DNA from: Cyanophora paradoxa CCMP329 | Taxonomy: Eukaryota; Plantae; Glaucophyta | Direction of reading: 5' to 3' | Assembly (NCBI GenBank): GCA_004431415.1 | Contig: QPMI01000494.1 | Location: 1 to 64,000, forward strand | Length of the DNA stretch: 64,000 nucleotides | Part shown: piece by piece, positions 1 through 64,000 of the stretch | Layout of the letters: each line of letters starts with the position of its first letter | Position numbering within the stretch: position 1 is the first letter of the stretch | Made by a program: the position numbers and the translations under genes | The notes under the pieces: model-generated | What the model saw: only the letters and a program-made list of their open reading frames with translations | Databases searched by the model: none | What the model was told of the DNA's origin: nothing

Positions 1-944
1 TTCATGCTGGGATTAATCGCCTATGCCCTGAGTGGTTTGACAGAAAATCAGAGATACACTTGCTGGACTGGAATTGGAGCAAATGGGAAATCACTGCTCC
101 AAGAGTTGGTGAAAGACACATTTGGTGAGTATTATGGGTCACTGGACATGACATATTGGACTAAACCCAAGAAGAGTTCGTCAGAGGCTTCCCCAGAACT
201 CGCTTGCATTCTTGGTAAACGAATTGTTTTCAGTAATGAAGCAGAAGATGGTGATATGCTTCAACTGAACAAAATCAAACAGGTTACTGGTGGAATGAGA
301 TGAAGGTTCGAGCTCTTTTCAAAGATCTTGTTACATTCATTCCCATGTTCCAGTTGTTCTTGTCCACAAATGACAACTGGGAATCAGTAAACCAGATGCA
401 GCAATCCAAAGGCGAATTATCTACTACCGATTCGAAAATGTCTTCAAGGTCGATCCTCAGCCTGGTGAGAAGAAAGCAGACACCACTCTATGCGCCTAAT
501 GAAGAATGATGACGATTATAAAATGGCGCATATGTCCATTCTCCTGGAAATGTGGAGAACCCATTCTCTCAATGAATTCGTCACCAAACCACCCCAGTCC
601 ATTGTTGATCAAGGTGTTGAATATTTCAATGAGAATGACAAGATTGGAGAATGGATTCGTGAGAGTTATGAACTCACCAAGAGTCAAGGGGATTTCGCCA
701 CAAGTGAGTCCATTATCAGTCACTTTAAGATGACACATGGCAAATCGATGAAAAATTCACAGAATGCACTATCTTGAAGAGACTTCGCGAAGTCTTTAAT
801 GTGAAGGCTGAGAGAAAGCGAGTCAAGGTGTTCTTGCTCGTGCTACTTTGGGATCAAAAAGAAGCATAGTCGCAAGTTAGTGATGACAGTGATGTTGAAG
901 GTGGGATGAGTAAACAAAACAGAATCGATTCTAATACTGATTGA
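1..944 (+). CDS. D5-like (SF3) primase-helicase, C-terminal part; frameshifted across ORFs 4-303, 300-509, 490-777 and beyond
   Basis: Walker A TGIGANGKS, 'SPELACILGKRIVFSNE' (Walker B region), 'KQVTGG..MKVRALFK', 'FLSTND' (motif C). All typical of poxvirus D5/phage P4 alpha helicases. N-terminus lies outside the window. Confidence 0.85.
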
Positions 945-981
945 ATTTCTTATTTTTAAAAACCTTACTGTAAATGGTTTG

Positions 982-1115
982 TGTGACAGCTGTGACACCT
1001 TTTAATTGGTGTGACGCCTGTGACGCCTGTGACGCCTACTTTCAACTTTTAAAATTTCCAAAATCTACAAACCTCTGAAAACAGGTGTACAGGCGTCACA
1101 GGCGTCAACCCAATA
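982..1115. repeat. Inverted iteron unit, copy 1 (TGTGACGCC x3 ... AT-rich core ... GGCGTCACA-like x2-3)
   Basis: Directly visible. Near-identical to 16554-16710 and 16866-16990. Lies just downstream of the helicase gene. Confidence 0.85.
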
Positions 1116-1249
1116 ACCACAGACCCCCCCTGTGGGTCGATGACTTTTCGATTCTTATCGGACAATATAAAAAAACGTATCGTAAATCGGGTGTTTGACA
1201 AAAATTGACTGGCGATTTAAGGGATCATTGCGTTTTCCTTTGACTTGAC

Positions 1250-4200
1250 AGAACAGGATTATTCGACGAAATTCAGCGGCAGCTGGTCGAAAAGAATGAT
1301 ATTGCAGAGGTAGCGGAATATATTGCAAAGATCAGAGCCAGTAATGGTAGACCATATCAAAAAGAAGCGATGTATGCAAGCAGACTCGACACAGTAAATG
1401 TATATGTCCCAAAGGCACGAATGTGCGAATTATCAGAACCTGAAAAATTCGAAATGCGTTCAAATTGCCCAAAATAATATGTTCCCTTAAAGTAAAAGAT
1501 GCCCGCCAATCCAATAGAATCATCAAAGAGAAGAAAACGAAATACTCGGTCTTTAGGAACCTTTAGTTACTGGTGAATTACAGAATTCGAATATGATCGC
1601 CAGCAGCAATCTTGGATAGGAGACCAAGGTTATCTCAACTCACAGAAATTACAAATCGCCTCTATGATCGTTTTGAGAAAATGGAGGATTCAGGATGAAG
1701 TTTAAGGTTGGGAACAATTGAACCCGAGATTGAGGATGGGAAGCAATGAACAAAGCATATTCTTGTTAACCTATCGAGCAAGAGGGGAGGTTATCCAAGA
1801 TGGATTGAATCTGAGAGAATTGCACCACTCTACCTCAGAGACTCAGACAGAAACTCCAAGACCTGAGAGCAATTAAGACTCGGTTGACCTTCATTTGTAA
1901 TCACCAAAGTGAGTGATCCAAGGTGTGGATCACCAATTCATTTACAGTGATTACTTGTCATCACAAGTCACGAAATATTGATGTTGACTGCGAAATGCCC
2001 TTCAACCATGCAGGAGCAGATGATGCAGGTGGACAGTTACAGACTGGATCGCATTGAGATGCTGAGAGTGGTAATAATGTCTTATGCTCCTGTGGGTGGT
2101 GCTTCTTCTCAACTCCTGAGTGATTGGATCAAAGAGAGCAACTGTGAATGTCAAGAATATTGATGGTCAAGATTGCTTCAAGTATGCAATCTTGGCTTAC
2201 CTGCACCGAAATGATATTAATAAACACAGAGCAATGAACCAGCCAGTATAGAAGATGTTAAACGAACTCAATTTCGAAGGCATCCAGTTTCCAGTGCCTG
2301 TGATGCAGAGGTTATTGATCGATTGAGGAGCAGAACCTGAACTGAGTATCAACATTTATGGTGCAGATAATCAAGCACAGTGTTTCTATCCTCTCCATCA
2401 ATCCAGCAACCCGAGGAGAAAGACCAAGATCAACTTTTATTAATCGAAAACGAAGAGGATGATAGAGGGCATTATATCACCATCATGTCTCTGAGTAGAC
2501 TCCTGAAAACCACCTTTGATAAAGCCCATGATGGTCGCATTATTACTGTGAGACCTGCCTGTCTCGTCAGAACTCAGGAGAAGCTGACATTCACTTAGAA
2601 GCCAATCGCTGCATGATTGGAGGAGAGCAAAGTAAATGCCCGAAATCTGGAAGTCAAATTGCATTTGGGCTTCAACACCTTCGCAAAACTGTGTGGCTTC
2701 CCACTATCTGCTATGTAAAAATGGATAGTCACTCGGTTCAATTGATGAGAACCGCAGTAAAAGAGAGGTAAATCGGTTTCTCTAACAGTTGTGATGGGGG
2801 ATGAGGTGATCTCTCATCATTTCGAGGGATCAGATCCACTTGGTGCTCTGTTTACCACTCTCACAGAGATCAGACCCCAAGTAATCCGCACTCTATTCAC
2901 CATATTCCATGCACCCACTCACAGAAGAGCAGAAAGCACAATACAAGATCACTAAACACTGTTATATCTGTGCCGAACGATTTACCATGAGAATTTCCCA
3001 GTGAGAGACCATTGTCATCAATCAGGAGCATTTATTGGGAAAGCATGCCGAAACTGCAACCTCCACAGAAGAATCTCAAAGCAAACCAAGGTAGCAATTG
3101 TGGTGGATCACATGGATGAATGTGGACACGAAATATTCGCAAAATGCACAGCAAGATGATAAACTTCGTGTTGAGATTCTGAGCAAGAATTTCGACCAAT
3201 ACCTCTCCCTGCAATGGGGCATGTGGAAATTCATTGATGCTTCGCATTTCATGGACTTCAGGCAGTGGATGCAATGATCTAATGGGTAAATTCCAGACTT
3301 TCCGAGAATTGGCGTTTCCCAATATGGATTAGATCCTGCCCATTATGTTTCGGCTCCTGGATTATCCTGGGATGCAATGCTAATTTATACCAGAGCAAAG
3401 ATTGAGCAGATCAGTGATGTAGGGCAATACGAATTTATGAGAGGGCAATTCGAGTGGGTTTGCTACAATGCCTACTCGATATGCAAAGGTGGAAACCCAG
3501 ATGACCATATAGTTCTCTTGGATGCAAATAATCTGTATGGTTATGCTCTCAGTCAAGAACTGCCCATTGGCGATTTTCGATGGGAAGATGTCTCAGAGGC
3601 ACTTAAAGAGACCCCAGGACGAAGTGCCTTCATTGAAGTTGACCTGGAATACCCACAAACTCTCACAGATCATTACGATTTTCCACTTGTAGTGAATAAA
3701 GAGCATGTCACCACCGAAATGCTGGGTGGGTATCAAAGAAGTTACTGGATATCACAGGTGAGAAGATAAGCAAAGACCCAAACTCACAGCAACATTCTCA
3801 CCCAAAAACAACTATGTGATTTCCAACCTCTCTTGGTCTATCTTGTGAGCAAAGGTATTATATCACGAAGGTTCACAGGGTTCTCTCATTTGCAACCTCT
3901 GCATTTATGAATAGTTATATTGATCTAAATACGAAATTGAGGCGCCAATCTATGTCCAGATTCGAGAGTGACTTCTTTAAATTAATGAACAATGCAATCT
4001 ATGGTAAATGCCTCGAATCATGCAGGGGTCGCTCTGTGGTAAAGATTGCAAACAGTGAGAAACTCTGCAAGAAATATGCTGCAAGTCCACTCATCAAGGC
4101 AACCAATGTATTAAACGAAAATGCTGTTGCCTTTGAGATGTATTCCAAGCATGTTCACTTAGATAAACCTGTTGCAATTGGTGCTTTCGTGCTGGATTTG

Positions 4201-4716
4201 CGAAACTCCATAATAGCAGGTTCTTTTTTGATGTGGTGAGGAGAACTTGGGAAACAGCAGAGCTACTATTCCATGATACAGATTCTTTCTGCTACTGCTG
4301 CATACCAATGATCTAAATAATGAGATGAAGCGAATTTCTGAACACCTGGATTGCAGTAATTATGATCCCTCCCACCTCTCTTTGATAGGAGCAATCGTTT
4401 GATTCCAGGTAAATATAAAAACGAGTTTCCAATGCAAAGATTGTGGAGTATGTAGTCTGAGATCGAAACTCTATGCTTTCAGAACTGAGACCTTTGATAA
4501 AATAAAGATGTCTGGGACTTCCTCAAAAGAGTTCACTTTGATGATTTCAAAAGATGCCTGTTTGAAGGCATCACCAAAACAGTAGCAGTAGTAAACAAGC
4601 GAAGGCAAGACCACAACCTATATGATTTGGAGAGCAGAAGGGTGGCTCTAAACCAACTCGATAGCAAAAGGAAGATATTAGACGATGGAATTCACAGCAT
4701 TCCATTTGGGCTCTAA
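1250..4716 (+). CDS. Protein-primed DNA polymerase B, Polinton type, with endonuclease-VII-like insert; many frameshifts; start uncertain
   Basis: Fragments read YAPVGG...CFKYAILAYLH, LNFEGIQFPV, 'HYITIMSLSRLL', CYIC...VRDHCHQSGAFIGKACRNCNL (~2955-3070), motif A LLDANNLYGYALSQELP, motif B FFKLMNNAIYGK, motif C HDTDSF (~4270-4290), and C-terminus DGIHSIPFGL* ending at 4716. Confidence 0.9.
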
Positions 4717-4899
4717 TCTACTTCATCAATCTTTCTTTTTCTTTGGTTTCGCTCTCCAAGAAGTAACAAACCGCGAATTAAATGCAGCAGCCATATACAT
4801 CTTAATCCTGGATCATTGGGCTCAATTGCAAAGTAGTTGGGAATTGTGTTCTCCTTCCACACAGAGTCTTGCATTTATTATATGAGAGATAAGGTAAAG

Positions 4900-6293
4900 A
4901 TGCCTTCTACACAAATAGGATTGAGACAACCACCAAGAATTGTGAGAAAAGAGGCAATTGAAGATCGAGGGAATATTCTGCCCATCACAGTTCCAGTGGA
5001 GGAGAAGAGCAGTCGAATATTGAAAAGATCAGAGATGGTCAAGCAATTAATCCCAGAGACCCTCCCAGCTGAGACAGCACCAAAAGAGTCGAAGATTGCT
5101 AAGAAGTTCTATGATCCCAGGACAGGCTACAAGGGATTTACTGCAATGAGACAGGAACTACCAGAGGAGAACTACAAGAAAATGAGAGAATGGTATGATA
5201 AGCAGGAGGTTGTCCAAATTAATGCACCTACCCTATCTCGAAAGAGAGATCCCATGATTCCAATTAGGCAACCCCTTGATACATATGTGATTGATCTGCT
5301 CTTCTTTCCTGCATACAAAAAGCAGAATGATGGTTATGATACATTTATGAGTGCAATGGAATCAACCTGAGAACAGGGTTCATTATTCCAATGAGAGACA
5401 AAAGTGCTCTTACTACACTTGCAGCATTCAAGCAACTTGAACAGAGAGTCCCCAGACCAATTGTTCGCATTCAGAGTGATAGTGGAAGCGAATTTACCAA
5501 TGTGTTATTCACAGATATTGGGAACGAAATTCATTGAGCATCAACTAAGTGATGTTGCAGATCACAGAACCCAAGGTCGGATTGAAGCCTTTAACAGACA
5601 GATCAAGAGATTAATCACAAACTACTGCATTGCAAATAATACTGCACGATTTTTTGATGTGTTGGGTGATATTGAGTATAATTATAATATACCATCCACT
5701 CTGCAACCAAGAGAAAACCAGCAGAGACCACAGAAGCCCACTACAAAGAGATAGTGAATATGGAGGATCAGAGATTCAAGAAATCGATTGAGTATCTTGA
5801 TGCTCTGAAACCTGGAATGTTTGTGAGAGTGAAAGTTGAAAAGAATCCATTTGCAAAGCAGGGTGTTAATTGGTCTCGAATTGTTATAGTGTGGAGGGCA
5901 GAGAGGGCTTCAAATTCAGAATCAGAAGTCCCAGTGGTGAGATAGTTGATGGTAGATTCGCTTTTCATGAACTGCTTCCCATTAAAGGTGTTGAGTATCA
6001 TGAAACTCCCACAGTGGATGCCCTTGAACAGGCAAAAGAGGAAGCCAGGGTTGATTCAGCAATCAGAAAGGAGGGCATAGAAAAAGCAAGTGAAGTTCCA
6101 AAAGAACCCCTCACAGAAGCAGAGCACAAAGAAGGGCAGAGTAGAGAAAGAGTTGAAGAAGTTGACCATAGCAGGAACCCAGAAATTATCAGAAGTTAAC
6201 AGTCAGAGATGGTATAATGACTTTTCAACCACCAAGGAAACATATACTGCACCCCAAACTCGATTTAATTTACGAAGTGGTCAGAGGAAATAG
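4900..6293 (+). CDS. Retroviral-type (rve, DDE) integrase of the Polinton family; frameshifted across ORFs 4837-5370, 5404-5754, 5754-5945, 5870-6199, 6090-6293
   Basis: 'FYDPRTGYKG' N-terminus, D1 in YVIDL, D2 in QSDSGSEF (alternate frame ~5470-5495), E in GRIEAFNRQIKR, then YN..H and 'PGMFVRV...F.KQG.NWS'. No chromodomain recognised. Confidence 0.88.
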
Positions 6294-6294
6294 A

Positions 6295-6573
6295 TTAACA
6301 ACGCTTTCGGAATCTCTTAGACCTCTGGCGAATTTTCCTCATTTGTCTATCTTTTTCAATAATTTCCAAGAAGAAAGTTTCAAGATTTGAAACCAGTTGG
6401 TAATTATAAACAAAGAACAGTCTCACATGCTCTGGCTGTGACATGAAGAAATTGTAATAGAAAGCAGTTTTGAAATCATGGATCCAGTCTGATTGGGGAG
6501 CATGGATGATAGCAGGGTCTTGGTAGATGGGATCCATAGCAGAAGTTGAGAGAATCCAGAAAATCCTTGTCAA
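6295..6573 (-). CDS. Small hypothetical viral protein with basic C-terminus (probable start MDPIY at 6537)
   Basis: Open frame filling the gap between integrase and patatin genes. No recognisable motif. Confidence 0.4.
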   Translation of the reverse strand: MTRIFWILSTSAMDPIYQDPAIIHAPQSDWIHDFKTAFYYNFFMSQPEHVRLFFVYNYQLVSNLETFFLEIIEKDRQMRKIRQRSKRFRKRC

Positions 6574-6577
6574 TTTT

Positions 6578-8081
6578 TTATTTTGTTAGTGCCCGATCTC
6601 GACGAAACCTGATAGCTGCTGCCGAGAGGATTCCGAATCTGCTTTCAGAATTGAAAACGGAGCAGTTGGTAATAAAATACATATGTATGACCGAGATTGA
6701 TGGAGTTTCAGTGATGTTTCGGTGAAGTTTCGGTGCGAAGTTTCGGTGAAGTTTCGGTGTGATGATAAATGACCAGGAAACACCATCTTGTGAGGTTGCA
6801 ACATTGAAGGTCTTAACAAAGGCATTGGTCACACCAGACCCATATGCAATTATAGATGCTACCTCATATATATATGGGAAGGATACTTGGAGATACTCAG
6901 TGGGAACACTCCATATCCCATCAGGAGCAGATGCATTTGCCTCCCAACCTGTTAAAGAAGGTCTTGCTTTAAATGCCTCCCTTCCAATTTTTGATGATGA
7001 AGCAGTGAATGCACCATCTGATAGAAGATACCAGTTAGCATCAATGGGAGGTATATTATTCAGAGTGGATGATATATAGAACCTTGCAGGGTTCTTGATT
7101 TCGTAATTTGCAACCAGTAAATCACAGAGTCTATCAATCATTACTGTGTTTGCTGCTATATACATTTCGGTTGCATCTATCATATCAGGGATCTTAGAGG
7201 TATCATCCAGAGAGTTTACTATGGTCTTTGGAAGTGGAACAGAGAGTCTATAATATCTTGCATATCCTTGGTCATCATTATATGGGAGAAACTCTTGCAT
7301 CTTTTCCAGGGCTGAGAGTTCACTTGCAGCCATCAACATATTAATTAATGGACTCCCAGAGGTCGAAGCAATCCATGAGAGAATGCCCCAGCTGTTGACA
7401 TCTTCATAGGAATATCCCACATTTGGGGCATCTGTTTCATTGACCTCACCACAGGATATACTGATCACAATTATATCATCATCATCATCATAGATCTTTT
7501 TAGCATGGCTGTAACCACATACACTGGGATTGTTGTTACCTGATATTGCACCATCAATTAGAGACATCCCATCATAGTTCACAGGTGAGAAGTAAGTTGG
7601 TGCAGCAGAGGTGGATCTTGCAGCAATCTTGCTGGGATGGATTTGTAGGAGTTATCATTGGTGATAAAAATGGCTTCATGCTCACAGTGTCAAAACTTGT
7701 GATCACTACATCTTTTAGAGAGTCTTGAATGAGAGACTCACCAGTAACAGTGAGAATGGCTGTCTCCAATGGGGTCACATCATACTTGGTGTTGAAAAGG
7801 GCATTATCTATAATATTTCTGGGATTTGCAAAGATTAATGGAAGTTGATTGAGATATGTTGAATGCAAATCGGTAGCAGTGAGTTTGGGTTCGTTTGGAA
7901 ATTCGAGATTTTTCACATTGAGACCAATCGCAATAATCCCACCAGTGGATGTTCCACTCACCAGGTCAACAAGGTCTATTACTCTTTTTCCAGTTCGAGT
8001 TTCGATTTCTTTTAGCAATCTCGTAATAATTATACCACGAGCTCCCCCACCTGAGAGACTGAGAATTACACGAAGGGGCAT
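6578..8081 (-). CDS. Patatin-like phospholipase fused to a discoidin (F5/8 type C)-like domain; one or more frameshifts near 7575-7670; C-terminus apparently replaced
   Basis: LSLSGGGARG, nucleophile GTSTG, catalytic LIDGA..NNPS. Then FTASSS...AFKAR...W...EYLQVSF...V..I..YG...FVKTFNVATSQDGVSW, the FA58C pattern. Probable start MPLRV at 8081. Confidence 0.85.
6705..6761. repeat. Five tandem 11-13 bp units GTTTCGGTGAA at the point where the discoidin domain breaks off
   Basis: gtttcagtgat/gtttcggtgaa/gtttcggtgcgaa/gtttcggtgaa/gtttcggtgtg, directly visible. Confidence 0.75.
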
Positions 8082-8130
8082 CTTTACTTTACTCAAATTT
8101 AATAAATCTCTATAAGTAGAGTAAACAGGG

Positions 8131-11100
8131 ATGAGTTTCAATTATCCAGCAAACCTGCAAACCATTCCTTCATCAGGAAGAGGGAAGGCAGATAACAAAC
8201 ATGTAAATTTCGATAACTTGACAGCCAGAGGGTCAATCTCAATCGACCATAGTGCAGATGAACCCTCAAAGACTCACCCAAGAATGCATGCACTTTCAAT
8301 AAACGAAATGGATCCTGAAAAAGAGGATGTGAGTGTTGCTTTCAGCATGGGGAATGTGAAATCGAATCAGGTAGCCCAGATTAAAGCAACCAGGAGCAGA
8401 CCAAGAAAACTGAAAACCAGTGGAACCCATCCAGATATTCCAACTCGATTCGATAGTGGAAGGTTGATATTCAATGTTCAAAATGAGAAGGGTGGGCATC
8501 AGAGTGGTTTAAGAATCTATAATGAAGGATCAAATGCAATTGCACAAATTCCCGAAATAGTACAGATAGCACCCCATGGAGAGACCAACAAAATCGAGTT
8601 CACTAACAATGTTTATCCACGAGATATTGTGGCGAATTCGGCTTCTAATGCGCAATTCGGTTTCCAACTACCAAGTGATACAGCAAAGAATAAGGCGTCT
8701 ATCACTGTCAACAGTAGCCCCACTCAACCAGTAACAATTCATTTACATCCAGACCTTGTCGAAATGGATAGGCACCTTTTACCTCTGGTAACTAATACCA
8801 AAGATCTTGGTATCAGAACCAGGCAATGGCGAAATATCCATGGAAGCAATGTCTATGCAAATGGAGAGAAACTTGTAAGTGAGAAGACCATAAGAGAGAT
8901 CTTTGAATATTATGGACCTGTCCCAGTTCCCTTTCCTCTTCCATGGGATCCACCAGATTTAACACCAAAAAGCAACCAGGAAGAGAATACACAGCAGATG
9001 AGACAGTTCCCTTTGGGCAGCACATTGTGAGTTGGGAGCAGGTTCGAAATAAACCTATAATTGAACCGAGAAAGCAAATAGATGAGCAATATTTACCACC
9101 TGAAATCGATATTTTGGAGCTTGACGAATACCAATTCGTTCCAGATGAGGAGGAATACCTACCTGATGGTTTCGACCCACAGGAGTATGAATATGATCAA
9201 TATGACCCCAATGAGGAAGAGTATTTACCAGATGGTTTAGATCCACAAGAGTATGAATATGAGCAGAATTATGAACCCCATGAGGAATATTTAGCTGATG
9301 GTCTCGAACCACCAGTTGTGGATTATGAGCAACCTTATGAACACCATGAGGAATTATTACCAGATGGATTTCGACCTGAGATTTGGGAGTTCTTTCCAGA
9401 TTGGGAGCAGATCAACAATAAACCAGCCAGATTTCCACCAGAGGATCACAACCATGACTGGGATGAGATCTTAGGGAAACCAGCGAAATTCCCACCAGAG
9501 GATCACAGGCATGATTGGGGTGAGATTGATGGAATCCCTACTGAGTTTCCACCAGAAGACCATTTGCATATTTGGAGTGAAATACGAGAACAACCCACTT
9601 TTGCATCAGCAGGTAATGTATTATTAGGAGATATTAACAATGGTGTGAGTCTCTATCAAAATATAGACACACCAGCAAGATTACAATTAAATGATTACTA
9701 TGTGAATCGAAAGGGAATAGATGCAGGAACCACAATGGAAGGCGAATTATACATTAGACCCCCTACAAGAAATGGAATATTGGGGCTTGGTGGTGGTATT
9801 GAAATCAAAGACACCAAACCAGGTATCTATCTGACAAGTTACTTTGCAGATGACATCCCAATGACAGGAGGATTGATCTCTCTACCATCTGATCCAGCAA
9901 ACTATGATGATAAAAACGCTGCAATCCAAATTAATGTCACTGATGTGAGTGATTTGGATGGTTCAAGACCGAAATTAATATTTAGCAGAGAGAGATTGCT
10001 ACCCAATGCACTTTTGGGAAACCGAGACGACTATAAACAATGCGAAGTTGCATGGATTAAAACGAATTATAATGGTGGAGTTGGTGAGGGACTCTTAGAA
10101 ATCAATCAGAGGGCAGCAGCAAAGAATATTCATAATGAGACTATATCAAGAGTGGTTACAGAGGATTACCTTCAAGCCCAAAACTACATAGATGAAACAG
10201 AACTGAACACAATCATTGCAGGTATAAACATTGGTGTGACAGGGGATTACCTCCCTCTAACAGGTGGGATAATTGATGGAACAGTAACAGCATGCAACTT
10301 CTTTGTCCATACTGAAAGCAATCAAACCTTCCCTGTTGTCCATCCAGGAGGTGAATATGAGATACCTGATGATCCAGCTATAATGCCCATTAAAATTGAT
10401 CTACCTTCTGATTATGTAGGAAGGGGTGAACTGAAAACCATCTCTTTCACAGGAGATTATAATGATCTCCTGAATAAACCTACTGCTGCAAATCTGCATC
10501 CTGTTGCATTTTCGGGAAGCTTTCTTGATCTTAATAATAGATCACACAATCACACAAAGGCAGAGATCACAGATTTCGCACACACTCACACAAAATCACA
10601 AATTACAGATTTTGCACACTACCACACAAGAGCAGATATTACGAATTTCGCTCACACTCATGTTAAATCTGAGATCTTAGATCTCGGAAATGTTGCATAT
10701 GTTGGTCACACCCATACCAAGGCAGAGATTACAGATCTTGGAAATGTTGCATATGTAGGTCACACCCACACTAAGGCAGAGATTACAGATTTTGCACATA
10801 CTCATGATTGGAATACAGATATTTATAACAAACCAGCGATTTTCTCGGGCAACTACAATGATCTGACCAATAAACCCACCCTTGATCCCTTTACAGCAAA
10901 TAATATCACTGCAAATGCAAACCTTCTCATTGGATCAGGTTACTTTCTCGATTATGACCCATATATTATGCCTGATCCTCCTGTTATTTGGAATTTCCAC
11001 AATTCAACCCTTTCTACTAACTCTATATCTTACTATCAGGATAAAACCCTACTTGTTCGTGGAAATGCATATGCAAGAGAAATGTGGGTCATGGATCCTC

Positions 11101-11447
11101 GGGACAATTCAAAGGTTACTAAGCTGGCTCCTCAATACATGCTTGATAACCTGATTAGAAAAGGGAGACATGAAATGACAATTGCAAATCCTCAAATTGG
11201 GGGCAGTTCAGCAAGGCAAAACCATACCATTACATTAAATTGGAGTCCTGCCTTTGCATCTGCTCCATCTGTTGTTGTGACATTGCAGGGATTACCTGCA
11301 ACAAATGTAGAAATCGACTACAAAATAGGGATATCAAGCAACTCAACAACCTCAACCACAATTAACCTTGTTATTTGGGCAGCAGGATGGGTAACCATTC
11401 AGCCACAGTGGCTTCAAATTGCAATCCATTGGATAGCATCAGCATAA
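8131..11447 (+). CDS. Large phage-tail-fibre-like virion protein (ORFs 8131-9030 and 8943-11447, probably one gene joined at A5 8967-8971)
   Basis: DLGIRTRQWRNIH motif, acidic EEEYLPDGxDP repeats, FPPEDHxHDWxEIxGKP repeats, YLPLTGG, F(S/T)GxYNDLxNKP, about seven HTHTKAEITDFA-type repeats. C-terminal beta domain (WSPAFASAPSVVVT...IHWIA) resembles fibre-tip/H-type lectin-like folds. Confidence 0.75.
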
Positions 11448-11472
11448 TAAAGATTCTCACACTATTACAAAG

Positions 11473-12543
11473 ATGACCTCTCTATTAGAGATTCCAAATT
11501 ATGAACTTGCAGCCAAATCACTACACAGCACCTCTCATGGAGTAGTTGATTCAACCCCTGGGTATATTTGCACTGAAACTTCAAGTAATACCTCTTTCAC
11601 AGAGAATAATATACTCAGAGTTAAAGAGATTAGATGTGATCGAAATGGAGGCAAGATAAGAACCACAGGAATAATTATCTCGAATAAAAATCAAGTTCAA
11701 GCAGGTCAAGTAGTCCCCGATTCAGCAATATATGATAATGTGGGTGGATTTACCACAGCTCAGATAGTTACTTTTGGTAACACAAGTAATAATTCCGCTC
11801 TTGTTGTCAAGAGTGGAGGAGCCTACATTGGTGATGGAGCAAATGTAGCAGGAACTGTCACAGCTAATCAATTAAATGTGAGTGGGACAAGTTCATTTAC
11901 AGGATTGATGACCTTCAATGGTGGACTCTTGGGAAATGTTAGCGTTGAAACTCGAAAAGCTACAACAAGAGTTAATGCACCTGAGATGGATAATGGGACA
12001 GATGCAAATGTGAATTATAAACGAAACGGAAATACCATTTTCACTCTCGAAAAGACAATAACAGATCTGAAAGCAATCACAATCCCGGAAAATAGTGGTC
12101 TGAAACGATCCTATTGTCCAAGAATGAATATATCAAGACAAGCTCCTGGTTTGACAGGGTCCATAATACTTACAGCTGGAACACCCTTTAACTTTATAAA
12201 TGGAGCTTATCTTGTAAACAATGAAGGAAACTTTTCATCCACAAAATTTACAGCTCCTGTTTCCGGAGTATATAGGGTGTTCTTTGCATGTATGAGAGCT
12301 GGCACAACCTCTTATACTCATATTGCTACCAGCATTTATTTAAATGGAAATCCTACAACCATCCAAACAAGGGTTTCAATGCCGTCCGCAGGGATTTCTA
12401 ATACATTTGTAACTCCAATTTCATATGAAATTTTACTTTCTGTTATTGAAGGTGACTCCTTTGATATACGCAATTCTTCTGGAGCCAGTCTTCAATTTGA
12501 TATCAGATACTATTTTTCTTGTTATCTTGTTACTGCTACATAA
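11473..12543 (+). CDS. Fibre-like paralogue 1: shared N-terminal module plus C-terminal C1q/TNF-like domain
   Basis: N-terminal EIRCDRNGGKIRTTG...SGGAYIGDG shared with three downstream genes. C-terminal 'NNEGNFSSTKFTAPVSGVYRVFF...FSCYLV' is the C1q signature. Confidence 0.8.
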   Translation: MTSLLEIPNYELAAKSLHSTSHGVVDSTPGYICTETSSNTSFTENNILRVKEIRCDRNGGKIRTTGIIISNKNQVQAGQVVPDSAIYDNVGGFTTAQIVTFGNTSNNSALVVKSGGAYIGDGANVAGTVTANQLNVSGTSSFTGLMTFNGGLLGNVSVETRKATTRVNAPEMDNGTDANVNYKRNGNTIFTLEKTITDLKAITIPENSGLKRSYCPRMNISRQAPGLTGSIILTAGTPFNFINGAYLVNNEGNFSSTKFTAPVSGVYRVFFACMRAGTTSYTHIATSIYLNGNPTTIQTRVSMPSAGISNTFVTPISYEILLSVIEGDSFDIRNSSGASLQFDIRYYFSCYLVTAT

Positions 12544-12565
12544 TATTATCTGTATAATATAAAGA

Positions 12566-13588
12566 ATGTCCACACAAATAGCAGTTCCTGTTTTCTGTTA
12601 TGCCGCCCCAAAAATACATCAACTGAACCATACAGTAACAGATGCAACACCTGGGTTTATTTGCACAGAAACAACAGGGGCTGATTCGTTTTCACAAAAT
12701 TCTGTGATTAGATGCAAAGAAATTCGATGTGATCGCAATGGGGGAAAAATAAGAACCACAGGACTCATTGTATCTAACAAGAACCAAGTCCAATCAGGTC
12801 AAATTGTTTCAGATACAGCAATTTATGACAATGTGGGAGGGTTCACCACACCCAAAATAGTTACTTTTGATAATACAATTAATAATGCTGCTCTTTCAGT
12901 TAGAAGTGGAGGGGCATATATTGGAGATGGGGCAAGGATTGATGGAACTCTAACAGCCAATCAAGTAAACATTACAGGAACAAGCACATTTACAGGTTCA
13001 GTAACAGCCAATGGAGGCATAAGTATTCCAGAAACAACACAATCGATAATAACAGCAACTTCCAAGGTGGTCACACCTGAAATCGATACAGGAGCAAATG
13101 TGAATCTTGTTTTGAAACGCAACAGTGATATTATGGCTACTCTGGAAGCCAATCGCTTGACAATCAACACAAATTGTTATTTAAAATATGACTATCAGCC
13201 TCGATTTTCTGTTCAACTTAATTATCCTCATGTTGCTACCAGTGAAACTGCTCTTATCAATTGGGGGGTAGTGTTTGTGAATAATAGGGGGGCATTCAAT
13301 GTCAGTAATGGAAGGTTCACTGCTCCTGTTGCAGGTCATTACAGATTTACAGCATATACCCATTCAACATCAAGTAGTCCAATAAGTCTCTCTTTAAAAG
13401 TAAATGACCAAGACCCAGGGGGTCAAAGTATTATAACACAAAATAACTCCACTCTTACGAATAAACCGCTTTACATTAGTGTAATTCTCAACATTGCTAT
13501 GGGTGAGTATATAACACTTGTAACAAATAATGGGGGTAGCTACACAAATCGAACAACATTCACAGGTGAACTTTTGAGTGTCACATAA
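12566..13588 (+). CDS. Fibre-like paralogue 2: shared N-terminal module plus C-terminal C1q/TNF-like domain
   Basis: N-terminal ~150 aa highly similar to 11473-12543. C-terminal 'GAFNVSNGRFTAPVAGHYRFTAY...TTFTGELL'. Confidence 0.8.
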   Translation: MSTQIAVPVFCYAAPKIHQLNHTVTDATPGFICTETTGADSFSQNSVIRCKEIRCDRNGGKIRTTGLIVSNKNQVQSGQIVSDTAIYDNVGGFTTPKIVTFDNTINNAALSVRSGGAYIGDGARIDGTLTANQVNITGTSTFTGSVTANGGISIPETTQSIITATSKVVTPEIDTGANVNLVLKRNSDIMATLEANRLTINTNCYLKYDYQPRFSVQLNYPHVATSETALINWGVVFVNNRGAFNVSNGRFTAPVAGHYRFTAYTHSTSSSPISLSLKVNDQDPGGQSIITQNNSTLTNKPLYISVILNIAMGEYITLVTNNGGSYTNRTTFTGELLSVT

Positions 13589-13610
13589 ATTTTCTCTTTA
13601 TAAAGTAGGA

Positions 13611-13877
13611 ATGTCGAATATCTACCAAGTAGTTCTCTCAGATACTGAGAAGCTGGGAATGGAATTCTGTGCCGCTTCTGTTCAGGATTGGATTGATAAT
13701 GTGGTTCATAACAGGGCAAGAATTGCAATTGATGACATTGTTCAGAAAGAGATTCAATCTTGCATCTCATCAGGAGTTCAAATACCAACCTCAAAGGAAG
13801 CAATTGTATTACAGGCATTCCAAAGGGGAACTGTAAAGAAAGGCATCGAGTATAATAATGTCACAGAAGAACAATGA
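13611..13877 (+). CDS. Small helical protein resembling those following tail-fibre genes in aquatic phages (putative fibre partner/chaperone)
   Basis: Pattern 'LSDTE...A.SVQDWIDNVVHNRARIAIDDIV...C...GVQIP..KEAIV..AF..G.VK'. Resemblance is recalled, not searched. Probable start MSNIY at 13611. Confidence 0.6.
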   Translation: MSNIYQVVLSDTEKLGMEFCAASVQDWIDNVVHNRARIAIDDIVQKEIQSCISSGVQIPTSKEAIVLQAFQRGTVKKGIEYNNVTEEQ

Positions 13878-13912
13878 ACATTATTTTTCTTTCCTTCTTA
13901 GTAAAAGAAGCA

Positions 13913-14758
13913 ATGGGTGAATATAATCGAGTTCAACTGCCTATATATTCCCTTGGATCCCCTGCAATGCACTTTCGCCAGCATGAAGTTAATGATGAGG
14001 TTCGTGGTTTGGAATCTACTGAGAGACCCAATTCCAATGGTAACTCCTTTGATAAAAACTCGATTATTCGGGTTAAAGAACTGAGAGCAGACAAGAATTC
14101 TGGTGTGGTTAAAACCACTCGACTCCTTGTCTCAAATGCGAACTTCTTCCAACCAACTAATGGAGGTCCTGATGCTTACAGTGTTGATCTGAAAGCCCTC
14201 GATTTCGATAAGAATTCTGCTGCTGTAACTGTGAGATCAGGTGGCGCATTTATTGGTGGTGGTTGCAGAGTTTCAGGTCAGCTTTCATCCTCAATTTCGT
14301 ATAATGATGTCCCAGATACTCTTGAACAGAATGTTGAAGACCCCCAACGAATTCGATTATATATACCAGTTGCACAACAGCCACTTATTCAATTTTACCA
14401 AGGTTATACTGTCACACTTGAAAACTCTGAATTGATTGAAGGAACCAAAAGAGTAATGAGAGGGCTGGTCATTCCTTCTGCAATGCTTTCTTTATGTAGA
14501 GCCAACAATAACCAGCCAGGTCACAGATACAATTTCAGTGTTCAAGGATATGATCATTTCGGCACAGGGTTCTGTGTTTATAATAACAATTTCACCTATG
14601 ATCTGTTTGTTACAGATATTGGAAAATATACAATTACAGTTATGGGGATCAGAACAGATATAGCTGCTGTCTCAGCTCTTAGAGGTGTTACTCCTGATAC
14701 TCTTTCTCAAACAGGGTTTTACCAAGAGCCAGATGTAATTGATGACCCCACCCCATAA
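13913..14758 (+). CDS. Fibre-like paralogue 3: shared N-terminal module plus unassigned beta-rich C-terminal domain
   Basis: IRVKELRADKNSGVVKTTRLLVSNANF...VRSGGAFIGGG. Probable start MGEYN at 13913 (track start 13874). Confidence 0.75.
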   Translation: MGEYNRVQLPIYSLGSPAMHFRQHEVNDEVRGLESTERPNSNGNSFDKNSIIRVKELRADKNSGVVKTTRLLVSNANFFQPTNGGPDAYSVDLKALDFDKNSAAVTVRSGGAFIGGGCRVSGQLSSSISYNDVPDTLEQNVEDPQRIRLYIPVAQQPLIQFYQGYTVTLENSELIEGTKRVMRGLVIPSAMLSLCRANNNQPGHRYNFSVQGYDHFGTGFCVYNNNFTYDLFVTDIGKYTITVMGIRTDIAAVSALRGVTPDTLSQTGFYQEPDVIDDPTP

Positions 14759-14781
14759 ATTATATATTACTTTAATGTAAA

Positions 14782-15609
14782 ATGGCTGCCCCAGTAGAGC
14801 GAATTATTACACCCCAACTCTCATTAGCAGCACCTGCAAATCACGTTTTGCAGCATGCTACCTTTGATGATGTAGAAGGTCTCCAATCCACAGAAGTGCA
14901 ACCTACAATGAATACTTTTGGTTCCACCCACAAACTGAGATTGCAGGAACTCAGGTGTGATAAAAATAATGGTATAGTTAAGACAACGAAACTCCTTGTC
15001 ACAAATGCAAACTTTTCTGCCCATTATGGAGACCCAGACAGTTATGGTGATCCTCTTTCTACTTACTCTTTTGAATCTCGGTCGGGAGCTATTAACTGCA
15101 AAACGGGGGGAGCATATATTGGTGATGGTCTTCGGATTGGTGGAGCTGTTGGTGCGCCTCTTTTCGTAAATGATCAACCCAACCCCATTGATCCCAACAC
15201 CAGAATTCGCACCTATGTCCCCAGTATGAATGCACCATATATTATAAAGATCTTCCCAATTGTTGTGAATGAGCAGACATCAGTAGTTGATTCTCTTGTT
15301 GAGATTGGTGACCACTACAAGGTGGTTGTCGATATCCCACCAGATGTTTATGCTGTCTGTCAAGTGGAGGGTGGAACCCCAAATATTGCAGTTGTGATCA
15401 CCCCATATGACAATTTCGGAATCGCTTATCATGGAGTGAATTTCGGTCTTGAAGATTACCAGTTCTTGGTGAGAGCCACCAGATTTGGTATCTACAAATG
15501 CATTCTCTATGCTGAGAGAACCGATGCTATTGCAAGACAGAATACATATGCAGAGTATTACGGCACAAATCGATACTTCCCCATTTTCGGGCAGGATACT
15601 GCTCCATAG
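14782..15609 (+). CDS. Fibre-like paralogue 4: shared N-terminal module plus unassigned beta-rich C-terminal domain
   Basis: LRLQELRCDKNNGIVKTTKLLVTNANF...KTGGAYIGDG. C-terminus is distantly similar to paralogue 3 (RIR.Y.P, YD.FG, G.Y......RTD). Confidence 0.75.
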   Translation: MAAPVERIITPQLSLAAPANHVLQHATFDDVEGLQSTEVQPTMNTFGSTHKLRLQELRCDKNNGIVKTTKLLVTNANFSAHYGDPDSYGDPLSTYSFESRSGAINCKTGGAYIGDGLRIGGAVGAPLFVNDQPNPIDPNTRIRTYVPSMNAPYIIKIFPIVVNEQTSVVDSLVEIGDHYKVVVDIPPDVYAVCQVEGGTPNIAVVITPYDNFGIAYHGVNFGLEDYQFLVRATRFGIYKCILYAERTDAIARQNTYAEYYGTNRYFPIFGQDTAP

Positions 15610-15634
15610 AAATCTCAGGTATATATAGAGAGGG

Positions 15635-15907
15635 ATGGATGATAAAACAAAGAAATTCATAGAATCTGCAATGATGGTTCATGGTGATGCTAAATTCGAT
15701 TATAGTGAGACAGTGTATAAGAAAGCACAAGAGAAGGTCTCTGTTAGATGCCTCAAATGCAACAAGATCCTCCAAACCTACCCATTTAATCATGTAAGGG
15801 GAAGTGGATGCAGAGAGTGCAACAAGAAATCCTCTCATGCTTACAGAAAAAAGACTACATCAGGAATCGTGATAGATGATAAACCAGTAGTATTATATTT
15901 CGATTAG
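15635..15907 (+). CDS. Small Zn-ribbon protein (DUF723-like repeat unit seen in phage/giant-virus endonuclease-associated proteins)
   Basis: FI..A..VHG..KFDYSET.Y.....KV.VRC..C......P.NH.RG.GC..C pattern. Confidence 0.65.
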   Translation: MDDKTKKFIESAMMVHGDAKFDYSETVYKKAQEKVSVRCLKCNKILQTYPFNHVRGSGCRECNKKSSHAYRKKTTSGIVIDDKPVVLYFD

Positions 15908-16053
15908 ATCTTTGAGAGAGAAATGAGAATCTTTCCCCATTTTCCCTTGGTGATTATGCATGTGTCAAAGCAGTTTGGACAGGTCTTGTGGTAGTGCAGC
16001 AGAATGATATCCACCAACTCATAAGGTAGCACTCTTGCTAAGATGGTTCGCAT
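15904..16053 (-). CDS. 49-aa ORF with F-box-like start (LPYELVDIIL) and CxxCxxxC
   Basis: Manual translation MRTILARVLPYELVDIILLHYHKTCPNCFDTCIITKGKWGKILISLSKI*. Below the ORF-track cutoff; fills the intergenic gap. Confidence 0.35.
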   Translation of the reverse strand: MRTILARVLPYELVDIILLHYHKTCPNCFDTCIITKGKWGKILISLSKI

Positions 16054-16093
16054 TCTACCAATCGCGTTTTTAATTTTTCTAAATTATTCATAA

Positions 16094-16495
16094 ATGAATA
16101 CTCATCGAGGCTTCCATGTGATGCTGGATTACAAATTCAGAACCCAATTAGCAGTAGGAGTGGAAGACTTGGAGACAACAACCAGGTGGTTAATGCAGTT
16201 CTTGCAAACTATTATTCAAGAGCAAGGTATTCGAGTAGTTCACAAGCATTGCGAGATTTTCGATGGTGGTATTTCTCCTCCTGGTTTTGCAATGGTTCTT
16301 CTGCTGGATGAGAGCCATTGCACTGCTCACTGTTACTCAAATGAAGGTATGCTGGCGATTGATATATTCAGTTGTGGATTGGAAGCAGAGAGAAAAACCA
16401 CGAGAGTATCTCATGAGATAGATGCTCGAATAACAGGTGTGTTTTCAGGGTTGGAGAAATCGGAGAAACATAGAGTATTGCGATTTCCGAGTTAG
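16094..16495 (+). CDS. speD: Prokaryotic-type S-adenosylmethionine decarboxylase proenzyme (SpeD/SpeH family, pyruvoyl-dependent)
   Basis: G.HVMLD N-terminus, PPGFAMVLLLDESHCTAHCY with the E|SH autocleavage site, and AIDIFSCG. 133 aa fits the compact class 1B form. Confidence 0.85.
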   Translation: MNTHRGFHVMLDYKFRTQLAVGVEDLETTTRWLMQFLQTIIQEQGIRVVHKHCEIFDGGISPPGFAMVLLLDESHCTAHCYSNEGMLAIDIFSCGLEAERKTTRVSHEIDARITGVFSGLEKSEKHRVLRFPS

Positions 16496-16553
16496 TTGAC
16501 ACTGAGAAATTCAGAATTTCAGATGGTCTTACTGAAAATGGTCAGATAATCGG

Positions 16554-16710
16554 GTGTGATACCTATTTAATTGACTGTGACGCCTCTTTAATTGACTGTG
16601 ACGCCTGTGACGCCTGTGACGCCTACTTTCAAACTTTTTAAAATTTTCAAAAATGACAGACTTCTGAAAACAGCCGTCACAGCCGTCACAGGCGTCACAC
16701 CCAATTAAAA
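16554..16710. repeat. Inverted iteron unit, copy 2
   Basis: (tgtgacgcc)x3-4, core tactttcaaactttttaaaattttcaaaaatgacagacttctgaaaaca, then (g[c/g]cgtcaca)x3. Confidence 0.9.
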
Positions 16711-16865
16711 ATGGAATCTCTTTCTCTTACTGAGATTTTCGAAAATATATTCTTGTCTTACTGAAATCCGTCTTGTGACACCTCTGACACCTACAAAACA
16801 CTATCCATTAATCAACCTTTTTGAAAATGCGAAGTTGTCTTACTGGAAATGGTCTGCAATTTCGC

Positions 16866-16990
16866 TGTGACACCTAATTTAATTGAGTGTGACGCCTGTG
16901 ACGCCTGTGACACCTACTTTCAAACTTTTTAAAATTTTCAAAAATGACAGACTTCTGAAAACAGGCGTCACAGCCGTCACAGGCGTCACA
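16866..16990. repeat. Inverted iteron unit, copy 3
   Basis: Core identical to copy 2, flanked by inverted iteron triplets. Confidence 0.9.
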
Positions 16991-17111
16991 GACATTCCAC
17001 CCCTCTTACTGACTTTCTCAAAAACAAAACTATCTCTTACTGAATATCATTTGAATACTACCTGTCACACTTGATCTCAATTATTCTGTTTTATAGAACA
17101 TATGCAATCTA

Positions 17112-17358
17112 ATCGATTGTTCAATTGGAGACCATGCAACTCTGTGACAAGTTTTAGGTGCAAAAATGTAAATCCGCAATCCCATCGATTGTTTAATTGG
17201 ACGTGATGCAGTTCCGATATATTCCAATAGAAAATCCCGCAATATAATCGATTGTTTAATTGGAGATAATGCAACTCTGTGACAGTTTTTGGGTGCAAAA
17301 ATGCAAATCAGCAATCTCATCGATTGTTCAATTGGACACAATGCAACTCTGTGACACT
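17112..17358. repeat. Subterminal tandem repeat, four units (spacing 72/63/72 bp), ATCGATTGTTYAATTGGA...ATGCAACTCTGTGACA
   Basis: Unit starts at 17112, 17184, 17247 and 17319. Confidence 0.85.
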
Positions 17359-17673
17359 TTTTGCGTTTTTCGATACAGAATGGGCGGTGGTCTACTTCAA
17401 TACAAGAGAGATATATCGAGTTTTTGCGAATTTATGCAATTTAATCGCGATTATATCGATCTTTAAGTAGTTTAATGCAAATTAATCGCAGATTTGTATG
17501 TAATCGACAAAGAACATAATCAATCGATATAAGATCAATTGATTCAATCGTAAATATGCATAAAGTTAAACGCGTTTTTCATTTTTAATACAAAGTTTGC
17601 ATTAATTTATACAAAGTTTGCATAAAAAGTTAAAGAAATTAATCGATAAATACGTATTTTAGTATTAATTTTG

Positions 17674-17768
17674 ACACATATGTATAAACTTATTTAAATC
17701 CTGAGTGAATCGAGATCGCGAAGCGATCGAGATGAACGAGGGATTTAAATAAGTTTATACATATGTGT
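17674..17768 (+). other. 95-nt terminal hairpin: 28-bp perfect stem, T.G pair, three tandem GA/GA mismatches and a GCGAAGC cap; abuts the virus-host junction
   Basis: 17674-17701 acacatatgtataaacttatttaaatcc is the exact reverse complement of 17741-17768. The interior pairs as t-ga-gt-ga-atc-ga-gatcgc[gaa]gcgatc-ga-gat-ga-ac-ga-g. Confidence 0.9.
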
Positions 17769-18248
17769 GCGCCCCCCGGGCCCACCGCACTGCGGGACTG
17801 CGGCACGAGGGATCCGGATGGTCGGCATTGGCCGCCGGGCGCCAGACTCTGAGAGCTACCAGTATCCGCCGCGCGCGGCACGGCCGATACATATCGATGA
17901 TCAGAAATCAGGCCCTGAGGATCACTTGAGTGACACTGACTCAGTGACTCTCACTGAGTCAGACAGATCGGCGCCTAGTCACATAGTAGTTGCCGCCTAC
18001 TGCAGCTGGGTAGGCTGCCTAGCGCCCGCGGCCAGTCGCCGCCAGATCCCATCAGGCCCCCGACCGGTACCATCCCTCGATTTGTGATCATCGGATTGCT
18101 TTGTTGATTTTTAATATTAATATTACTACCTACGGGGGGTTCGCCCTTCCGAGTCGTTCCGACGGGCTTCCGTAGTCTCTCAAAAACAAATATAGCAGTA
18201 TTAGCATGCAGACAATCCCAAAAGAGATTTAATTATAGCAGACAGCAG

Positions 18249-18690
18249 AAAACGCATTAATTTGGTACCGCATTATTGAAGTGCGCGCATTACGTATACG
18301 GTATACTACTAGTCGTCGTTTAGTTAAGTGTTACACGGTACTATGTGACGGTAGTGACGGTAGTAGTCACGGTACCGGTACGTACCTAGACCTTCAGGGT
18401 ACTACGGTAAGTTGTCGGTAACCAGGCGGTCCAAACCCACTACCGTAGAACACTTGAGCCTCGGAGTAATGCGCCAGTGATTAATGCGTTTTTGGACCCG
18501 GAACCCCCTTGTGGTTCATATGCGCCCCCCAAATTAATGCGTTTTGAAGCCTTCTGACTGCGTGAGCCTCGGAGGGGGGTACATCTTAGCGCCGGCTTTG
18601 TGCTTCGATATTAATGCGTTTTGCCAGCGGAAAACGCATTAATTTGGGGGCGAATTAATTAAGCGCGCGCATTACTTAAGTGTTCTACCG
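18249..18690. repeat. Cluster of AAAACGCATTAAT(TTGG) motifs in both orientations; possible non-autonomous DNA-transposon remnant
   Basis: Copies at 18249 (+), 18480 (-), 18524-18545 (-), 18610 (-), 18631-18652 (+). 18524-18545 and 18631-18652 are a 22-bp inverted pair. Confidence 0.55.
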
Positions 18691-20536
18691 TCTTCTACGG
18701 TATACGTACTACGTATACCTTAGCTATAGCCTATAGGTACCTAGTAACCTAGGTACCTCGCTACCGAATTCGAAATTTCGACTGTTCATGCTCTGATTGC
18801 GTTTTTTCACAAAGGGTGCGAGGAATATCGCTTGCGCCATTCAGGCAGATTCAGCATCTTTCGAATTCTGCCAACTTAATCGGGCCTTTAGATCAAATTA
18901 GACTACTAGTAGTAGGTGTACCGATACTAGTACCGTACTACGGTACATCATCATCCGTACATGTGGCCCGATGATGTGGCCCATCAATGGGCCATCATGC
19001 ACATCATGCATGTGGGGCCATGGCCCATGAGGCCCATGATCCCGGGATTCCCGGCCATCATCGAACATGATCGAAGGCTTATTCGGGCGGCGGGGAATCG
19101 ATCGCCCTCCGAATCGGGCCCCATGGGCCACTTTCGGGGTCGATTCGGACCCTGAACTTGGGCCTGAACTTGCCCTGAATTCGAACTTCTTGGGCCTGAA
19201 CTTCCCTGAAGCCTTGAAGTTTCAAGGCTTCAATTAGGCTTGATCAGTTCTTCCCCCATTCCACGATTGCAAAGTTCTAAACTTGACAGTAATCATCGTA
19301 AGAAGCTCCGAATTCGAAGTACTTTGCCGTAACTTTGGAAACTCGGAATCGGCGCATTTAATCGACGGCGTTTCAACAAACCAATCGACGCCACTGCCGA
19401 CTCAGTGCCGAGTCCCGGGACTCCCGGGCCCCGGCCCCCGGGCCCCGGGCCCCGGCCCCCGGGGACTCGGGAGTCGGGGACCCGGATCGGACGGACCGGA
19501 TGGCCCGGACTCCCCGGCGAGAGTCCCCGCCGCCGCCGCCGGTCCCCCGGCCAGTCTCCCGGGACTCTCCCCGGGTCCCGGCCGCCCGGCTGAGAGCCGA
19601 CTCGCGATCGGCGACGCGGCGCCGACGCCGTCACGTCGCCGTGACGATCGCGAGTCGGCGACTCGGCGTCGACTCGGCGACGCCGTGAGTCGCCGCGGCG
19701 TCGCGCGCGCCGCGGCCCGGCGGTATACGTAGTATACTAGTCACTGAGTATTCAATGATTACGTACTGGTCGTACGCGTCGGACGGTCCGAGTCCCGCCG
19801 GGCCCGGGCCGCCCGGCGCGGTCCTCCCGGAGTCTGGGCCGGAGACTACCGGTCACCGGGTAGCCTAGCAGGGCCGGAGGCCTAGGCCCGGAGTACTAGC
19901 TATAGTCCGTCCGACGGTCACCGCGGCCGGCCTAGGCCTGCGGCGGCGCCGCGCGGAGGCGATGGCCATGGCATGCGCAATTGCAACTGCAGTTTACGGT
20001 TGCGATCGGCGACGACGAAGCCTTTAGCTTGAAGACGTCGACCTGATCGCTAATCGGTACTCGGAGAGCGCTTGCTTAGCTTGAGCCTGCGCATGCACTG
20101 CGGCCGCAGCACATATATATATGCATATATATATATGCATAGTGCGGTGCCACGGCGAGCATATCGGACCTGTAGGCTGTAGCTAGCCTAGTAGCGATCG
20201 CAATCTGCGGACAAGGGCCGGGGGAGTCGCCCATGGCCACGCCGCGGCCGACTCGGTGAATGCATGCATTTTGCGGTGAGCTTCGGAACATATATATGCG
20301 GATCTTCTACATGTATCAGACAACCGTCGCGATCGTACTGTCCGACGGTCAATCCAAAGTAATGATAATCCCCCGCGCAGTCCAACGTTGACGCGTACGG
20401 AAGGGCCGCCTCATGATCATATACATGATCAGTGGTGGTTTTGCAACAGCAACGTAGCCTGCCAGGCTGGTTGACTCTGTATGAGCGCGCGCATCGTGGA
20501 TGTTGAAGGATTCGAAGACGGCGTCTGCAAGTCAGC

Positions 20537-23500
20537 TTGGATCAGAGCATTTCAGATTTTGCGATGGACTCTCCGCACGCCTGGTCGACCGCCGATTCGG
20601 AGTTCTGGTTCCAAAACTCCCCGCGCAACCTGCGCACAAGTACGCGGGGCACAGCGCCGGCCGGGGACGCAGCCACATCCATGGCCAGCCGCGCTAGCTC
20701 AGCCGCGCATGCTCCAGCGGGGACCGCGTCGGCGGCCGGCCCCGGCGGGCCCGTGCACGTGCGGCGGACCGATCGCGAGCAGCTGGTCGACATCTTTACG
20801 GCGCCACAGTCGATGTCGAGAATCTCCACCGGGCCGTCGACCCCAAGCGTGCACGTCAGCAATCTCAGCGTTAGCCTGCTGAAGACTCGTCCCGCATGGA
20901 CGCCGAGCTCGGCCACCTCTCTCCGCTTCGCAAACGCCCTCGAGGAACACCGTTTCAGGGAACACTGGTCGAAACATCGCTTTCCGCGTGCAAGGTTGGT
21001 CTTTGACAGGACAGAGCAAGCATGCATATGCACTTGCTCTAAACACGACGCAGAGCTTCCGTCTGCATTTTCGGAGGGCTTTTACCCTTCCTTCTTGCTT
21101 GCTCGGCATCGGTCCTCGCGGGCGGTCTCGTCGACAGGCGTCTCTCCTCCGACGATCTCGTAACGCTGGCTGCCAGCGGCGTCGCCCAAGCCGCGTTCGC
21201 GGTCTACGCGTTGGACGTCATCCTCGTGGCGCTGGCCGTGCTTGGCCCGTCCCGGTGGGTGTTCCGACGGGCCTGGCAGGGATGGTTGACGGCTTGTATT
21301 GCAGTCGCCTTTGCGAGCACATGCATCCTCGCTACGGTGCACAGTTTTTGCCACGTAGCTATAGATATACAGATCATCGGATATAGAGTTGAACGCATTT
21401 AAATTTCTAGTTTGATTCGTGTCGCAGATCCTGCGCGTACCCACGCTCGCCATGCTGGTGTTCATCGGCGGGTGCTTCTTTGCGGCCGGGCCCATCGGCC
21501 TCCGTTTTCCCCAGGCTGCCTTTCTCTGTGCGGCAGCCTTCGCCTCCGCGCTCGTGGCTTCCGTGTTGGCGTCGCCTGGCTTGGGCGTACGCGTTCGACT
21601 GCCATCCGGATCCGCGAACGATCGCCCCGTCGACGTGTGGAGCTGGGAGGGGCTTGTGGCCCTCCCATTGTGCCTTGAGGCCCTTCTTCTGGCCGCTTGG
21701 ATGGCTTTCGATGCCGACCGCTCTGCTCGCAAGGTTGTAACCCGTCCAAACATTAATTCGCGTCATCTCCGTGTACGTGTACTTAAAGTTTACTGTTATT
21801 GCACGACAGGCGTTCTCTCGAAAGGGAGAGGCGGCCGCAGAAGCTAGCGCCGTGCGCAACTCGTAGCTCGATTTCATTGTAATCTAGCATATATACATGT
21901 CGGTTTTTGACGCCAGCGAATAGTTCCGCAAAGAACATTCGCAACTCCTGAGCGAATTCGAGGTGATCGATCGCGATCGCGTCGCAAAGACTTGTTCTTT
22001 TATGCGCATAGGCTCCATTCCCAATTGCAAGTCCGTGGCATCGGTTAATAAGCTCGAGCTTGCAGGCGTTCTCTGCAACAATTGACGAGCTGAAGTTCAC
22101 CAGCCCCCTCACATGCGCAACAACAGTGGTGGGGGAAATGCTCCAGCGAATGGTGGCCGGTCCGTTTTTGCTTAATATCGGACTAAAATCGGATTTCGAT
22201 ATAGATAGATGCCGCTTTTCTGTGATGCGTATGCGTATACGTAGAGCGGCACCTTGAGCATGCGTCCGCTGCGGCGTCATGCCTACGGCACCTCCTCTCC
22301 TCCGCTTCGCTCCGAGTTGTCGCAGTGCGCCTACGGGTCCTACAACCCCCGCGCGCAAACTAAACTGATGCGCGCGGCTTCAGTCGTCAGTGGCAGATCA
22401 GGTCGCCACGGGGCTCGCCCTCGTACCCCCGAGCCCGCTCTTCACCCGCTCTTTCCACGCCTGGTTCATGAACGAGGCGCGTTCTCAAAATGCAATCAAT
22501 AGATTTCAACTTTCGATTCAGAGATCATTCCTGATTTCAAATATGTATATACACAAAGGCGGGAGTGGATGCCGACCCCCTGAAACTGCCGCCCCGCCAA
22601 GGCGCCGGCCGGACTCGGGCCGACTCTTCCGACCCTGAAACAAGCTTAAGCAGCAACATCAGCATCAGCATGCGCGGAAGCTGGATCAAAAACGGCAGCC
22701 CGCACTCGCGCCGGCTTTCGAGATCCGGAAGTGCCCTTCTGCTATCTCCCAAAGCGGTGCCGTCCGTTTCAGATTCATATATATACATATATGATCGATA
22801 TCGATATCATTTCTTCGTTAACGTTGTCGCCTATTGAAGCTTATAATATAATGAAGCGCCCGCCGTCAGGCTATGGTGGCTGAACTGGAAGATGAAGCCT
22901 CAATGCGCCTCTCGGGACTCTTGGAGGCCGCAGTGAATTCATGGAACGAGTTCGACGCGCTGCAAATCGCCGAGTGCAGCGGGGGCCGCCCCCTCCAGGT
23001 TCTAGGGTAATATCCGAAGCCTATATATAGCTATCCGTTCGAATTGCGGTTTGCCCTCGCTGGTAAATTGAACGGCGGTCGCAGCCAAATGCTCTTTCGG
23101 CGCATCCCAACGCCCGATCGCGATCGTGACGCGTTCTTCGTTCATCCGACGAAGCTCGGCGCGTTTCTCGCTGCCGTTGAGGACGGCTACCCTGCTAACG
23201 TGCGTCCTGCAATTCATATATGTCCTAGATCTCGTTCGAAGAAATAGATTAGAGAAAGGACGCCCGCTCGCTTTCATTTCTCGATGACACCTTTAACTTC
23301 CCATTTCCGCAGCCTTACCACAACTCCGCCCATTCTGCCGATGTTCTTCAGGTGCGCACCAGCACTAGTGCTCGGCGCGGCCCCTTGTAATTAGACCCTT
23401 AAGCCTGCAATCGATGCTTCTTTTAATCTCATGATCAGGCTACGTTCTTCCTCATCAATTCCGGGAGCCTGAAGGCCGACTTTTCGCCCCTCGAAATTCT

Positions 23501-25681
23501 CGGTGCGCTGCTACGACGCCGTGACGTCGACTCGGGCTCGAGCCAGCGCTCCTGTTTCAAGTGTTCCGCCCCTTTGATCATGACCTTGCGTCTCTGCAGC
23601 CGCGCTCTTCGCTGCAGCCGTGCACGATGTGTGCCACACTGGGCACAGCAACGCGTTTGAGGTGGCGACGCAGAGTGCGTTAACGTTCAACCAGCGTTCA
23701 CTCATGAAATTCTATGCACACACATATATATGATTATTAATATTGATATTGTTGCAGGCGAGGTTGCGCTTCTGTACAACGACGTGAGGTCTGCGCTCGC
23801 CGTTCCCCAGATCTAGATCTAGACTTCGACGCCTCCGCGTTTCAAATATACGGACCCACTCACATTAATGCGACAGCGTGTTTTCAAAAAACCAGTTTCA
23901 AATATGAGAACCAGTTCCAAATATGCAGACAGCGTGCTTGAGAACCAGTTTCAGCTACCTATAGCTATAGCTACTCACCTATAGCTACCTATATGCAGAC
24001 CCATAGCGTTTCAAATATGCAGACCTATAGCTACTCACAATATTAATAATGCAGACCCACTCACATTAATGCGACAGCGTGCTTGAGAACCAGTCCTTGT
24101 CGCATGCGTTCGCCCTCCTCCGCAATCCCGAGACGGCATTCCTCGAGGGCCTCTCCCGCGAAAGGCGCGCGGAATTCCGCCGAGCCGTCATCGCTGCAGT
24201 CCTCGGGACCGACATGAGCAGGTGCCTTGGCTTGCGTCCCGCTCGCTCGCTCGCAATCTAGCTTGATTTTCTTGTGATTCATTATATATACAAATTATTC
24301 TCGCAGGCACTTCGACCTGCTTGCGCAGTGGAAGGGCAGCCGCCTCGCGGAGCGGACGGGCGCGAGCGCGAGCGCCGTCCTCCAGATGCGCCACTCCCGC
24401 TCCGCTGAGGACCGCCGCCTCGACCTCGTTCTCTGCGTCAAGGTTTGGATATCGATCTTATGTATACAAGTTCCTTTACAGTTTTACAGTGAAATTCACC
24501 TTTGATCTGCCAGGTCGCCGACCTCGCCAACGCGGCGCGGCCGCTGGAACAACACGTGCGGTGGTGCCGGCGAGTCCACGACGAGTTCTGCGCCCAGGCT
24601 CGTGGCCCCGTCGACGTCCCGGGCCCGATCGCCAGAGCCCGCAGGAGTCTGATAATTTTATGAACCGCGCATGATATGTGATCATGAGTCTGATCATGAT
24701 ATATAAATCTCTCGCAGGAGTCTGATCATGATATATGAACCGCGCAGGGGGACCTGGAGCGGGCGGCCGGGCTTCCCATCTCCCCTTACTGCGACCGGCG
24801 CACGGCGTCCATCCCCCAGACCACCGGCGGCTTCCTCAGCTTCCTGGCCGTCCCCCTCCTCGACGCGTGGGCGACCCAGTTCCCCAAGGCACAGCCCCTC
24901 CTCGACGTGCGCCAAAACTCTCGATTGATACATCGACGCTCGCAATCGTCCACGTCCTGACTGTCTGTTCCATCAACCCACGCAGAACGCCAACGCAAAT
25001 CTGAAGCACTGGGAGTCGTTCAACGCCTCGGGAGGGGTGATGCCCGCTACCCCTAAGCCAGCTGCTTCTTCAAGCTTGCAGCCGCGCTCGACGTCTCAGC
25101 CTCAGCCTCCTGCCGCGGATGCGCTCGCTGCAGTGCCTTCGACGGGCGAAGCGCCTTCGAATTCGGCGGCAGCGATTCGGGGCGCCGACGGCAGCCGCCC
25201 CAGGCCCGAGAGCCCGAATCCCGGGCCGCGGCTGCCGTCCGGGTCTATAGCTCTTTGGCAGAACGAGCTCGAGGCGGCATCCACACCCTTGCGAGCGGGC
25301 GCCGGCGCCGCCGCGGATGCGACCGGATCCGGAGTCCAGATTTTGAAGCGAGCCTTCGTCCACGGATCCGGACACGGCACGCATGGCCAACGGCGACAGA
25401 GCCGCGGGCTCCTGGATTCCTTGGCGTTCTCGGACGGCCTGGATTCCCTGGCGTTCTCGGACGGCGCCGGCGCCGGCGCCCTCGAGGATTCGGATCCGGA
25501 GCCCTGGAGCCGGAACCAGACGGCCGTAGGCCCCCGCGAACTCGAAGGTGCGGCCGCGGGTGCCACCGGCGGCAGGGGCGTCGGCTTGAGTGTCGGTGAC
25601 GGGTTCGGGTTTGCCGTCGACCCGCCCGATCTTCCATCGGCGTGCAACTCCCCGGGGCCAGGCGCCGCCACCTTACTGTAG
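20537..25681 (+). CDS. Multi-exon class I 3',5'-cyclic nucleotide phosphodiesterase with N-terminal transmembrane region; 5' end uncertain
   Basis: Spliced exons read PYHNSAHSADVLQ, AAVHDVCHTGHSNAFEV, ALLYND, VLENQSL..AF.LL, FRRAVIAAVLGTDMS, VADLANAARP..WCRRVHDEFCAQ|GDLERAAGLPISPYCDR. Hydrophobic exons at 21170-21735. Confidence 0.85.
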
Positions 25682-26906
25682 ACTGTAGATAAAATGTAGC
25701 ATCATTTTTGATCGGTTTGGTTTGCCGGTGCCGTCACGGCGTCCATCTATTATGACTAGCCAGCTGCAGAAGTGCGACCTCTACATAGCTGTACTTTCTA
25801 AACATGTGCTTGTGCATTTCTGTGATCATGAGATTAGTAGTTATATAGCGATAGGTACGGTTCATAATTGATTCAGTTTTTCGAATTCGAAGTTCTCGGT
25901 CGTGGTCCTATATATTACCGCCGGGCCGTAGGCCATTTTTGTCACCGTAGTTCCATTTTTGTCACGCGCAGCGGCTGCAGTCAATAGCTATAGATTTAGA
26001 TCTATATGTATAGCTAGCTGTAGACCCTAGGCCTCGCGGCGCAGCCACGGGGCCAGTGCTAGACTCTTTTATAACACTCCATCATAACATCTTGCCATAG
26101 CTACATGCTACGTACCATAACTGTGATAGCTGATTCATCTTGTCCGAATTCGTAACTTCTCCTCCGTATGCCATTCCCAAATTGATTGACGATTATATAT
26201 ATTTGATTCCCATTCCAAGCGACAAGGAGCTGAAGTCCGGGGCCTGGAGGAGGAAGGGGGGGGGGGGGGAATCGAACCACTCCATTTGTAATCAATATTC
26301 ACAAATTATAATTAAATATTGCGTTATGTCAGACTCTGAGATCATGTTCAGTATACGTATCTGGATTTGAAACGAAATCAAAGCTGTTCTATAGCTAGAC
26401 TGAACTCTCCTATATAGCTAGTACTGGACTGGTTGCATCGACAACTCATCGATCTGAAAGCAAAAAGCCGATCTAAATCGAGACTGGACTATCCTGGACG
26501 AATAAAGGCTGTCGTGCTATCCTGGACGAATGAAGGCTGGGGCATAATAAAAAGCGATCGAACAGCGTCGATCGGTACGGTACACGATCGAAACACCAAT
26601 AAGAGCAAATACGCTGCAGACGACGCTGTTTAGGCTGCAGCTGTAGGAAAATAAACGCGCTGCGCTTAGACGGATATTCGACATCGGCGCCGATACTGGA
26701 GCTACGTATACGGATGCGGTCAACGTTGCGGATCGGCGTCAGCGCTAGCGTTTGATGTGGCGGATCTTGTGCATGGCGAGGGCCTTGCACAGTAGATAAG
26801 GATGTAGCCGACGTTCTATGTAATCTAATTATAATATAGTTCTAATATAGAAACGATCCAGTTCTAACATAATCTAATGTAGTTCTAATATATATAGAAA
26901 CGGTGG

Positions 26907-27658
26907 TCAGCGCTTGATGTGGCGGATCTTGTGCATGGCGAGGGCCTTGATCGCCTCGAAGGCCGCCCAGTAGATCAGGATGTAGCCGACATTAGGGCCT
27001 GTAGCCGAAGAATTAGACCACCGCTCAAGATTTCTCGGAGGATATCCTAAAACAAAGTAGGACGGATGCAGATAAGGACAAACGGACCGACGTTGCTGTA
27101 GTCGAAGTTGTACGAGCGCATGAGGTCGTCCCCGGTCTGCACGCAGAGTCCCGCCGCCGCGTCCCTGCGGGGGGCCAGCAGGCCCGGGTCAGTGCTAGCG
27201 AGGCGCCCACTCCGAAGGGAATCAAATCTCAGGCTGAAGCTCGTGGAGCTTAGATTTACGCTTATGCGACGGAGCGCCCGTCAAATTGCGGCGCACGGGT
27301 CGGGGCAGCCGGAGAAGGTGAGGCCGAGCGCCTCGTTCCCGATGAGCGCCTCCGCCGTGTAGTGGTGGAAGTGCAGGTAGTACCTGCGCGCCCCGAAACG
27401 TTTCGTCACAGCGCACACGATCGCGAGCCATTCCCAATCATCTTAGATTCCGAAAGGAAGGAAGTGTACGTACCCCCAGATCCAGGGGCGGGGGATGTCG
27501 TTGTTCGGGATCCTGCGGCGGGGAGGCGCCCCGTGAGCCCGAGGACACAGAAGGGGACGGGCGGGGGGTGGGGTACGGGCGCACAGGAAGCCGGCGAAGT
27601 AGGAGCCGAGGGTGAGAGTGAGGCCCGAGAGCGCCTGGGGCAACGCAGTCAGCAGAGG

Positions 27659-27693
<35 letters not shown>

Positions 27694-30600
27694 CGAAGCG
27701 GAGGCGGCTCGCCTGGGCGGGGCCGGGGGCCGGGAGGAGGAAGCAGAGCATCTCGTTGTACGCGTTCGCCATCAGCTGCAAACAGTTAAGCGCGGCGCAT
27801 CAGTTAGTAACGAGTTAAGTAGAGAGGCTTCGAATTAGAGTTTCTGGCATGCGCATACACACCTGCCAGACCCAGACGATGAGGAGGCAGTAGGCAAAGC
27901 GGAGGCCGCCGTCCTGCGGGTTGCAGCCTGCAGAGAAGAAGCAGAGAAGCAGAGAAGGTCAGGATATATAGAGGCGGGCGGGCGGGCGGATGGATGGATC
28001 CGGAGGGGGGGGGGGGGGGGGGGGGGAGGGGGGGGGGCGCGGTGTGGTGCGGGATATTAGAGTCTATTCGAATCCGGATTATAGAGTCTATTAGAGTCTA
28101 TTCGAATCCGGATTATAGAGTCTATTAGAGTCTATTAGCCTGCAGAGAAGCAGAGAAGGTCAGGATCGGGGCGGGCGGGCTGGCGGAGAGAAGGAGGAGG
28201 AACCGCGGGGCGGGGCGGGGCGGGGCGGGGCGAGGGGCCGGACCGGCGATCCAGTAGGTCATGGAGATGAAGGGGACGAGGACGAAAAGGAGATTGAACG
28301 CCGTCGTGACCTGCGCCGCGGGGCACCGGGTCAGAACAGATTGGATCGGAGCGGATCGGATCGGCTGTTGGAAAAGCGGAAGGGGCGGGACGGAGGGGCG
28401 GGGAGGAGGGCCGCTCTAGGGGTGGGACAGGGAGGCGGGGCGGGGGCGGATCAGGAGCAGGGCGGGGGCGGGGGCGGGGCGGGGGCGGGTCGGATCAGAT
28501 TGGCGGGGGAGTTGGAATCTGAGCCGCTGGATCTTATCTATCTTTCCTGGGAATCTAATCTATAGCTATGCCAACAACGCCATCTTCCACGTCTTTCTTG
28601 GCGGATCGAGGGCGGGGGCGGGGCCGGGGGCGGGGCCGTGCGCACAGCGGAGTTGGCGAGGTGGTTGGCGAGGGGCCGGTACATGCCTGCGCGCCCGCCC
28701 AGACCCGACGAGGTCAGGAAAGCAAAGGAACGTCTTGAGGGCAGGACATTTTAGAGGAATGGTTGCGCAGTGCTCTTATGGAGCCTCTTCGGATCTTCTA
28801 TAGCATCGTGGTCTCCTATTAGAAGAATTCTATTAGAAGAAGCTTAAATAAGACTACTCGCCCTGGGAGGACTCGCGGTAGAAGACTTCGCGCCCCGCAA
28901 AGTTGCTCACGATGTCCCCCATCGCCCGGAAGAACGTGTACCTGAAAACGAGAGGAATAGAATGAGTTAGAAGCTTACGAGGAAGTAGAATAGAATGAGT
29001 TAGAAGCTTGAGAAGGAGAAGGATAGAATGAATTAGAAGCTTAAGAAGGAGAAGGATAGAATGGGTTAGGAGCTTGAGAAGAAGAAGGAGGAGGATGGAA
29101 CGAGCGAGTGAGAAGAAGCTTAAGAAGGATAGAATAGAATGAGTTAGAAGCCTAAGAAGAAGAAGGATAGAAGTGCGCACATAGTGTAGTTGAACATGAT
29201 GGAGGCCCGCATGCGAGCCTCGGCCTGGTTGTCGCCCATCTGGGCCCAGAGCGTACCCAGGATGAACGCGTTCCCGATCCCGCTGCGCGCGTAGGCAGGC
29301 ACCCCAGTCAGCATGAAATAGAAAGAAAGTATGAGGGAACAGAGCCGCAGAAAAAGCTCTAAGAGTATTGAGAGCTCGAGGCTTAAAGGCTCTAAGGATG
29401 GCGCGCCTGAGGAAGCGGGCCCAGAAGAGGCTTTTAAGCTTGCATGGCTTTTAAGCTTTGATCTAAAGATCAAAGAAACTTCAGATCTAGAGCGCGCTGA
29501 CTCTAACTCGCTCGCTCACCTGAGGAAGCGGGCCCAAAAGAGGATCGGGTCGCGCCAGAGCTGCAGGGCCCGCCGCGCCAGGCAGGCCCGCAGCTGCGGC
29601 CCCAGGCCCGTCGCGTACGCCCCCTCGTGCCGCTCCAGCGCTGCAGGGGGGCGCGATCGCGACGTCAGCCGTGAGCATGCCACAATTAGAGCTTACGTTA
29701 AGAATCAAGGCTTAGATTGGATAAAGAATCAAACGATTTAGATTAGATCGGGGCGGGCGCACGTGACTCGAAGGCGGCGTTGAGCTCGGCGACCTCGCGC
29801 CGGGCCGCCGCCGAGCGCTCCCCCGCGCGCCACGCCTCCGCAAAGTCCAGTGGGGCGGCCTCGGGGCCCTTGAACCCCTCGCGCTCCACCTGCGGACGCA
29901 GGTCAGGCGCCTTAATAAATCTAAATGGAGAAGAAGACGAAGAAGCTAGGAATTAGAGCTTGATCGTACCTTGCCCTGGACGCAGTCGAGGATGTGGTCC
30001 GCGGGGTTGCGCAGCGGCGGGCACGGGTAGCCTGCGCGGGCGGAAAGGGGCCTCAGTCGAAATCGACGATCTAGAGCTCCTCGCTATCTCGCACCGAGGG
30101 CGGCGAAGTGGCCTATTTATCTTCTATCTCTATATCTTATTAAGGCTCATTATATAGGCTCTATATCTTATTAAGGCTCATTATATATAGGCTTATCAAG
30201 CCCGAAGATCCCTGCACGTTGGGCGCACCGAGGGCGGCGAAGTGGCCGAGGACGTCGCGGCACTGCTCCCCCGTCTTCCCGAAGTAGGCCACCTGCGGGG
30301 GCGGGGCCGGGGGCGGTCAGAGCCAGCCAGCAAGTACGCCAGGGAGCTCAAGCGGGCGGGGGGGGGCGGGGCGGGCGCGCATCGCCGCCCTTTCGGAGGA
30401 GGAGAGGCGGCTCTAGGGGCAAGGGCGGTGCCGGTGGTGGTGGCTCTAGACGAGTCGGGGCGGGGCGGGGCGGGGCGGGCGCGGCGGGACAAGCTTAAGC
30501 ATGAGCGTGCGGGGCGGGACGGGGCGGGCGCGCCTCGCCGCCTTTCCTGAGGAGGAGGAGCGAGTCGAAGAGCTTGAAGACGTCCGCCGCCGGCTGGTGG

Positions 30601-33373
30601 ATCCTGCGCAAAGCAAACGCCGCCTCAGCTTCCAAACGCCTCGGTCCAGGCCTAAGGGCGCTCTAGCTATAAATAGCGCCAGCGCGGCCAACGCCGCGGC
30701 CTCTAGCTAGCTATAAATAGCGCCTCGGTCTAGGCCCGGGCCTCTAGCGCCAGCCTAGGTCCAGGCCTCGGGCGGGGCGGGGCGGGGGCGGGGGCACACG
30801 TGCAGATGATGGCCTGGCCGCGGTGCGCGAGCTCCCGCAGCAGCCGGACGACCTGCGCCCGGGCAATCGGATCATCAGATCAGATTGCACGGATCTAAAG
30901 AGGGCGGCCGGGACCGCGGACGCCAAGGCTGTCTATCTATGAATCAAATTAAACCTTAAGCTGGCCCAATCTCTCAACCTTCGTTGGGGAAATTAGTTTA
31001 AGGGGCGGGCGCACGTGCATGGCGGATATGGCGTCGAGGCCCGTCGTCGGCTCGTCGAGGAAGAGGATGGAGGGGTGCGGCACCAGCTCCATCCCGATGC
31101 TCACACGCTTCCGCATCTGAGGGGCGGTGGGGGGGTGAGGCGGGAGGCGGGAGGCGGGATGGGGGGGGGCGGCTCCGTTCTCTGATCATGAGCGGCTTAA
31201 GCTTCTAGTCTTGCCTAAGAGCAGCGCGTTCTGCTCAGGGAAAGGGCGGGGGCGGGGCGGGGCCGGGCGCACGGCGACGGAGATGCCGCCGTGGGCGAGG
31301 GTCCCGATCATCTCCCCCGCGTGCGGCCGCAGGTGCAGCACGTCGATCACGTCGTCCGCCCGCCGCACCTGCGCCCGCTCCCAAATCAGTCCGCGAAGAG
31401 AGAGAAGCAGAAGAAAGAGGACAAGCCAATTAAGAGCGGATCCAACAGTACTTGAGCGAGTCTAGGGCAGGCAGACAGACAGAGGCCTAGAGCTTTGGAT
31501 CTGGGCCGGGCCGGGCGGGGCGGCGGGCCGCACCTTCTCCTCGGGGGCGATGGAGTCCTCAAGGCGGCAGATGGCGGAGAAGACGATCGCCTCTCGGATC
31601 GTCTGAGGGGCGGGGCGCGCGCGCGCGCCCCGGGGTGAGACCAGGCGCCGGCGCCGGCTCCGGCGGCGGAAAGATCGGATTTGGAGTGCTCTCTCATCCC
31701 TTCTTGTCTACAAGCGATGCGGGGCGGGGCGGGCTGGGGCGGGGCGGACCATGGTGGGGAAGATGGTGTCGAACTGCTCGACGTAGCCGCTCATCCGCAG
31801 GAACGTCTTGTCCCGCGGCTGCTTGTTCTGCGCCAGAACCACAGGTCAGGCACCGCGCCGCTACTTAGAAGGCTACTAGAAGGCTCTCTTAGACGGCTAC
31901 TAGAGGGCTGCTTGTTCTGCGCCGCGAACAGACCCGCGGGTCAGGCGCGGCGCCGCTACTTAGAAGGCTACTAGAAGTCTCTCTTAGACGGCTACTAGAG
32001 GGCTGCTTGTTCTGCGCCGCGAACAGACCCGCGGGTCAGGCGCGAGCGGCGAGGCTAATTATAGCGGTGGCGCTGCTTAAGCCGCGAGCGCTAGCACGGG
32101 TCTCGTAGGAGGAGCGGCGGCCTCCTATCTTTGGAGCAAGCCAAACCAGGCCACGCCAACCCGCGGGTCAGGCGCGGCGCGCGAGGCGGACGCTGCCGGG
32201 CGGGCCCGCGGCCCGCGGCCGGCGCCGCTACTTATATCAGATCTACTTAGAAGGCTCTCAGATCGGGGTCCGGCGCCGCTACTTAGAAGTAGCGGCGAGG
32301 CTGATTGTAATTGCAACGGCAGCGCTGCTGGGCGCGCGGGCTAGCGGGGGTGCGGCTAGCGGGGCGGGGCGCACGATGAGGAGCTCGCCGGTGATGGAGC
32401 CGCCCGTCTTGCGGTCCGCCAGCACGTCGAGAAGCGTCCTGGGGCAGGAAAAGGTGAAACAAGGTGAGGCGAGTTCGAGTAGAGGAATGGAGGTTAGCTT
32501 ATATTAAGCTTATATTAAGCTTTAGGGCCCTACAGAAAGCTCGAAGTCTCGAAGTCTACAGAAAGGGCGAAGTCTAAGAAAGAGCGAAGGGGCGGGCGCA
32601 CGTCTTGCCGCCGCCGGAGGGCCCCATGAGGGCGAGCAGGTCCCCCGAGCGCACGAAGCCCGTGACGTCCCTCAGCAGCTCCTTGCGCCCGCCCTTCACC
32701 GGCACCCTGAGGGGGGGGGGGGGGGGGGGGGGGGGAGCGAGGGAGGGTGAGTAAGGAGGGTGAGGAGCTTAAGCGCGGAGAGCCTTAAGATCGGGCCCGA
32801 GCTTCGGGGCTCAGGGGTAAGATTGATTGGGAGGGCGGGCGCACGAAGCTTCAAGAGGGCCTTAGAGAGCTTTAGCTTTAGCTTTAGCTCAGATTAGATT
32901 GGAGGGCGTGCGCACGAGTAGGAGAGGCCGGAGAAGGAGAGGAGCGCCTTCGGCGGGTCGAAGTGCGCCAGCGAGTGGCCCGCCATGTGCACCTGCGCGC
33001 GCGCCCGGGCGCCCGTGTGAGCCACTGGCCCTGGGTGGGCCGCGGAGGTGGGCCTGGGTGAGACTCTGTGGGCCGCGGATATATATGCCATCATGGCATT
33101 CCCAAATATTCATGGATTGGCGATCGATATCATGGACTGGGTGAGGCTCGAGCGGCCGGGCGCGCGGAGTGGGTCGCGGAGGGGGCCGAGGCTCAAGTGG
33201 GGAAATAGTCTAAGTCTATGGTCTAGCCGAGCGCCCGTGTGAGACTCCTGTGGGCGCGCGCGCGCGCACCGAGACCGAGTGCCCCGAGAACGTCTCCTCG
33301 CCCTGCGCGCAGCAGCAGCAGCAGCAGCGGCGGGGGCGGCGGGTCAGCGGACAGCGGGCCCGGGAGGGCGGGA

Positions 33374-33411
<38 letters not shown>

Positions 33412-36400
33412 CGCACGGCCTCCTCGGGGTCCTCCTCCTCGGGCGGCAGGTACTGCTTGCTGCGCGCAGAGCAGAGACGGTTAGATCCTCTTAGATCGCG
33501 GCTTAAAGGCCCCAGGTCCTCTAGGATCTAGGATCAGCCTCTAGCAAGCAGCTTGCTGCGGGTACGGTCAGCCGAAGCCGATCCGGGGCGGAGCGGCCGC
33601 GACTCCGATCGCTCAAGCAGCCGGGGCGGAGCAGGGCGGAGCGGGGCGGAGCGGGGCGGAGCGGATCTAGAGCCGAGGGCAGGGCGGAGCCGAGCGAGGG
33701 CACCTCCAGCGCTTGTAGCAGAAGCCGAGGAGGCCGAGCCCCATGTAGCTGCGGCGCAGGCCTGGGCGTCAGATCTAGATCTAGATTTGTTTGAGGGGTG
33801 GACTCGCGATCGCGCAGCGCACAAGATCCACTGGCCGAACATGATGCCCACGTCGATCCAGTACCTGAGCGGGGCGGGACGGGAAGCGCGGGGTGAGAAA
33901 GGCGAGCTCGAGCTCCTAGCTATATCTAAACTTCTAAACTAAAGTAAACAAGCGCAGAATTAAGACTTCTAAGACACTAAGACAAGCAGGGATCGCACCA
34001 GCTCATCTCCTTGTTGAGCGTGAAGAAGTCGAGGACGGCGTCGCCGCCCTCCGGCCGGTCCGCCAGCGCCAGCCCCGAGAGCTCTGAGGGGAGGGGAGAG
34101 GCGGAGAAAGATAAGGAAAAGGAAAGAAAAGGAAAGGAGAGGGGATGGGAGGAAGAGGGGGTACCGTTGATGCAGAGGGCCTCGTGGGGGTACCGGTAGA
34201 ACGTGAAGTAGTGCACTGGGGCCGGGGATCAGGCGGCTCAGATCAAATCAGATATGATATGATATGATATGATATGATGCGATTCGCGCACTCCAGATCC
34301 AGGCGCGGGGGATCTCGCCCTTGGGGACGTGGAACCCGTTGAACATGAGCAGGATTGGGGGAGTCACAGCCGCTGCGCGCGCGGGCGCTAGGTCAGGCAC
34401 AGCCCTAGGTCGGGGTGCGGGGCGGCCCGCTAGGTCGGGTGGCTAGGGCGGGGCTTTGTGGTCTAAGCTCCAGAGCGCTCATATCTGAGCCGAGGGCGGG
34501 GCGGGGCGGGGCGGGGCGGGGGCGGACCGAGTACGCCCCCGATCTGGACGGCAGGCGTCCACGCCACCACCGCGCTGCACGCCGCCGCCCACCCCGTCAG
34601 AGAAGCCGGGGAGGGCTGACGTATCCATGGGCCCCGGGCGTTCTCTAGAGCGCGCACAAGAAGCAGGCGTCGGCGGAAAGCGCTCTCTTTGTGTCTAGAT
34701 CTTCTAGACCTCGAGCTTGCTTCTAGATCTAGATCTACTATCTAGTATCTCGAGCGTGCTCATCATGAGAGCGCGCAAGAGCAGCAAGGGCGGGCGGGCG
34801 GGCTCTTTGTTAGGCTTCTCTCTCTCTCTCTATGAGCGCGCACAAGATGAGGGCGTCGGCGGTGAGGGTCATGCTGAAGAGGGCGAGGATGAACTTTCCG
34901 AAGCGGGCGCCGCCCTCCGACATCTGGAGGCCCCCCGCGAAGTAGCACACGCACGCGCTGCAGCCGCTCTAGGTTAGATTGGTTCCAGATATATATAACG
35001 ATACGTATACGCTTCCCCTCTGCTCGAGGAGGGGCGGGGCGGGGCGGGGCGCACAAGACGACGACCTCGAAGAAGAGCCGGGGGATCTCGCTGACGATCA
35101 CCGCCGCATACCACTGCGCAAGGCGCTGAGCGGAGGGGGAGGGAGAGGGGGAGAGGGGTACCGGGCCGGGCGCACCGCGACGGGCCGGTAGTAGCCGGCG
35201 GCCTGCAGGGCGAGAGAGAGGCGCGCCTCAGGCGCCGAGGGGCGGGGCGAGAGGGGGGCGGGGGCCGGGATCGCGGAGAGCGCGAGAGGCCGAGGCGGGG
35301 CCGGGGAGGGAGGCCGGGGAGGGGCGGGGCGAGAGCGGGGCGGGGCGGGGCGGGGGCCAGGGAGGCCGGGGAGGGGCGCGGGGCCGGGGCGCACGGTCTT
35401 GTTGTACATTGACCGTGCGCCCCGTTGCCTAGGGAAAAGATCCTAGGTCTAGATCCTAGGCCTCGCGCCCCCGGGCGGGGCGAGGGCGGGAGGGGAAGGC
35501 GGTTGGGAGCGGGCGGGGGGGGAGTGGGGGGCGGGGGGAGTTGGGGGCCGGGGCGAACGGTCTCCTTGTACATGATGTCGCGGTCCCCGAAGTAGCGGTC
35601 CACCTGCGCGCCGGCCGGCGGGGCGTCAGCGGGCGGCCGAGGCTCCAGGGGGAGGGCGAGGCGGGGGCGGGCGGGCGGGGCCGGAAGTCTAGTTTCAGTT
35701 TAGTTTGGTTTGGTTTGGTTTGGTTTGGGCCGTGGGCGCGCCTTGGAGAAAGGCCGGGGGCGCGCCTAGATCTAGAGCTGCTGGGGGGAAAGGGGAGGGG
35801 GGGGGGGGGGGGGGGGGGCGGGCGCGCCTTGGAGAGCGACGCGAAGCCGAAGACGAGGACGGCCGCCTGCATGAACGCCTGCGCGGGGCCAAGGGCGGGG
35901 GCGGGGGACGTTAGGAGGGCCGCAGCAGCAGTCTTGATCCAGGGTCGCGATGGGCTCGAGGGGCGCCAGCGCGCACGACGCGGTTGAGGGCGCCGCGGTA
36001 GGTCGCCGGCATCTGGGCGTAGAGGGTCCCCATCACGAACCTGCCGGTTCAAATCAGTTAGAACCGGTTCAGTTCAGTTGGAACAGGCGTGCGCGTAGAG
36101 GGTCCGATCCCCATATAGTCTATATTTAGTAGAGCGGGTTTGCTTTGGAGTCTGTATTTAGAACGGGGCGTGGCGGGTCCCCATACAAACGAACCCAAGG
36201 AAGATCATCTCCATCACCAGCCTGCGAACGAAGTGGGGGGCGAGTCAGATCAGACCGGGACCAAAGCTCTCTTCTTCTCTCCGAGGCAAGGCCGGAAACG
36301 ACGGAGGAGGAGGCGGGGGAGGGGGCGGGGGCGGAGGGGGCGCGCGCACCGGCTGATGCTGGGGCCCGGGTCGCGGATCAGCAGGCGCACGAAGCGCGCG

Positions 36401-39400
36401 TACAGGTGCCCGAACTGCGCTCGAGGTTAGTGAGGTCTAAGGTCTATCTATGGTCTACGGCGCGCGCGCGCTCTATGGTCTACGGCGCGCGGTCTATCCG
36501 ACTTCCGATGTTCTAGAATGCTGAAAGGCGCACCTGGGAGGAGAGGGGCCGGGCGAAGGGGGCGCGGAGGGCGGCGGGGGGCGCGGGGGCCGCCCGCCCC
36601 GCCTGCAGCGCCGCCTCCCGCTCGGCCGCCATACGCCGCGCCGTCTTGGATGCTTGGTACCTGAGGGAATTAAGTGAGCGAAGCTCAGTTAGCAGACGAG
36701 CTGAGCAGAGTTTTGGGGAGAGGAAGCAGGAGCCGTGGCGGCAGAGTTAGCAGAAGGGAAGCAGGAGCCGAGCCGACAAGCTGGCCAACTAAGCTAGACC
36801 AGCTAGACAACTAACTCGCCAAGAAGTCAAGGCTCTGGGGGCTCGAGGAGCCGTGGCGCGCACGCGTCGGAGAACTGAGTTTAGAGTTTAGCTGAGAAGC
36901 TGAGAAGAGTTTAGCAGAAAGGAAGCAGGAGCCGTGGCACGCACGCGTCGGCTAATTATAAGGATGCAAGCTAGACTATAGCTAGACATGACGACTAACT
37001 CGCTACGAAGTTAACGCTTTGAGAGCTCGAGCACGGGGGCCGAAGTTAACGAAGTTACGCTACGAAGTTAACGGGGCCGTGGCGTAAGCTCATTCTAAGC
37101 TAAGAGGCATGGCGCACGCGTCGGAGAACTGGCGGCAGCCGAAGGCCTGGCCCGGGCCGTGGTAGAAGGCCCGCCCGGGGTCCTCCGTCACCCACTGCAG
37201 GAAGTCCTGCGCGAGTGACGGAGATGCATTAGATTTGAGATGAAGGGGGAGAGAAGAGGAGACACCCGAGGCTCTAAGATGCGCGCGAGCGCTGGCGCGC
37301 GTGCGAGCGGCGGGCGGGGCGGGGCGGGCCGGGCCGGGCGGGCCTCGAGCGGGAGCTCGAACAAGCTTTAGCGCTCTAATTAGCAACCGGAGCTCGAGAA
37401 CGGGCGGGTGGGCGGGCGGGGCGGGGCGGGCCTGCGGGTCGAAGGGATCCATCCTATCTTTCCTATCTTTCCTATCTTTACTATAGCTATCTTTCTTTCG
37501 GGGCGGGGCGGGACGGGCCTGCGGGGTCATGCCCGGAGGTGCGCGGTAGCCCAGCGACTGGAAGTGGGCCACGGCGCCCTCCGTCGGCCCGAAGTAGGCG
37601 GCCCTGCGGCAAGGCAAGCGGCGTCAGCTGAGACGAAGGCTAAGCTTAGCGAGGCCGCGAGGCTCATAAGCTCAAGAAGGAGCTCAAGCTAAGGGCGAGG
37701 GCGAGGGCGGGCGGGCCGGCCGGCTCTAACAGCCTTTTCCCCAAAGCGATTATGGGGAGGGCGGGCGGGCGCGCCTGCCGCCGGCGAGGATCATGACCCG
37801 GTCGAAGCACGAGAAGGCCTCCCACGAGGGCTGCATGCGAGGAAAGAAGAAGGGAGGTTCGAGGTTAGAGCGGGGAAGAAACAAGGCGAAGCAAATCAAA
37901 CGCGCGAGCCTGGAGGAGGCAGGCCATGACGGCGAGGCCGCCGTCCGCGAGGCGCCGAAGGCTGCGGCAGAGCTCCAGCGTCGATGTCGCGTCCAGGCCT
38001 GAGATCAGATCAGATCAGATCGGATCGGATCAGGATCAGGATCAGATCAGATCGGATCGGATCGGATCGGGTCGGGTCGGGTCGGATCGGGTCGGATCCG
38101 AGCGGGGCGCACCGTCCGACGGCTGGTCCAGGAGCAGGACCTGCGAACGAAGGCGCGCGCCTCAGAGACGTCTCGAGATATCGTTACGCGGAGGCGCACG
38201 GTCTAAGCGCGTTTTCTAACTGATATATATCATCCCAAGCCGCTGAAGCTTCCCGGCCACCTAACTAGCAACTGAAGGGCGGTGCGTGCGCACCGTCTTG
38301 CCGCCGGCCGCTTCCTAACGATCATAACGATTTCTAACTACATATAAACGATTCTCCTACCTACATATAAACCCAGGCCGCCCTATATATACATGTAATT
38401 TGAAGGGCGCACCGTCTTGCCGCCGGCCATGGCCTCCACGGCGACGGTGAGGCGGCGCCGCTCCCCGCCCGAGAGGCCCCGCACCGTCTGGTTCCCCACC
38501 TGAGAGGGAGCGAGCGTAAGGTCAGAAAGAGGGGGCGCACGGGGGCCGGGCCGGGCCGGACCGATCTAGATCTAGAGGCAGTTCTAGATCTAGTCCACTA
38601 GATCCGAAGGCCCGGGCCTAAACCAGGCAGGCTAGGCCACTGGGCCTCGGGGTCCCTTTTAAGGCTAAGTCTTTTCTGGCCGGGCGAAGCCGGGACGGGA
38701 CGGGGCGCACGATCGTGTCCGCGCAGTGCTTAAGGTTGAGGACTTGGAGGACGTCGTCGATCTGCGCGAGTCGCGGGTCAGATAGATGGACAAGATTAAC
38801 AGTATGGGATGGCGCGGCCTCGCCTGGCGGTCGATTGCGTCCGAGTCCTGGTCGCCGGGCATGCGGAGGGACCCGGCGAAGCGGAGCGTCTCCCGCACCG
38901 TCAGCAGGGGGTAGTGCACGTCCTGGGGGGTAGGGCATATAAGGTTTGGGGTAGAGGTTTGTCTGGGAGGGGTACGCACGTTCTGCTCGACGAGGGCGAC
39001 GCGCCTCCGGTACGACTCGTCGGGCTTGGAGCCGTTGATGAGCACCTGGGGTACGCGATTCGTCAGGGGTACGGGGGCCGCCCCCGGGGGGGGGGTACGG
39101 GGTCCACTGACCTGCCCGCCGAGCTTCCCCGTCTGCATGTCGGTCATGCGCCCGGATAGGATCTTGAGGAGCGTCGACTGCGGCAGGGGGTACGCGGAAC
39201 CTCAGCGGGGCGGGGTACGCGGCGAAGGGGAGGGGAGCGCACCTTTCCCGTGCGGGGCCCGCCCAGGAGCAGCGTGAGGGTACCCGGGGCGAGGAAGCCG
39301 CTCACGCCGTCGAGCACAGCCACGTCGCGTTTCTTTCCGCCGCGCTTGTAGGCCTGCGCGGTGCTCAGAAAAGATCGCTCGCGCGCGAGGCGACTTGGCC

Positions 39401-39884
39401 GCGGGCGAGCGAGCGCTCACGTGGGCGACTGTTTTGATCTCGTGGGAGAGCTCGTTGAGCTGAACGTGGAAGGATAGGTCCTTGAATGTGATGTACGATC
39501 GCCCGTACTGCCCCGCGCCGGCGGAGGCGCCGGCCTCGCCCATCGGGTGCACCGCCGCGGCCGACTTCGGAACGACGTCAACGTGCATTGCCAGCACGCC
39601 CCCGGCCGAGGAGATCGTGGAGATGACATCGCTCTCGCTGTTCGCGCGCTTCCCGCCCGCGCCTGCGTGCGCGCGGGGGCGCGGGCCGCGTAAATGCACT
39701 GCGCATGCGCGGCTGCGCTGCGCCCCCGCGCCCATGTGCACGCTCGCCACTCGGCGCGGCGCCCCGCGCAAGCGCGCGCACCGTCCGAGTCTACGAGCAC
39801 TTCTACGAAGACATCCGATGCCACGTGTGGGCGCCCGGCCTCCAGCTGCGCCGGATCCGGTGCCGTGTGCGCCGGCAAGCCCAT
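26907..39884 (-). CDS. Multi-exon full-length ABCG / pleiotropic-drug-resistance-type transporter (NBD1-TMD1-NBD2-TMD2)
   Basis: NBD1: GGPRTGK|[22 protein letters not shown]|LD, LLQ|PS. NBD2: [10 protein letters not shown]|[27 protein letters not shown]-terminus KIRHIKR* ending at 26907. Start MGLPAH at 39884. Confidence 0.92.
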
Positions 39885-41496
39885 CGCCCGAGACACTGAG
39901 TGCTATGGAAGCCCGCCGTGCAAATCGAGATGCGCGTCGACCTCTCCGCTGGCGTGCGTAGGCTGCTGCTGCTGCTGCTGCTGCTGTCGGCGCTGCAGGT
40001 GGTGCAGCTGGTGCTGCGCGAGATACGCGAATGCCGCGCTCCCGTCCGCCGCGAATTGCGCCCGCGCGCTCCGCTCGCCCCTGTGCGAGATGGCCGTGGC
40101 GTGCATGGTAGACGTCGACGCAGATTGCGCACTCAACGTCAATGAGCAGGTTGCGAATTGCTGCCTGTACCCCCCTTCGGCGGCGAAACGCACATCGTCG
40201 ACTTCGGCGTCGACGTCGCTGGATAAGCTTTAAGCGCCTCTAGGACCCGCGATCCGACGGCCTAGCGCCGGCTGCGCCGCTAGCGCTGCTTGGCGAGCTC
40301 GGACGTCGACAACCGAGCTCGGACCCAGCGCTACGCTAGCGCCGGCGCCGCGGCCGCGCCACTTGCGCTAGCGCGCGCGCTGCTGCAATTGCATGCGCAA
40401 GCGGCCCTGCAGCTGCAGCTGCAGCTGGCCGGCGAAGTTGATCATGATGCTCGATGCATATGCGCGCGCGTGCACGTGCCGAGCGTCATGATCAACTGCA
40501 GCCGCGCGCGCGGCGGCCGGCGCCGCCGCCGCAGCGCGGCAGACTCGACCTCGTCCATGCAGCTGCAGATCTGGACCGATTGGGCCCTGACGCGGCGCGC
40601 GTGCGGCCGTCCTTCAACAGCTGCGCGCGCGCGCGTGCGCCGACACTAGGAGAGACCCCCCCTTATAACATACATGTTAGCTACATAGATACGCTGCTAT
40701 CTATATTACATCTATATTAGCCTTCACAGAGAAGTATAAGAGTTTGCCGCGGACCTTCAACAGCTGCGCCCGCGTGCGCCGAACGCGTACGAGGCGCCCC
40801 GCGGCCGCGCGCGGCGCTAGCGCTCGAGCTCGGCCCGCGCGCGGCGCCGGCGCCCGGCGGCCTGGCGCTCGCTCGTACTTCAGCCCGGCCTCCACAGGAG
40901 CCGCGCGGCGCCGGCGCCCGGCGGCCTGGCGCTCGCTCCGTGCTCGTACACGGCCTCCTGCCTGCCCGGCCGGCCCATGGCCAGCCAAGCCCGGCAAACC
41001 AACCTGAGCCAAACCAACCCGTCCCGATCTGCGGCCCGCTATCGTAGAGGTACATGTACAGCCCAGCGGCCATAAGCGACGGGTCGCGCGACGGGCAGGT
41101 TGTAACCCTGAGATGAATGTGAGCGAATTTCGAATATTATGGACAAGTATATATTACATCGTTGATCTACAAGCACTCTATACGACCGACCCCATATAGA
41201 CTGCTGATATCGACTGCTAAGACGATCAAAATTCTACCCGAGCGAAAACGTCGAGGGCCAGCTAGAGCGTCCCATCAACCGGGCGTGAACCGAGCGAAGA
41301 CAAAATTATGCGAAAAGGAACAAGAAGCTGATTGTGAAGGAAAAGCGAATTGAAGCGAAAAATGTCCTGGATGTACGTACAGGGGGTCCGAGGACGGGCG
41401 AACTGACTGACCGAGGGACTAGCACTCGCTCACCGAGTCACGGACTCGGCAGTGGTGCGGAGGCAGCCGGGCCGGGCCAGGCCGGCGGCCGCCCTC

Positions 41497-41946
41497 TCAC
41501 TTGGGCGAGTTGCCGCCGCTCTTTTTGGACGAGTAGCGGGCGCCCTCGGAGCGGAGGCAGTCGCGGATGGTCACGTAGTCGTCCTCGTGCTCCTCGGCAT
41601 GGGCATGGGCCTGCTGCGCGTGGAGCTTCGTCACGTGCCCGCCCCGCGCCGACGCCTCTGCGAGCGAGCGAAGGAAGGCCGCGGTTACGTTAGGATAGGG
41701 TAGGGTAGACTGAAGCGGTCGGCGGCGGGCGGGCCGGACGCACTGTTGGCAGGAGAGTCGGCCGCGCCGTTCTCGCGGTAGGGCGGAAGGCGCGCGCGGC
41801 CGCCGGCCGAGGGCGAGTCGAGGAGGACGTCCTGTGCGCGGAAACGATCGGCGCGGGTTCGGGGGCGCCGGGAGACGATCGGCCGCGATCTTGGGCGAGG
41901 AGAGACTCACCCGAAGGGTGTTGACCGAGGCCTCGGCGTGTTCCAT
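41497..41946 (-). CDS. Small three-exon hypothetical protein (~95 aa)
   Basis: MEHAEASVNTLR|DVLLDSP...|...EEHEDDYVTIRDCLRSEGARYSSKKSGGNSPK*. GT-AG junctions preserve the frame. No homology recognised. Confidence 0.45.
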   Translation of the reverse strand: MEHAEASVNTLRVSLSSPKIAADRLPAPPNPRRSFPRTGRPPRLALGRRPRAPSALPRERRGRLSCQQCVRPARRRPLQSTLPYPNVTAAFLRSLAEASARGGHVTKLHAQQAHAHAEEHEDDYVTIRDCLRSEGARYSSKKSGGNSPK

Positions 41947-42623
41947 GGCAGAGGATCTTGATTGAGATCTGCGTACGTACGCGGCCCGATCAGGCTCGAG
42001 CTCGGCGCACGATCGGGCCCGATCTAGATCACGGCGGTCACGGCTGTCAAGGCGGTTATGGCGGCTCTCTGAAGCGGTTGGAAGGCGGCCGATGGCGGAA
42101 TCGGCCAAACTTCGCCGTGGCCGTCCGCAAGCCGGGCGGGCGCGGGGCTGCGAGGGCAAGGGCGAGGCAGCTTCGGCGCACCGGCTACGAACTGGAGGGC
42201 GGCTGCGCGGAAGAACGGCGGAAGCTTTTGTGGCGCGGGCTCAAGTTTGGGCGTCTCCTTACTTTGAGGGGGGGGGGGTTCCGATCACGCTACCGGTTTA
42301 TAAAGTGGCGGTCAAAATCGTGGCTCCTCCAGGGCCGTGACTCCCGGCGGGGGGCCAGTCCAGGAGGGGTACGTACACCAATAGCGAGCCGGTCGATCTC
42401 TGGCAGAGCGCTGCAGCCTGCAGCTGTTGAGACGTTCTCTCGCGCTCTGTCTCTCGAGCGCGGGATGCGCGTGCGATGTCGGCCGCGGGATGCGCACGCG
42501 ACCGACCGCGGCCGAACGGGCGACTGCGGATCGCAAGATGCCCGTGACGTCGACAGGGCCCAGGCGCGGTCGATTTGTATATCGCGCATCGGACTGTCTC
42601 CTGACTTGTGCGGCGCAGCAGCA

Positions 42624-45600
42624 ATGGCGTTCTCCGTCCCACCGCCGCATCCAGCTGCGGCTGCAGCAGCCGCGGGGGCAGTCAGCTCTAGCGCTGGCGC
42701 CCGGACGCAGACGATCGATCGCATCATCGGCTCCCGTCGCGATGCGCTCGCGGCCGGTTTCCGCGGCCGCGGGCGGCCGGCGCGCGCTGTCTGGAGCGCG
42801 GGCGGGCGGCAGACCACGAGCTTCGCCTTCCGTGTCCAGTGCAGCGCCAGCAATCGCGGGGCCGAGGTCTCGGTCTCCAACCTGGGGTACCTCTTCCCCA
42901 ACGACGCGACCGCGCTCACAAACGTACGCACGCGCACGCGTACGCGCACGCGCCCGCAAGGCCGGTGCCGCGCGCGCGCGCGCCCGCTGTGCGACACTGA
43001 CACTGACGGGTGCCGACGCGCCGCAGGGCTCGTCGAACGCCGGCTCGTCGGGCTTGTCCGCGCGGGGCCGCTCCCTAAAGCCACTCACAAAGGCGAGCGA
43101 GCGAGAGCGAGCCGCTGAGCCGCTGCCCGCGCTGCTCCGATCCATCGCTGCTCCGCTGCTCCGCTCACACCGCCGCCCGCCGGCCCGCGCAGGTGATGGA
43201 GCGTGTCCAGCCGATCGTGGAGGCGGTGCAGAAGAACCCCTACGACGCGAGCTCGAACCCCGGCGGCGTCATTGACATGGGCCTGGCCCAGAGCCGCCTC
43301 GCGTACGCCCCCACTGCTTCAGTGAGTCGCGGTCCAACTCCGGACTCACGATCTCCACCGACTCAGGTGGGACCTACTCAAGGAGGGGGTATCGGGCCCC
43401 CGCGGCCTCACGACCCTCCACGCCTACTACGGGCCGGTGCCCCGTACCCCCCTCCGCATTCTTCCCCCCCCCCGCAACTCGAGCCCTACCCGCCAGTACC
43501 GCGGCCTGGCCTCTTTCCGAGCCTCCCTCGCCCCCTTTCTCGAGACCTTCCTCGGGTGCGGTACCCCTGCCTTCATCCCGCCCCACCCCACCCTTCCCTG
43601 ACCCTGAACCCCCCCCCCCCCCCACCCGGGCCATCCCCCAGGGCGGCCGTGCGACCGGACGACCTGATCCTGGCCCCGGGTACCACCGGCGCGATCGACG
43701 CGCTCGCGAACGTGCTCTTCGACGCGGGTTCGAACCCCCGGGGGCCCGTTTCCTCCAATTCGATCCGCAAGCGTTTAACGCTGTACCCCGCAGGGGACGC
43801 GATCCTACTGGCGGCGCCCTACTACTACTACTTCGACGTCGACCTCTCCTACCGTGCCCAGGTACCGTGCCCCCCTTCACTTGCCCTGTACCCCCTCTAT
43901 TCTAGATCTATCCCTGATCATACGACTCGCGATCTGCAGCTCCGGCTTGTGCCTGTGAAGACGGACCCTTCCTCGGGTACCCCCTTCCTATCTCCTCCCC
44001 CCCCCTTCCCGAGCTTCCCTGAGCTTTTTTTTCCTCAGGGTTCGCGTGGCGACCCGAGGACTTCGAAGCGACGCTGGAGGCAGCGGAAGCGTGCGAGCTC
44101 AGATCAGATCTGATCTGATCCGATTCGATCTGAGGTCTGATCCGATCCGAATTCGATCAGGGCCGGCCTTCGTGTGAAGGGCATCCTCGTCTGCAACCCC
44201 GATAATCCCCTCGGCCGCACCGTCACCCGCGAGCAGGTGTACCCCCCGCGTCTATCCTGTACCCCCCGCGCGCCTGTCATATACCCCCTTAACCCCCCTC
44301 CCCCCTCCCATCAGCTGAGCGGCCTGATGGACCTCTGCGTTCGCCGCGGCCTGCACCTGATCTCCGACGAGGTCTACGCGAACAAGCGCGTACCCCGGCC
44401 CCGTTCCCCCCCCCCCCCCCCCGCCTTGCCCTCCACCCCCCCCTTGCCCTCTTCATTCTGACCGGAGGAGCCCGCGCCGCGCTGCAGCGTGCACGGGGCG
44501 GCCGGGGGCGAGTTCGTCTCTGCGTGGGAGGTCCGTTCCGGGAGGGGGTAGAGGGGGCGGGGCTGGGCCCCGAAGCTAGCTAGCTATCGAAGGGCCTGCC
44601 GGTCGTGGCGCGGCGGTCCGTGCTTGGGCGAGCGGCGCCGAGGCTGGAGCGCCTGGTCCCCGGAGGGACTCGGCTCAGATCTGATCTGATCTGATCTGAT
44701 CTGATCCGACCCAGGTCGCCGCCGGCTCCCCCGCCGAGCAGCGCGTCCACGTCGTGCGCCCCGTACCCCTCCCCTTCCCCCATTCCCGCCCCTCAGGGCC
44801 TTCCGCCTCCCGCTGAGCCCGGTACCCCTCTGGCAGGCCTGGGGCTTCTCGAAGGACTTCGGGCTCTCGGGGTACCGCGTCGGTGCGCTGCTCAATCGCG
44901 GGGTACTACGTTTCCAGGGGCCCTCAGCTTATTATAATTGATTTTAACTCTCCGCTTGTGCCGCCCTCTGTCCGAGGCCGCTCTGTGCATAAAACAAACG
45001 CCCTTTCTGAAAATATAAATAGAAAGCCTCCACGATCGACCCCCACTGGGCCCGCCCGCGAGGAAGCCGTGAAGGCATCGCCGTACCCCCTGCCCCACCT
45101 CCTCCCCTCCCCTCCTCCGGGCCTAGCCCCGGACCCCGGGCCCCGGCCCCTTTCGCTCTCTGTGATAGGGCCCCCTCCCCTCCCTTCCCCCTCCCCCCCC
45201 CTCTCTCTGAAACACTTTCGCCGCAGGCGTCGCGGCGTCGCGGAACGGGGCGGCGGTGGAGGCGATGAGCACGCTCTCCCGCTTCTCCGGCGTATCCTCC
45301 GACACCCAGGCGCGCCCCGCCCCTTATATTCGCGCCTTCAAACCCAGCAGCTCGGCCGCCCTTCTTAGCTTAGAATATAGATTTGCCATCTACTCTTATT
45401 ACGCCAAGCTTAAGACGGGCGCCTGAGGGCGTCTCCTCCGACACCCAGGCGCGCCCCGCCCTAAGCTCGTAACCCCTATTCCCTTCGACATATAGGCACG
45501 TAACTTAAGCACGTAAACGTCCGTCCGAATCGCCTCTGGAATCGCCAGCTTGGCTTCTCATCCCCCTCATCTCATCTCTTAAGAGAAAGGGAATCCTCTA

Positions 45601-47502
45601 AGGATTCCCTTATAATATGTATACCCGCGCCCCGCCAGCAGCTTGGGCGCCCCGTCTTGGGGCCCCTGGTGGTGGCGGACGCCGGGCCCCTTCAGCTCTT
45701 AAGGATTCCCTTACACCCGCGCCCTCACACCCAGCAGTCTTAAGCTTAGAATATACTCTTGTTCTCTTACCGGCCCTTACAACCGCGCCCTCACACCTTC
45801 CTCTTATCTCTTACGCTCAGAATATACTCTTGCGGGCGCCCTTACAACCGCGCCCTCACACCTTCCTCTTATCTCTTACGCTCAGAATATACTCTTGCGG
45901 GCGCCCTTACAACCGCGCCCTCACACCTTCCTCTTATCTCTTACGCTCAGAATATACTCTTGCTCTCTTACCGGCGTCTAAGCTTGCTATCTCTCTCGTC
46001 CGGGCAGGCGACGCTGGGGCCGCTGGTGGCGGACGTCGGGCACGCCCTCCGGTTCCTGCGTACCCACCAGGTCCCCTTCCCCCCCCTCTCCCCTCCCCCC
46101 TCCCCCCTCCCCCTTCCGCGCTTCCCGCGGCGCGGCGCGCGCCGGCGGGCGAGGGCTCCTCCCTCCGCCTCTCTAGCCCCTAGCCTCTCTAGGGTGGCCG
46201 GGGCCGGGGCCGGGGCCGGGGGTCAAAGCCTGGGCCGGGGCCGGGGCGCCGGAGCGCGCGCCGGCGGGGCGCGCGCCGGCGGGCGATCGCGAGGGCTCCT
46301 CCCTCAGCCTCTCTAGCCCCCTAGCCTCTCTAGCCTCTCTAGCCTCCAAGCCTGTCCTCAAGGGCTCCCCGCGAGCTCCCCGGTCTCTAGTCGGTCTCTA
46401 CCCCTCCAGTCCTCTGCGAGCTCCTCCCCTCCCCCGCCCCCCCCCCCCCCCCCCCCCTAGCGCTTCCCTCGCTTTCACTACCCACGCACTGTCTACGCCC
46501 TTTCCCCCTCCTTTCCTCCTCCTCCCCGCTCTCCTCCGGCCCCGACCTCCCCGCCACCCTTTCCCTCACTCTCCTTCACCCTCATGCCTCTCGCCTCCGT
46601 TTTCCTCTCTTCTCCCCCCTCCTTTGTCCGGGTACCCTGTTCTGAGATTCCGGTACCCCGGCCCCCAGACGCGGCTGCTGGAGGCGTACGACCAGGTCCA
46701 GGAGCTCCTCGAGGAGCTGGGGGTACGTGCCCCTTTCCCGCTTGCCCCCCCCCCCACCCCCGCAACCCTCCCTCCGCGCGCTCACCTGAGATCTGATCAG
46801 GTGCCCTACGTGCCGGCGAGCGCGGGTCCCTTCGTCTGGGCCCGCCTTGCCCCCCACGCCCAAGTGCGCACGCGCCCGGAGCCCCCACCTTAGCCTAAGA
46901 GAAGAACAACTCGACATCTAATTTCGACTACACTACACTCTTTGAGACGGAGAATCAAGCGCCCTCCGCTCGCCTCGCGCCTACCCCTGAGACTCCCAGC
47001 CTCCTTCGCGCCCACCCCGTCCCGTCCCCCCCCTTCCGGACTCACCAGCAGTCCGGCCGGCCGGACTGGGGGTACCAGACGTTCGAGGAGGAGCAGGCCT
47101 TCCTCGGGGCGCTGGCGGCTGAGGGCGTCTACGTCATGCCCGGCTCCATGTTCCACTGCCCCCGTGCGCCCGCCCGCCCCCCGCCCCCGTCCATGGCCAC
47201 CCAAGCTAGTTACGATAATAGACGCGGCCGGACGCGGAGGCCTGAGCTTCCTTAGCTTCTAGACTTCTTAGGGCTTCCTAGCCTTCCTAACTAAGATAAT
47301 AGACTTCCTAGCGGCCTCTTTATTTATTCATCGCGGCCCCTCCAAAGCTTGGCTCAGCTTGACGGCTGCACTGCGCGCGCACCGTCCCGTCCGCCTCCTC
47401 TCAGAGCCCGGCAGGTTCCGCATCGTTTTCGCCCACAGGGACGCCGCCCTCGCCGAGGGCCTCCGCAGGCTTGGTCGCGTCGTCCGCGCCTCAGCGGCTT
47501 AG
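42624..47502 (+). CDS. Multi-exon PLP-dependent class I/II aminotransferase, ACC-synthase-like, with probable N-terminal transit peptide
   Basis: NPYD..SNPGGVIDMGLA, APYYYYFDVDL, ILVCNPDNPLG, HLISDEVYA, WGFSKDFGLSGYRVG (PLP lysine), PGSMFHC|EPGRFRIVFA. N-terminus MAFSVP... is Ala/Ser/Arg-rich. Confidence 0.88.
45716..45965. repeat. Intronic 65-bp minisatellite (about three near-identical units plus a degenerate one)
   Basis: Units start at 45781, 45846 and 45911 (aaccgcgccctcacaccttcctcttatctcttacgctcagaatatactcttg...). Confidence 0.85.
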
Positions 47503-48175
47503 CTAACTCTGATCATGAACGTGGATACCGATTATGATAGCGTGCAGCTCTAGAGATCTTGACCGCAAGCTTGAATGCCCGCAGATTCAGAATGCTCTAT
47601 AGCTAGCTAGACTTGACAAATAGACAAATATGCACGTACAAGCTGCACCCACAGGGAGGCCGCCCTGGCCGAGGGCCTCCGCCGCGTAGCCGCCGCCGTC
47701 CGCGCCTCCCGCGCCGGCGCTGCGCACGCGCATGCGCAGTAGCCGGGTCGCTATATAGCCAGCTAGCTATAGCGCCCCACGTAGCAAGGCCAGCAGAATC
47801 AGAAAGCTCTATTGCTAGCTAGATTTGTCAAATATATGCACGTTCAAGTCGCTGCTGAGATGCCGCAGTGCACCTAAAGTCATCGCAATGCTCCTAGTTA
47901 ATATACAGTGTTCCTGCCGTCGTTCAACGGTTGTGCTCCTGACCTTGAGCTCCGTATACGTTCGCGTGTGGGGGGCTACAATTCGAGCGGCGAGCTCGAG
48001 ATCGATCCCAAGTTAAGAGGCCGCTATATTAAGAGAGAGATAAAGAGATAAAGAGGAGGCCAGGGCAACGTCGTATGGCGAGCTCGTCGAATTCAGTTCT
48101 TCGAATATTAATTTGAGCACAATTCTGATCATGATCACTTGCACAGGCATCTAAGATATTTATATTTATTGAAGC

Positions 48176-50230
48176 CTAAGCACTATCTACGACATTCGCA
48201 ACATCGCCGGTCTTTTCTGCGGGCGTCAAAAGTCCCCCTTGAAGGCTCTGGCTTGGCCCGAGCTTGGCGCTTTCGGGAATGTAAGGAATTCCCGCGAAAA
48301 CGAGCTCCTCGATTCCACATTCGTTCGTTCCGCGCCTGCGGCCGAAAATGAGCCGCCGGTCCATCGATATCCTAAAGAATTCTAATCCTAAAGACCCCAG
48401 CCGTACCGAATCCTAAGAAACCAAAAGACTCATAAATGAGCGCATTTACATACGCACCGAATCCTAAAGAAGCCATTCTCACCCCACCACGAACCCCAGC
48501 TGTTCTGCACAATCCCTGTCGCAATTTATGAATTCTCGAGACTAACAGTACGGGATTCCTGCCGCATGGAAAAACTCGAGACTTACAGTACGGGATTCCA
48601 TTTTCTGTGCCCCAGCCGACAAACTGCGAGATGCACGGAAATGCGCGTGCTTAATGTCCATAGCGAGCGAGCGCCGCAAGGCTCGCGCTTGAGGCGGACC
48701 TTGACGGCATGCCAGCCATGATTCTTTATCTCATCCTCGCCCTTGTGGTATATTCCGCTCTTGTAGTGCATGAAGTCATCGAACATAACGTAGCCCGCTG
48801 CGGTGCCGGCCACGGCGGTTGAATATTGATATTGCGAACATGAGCGCATACGTTGTTTAAAAACGCCCATTCATGTATATTGAACCATCGCAGGCGCACT
48901 TTGCACTGGTCCGCGCTGGTAAATCTCCCGCATTATTGGCTCTACCCCCAGCTCCAATGACGTCTCAATCTGTGCGCACAGCAGGTGTTATTCTATTGCA
49001 GAGTAAACGCATATGCATTGCAGAATAATATGCTTTGCCTTGAAAAAGTCAGAGGCGTAGTATTTCTCGAATTTCACGCCAGCAGCCAAATCGCCGGTGC
49101 ACTTGCGCGGGCACTTAACCACGTGAGCTTGGTACGGGTTGCACGCTTCGGTGGTAACGCCCTGCTCTTGTAGATACCGCCACGCCTGGGGCAGCTCTCT
49201 GCGCTGTTTATAAGCCAGGTGTCTGCATACATATATATCACAGGCCGATCGCGAGGGGACGGAGCGCACGCTCCGTGGCAGCCCTCTCCCTCCTTGTCGC
49301 AAGAGACTGCGCGAGGTCGGGAGTCGTCTCGAATTCGAAATGTACGTATAATATAAATAATTATAATGAAACGGCCGGTGATTGCGCACTCATGTATTCA
49401 GGCGACAGGGTCACGTCGATCTCTCCGCCGCTGTCAATGAAGAGGCGGTCTGCAAGCACGCCTGTTGCGCTAATCGCCCAACAGGATCCACAGTCTCCTG
49501 CAGAAATCGCGTGCGTGTAATTAGTTAGAAAATAAACTGCAACGTTATCCAACGTATGTTCACACCCTGGTCCACTACAGGATGCACAGCTCCGGGCCAC
49601 CGCTCCCGGGCTAATACAAGCGACGTTGTGATCGATATCGTTAGTAGGATGTGGCTTATAATAATATATAATTATATGAGCGTATACGTAGGTTTGTTCG
49701 TAAAATCACGTGCACGGGCATATGCATGACACACCGTCGAAGAACGGGGGAAGTACAACGCCACTGGACGTGGCAGATGCAGGCTTATCATCGCTGCGTG
49801 TACTGATGCGTACGCTGGCTCCAAAGCTAGCGTTCCCGGTGCGCATCCCGGCCTGCGCGACGCAATGCGAGTCATGCATATGAGAAAAACTTTTGCACTG
49901 CCCGCGACATGCATGTGCATGATCATGAGCGCTGACCAGCTTTGCAAACTCTGCCCGGCCCCATCCTTTGAACTGCGGGTACTCTGTGGACTGCCAGTGC
50001 TTTTCTGCAGGCTTGCGACATGTGCGCATGTCACCCCGCTCGCCTCGCAAGCCGGCGCCGCTTCTTGATCCGAGCCCATCGGGGCACGCATGCGCGGCGC
50101 TAGCTGCGGCAACTACGGAAGAGGTTTCGGTGCCGGCGCGTACTTGTACGAGCTCTCCGACGATTGCGAGGAACATGATCGCGATCGCAGCTGCAGCTGG
50201 CAATTGCAACGGCGATGTCGACGTATACAT
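48176..50230 (-). CDS. Multi-exon papain-family (C1A) cysteine protease, cathepsin B-like
   Basis: ARERWPG...DQG|DCGSCWA..ATGVLADR, DFMHYKSGIY, GWHAVK (His), QNSWG.WWGENGFFRI (Asn), RGTNECGIEE. Hydrophobic signal-like N-terminus. Confidence 0.9.
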
Positions 50231-52305
50231 CAGCGCGGAGCGACATTGATGTCGCGCGCTGCAGCGCTGACGCTCATCGCGATCGCTCACGTCAACGTGC
50301 ATATAACCGGCAGCTGCCTTCGGGGGGCGGGCCTCCGCCTGCACGCCCAGCCGCATGTGCACCTGCATACTAAAACTATGTATATACGCAAATATTTACG
50401 TATGCTTACGTATACGTAAACGCAAACTCAAACGCAACGCGCAATGTGCCAGCAGCCAGGGCCAGGCCTGAGGCTTCGTGATCGGCTGCTGCAGCTGTAC
50501 TAAGCTGTAGTCGAAGTTAACGTTGCACTCTATAGCTTGCTATACAGCCTATACTGCGCACGCTATACTGGTAGTGCTGCGCACGCGCGACCGTCGGATC
50601 GTCCGGACGCCGCGGACCCAAATTAAACGAGCTCGAGCTCGGCGACCCGGACCGCGAAACTCGCTCTATACTAGTAGACTCCAGACTCCCGGACCGTCGG
50701 AAGGACCCGCCGGGCCGGAGACGGGCCAGATCGCGCGGAGACGGCCCGGAGACTGGGCCGGATCCGGAGTTCGATTGCGATGAGCGTCCGCTGCCGGGCC
50801 GCGTCCGGTGTCCAGGCTAGCCTACTAGGCTAGTATACGTAGCTCACTGAGTCACCTTGCGCGGGCTCAGGCTGCGGCCGCTGCGCAGCTGCGCGCCAGG
50901 CTGGCCGCGCCCGGGGCCTCCGCCGCCGGACCGTCGGACCGCCGGGCCGGTCCGGCCGCCGCCGGGCTCCGAGTCTCCGATCGACTCGGCGATGCCATGA
51001 TGATGACATTGATGAGTCGACGTCCGATGACTCCAATGAGTCCGATCCGACTCGGCGATGCATGATATCGATCCGATGATCGTTCGAATTTCCAATCGAT
51101 ATCCCGCCGGGCCGGCCGCGGGCCGCGGCCGCCGGGCCCGGGCCCCGGGGCCGCGAATCCCGCGATGAGTCGATGACCCGATGATCGCCCGTGCCACGGT
51201 GATCCTGAGTCATGCGGCTCGAGCTCATCATGGCATGCCCGGCGGCCATGATGAGTCTCATGACGCGCGCCGTTTCGAGTTCGTGCGTCTCTTTCGCATC
51301 GAACCGAACGCGTGAAACTTACCCGCTGCCGGCCCGCCGGGCCGGGCCCGGCCGCGGCGGGCCGCCGCCGGCCCGCCGGGCCGCGCCGGCGCCGGCCCGC
51401 CGCGGCCGCCGCCTTTTTTCCGAGTTCATCGCAAGAATTTGCAAAAAAACCTTCTTTTTTTGAACACTGATCGCAAGATTTGCCAAGTTGGACGGATCAA
51501 GATCGCACGAGCCTCGGCGGGCGCCGGCGGCCCGGCGGTCCCGGCGGGGGTTCAACAGTTCAACGTCAACGCGCACCGTCGCAATTGCCTCAAGGAGTCA
51601 GACCTCATGCGGCATGCCGCACTGCGCACTGCGGCATGCGGCATGCATATGCATCATGGCCCCCCGGGATTCATGGGCGATCATTGCGGCAGCCGGGTGC
51701 CAGGCTGCCAGCCGCCCGCACTGCCGCAGTGCGGCAGTGCGCCGCGCCGACAGTTACTAAGTTAGTGCGCTGACCGTCGGACAGTTCAATGAGTTAGCTG
51801 AGCGCGTGACCGCACTATAGCTACTACGCGGCACTAGTACTGTCACCGCAGCCGGTGTCCGGTCTAGATCTGCGCTTCTCGACAGCAGGCTGACTCGGTG
51901 AAGCTTGCCGCGATTCCTCCTGGCCTGCCTTGCATCGCTTCTTAGGGAGGGAACCTTGAAGAGCTCTATATAGCTAGCGGCCTCCAGGCTAGGCCCAGGA
52001 ATTCGTCCAGCTTTCTTTACACCGCGCCAAGTTCAAGGTGCGCTCGCGATTATCGGGCCGGCCTTGACTGCGGCCGCGGGAGCACTGCGTATATGCGTGT
52101 ATATGTACGGCTGAATGAGATCTAGTTCTAGAGCGGATATCGATCCACACGCACGGCGCGCGCATCATTCACATTGCATCCTACCAGTATACGTATACGT
52201 ACATGTTTACTAGGCTAGGACGCGTTATAAATTATAAATATATATACTGTTATATACAATTTATAGAAGAAGTTGAGGCACCTAACTCGAGCGTGCGCTG
52301 GGCAG

Positions 52306-54435
52306 ATGCCGAGCGAGTGCTCGATCCGCTGCGCCGCTGGCCAAGTCGCTCCGGCGGCCGAATCCGCGGATTCCGAGGCCTGCGCTGGCGACATTCGTGC
52401 TAACATTGTGGCGCCCATGCCGTCCCGGCACGCGCAAATGAAGTCCCTGGCGCTGCAACTCGCAGCGTGCTCGAGCCCTTCCGGAGCGCTGGCCGGAGCC
52501 CGCGACTTCATGACCAGCGGCGTCGCCTCTGCGTCGGACGGGATCCTGAACTCGAACCTGGGCCTGGGCAGCCGGACTCAGTCGAGCTCGTCCGTGTCGG
52601 TCCCCGGGCTCGTCTCCGTCGAGTCTCTTCCCATCTCGGACGTCGACAGCCGGCACAGCTCGCCCGTCTCCGCGTCGGCCTTCGCCTGCCCCTGCTGCGA
52701 CAACGACGACGTCGCCGACAACCGGGACTTCAAGAGCGGCGGGCCCGATCGCATCCCGACCGAGGTAAAAGCACACACATATAAATCCTCCTGCCGCCTG
52801 ATTTCCGCCCGATATCAATTATCGTGAAGCTGAACCATGCCAGGCCGAGCTCTGGAAGGCGATCCTGCAGGAGGCCAGGAACGAAGCCGCGAGCGAGCCG
52901 GACCTCGCCTCGTTCCTGTGGTCCACGATCCTTTCGCATGGGACCCTCTACGACGCCCTCTGCTTCCGCCTCGCCCACAAGGTGATACTAAGTTATAACT
53001 TATAACTCATTGCTTTAGACGCAAATTGACTATAACATGTACAAGGTGATATTAAGGTATACCTAAGTTACATGGGGGGTGCGGGGGGGCTTGCCTTCCC
53101 CTGCTTGTTTGATTATTCGAACGATTTGTACATTTGCTTTAAATTTTCGCGCACGTCGAGCGAACAACTGAACGAGCCTTTCTTTAATTTGCAGCTGGCG
53201 AACCCGACTCTCCTCTCGACTCAGCTGACGTCGATCATCTCCAACGTTTTCGCCAAGGACCCATACGTCAGGCTGGCCATCCGTTGCGACCTTGTCGTGC
53301 GCACGCGACCCTTCATTCATGCCGATATCCATCGCGAACGTTAGAGTGTTTTAACGTGTTGTGATGACGAATCTCGCGCCACGGCAGGCCGTAAAGTCCA
53401 GAGATCCTGCTTGCCGCGGCTACTCGCAGCCGCTGCTTCACTTCAAGGGCTTCCAGGCCTTGCAGGCGTACAGGGTCCGGAATGGCGATGTTGGCTTTTA
53501 AATTGTTTCTTCTCCTCTCATCGATCCGGCCGGAGCAGGTCGCCCATTCGCTCTGGCGCGATGGTCGCGTCGCTCTTGCCCACACCCTGCAGAGTCTCGT
53601 CTCCGATGTTTTCCGTGAGTGCTAATCATTTTCGCGGCCGTTTATGAAAGCTGTATTTTAATTCGGAATCGCGAAAGATGTCGACATCCATCCCGCCGCC
53701 AGAATTGGGAAGGGCGTCATGGTGAGTGGCCATGGCCCATGGGTCCGGGCAGGCGGATGATGAATTGGTTCGAATTCGACCGACATTTCATTAACTGCTG
53801 GGATAGGTCGACCACGCCATCGGAGTTGTGATTGGAGAGACCGCCGTGGTCAGTCTCGCCGTGATCATGATGCGCGATGTTGCGTGATATTGACTTCATT
53901 CGCAGGTCGGGGACAACGTCTCCTGTGCGCCCCTGTAGCTATTCGATTTTCTAAATATCTGCAGGGCGCTAACGTTCGAGATCTCGCAGTCCTGCACAAC
54001 GTCACGCTCGGCGGCAACGGAAAGGTGAGCGGCGACAGGCACCCGAAGATCGGGCATGGGGTCCTTCTCGGTATGCAGCATATTTTAGCATTGAATTAAT
54101 ACTTGTTCTGCTCCGTGTCCTGACCCTTTGTCCGCCGCGCAGGCGCGCACGTTACTGTTCTCGGCAACATCAAGATCGGCCCGTTCGCCAAGATTGGGGC
54201 GGGTTCGGTCGTGCTCACCGCCGTCCCCGCCCGGCGCACCGCAGTCGGGTCTGTATCCGTTCATTTTGAAATTCTCGATTCCCTTCGATTGACCGCCGGT
54301 CTTCAAATTCTCAGCGTCCCCGCGCGAGTGGTGGGGCGCGAGGGCCCGAAGGAGGTCGTGCCGGCCGCGGCCATGGACCACCACGTGGGGTCCGTCAACG
54401 ACGCCGGGGAATACGTCCTCGACTTTCAGATTTGA
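52306..54435 (+). CDS. cysE: Multi-exon serine O-acetyltransferase with a long Ser-rich N-terminal extension
   Basis: LWKAILQEA...EPDLASFLWSTILSH, RDPAC..Y.QPLLHFKGFQALQAYR, VDIHPAARIGKG, DHA.GVVIGETAV, VTLGG.GK..GDRHPKIG, KIGAGSVVL. C-terminal DFQI* has the conserved terminal Ile. Confidence 0.93.
53072..53109 (+). repeat. Dispersed repeat copy inside a cysE intron (inverted copy at 55804-55840)
   Basis: atggggggtgcgggggggcttgccttcccctgcttgtt matches the reverse complement of 55804-55840 nearly exactly. Confidence 0.6.
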
Positions 54436-57137
54436 TCTAGATAGCAGGCAATAGCTAAAGAAATGTAGACGCACTAGGTGTTTCTAGCTTTTTCAGCTCC
54501 TGTAAATAAGGCGGGCGATTCTCGCCAGCTGCAGGCCGTCGGACACTAGCTATAGATTTATCGGTAGGGCCTCCTGATTCCGACAGATCAGCGTTTATTG
54601 CCATGGTCTGGACTGTAGATGCGTGCTCCGGATCCGCGCGCGCGTTATTCGAATTCTTGATCATGTTTTAACACCGAACCTTTTTAAGATCGATATCGGC
54701 CTTAATCGGCCTGATTTCGCCGCATGATAATTAGTTGTTGATATCCATTCGCTTGCAAGTTGTAACCCCGACCTCTTTTGTAATTTTCCACTTTTGCGGG
54801 GTCGTGATTTGCGTTTATCTGGAGAGTTTGTTTGAGTTCTGATCTAGACAGACTCTGAGAGCTAGTCGCCGAGCAAGCGCAGTGGCGCGGTTTTTTGAGT
54901 TCTAGATCTAGGCTAGCAGCTTCTGCAGATGTGAATTGGCCGAATGAGATTTCGACGCTTCAATATTAATGTGAATCAGGTTTTGTAATGGCATACGTAT
55001 AAACGTGATTTTGTGTATTCCGACTGCGAGTCGTGATTCAGCTGCGCACGCAATAGTAATGATTCAGTTAGCGCTGCAGGTATTGAACGCACATATATAT
55101 GTACATGTATAGATTCGCAGGATTCAAAAGCTGATCATTGATCCCTGAGCCACAAGCTAAATCAACTATTGATATCGATATTCATGGAGACGCCCTGCAG
55201 GCTGCATGCAGCTATTGCCGTCAGCGTGTGAAGCGGCAAAGCCTAGGCGCGCCGTCAATGCGTGACGATCAACGAACTGAAGTAGATAGCCTCAACTGAC
55301 GTAATTTACTAGGGGCCCGGCCGCGTTTGGCGCGCCGGGGGTGCAAGGGGGGAATCGGGATCTAATGAAAGAGGCCCGGTCGGCGTGCTCGGCCGGCACA
55401 CGCGGTTCTGCAATATAAGCTCGATATAAGCTCGATATAAGCGCAGCAAGAGAGTACGGTCTAGATCTGGCCGGCCGGGCGTGCTCGGCTGCGATCAGCT
55501 GCAGCGGCGCAGGCAGCAACGCAAGCAGTTTCTAGGCGGAAATCTAGAGGAGACGTTGACAGGTAGAGAGAAGTGGTTCCATGCAGAACCGCGCAACGAA
55601 TTCGAAGAGCAAGGCGTACGCGACGAACTGCGTGGCCGGAAGCCGAAATCTAGAGGAGACAGCTAGGGAGAACTGTTTCCATGCAGAACCGCGCAAGGAA
55701 TTCGAAGACCGGAGTTAGAGAGAAGTTAGTTTTCCCCTCGAAAACCACTTTTTCCCCTCGAATTCGACGCTCGAAAGTCGAGAGCTGACCGGTCCACCGA
55801 GCCAACAAGCAGGGGGGCAAGCCCCCCCGCACCCCCCCATTTATTGAACTTGTATAATCTGCAATATCAATGAATCGCAAATCTCGCAATTTCGCGAACG
55901 CGTACGTGAATCGCAGGGCTTCTCCAGTGCTATAGCTCAGCGGCTAGTTTCTGTGTGTGAAGTCTTTGTGTGAACGTGAATCGCGCCGCGGCACCATGAA
56001 TTGTAATCGCGAAATTCGCACTGCTGTCTCTGGTGGGCAGGTGCCACGGTGCTTTAATTTGCGCATGCGCTCTCAGCGGAGCATGATTATAATTAATAAC
56101 TGCACGTGCACATGTTGGGCGCCGGCGCCGGCCTCGTCATCGATATATATCGTCACTATCGTGGCAGTCTGCCAGATCTAGACACTCTCGTGGCAAAAGA
56201 ATAATCACGATCCTAGGGCTCATGATCATCGGATCAGCATCGTCTTCAAATTGCTACAGCCGCGCTATTTCGAATTCAGGGAATCGGGCGCTTCGCTCGA
56301 AAACTAGATTACTAGCAGCATGCGCAGCCCGTTTACGTGCACAGATCTAGAAGGTCCGGTGCAGCATGCGCAGTTGCAGCACCGTACCCAGTGCCTATAC
56401 ATGTGTGTACGCGGTTGTTCAGCCAACGACAGCTGCAAGCTGTAGCTGCTGTACAGCCCGTACTACGCCCGCGGTAGTACGCCTGCATGCATGAATGCAG
56501 CTGCAGCCTACAGGCTACAGCCTACAGGCTACAGCTTATACCAGTAATTACTCCGGTGCGCGTTTCCGTTACTTTCCGTTACTTTCCGTTAACGTTATCC
56601 GCCACCTTCCGTTACTTTCGGTTACCCACCAGTGACCGCCAGTGTCCGGCACTGTCCGCCACTAGGACTTTCCGTGCACGTGCACACCAGTGACAGTGTG
56701 ACACCACTGGCCAGCTTAACTGTTCGGAACTTCTTCGAAGTCGCAATTCCGGTACCTGGTACCGGACTCCGGGAGCAACTTCCGATGATAACAATGAACG
56801 TCATCGGGATATTGGACCGATTCGTACCGCATCGCGTCGCGACTCGCGATCGATTTCAACTTGGCAACGACCGATCGGACGGATTCAGCTGGCCAGCCGC
56901 CAGCTGGCCAGCGCCGGCGCCCGGGCGGCGCCGCTGCCGGCGCGCGCGGCCGCGTCGCCCGGTGCCAGCGCGCCGGCTGGGCGGCGGGCGCGCGTGGGCG
57001 CCGGCTGTGCGGCCGCCGCCGGCCCGCCGGCCGGTTGTCAGTGTAACTTGTCACGTGCACAGTGTGGGCAATGGGCATGCGTGCGCTCACTGCTCATGAG
57101 TCATGATCAGCTGCGCTGCCTGCGCATGCGCTGCGCA

Positions 57138-57698
57138 TGCGCGTTCACGTGGCAGCCCACTGGCAGGCGCCGCCAGGCGGTGACAGCGGTGTTTTACTAC
57201 TGGTCCGAACTCAAAGTGCCAATTGAGTATGAGGTCGGGACTCTAAGCTAGTCGGGAGTTTGAATAGGGGCTCCGTTGCGTACCGTAGACTCCGTAGTAC
57301 CGTAGTACGCTACTGCCAGCCTACTGGTACGTATACTAGGCTAGTACGGGGCCTCTATAGCTACAGGCTACAGCCGCCTACTACGGGCCGCTGTGCGGGC
57401 TTCCGTGGCCGGGCTAGGCAGCTGCGCAGCCTGCAGCTGGCATGCTGCCAGGGCCAGCCAGGCTGGCTGGTTAACGTTGTGCCAGCCTCTGCCAGCCCAG
57501 CCTGGCAGTGCCAGGCTGCCAGCGTAAGCTTAAGTCAAGTGCGTTGGCCAACGCATGCGCAGTCACGCGCGTGCGGTGCGCGTTCACATGGCAGCCCACT
57601 GGCAGTCGCCGCCAGGCGGCGACAGCGGTCTTCTACTACTGGTCCGTACTCAAAGTGCCAATTGAGTATGAGGTCGGGAGTTTGAATAGGGGCTCCGT
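57138..57698 (+). repeat. ~120-bp direct repeat pair (57138-57276 and 57577-57698)
   Basis: Directly alignable, with six substitutions and one 17-bp insertion in copy 1. Confidence 0.8.
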
Positions 57699-59007
57699 CG
57701 CGTTTTGGCTCGGCTGTTGCGTACTACTCGTGTTTTTTTACGTGTGTGCGCTTGCGTCATAAGTAATAAGTTATAACTTAGTATCGGAAGGCGAATAACC
57801 AACATTTTCGTTGCAGACTGGCCCTCGAAAACGGCCTCATAGAAAAATTTTGGCTGAAGCGAGGGAACGGGAAGCAAGGGGGCCCCCTTCCCCCCTTGCA
57901 ATAAATTATTGCTGGACAATTGCGAAATCACAAGATTCGAGCTCACTGTTCAACGGTTCGAATTCAATTACACAAACTAAATTTGCGCACAGGCCGGGGT
58001 TCGCTCTACCTTCAGAAAAAACGAGCTCGAGGTAGTCGACTTGTCTCACAAAAATCATACACGCGCATGCGGCGCCTCCTCGCGGGTCCTCACCGCGAAT
58101 TCAACCGCGAAGATGACGCCGACCTCGATTACGGCCGACGCCCGGCGGCCCCGCGCCGGGCGCCCGCGGCCGCCGCAGGTCCCCTGACCACGGGGCCTAG
58201 GGTTTTCTGGGGCCCAGGGCAGGGGCTTGGAGGCTGGCCCCATTACTTTGATTTCTAGCCGCCACGCCCGGGCCCGGCCCTTGCCTTAATTATAATGCAC
58301 AGAAAACCCCGACCACGTTAACACGAATTCCCAGCGCCCTAGCTATAGGCGCCCTGAATTCGAAACCCCCTGAGCATCCCAGCGCGTGCAGCGGCGAGCC
58401 GCGGACTTTTATTACAAGCTTCAGACATTTGCAGAATCACACGCGCACACTGCAGCTGTACATGTACACACAATCCGATGATGACGACAAATTAAAGAGC
58501 GCTAAGACGCAAAAGTCAATTGCAAGCTATACAAAATCGGGACGAAAGCCTCGCGAACACAGTAAGAAAGAAACAAAAATGAAGGGGAAGGGGAACGAGC
58601 GCGAGATGCTGCAAAACACAAAGAAAATACATCAGTCACACATGCACAAAAGCTAGAGATAGCCTAGCAGAGTTAGGAGAGAGAAGATATTTAACTGAAA
58701 GACATCGAAATGAAATACACAGAGAATGGAAGACAGTACTACGATACACACTGTACAGCAGCTACAGTCAAAATTGGCCTGGCTCAAGCGAGCTCCTGAT
58801 CACACACCAATCTCCTATACAAAAAAGGCAGCCAGCGCCGCCGGTACTACGGTGCAGGGCGCCGCAGCGAGGGCACCGGATCCGGAGGCAGGCGGGCACG
58901 GGTACTCTGCGAGCTCGAGCTCGACAGCTTGGAGCCTCCCAGAGCCCGAGGCAGAGCCGCGGCGAGCTCGAGGGCGCCGGCGGGCGGCGCTCGCGTACGC
59001 GCTCCGC

Positions 59008-62000
59008 TCAGGCGGTGGCGGTGGTCCGCTGGTCGACGCCGGCGGCCGAGAGGAGCCCCGAGACCGACCAGGAGGGGACCGGCGAACCCGCCCCGCCCCG
59101 CCCCTGCGGAAGGATCGATATCCGGAGAGCGCTCGTAAGAAGGCGACGAAAAAGGGCGGGTCGTGTATGTCTTTTGATTATTGAAGGCTTAAACAAGGCT
59201 ACTAAGGACAGGTCATGCAGGTTGATTATTATTGCCAGGCGTTTATATATAATTAGGAAAGCCGAGGCCCCGCGGGCGCGGAAAGGGGAGGGGCCGGGGC
59301 CGGGGCCGGGGCCGGGGCCGGGGCCAGGGGGGGTACAGACCTGCTCCGCCGGGCCGCACGCCGCGGCGGCCTTGGCGGCAGCGAGCCGCCACTCGTCTCG
59401 GTACCTGCAGTACCCCCCACATCCGTGAGCCGCGGCGGGGGCACCGCCGAGAGGCGCTCTATACAACTGTTCGCAAGCTCTGTACAGCTACACCTATAGG
59501 AGGGCACGTGCATTACCATAGATATAAAAAACCTAGAGGACTAAAGGACCTAAAAAGGGCAGAATGTATGTAAAGTAACAGGGGCGCGGGGGGTGCAGTG
59601 CTCCTTTAGGGACCGGGCAGCGGTCCTAACAAGGCACGCTGGCGAGGAGTGTATAGGGCCTAAAGAACCTATATAAATCTATATAGGAATAAAGGACCTA
59701 GAAAGAGGAGAATGTAAAAAGACTAATTAAACGCACTCGGGGCAGCGGTCCTCGAGGAACCGAAGAGCGAGGCGGGCCGCGTGCGACTCCGCCCTGCGCG
59801 CCCGAAGGGAGCGAATTCGAATCACGAAAGGAAGATGACTAAAATGCTTCGCTCTGAGTATACGGCTCTACAGCGCATGAGCGCTCCCGGACGTCAACGA
59901 TGGGGAGAGGAGGGCGTGCTCCAAAAACCACGAGAGAAATAGAGAACGGCCGAAACTCTTCGATATCGATCTTAGGAGAAAGCTCTTGGCCTTTTCTAGC
60001 TTGTGCACGCGCGTGCATGGCTAAAACTCCTAGCTCTTAGGAACACTTTTACAGGGCCGCCGGGCCGGGGCCGCACGTGGCTCCCTTGGGGCGGGCGGCG
60101 GCGAGCGCGGGGAGGGCGCCGGCCGCCCCAAGAGCCGCGGCGAGGGCCTCGTCCAGGGCCCACAGGCCCCCGGGGCCCTGCGCTATAATTAGAAGGGGGC
60201 TACGATAGATAGAGAGGCGGGGGGTACGTATACGCGCCTGGAGGCGGAGCAGGGCGACGTGCGGGGGGCTGCCGCTGCCCTTCTGGAGGGGTACCGCCCC
60301 CTCCGGCTTCGCGGGGGTACCGGGGCTCGTGGCCTCCGGGGCGCTCGCACGCCGCTTCGGGGGCGGGGGCGTGAGGGGGAGGGGGGGTACGGCATCCAAA
60401 GAAAAAGTCGGGGGGGGGTACGGCGCACCGAGAAGAAGGAGCGGACGAGGGAGGCGCCGCCGGCGAGGAACGAGGCGCGGCGGAGGCCGGCGGGGCGCCC
60501 GCCCTGTGCGAACGAAGTGTCATTGCCAACGAAGCGTCTCACGCGGTCGCGGCACGAGATCAAACGATCTATTTATAGTTCGGGGGGGGGGGTGGATGGG
60601 CGGACCGTGGCGGGGGCGACGCAGGGGATACGGAGTGCGACGCCGGAATCGTCCGCCGCGTAGGGCGCCGCGCGCGTACCCAGGCCCGTCCTGCGGGGGG
60701 GGGGGGGAGGCCGGGGGGGGGGAGGCGCTCAGGATGGGGAGAAGGGGTCGAGGGAAAATGGGGGTGTACCGGGCGGCCAGGGCCGCGGTCTTTGTGGCGG
60801 CCTGTCGAAGGCTTAGGAAAGGGCGCGAGAGCGCGGGGGGGGGGGGGGGGGGGGGGGGGGCGGGGAGGGGGGGTAGACAATTTCACCTGCGGGCCAGCCG
60901 CCTCGCTCTCGCGGACCGCCGCCCGCGCCGCGAGACGCGCCGCCGGGCCGCCCGGCAGCGCGCGCAGCACCTGAAATTCGAGGGTGAGAAAGGAGTTTAA
61001 AAGGAGTTTGAAAGGATTTGAGGTTTAGAAAGGAGTTTGAGGCTACAAGTTTGAAAGTCTAAAATATCTTGGTTAGAGACTTGAGATTTACAGAGAAAAA
61101 AGGTTGGTGCACATTGAACGGCTATGGCCCGAACTAACTGAACTTCCCAAAGCGCACGCACCGGGGCGTCGATCGCGAAGGGGAGCGATGAGAGAGCCGC
61201 CCCGGCCCCGGCCCCGCGGGCGACCCCGGGGTCCTCCGCCCCGTGGGCGAAGCGGAGGAGCCCGAGGGCGTCCGAGTACTGGCCCTGGGCCAATAGGTCC
61301 CGGGCAGCCTCCTGGGAGGCAGGGGGCGCCGAAGCGGCGGAGGGCGTGGCGGAGGCGGCCGCCGCCCCCGGCAGCTGGAGCGTGCCGGAGAGGCGAACGG
61401 TCTCCGGGAGGCCCGGGCGCCCTCCGCAGTGCGCGTAGCACTGGATCCGATCGCCCGCGAATGAGAGCGGGAGCTCGGGGGGGGACTGGGCCGCCCGGGG
61501 GTACCCCCAGTCGACTGCGGGGCGGGCGAGCGCCGGCGCGGTGCAGCGGCCCAGCTGCCGAAGGACCGCCCCATCGATTCGGCCTCCCTCTGCGGGTCCG
61601 GAGCGTCAGATTGTCGGCGGGGGTACGGGGAGACGGCTGGGGGGTACCAGGGACGGTCTCGGGGTACCCGCCGCCGGCGCGCGCGAGGGCGGCCGCGAGC
61701 GGCCCCGGGGGCCCCACCGCGATGGGGAAGACTCGGGCCTGCGTGGGTACGTGAAAGGGGGCGGGGGGGGGAGGGGGCACGCGGGTACGTGCCTCGGCGG
61801 CGCGGCCGGCGGCGAGCTCGACGGCGGACTCGGAGCCCTCGAGCTGCGAACGAAGATTGGCGGGAGGCGGAGGGGGGGGGATAGATAGAGGGGTACAGCG
61901 GGTCACCTTGGCCTGGCTCGTGATCAGAATGATCTGCCGCTGCCTACGAGTACGGGAACAATCAAGACAGGGACGTGGGAGGGGGGGGGGGGGGGGGGGG

Positions 62001-62970
62001 TTTGGAAACGCACTTGTGGCGGCCGGAGGTACCGGATTCGTCGTACGCGGCGGCAAGGCCGCGCCACAGGTCGGGTGCCTGTACCCCCGCGGGGGGGCGA
62101 AGCCGCGAGAGGAACTTATCCGCCTGCGCGGCGGTCGGCCTCCGAATGGCTGGGGGAGGGGGGGGAAGCGGGGGAGGGGTACGTGGGCGAGGCTCTTCTC
62201 GCAGAGGGGTACGGCGTGCGGGCTGCAGTGCTCCGGCTCGGCCGCGAAGCCTGCAGACAGCGCGCCGATCAGAACCAAGAAGCGAAGAGGAGGCGGGGGG
62301 GGCGGGGGGGGAAGGACGGGGAGGGAAGAAGTCGAACGGGGGTACGCGCACCAACGATGCCGAAGCGCGCGTCGCGGGGCAGGGAGAGGAGGGCGAGGCG
62401 CACGGCGGCCTTGGCCTGCTCCAGCCTGCGCGCGGCGCCGGCCCGGCCCGGCCCCGGGGCGAGAGGGTGAGAAACTCGAGCTAGTTCCTAGGCCTTGATC
62501 CTAGGATTGCGTTTAGACGCGAGACCTAATCATAACCTAATCTCTCAAGCAGCTCAAGAAGCGATTCCTAAGCTCTCCGGAGTGCGTTAAGACGCCAGCT
62601 GCAGATCGGCGCACCGCTCGCGGCCCAGCGTGGCGTCGATCGCGAAGCAGAGCTCCAGGCCGGACCCGGCGGGATTAGAACCGGGCCAGGCGGGGACGGC
62701 GCTCAGCGCGAGGGCGGCGGGGCCCAGGTCCGCCCCGTCGCGATCGGCGAAGGCAAAGGCGGCGGCCGCGGGGCCGGAGAGGGGTGCATCAATCACGACG
62801 GCGCAGCCGGCGCGGGGCGCGCGCTGCCGGATTCGAAGTCAGGCCCATGAATCAGATCAGATCGAATTCGATCGGATCGAGAGGCGTGACTCACGATGGG
62901 GCCGATCCTCGCGTGCACGACGTCGCCCTCGACCGGCGAAACCGCTGCGGCGAATTCGATCGATCACGCT

Positions 62971-63006
<36 letters not shown>

Positions 63007-63860
63007 GGTGTACCGAGGAGGGCGCCGTGGGTCGGGGAACGGAGGGGCCCAGGGCGAGCGGGGGCGGGGCGACGAATGCCACGTCAACCTCAAGACTCGC
63101 GCTCGAATCCTGCCGTGAACATTAGGCTTGGCCTGAATGATGGGGCGCGGAGGAGAGGGAGGGGGAGGTGGGGGAGGGGAGGGGGGGGGGGCGGGGAAGG
63201 GCGCACGGGGGCGGCAAGGTCGGGGGCGAGGAAGCAGGGGGGTACGGCGAAGCGGACGGCGCCGTCGCCGGCGGCTGGCAGCTCGCACAGCAGATCGATT
63301 GTGGCCGTGAATTGATCGCCGGGCGCCAGCGTCAGGCGCCGGTCGCCGCCCTCCAACACCACTACGCCATCCTCGCCCAAAGCTGCTGCCGGTGCCGCCG
63401 CAGCCGCCTGTCCGTGTGCGCCGGCAGTCGGGAGAGCCTCGCCCGCCGCGGCGGCCGCGGCGACCGCGGCGGCCGCCGTTACGGCATCTTCGGGCTTTGG
63501 GAGGCGTCCGGCGACGCTCCAGGCGCGCTCTCCGGCCCCGAGCCGCGCCCGGAAGCCGCAACACGTGGCCCCGTCAGGAATGGCGAATCGGAAGGATACG
63601 TCCGCCGTGCGATCTCCGTCGTTCAAGAAAAGCTGACAGACTGCGATGAAGGTGCGTTAGGTGCGATCGGGGCGAGAGGCACGCGCGCTCGCTGGCGGGG
63701 AATTGATCCGCCGACGGCAGCCGGCGTCACGGCGCGTCGGCGGCGCGGCACGTCCACCCTCACCTGTCAGAGAGCAACTGAACCCTTCGATGGTTGCGGA
63801 GACGGTGCATGACTGCAGGGGCAGTGCCTGGCCGTCCCGGCTGACGAGTCCAGCTGGCAT
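59008..63860 (-). CDS. Multi-exon VIT (vault/inter-alpha-trypsin inhibitor) domain protein with degenerate VWA-like region
   Basis: N-terminus GLVSRDGQALPLQSCTVSATIEG..F.N...ADVSFRFAIP.GA..CGFRARL (VIT). Then RQIILITS, RVFPIAVG...LARAGGG and a C-terminal EWRLAAAKA, as in VWA5-like proteins. Exon assembly is incomplete. Confidence 0.6.
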
Positions 63861-64000
63861 AGCGCCGATCCGCTGCGCTGCGGGCCGATCCTGCTGCTCT
63901 TGAAGTTGCCTGGCACCGTAGCTGCTGCGCTACAGCCTCAGGCTTGTTGATCTGGTCGCCGAAGACGGGCGATCCGATGGCGATTGATAACGCATTGTAT

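Follow-up and report, generated by a model that had tools for sequence, protein, structure and literature searches.

Excision, end replication and re-integration of Polintons and Polinton-like viruses (PLVs) form a model that is still without a direct test. A jumping-back mechanism has been described (PMC5175343), and (AC)3A is a Maverick end motif linked to jumping-back in one fish family (PMC8097293). The residue that links the terminal protein (TP) to DNA has been placed in an α2-β4 loop (10.1101/2024.03.18.585575). Palindromes were reported beside the target-site duplication (TSD) in Halocafeteria seosinensis virophage subtypes 1, 2, 5 and 6 and PLV subtype 4, and the main text of the same preprint proposes hairpin priming for these virophage and PLV palindromes (bioRxiv 10.64898/2026.07.28.741278).

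Fold-back ends that also use a terminal protein are described in Streptomyces. The 3' overhang of the Streptomyces telomere ends in a 13-nt fold-back, Palindrome I; the TP-linked copy has GCTTCGC and the overhang has GCGAAGC (PMC5449611, PMC4513846). GNA loops closed by sheared G:A pairs resist single-strand nucleases, truncated tips are repaired by fold-back, and the telomere is TP-primed (PMC5449611, PMC4513846). The d(GCGAAGC) mini-hairpin has a Tm of 76 °C, a stability that nearest-neighbour parameters fail to explain (PMC13037366). GA-AG tandems show strong sheared stacking (PMC8163305), and the (GGA)2 motif forms a guanine zipper between sheared G.A pairs (PMC11014236). In the sources at hand, GCGAAGC and G.A motifs have natural roles in phage ssDNA origins, N4 promoters and satellite III DNA; the ends of eukaryotic DNA viruses are not among them.

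Here we analyse 64,000 nt of Cyanophora paradoxa CCMP329 DNA (contig QPMI01000494.1, positions 1 to 64,000; the window), following up a prediction of a hairpin with tandem G.A mismatches and a GCGAAGC cap at the edge of a viral element. A multi-copy Polinton-like element ends exactly in this 95-nt palindrome.

Results

The hairpin and its G.A core

Tandem sheared G.A pairs are stable in the Y-GA-R context (Y, pyrimidine; R, purine). Base-by-base pairing of positions 17674-17768 bore out the original prediction of a 28-bp inverted repeat with G.A steps and a GAA triloop. The two arms (Table 1) form a perfect stem of 28 Watson-Crick pairs, followed inward by a T.G pair, GA/GA, 2 bp, GA/GA, 3 bp, GA/GA, 6 bp and the GAA loop. 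As had been claimed, the GA steps, at 17703, 17707, 17712, 17729, 17734 and 17738, have the Y-GA-R context in six of six cases. The cap is the sole GCGNAGC on the + strand of positions 1-17768. The arm motif occurs twice in the whole window, as the two arms themselves, and a scan of the 64 kb found no other long G.A hairpin, only two short ones near 50.7 kb that look like chance. An Rfam search of the hairpin gave microRNA-family matches only, far below gathering scores.

Folding z-scores were -11.75 for the + strand and -10.38 for the - strand, with none of 200 shuffles equally stable. ViennaRNA energies were near-equal between the + and - strands (-35.8 and -35.4 kcal/mol with flanks, -32.5 and -30.6 kcal/mol without). 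The sequence had been predicted to fold on the + strand only. This does not hold for the 28-bp stem, which forms on both strands. It would hold for the tip, which, as we infer from published chemistry, is much better folded on the + strand than on the - strand, an asymmetry that ViennaRNA did not reproduce. If the scaffold is taken as given, all three tandem mismatches would be GA/GA on either strand with a chance of about 6e-7, or 3e-8 for three GA/GA steps plus a GNA loop. Among 200,000 shuffled cores, 141 had three in-register GA/GA steps and none had 11 Watson-Crick pairs as well.

Table 1. Features of the element and its right end in the window (strand "." where none applies)
Feature	Position	Strand	Basis or remark
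D5-type primase-helicase (superfamily 3), C-terminal part, frameshifted	1..900	+	PHROG 1156, E 2e-19; three-frame translation
Polinton-type protein-primed DNA polymerase B (pPolB), many frameshifted pieces	1815..4713	+	alignments to pPolBs
rve (retroviral-like DDE) integrase, frameshifted	4933..6287	+	P0001 alignment, 60% and 43%
Two ~120-nt inverted-repeat units of 9-nt repeats	16587..16994	.	repeat search
Multi-copy variable subterminal region	17000..17673	.	107-nt direct repeats 17104-17210, 17239-17345
Inner arm of terminal palindrome	17674..17701	+	28 nt, AT-rich; pairing
Core 1 (T.G, three tandem GA/GA steps, 6 bp, GAA loop)	17702..17740	+	pairing; exact contigs
d(GCGAAGC) mini-hairpin cap	17718..17724	+	motif scan
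Outer arm; last base is the element end	17741..17768	+	pairing; flank junctions
Host flank at baseline depth	17769..18146	.	405-nt contig

The end of a multi-copy element

Among the 21 public short-read runs listed, 20 contain the stretch, all of one organism. Four runs were compared over 17000-18200 and two (X2 and X6) over 17640-17789. Read depth, which does not equal copy number and is used here as a ratio only, falls across 17755-17789 from 8580 to 442 to 105.5 in X2 and from 2194 to 94 to 21.9 in X6. Four other flanks attach behind 17768, 17769, 17770 and 17776 (among at least 12 loose ends in X2 and X6). One of them diverges directly after 17768, which fixes the element end at this base. 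The depth collapse after 17768 and the other flanks joined at the stem base confirm the proposal that the hairpin is the exact element end. A 405-nt contig covers 17742-18146, from arm to flank, with zero mismatches in four of four runs; its 27 letters on the element side are below the 31-letter bridging rule.

Elevated depth extends inward from the hairpin to at least 17000, and contigs over 17000-17135 stand at 44-59 times flank depth (X1, X2 and X6), with many substitutions among copies. On the search for other copies suggested with the original prediction, short-read contigs show that the hairpin is common to many element copies. GC content is ~0.40 as far as 17.7 kb and, past 19 kb, mostly 0.5-0.75. 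As for the 6-bp TSD of Polintons, none of the four other flanks listed starts with the reverse complement of the first 5-6 bases of the window's flank. At the junction, from 17769, this flank and three of the four listed other flanks start with G, which hints at a target preference.

Genes of the element

The Polinton hallmarks, pPolB and an rve integrase, are both present and both frameshifted in this copy. The pPolB region carries TP-like D1, vOTU-like and endonuclease VII-like parts and is collinear with pPolBs of 1250-1380 aa. Its closest relative, P0152, has PF03175 and PF02945, and the P0152 model matches phi29 polymerase best. For the integrase, all six tested relatives of P0001 match PF00665, five of them above the cut-off; P0001 itself has zero Pfam matches. 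Other products of the AT-rich part are a patatin, an F5/8-C protein, tail-repeat and C1q-type fibre-like proteins, and a SAM decarboxylase. The patatin-like phospholipase gene (7572-8081) and the S-adenosylmethionine decarboxylase gene (16094-16495) lie inside the element. Four paralogous ORFs at 11473-15609 have a common N-terminal segment by eye; two have C1q-like heads and two are without a family match. They are probably fibre proteins with swappable tips.

The replication and integration genes in 1-6300 are riddled with frameshifts, and the ORFs of 6578-16495 are mostly long and open. The frameshifts could come from assembly error near the contig start or from selective decay. Three ~120-nt inverted-repeat units of 9-nt repeats were found, at 1000-1114, 16587-16709 and 16878-16994. 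The first directly follows the D5 helicase gene and the other two lie near the element end; judged by sequence, they are candidates for an internal origin or for iterons bracketing the gene block. No DJR major capsid protein, packaging ATPase or protease was found among 18 ORF pieces scanned with Pfam or 15 scanned with PHROGs; three ORFs are unassigned and the element extends past base 1. The same 18 and 15 pieces, from the element's 17.8 kb within the window, included no HUH endonuclease. General Pfam and PHROG scans of ORF pieces gave zero matches to Tap or Tpg.

The alignment between the window and P0152 starts at residue 122, ahead of the vOTU-like region. In its AlphaFold model (mean pLDDT 68, with blocks at 62-87 for residues 91-210), P0152 has an alpha/beta domain with a Ser in the α2-β4 loop before the last strand. 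The D1 linking loop is without the GSGW-like motif present in 50 of 56 aligned rows, and without a Gly or Pro nearby. The TP argument leans on this 46%-identical relative, and the pPolB of the present copy is broken. The element end reads 5'-(AC)2A on the - strand and is kept in both arm variants described below. None of the Maverick end motifs (AGT)2, (AG)3 and (AC)3A was matched; (AC)2A is AC-like but shorter. From the alignment and the model, the element appears to retain what protein priming needs, a D1-like region and an end repeat.

Stem covariation and conservation of core 1

A commoner sister variant of the arms was read from loose ends. Its inner arm differs from the window's at 17682, 17683, 17685, 17690 and 17691, and its outer arm (in the X6 record) at the partners 17751, 17752, 17757, 17759 and 17760. 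By hand comparison, the changes in the stem are compensated in five of five cases and core 1 is unaltered. A sixth difference, placed at ~17701 from contig ends, lies beside the T.G pair and is uncompensated. One contig links the variant inner arm to the G.A core (17674-17731, six differences; depth 4782 in X2 and 1416 in X6), and another with the exact core, 17703-17750, continues into the variant outer arm (depth 5193 in X2 and 1483 in X6). The depth of core words was 1690.6 against 1688.2 for the sum of the arm variants in X6, and 6013 against 5717 in X2; the arm variants are phased through the shared core 1 from these depths.

The stem thus covaries around invariant GA steps, an outcome for which the original prediction had asked us to look. 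That prediction had also named absence of the hairpin from other copies, occurrence as a host repeat, an element end elsewhere and unconserved GA steps as contrary evidence, and we found none of these. The terminal structure is real, conserved and selected.

A second core with the same polarity

In X2 and X6, the window's arm is joined to an unrelated second core at loose ends behind 17701 and before 17738. The second-core contig starts at 17672 (by subtraction), that is, in the same subterminal DNA, and its purine strand is directed outward as in core 1. The arm and subterminal DNA shared by both cores are compatible with terminal inverted repeats (TIRs), the left end lying outside the window. 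By the simplest overlap, the second core would be 29 nt, with three tandem GCGAAGC units between AGGA and GGAG. It could adopt a linear fold of A.G, a (GGA)2 motif, 2 bp, a (GAA)2 motif, 4 bp and a GAA loop; alternatively, it could form three mini-hairpins.

On the window's arm, the depth of the second core against that of core 1 is 810 against 935 in X2 and ~195-217 against 273 in X6. Near-equal depth on the shared arm is consistent with a single element whose left and right ends carry the two cores, and also with two subfamilies. The second core may be the other end of the element. Second-core contigs stop at a distance of 30 letters from the last and from the first arm difference; the data suggest that the second core is also paired with the commoner arm.

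In both unrelated cores, the same outward 3'-terminal strand carries purine-purine motifs and GCGAAGC. Two unrelated sequences that follow one rule with one polarity are the strongest evidence for a selected fold of the 3'-terminal strand. The idea of a strand-selected design gains from this, as the polarity of the G.A strand is fixed in two unrelated cores.

An even mixture of flip and flop isomers would be expected to break contigs at the core. For both cores, the contigs coming from the subterminal side enter the purine core without a break, a weak test with two discriminating 31-letter words. No flop isomer was seen in the two runs, and this is weak for the same two words and for the pruning or filtering of minor paths. 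Such loss of minor paths follows from the missing path between core 1 and the window's own outer arm and the flat depth over 17705-17729. Depth sums count flip and flop isomers alike and are therefore uninformative on isomers.

Searches beyond this element

The hairpin-core and arm patterns had 0 matches in the viral_contigs collection, and ORF 13874 and the integrase relative P0001 had zero related viral contigs. G.A hairpins of this kind were present at none of 30 loci of distant pPolB and rve relatives (322,554 bases; 20-44% identical), many of these loci being without element ends. A metagenome scan found seven unrelated loci with GA and GCGAAGC hairpins or arrays; the AT-rich terminal stem of the present element occurs at none of the seven. 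So far, G.A-capped ends are shown for this organism only.

The three-unit GCGAAGC motif matched eight viral contigs. On inspection, L011, L017 and L019 did not resemble Polinton ends; for the other motif contigs, the analysis covered local folding. In the phi29-like phage contig L017, GNA mini-hairpin motifs are clustered at 1-160 and 15960-16017, mostly on the end-directed strand. The idea that protein-primed phages generally have 3'-strand terminal mini-hairpins came from this contig and was dropped, the feature being seen in none of three related records (of 30 matches). The large- or giant-virus contigs L009, L010, L012 and L013 have tandem GCGAAGC arrays, with ~15 units or more in L009 and L013.

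The 87-nt hairpin at 654-740 of a plasmid-like metagenome contig (L022) combines seven tandem GA/GA steps with a GCGAAGC cap. Long purine-strand GCGA/GCGAAGC arrays occur in the GC-rich contigs L020 (~4840-5180), L021, L023, L025 and L026. The L020 array lies just beyond an 855-aa ORF, which we take from its motifs to resemble a TnpB/Fanzor-type nuclease. The PLV-like contig L048 has an inverted pair of 53-nt imperfect palindromes at 13-65 and 15222-15274. These flank ~15 kb of genes including an rve integrase, and their mismatches are not G.A.

Discussion

For the hairpin we infer a role as telomere cap, priming site or integrase substrate. Our preferred reading is that single-stranded replication intermediates carry a folded 3' cap, which is copied by terminal-protein priming in the manner of Streptomyces Palindrome I; we hold it tentatively, its probability falling a little short of even. 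By analogy, the folded 3' tip likely protects the ends of the free element and sets up their copying. The reading starts from the observed end position, multi-copy status, stem covariation, core conservation, second-core polarity and gene set. At the right end, the 3' terminus is supplied by the + strand, so the G.A strand is the one left single during replication. This 3' end would be exposed on a strand displaced during replication or, where the D5 helicase-primase initiates internally, as an overhang of the lagging strand. Once exposed, it would snap back into a hairpin stiffened by the sheared G.A pairs and the GCGAAGC cap. The folded hairpin would resist nucleases, and the inner arm would allow a frayed tip to be restored. 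The TP domain of pPolB would prime on the folded end through the (AC)2A repeat, the palindrome being copied without inversion. Finally, the rve integrase would insert the extended duplex end and leave the G.A strand outward in every copy.

Such a protein-primed cap is supported by the coincidence of stem base and element end, the five compensated changes out of five, the single polarity of the two cores, and the geometry, cap and polarity shared with Streptomyces. The D1-like region with a Ser in the linking loop of the P0152 model and the (AC)2A repeat in both arm variants are also in its favour, as is, weakly, the flop isomer unseen in two runs. Against it are the D1 loop without the GSGW-like motif, the broken pPolB, an end repeat shorter than the Maverick motifs, and the strand asymmetry absent from ViennaRNA energies. 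Furthermore, a fully paired 3'-OH beside template is a ready DNA primer, and self-priming must be blocked. If it is not, the snapped-back 3'-OH could prime the second strand directly in a rolling-hairpin mode and yield hairpin-closed replicative forms, opened at the stem base perhaps by rve 3'-processing that takes the 28-bp stem for the element end, with host repair perhaps unfolding the hairpin at integration. We consider self-priming unlikely, while regarding it as the main competitor. The 3' end pairs exactly with the first stem base, the arm covariation is consistent with fold-back templating, a nick at the stem base would preserve a single polarity, and the D1 linking loop is atypical; self-priming is also model D for palindrome-ended virophages and PLVs in the preprint text (bioRxiv 10.64898/2026.07.28.741278). 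The retained TP-like domain, vOTU Cys/His-type motifs and dinucleotide end repeat argue against self-priming, and in that text palindromes are tied mainly to non-pPolB elements (bioRxiv 10.64898/2026.07.28.741278). Classical rolling-hairpin resolution, as described, gives both flip and flop (PMC11575299); flop is unseen here in a weak test, and an HUH endonuclease is absent among the scanned ORF pieces (18 with Pfam, 15 with PHROGs).

The tip could otherwise be a landing signal that keeps SSB off and brings the D5 primase-helicase to displaced strands close to their 3' end, where the complementary strand would be started, as mini-hairpins at the G4, St-1 and alpha3 origins and ssiA are described to exclude SSB and aid primases (PMC13037366). 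The D5-type gene of the element and the similar GA hairpins or arrays in a plasmid-like contig and beside a Rep-like ORF are in line with this. We find it improbable, since it leaves the exact stem end at the terminus unexplained and the last bases are beyond the reach of an RNA primer; the primase domain, moreover, would lie outside the window. The hairpin or an extruded cruciform could also act as a mark in packaging, excision or resolution that is recognised by the integrase, by the endonuclease VII-like domain, or by a protein for packaging or telomere binding. PF02945 in P0152 agrees with such a mark, two caps could label left and right ends for polar packaging, and vaccinia hairpin mismatches are reported to be needed for I1 binding and maturation, not DNA synthesis (PMC8956199). 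Poxvirus ends, however, flip and flop and are structure-tolerant, whereas here the polarity appears fixed and the mismatches stabilising, and the part of the element within the window has no capsid or packaging genes; we give recognition alone little credence. A neutral by-product or artefact, whether accidental fold-back duplication, assembly chimera, host repeat or RNA hairpin, is largely refuted and very improbable. Accidental annealing is named as an alternative in the preprint (bioRxiv 10.64898/2026.07.28.741278), the + strand is also favoured by RNA parameters, and there are weak microRNA-family matches. Both halves, however, are exactly matched by short-read contigs in two independent runs, the chance of the G.A pattern is ~6e-7, the same rule holds in two unrelated cores, and high depth continues inward to at least 17000. 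A Helentron was also considered and rejected, because the high-depth DNA is continuous with the pPolB/rve element.

A broader possibility is a heterotelomeric PLV with a shared stem and two G.A-zipper caps at opposite ends, whose 3'-strand folds are read by the fused TP-pPolB. One cap would have the tandem GA/GA steps and a single GCGAAGC, the other three GCGAAGC units set in GGA/GAA purine motifs. We think this doubtful at present. If true, it would be a eukaryotic-virus convergence on the Streptomyces telomere solution, and the two caps would give the genome a polarity for replication or packaging.

With its built-in strand mark and its two natural variants, the G.A-capped end is a substrate short enough to synthesise. 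It makes single-stranded intermediates, protein- versus self-priming, and end polarity testable with oligonucleotides and long reads.

Several described ends can be compared with this one. Terminal fold-back and self-priming geometry are shared with AAV (PMC11575299), and functional mismatches with vaccinia (PMC8956199). AAV and poxvirus ends are described with flip and flop isomers, and AAV needs Rep nicking; here neither flop, in the two runs, nor an HUH Rep, in the scanned ORF pieces, was seen. As in the Halocafeteria virophages and PLV, a palindrome with a proposed role as replication hairpin lies at the extreme edge of an rve-encoding endogenous DNA virus. Theirs is 52 nt in the example given and mainly of non-pPolB elements, whereas the one here is 95 nt and goes with pPolB and a D5 helicase. 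Relative to the text of that preprint, the three tandem G.A steps, the GCGAAGC cap and the two core types are found only here, and the words 'mismatch' and 'flip' are absent from its text, figures and supplements aside (bioRxiv 10.64898/2026.07.28.741278). Its palindrome screen (gap limit 10, 4 mismatches, arm of 20 or more) would probably miss this hairpin. This suggests that palindrome screens with small gap or mismatch limits under-count such ends.

The original prediction spoke of a possibly undescribed terminal architecture. This was too broad for terminal palindromes with a hairpin-priming model, which are published (bioRxiv 10.64898/2026.07.28.741278), and appears to stand for the G.A design, which is unrecorded in the text of that preprint. 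No description of G.A-zippered ends of Polintons, PLVs or virophages was found in titles and abstract openings, mostly from outside the subscription literature, or in the accessible parts of PMC11296320, 10.1101/2022.07.28.501842, 10.64898/2026.10.13.758929 and PMC12085832. Palindromic ends are newly known as a class. In the literature searched, the G.A design and its fixed polarity appear to be undescribed, as do the second cap and its combination with a TP-bearing pPolB.

With Polintons/Mavericks, the element shares a pPolB with a D1/vOTU-like N-terminus, an rve integrase and a short dinucleotide end repeat (PMC8097293; 10.1101/2024.03.18.585575). Polinton/Maverick ends, as described there, are TIRs with 6-bp repeat motifs and no fold-back cap; the present element has a cap and a D5 helicase. 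The chemistry of both cores is that of d(GCGAAGC), tandem sheared GA/GA steps and the (GGA)2 zipper, as described for these motifs (PMC13037366, PMC8163305, PMC11014236). With the Streptomyces telomere (Palindromes I-IV, Tpg/Tap), it shares a 3' strand that can fold to its last base, GNA loops and sheared G.A pairs, here by sequence and polarity. The Streptomyces system, as described, terminates a bacterial chromosome or plasmid, has several short palindromes and employs a dedicated Tap primase together with Tpg. In the present case, one long stem ends an integrating eukaryotic element with a fused TP-pPolB, and the likeness is analogy, not homology. It suggests that bacteria and eukaryotic DNA viruses came independently to use sheared G.A chemistry in their telomeres.
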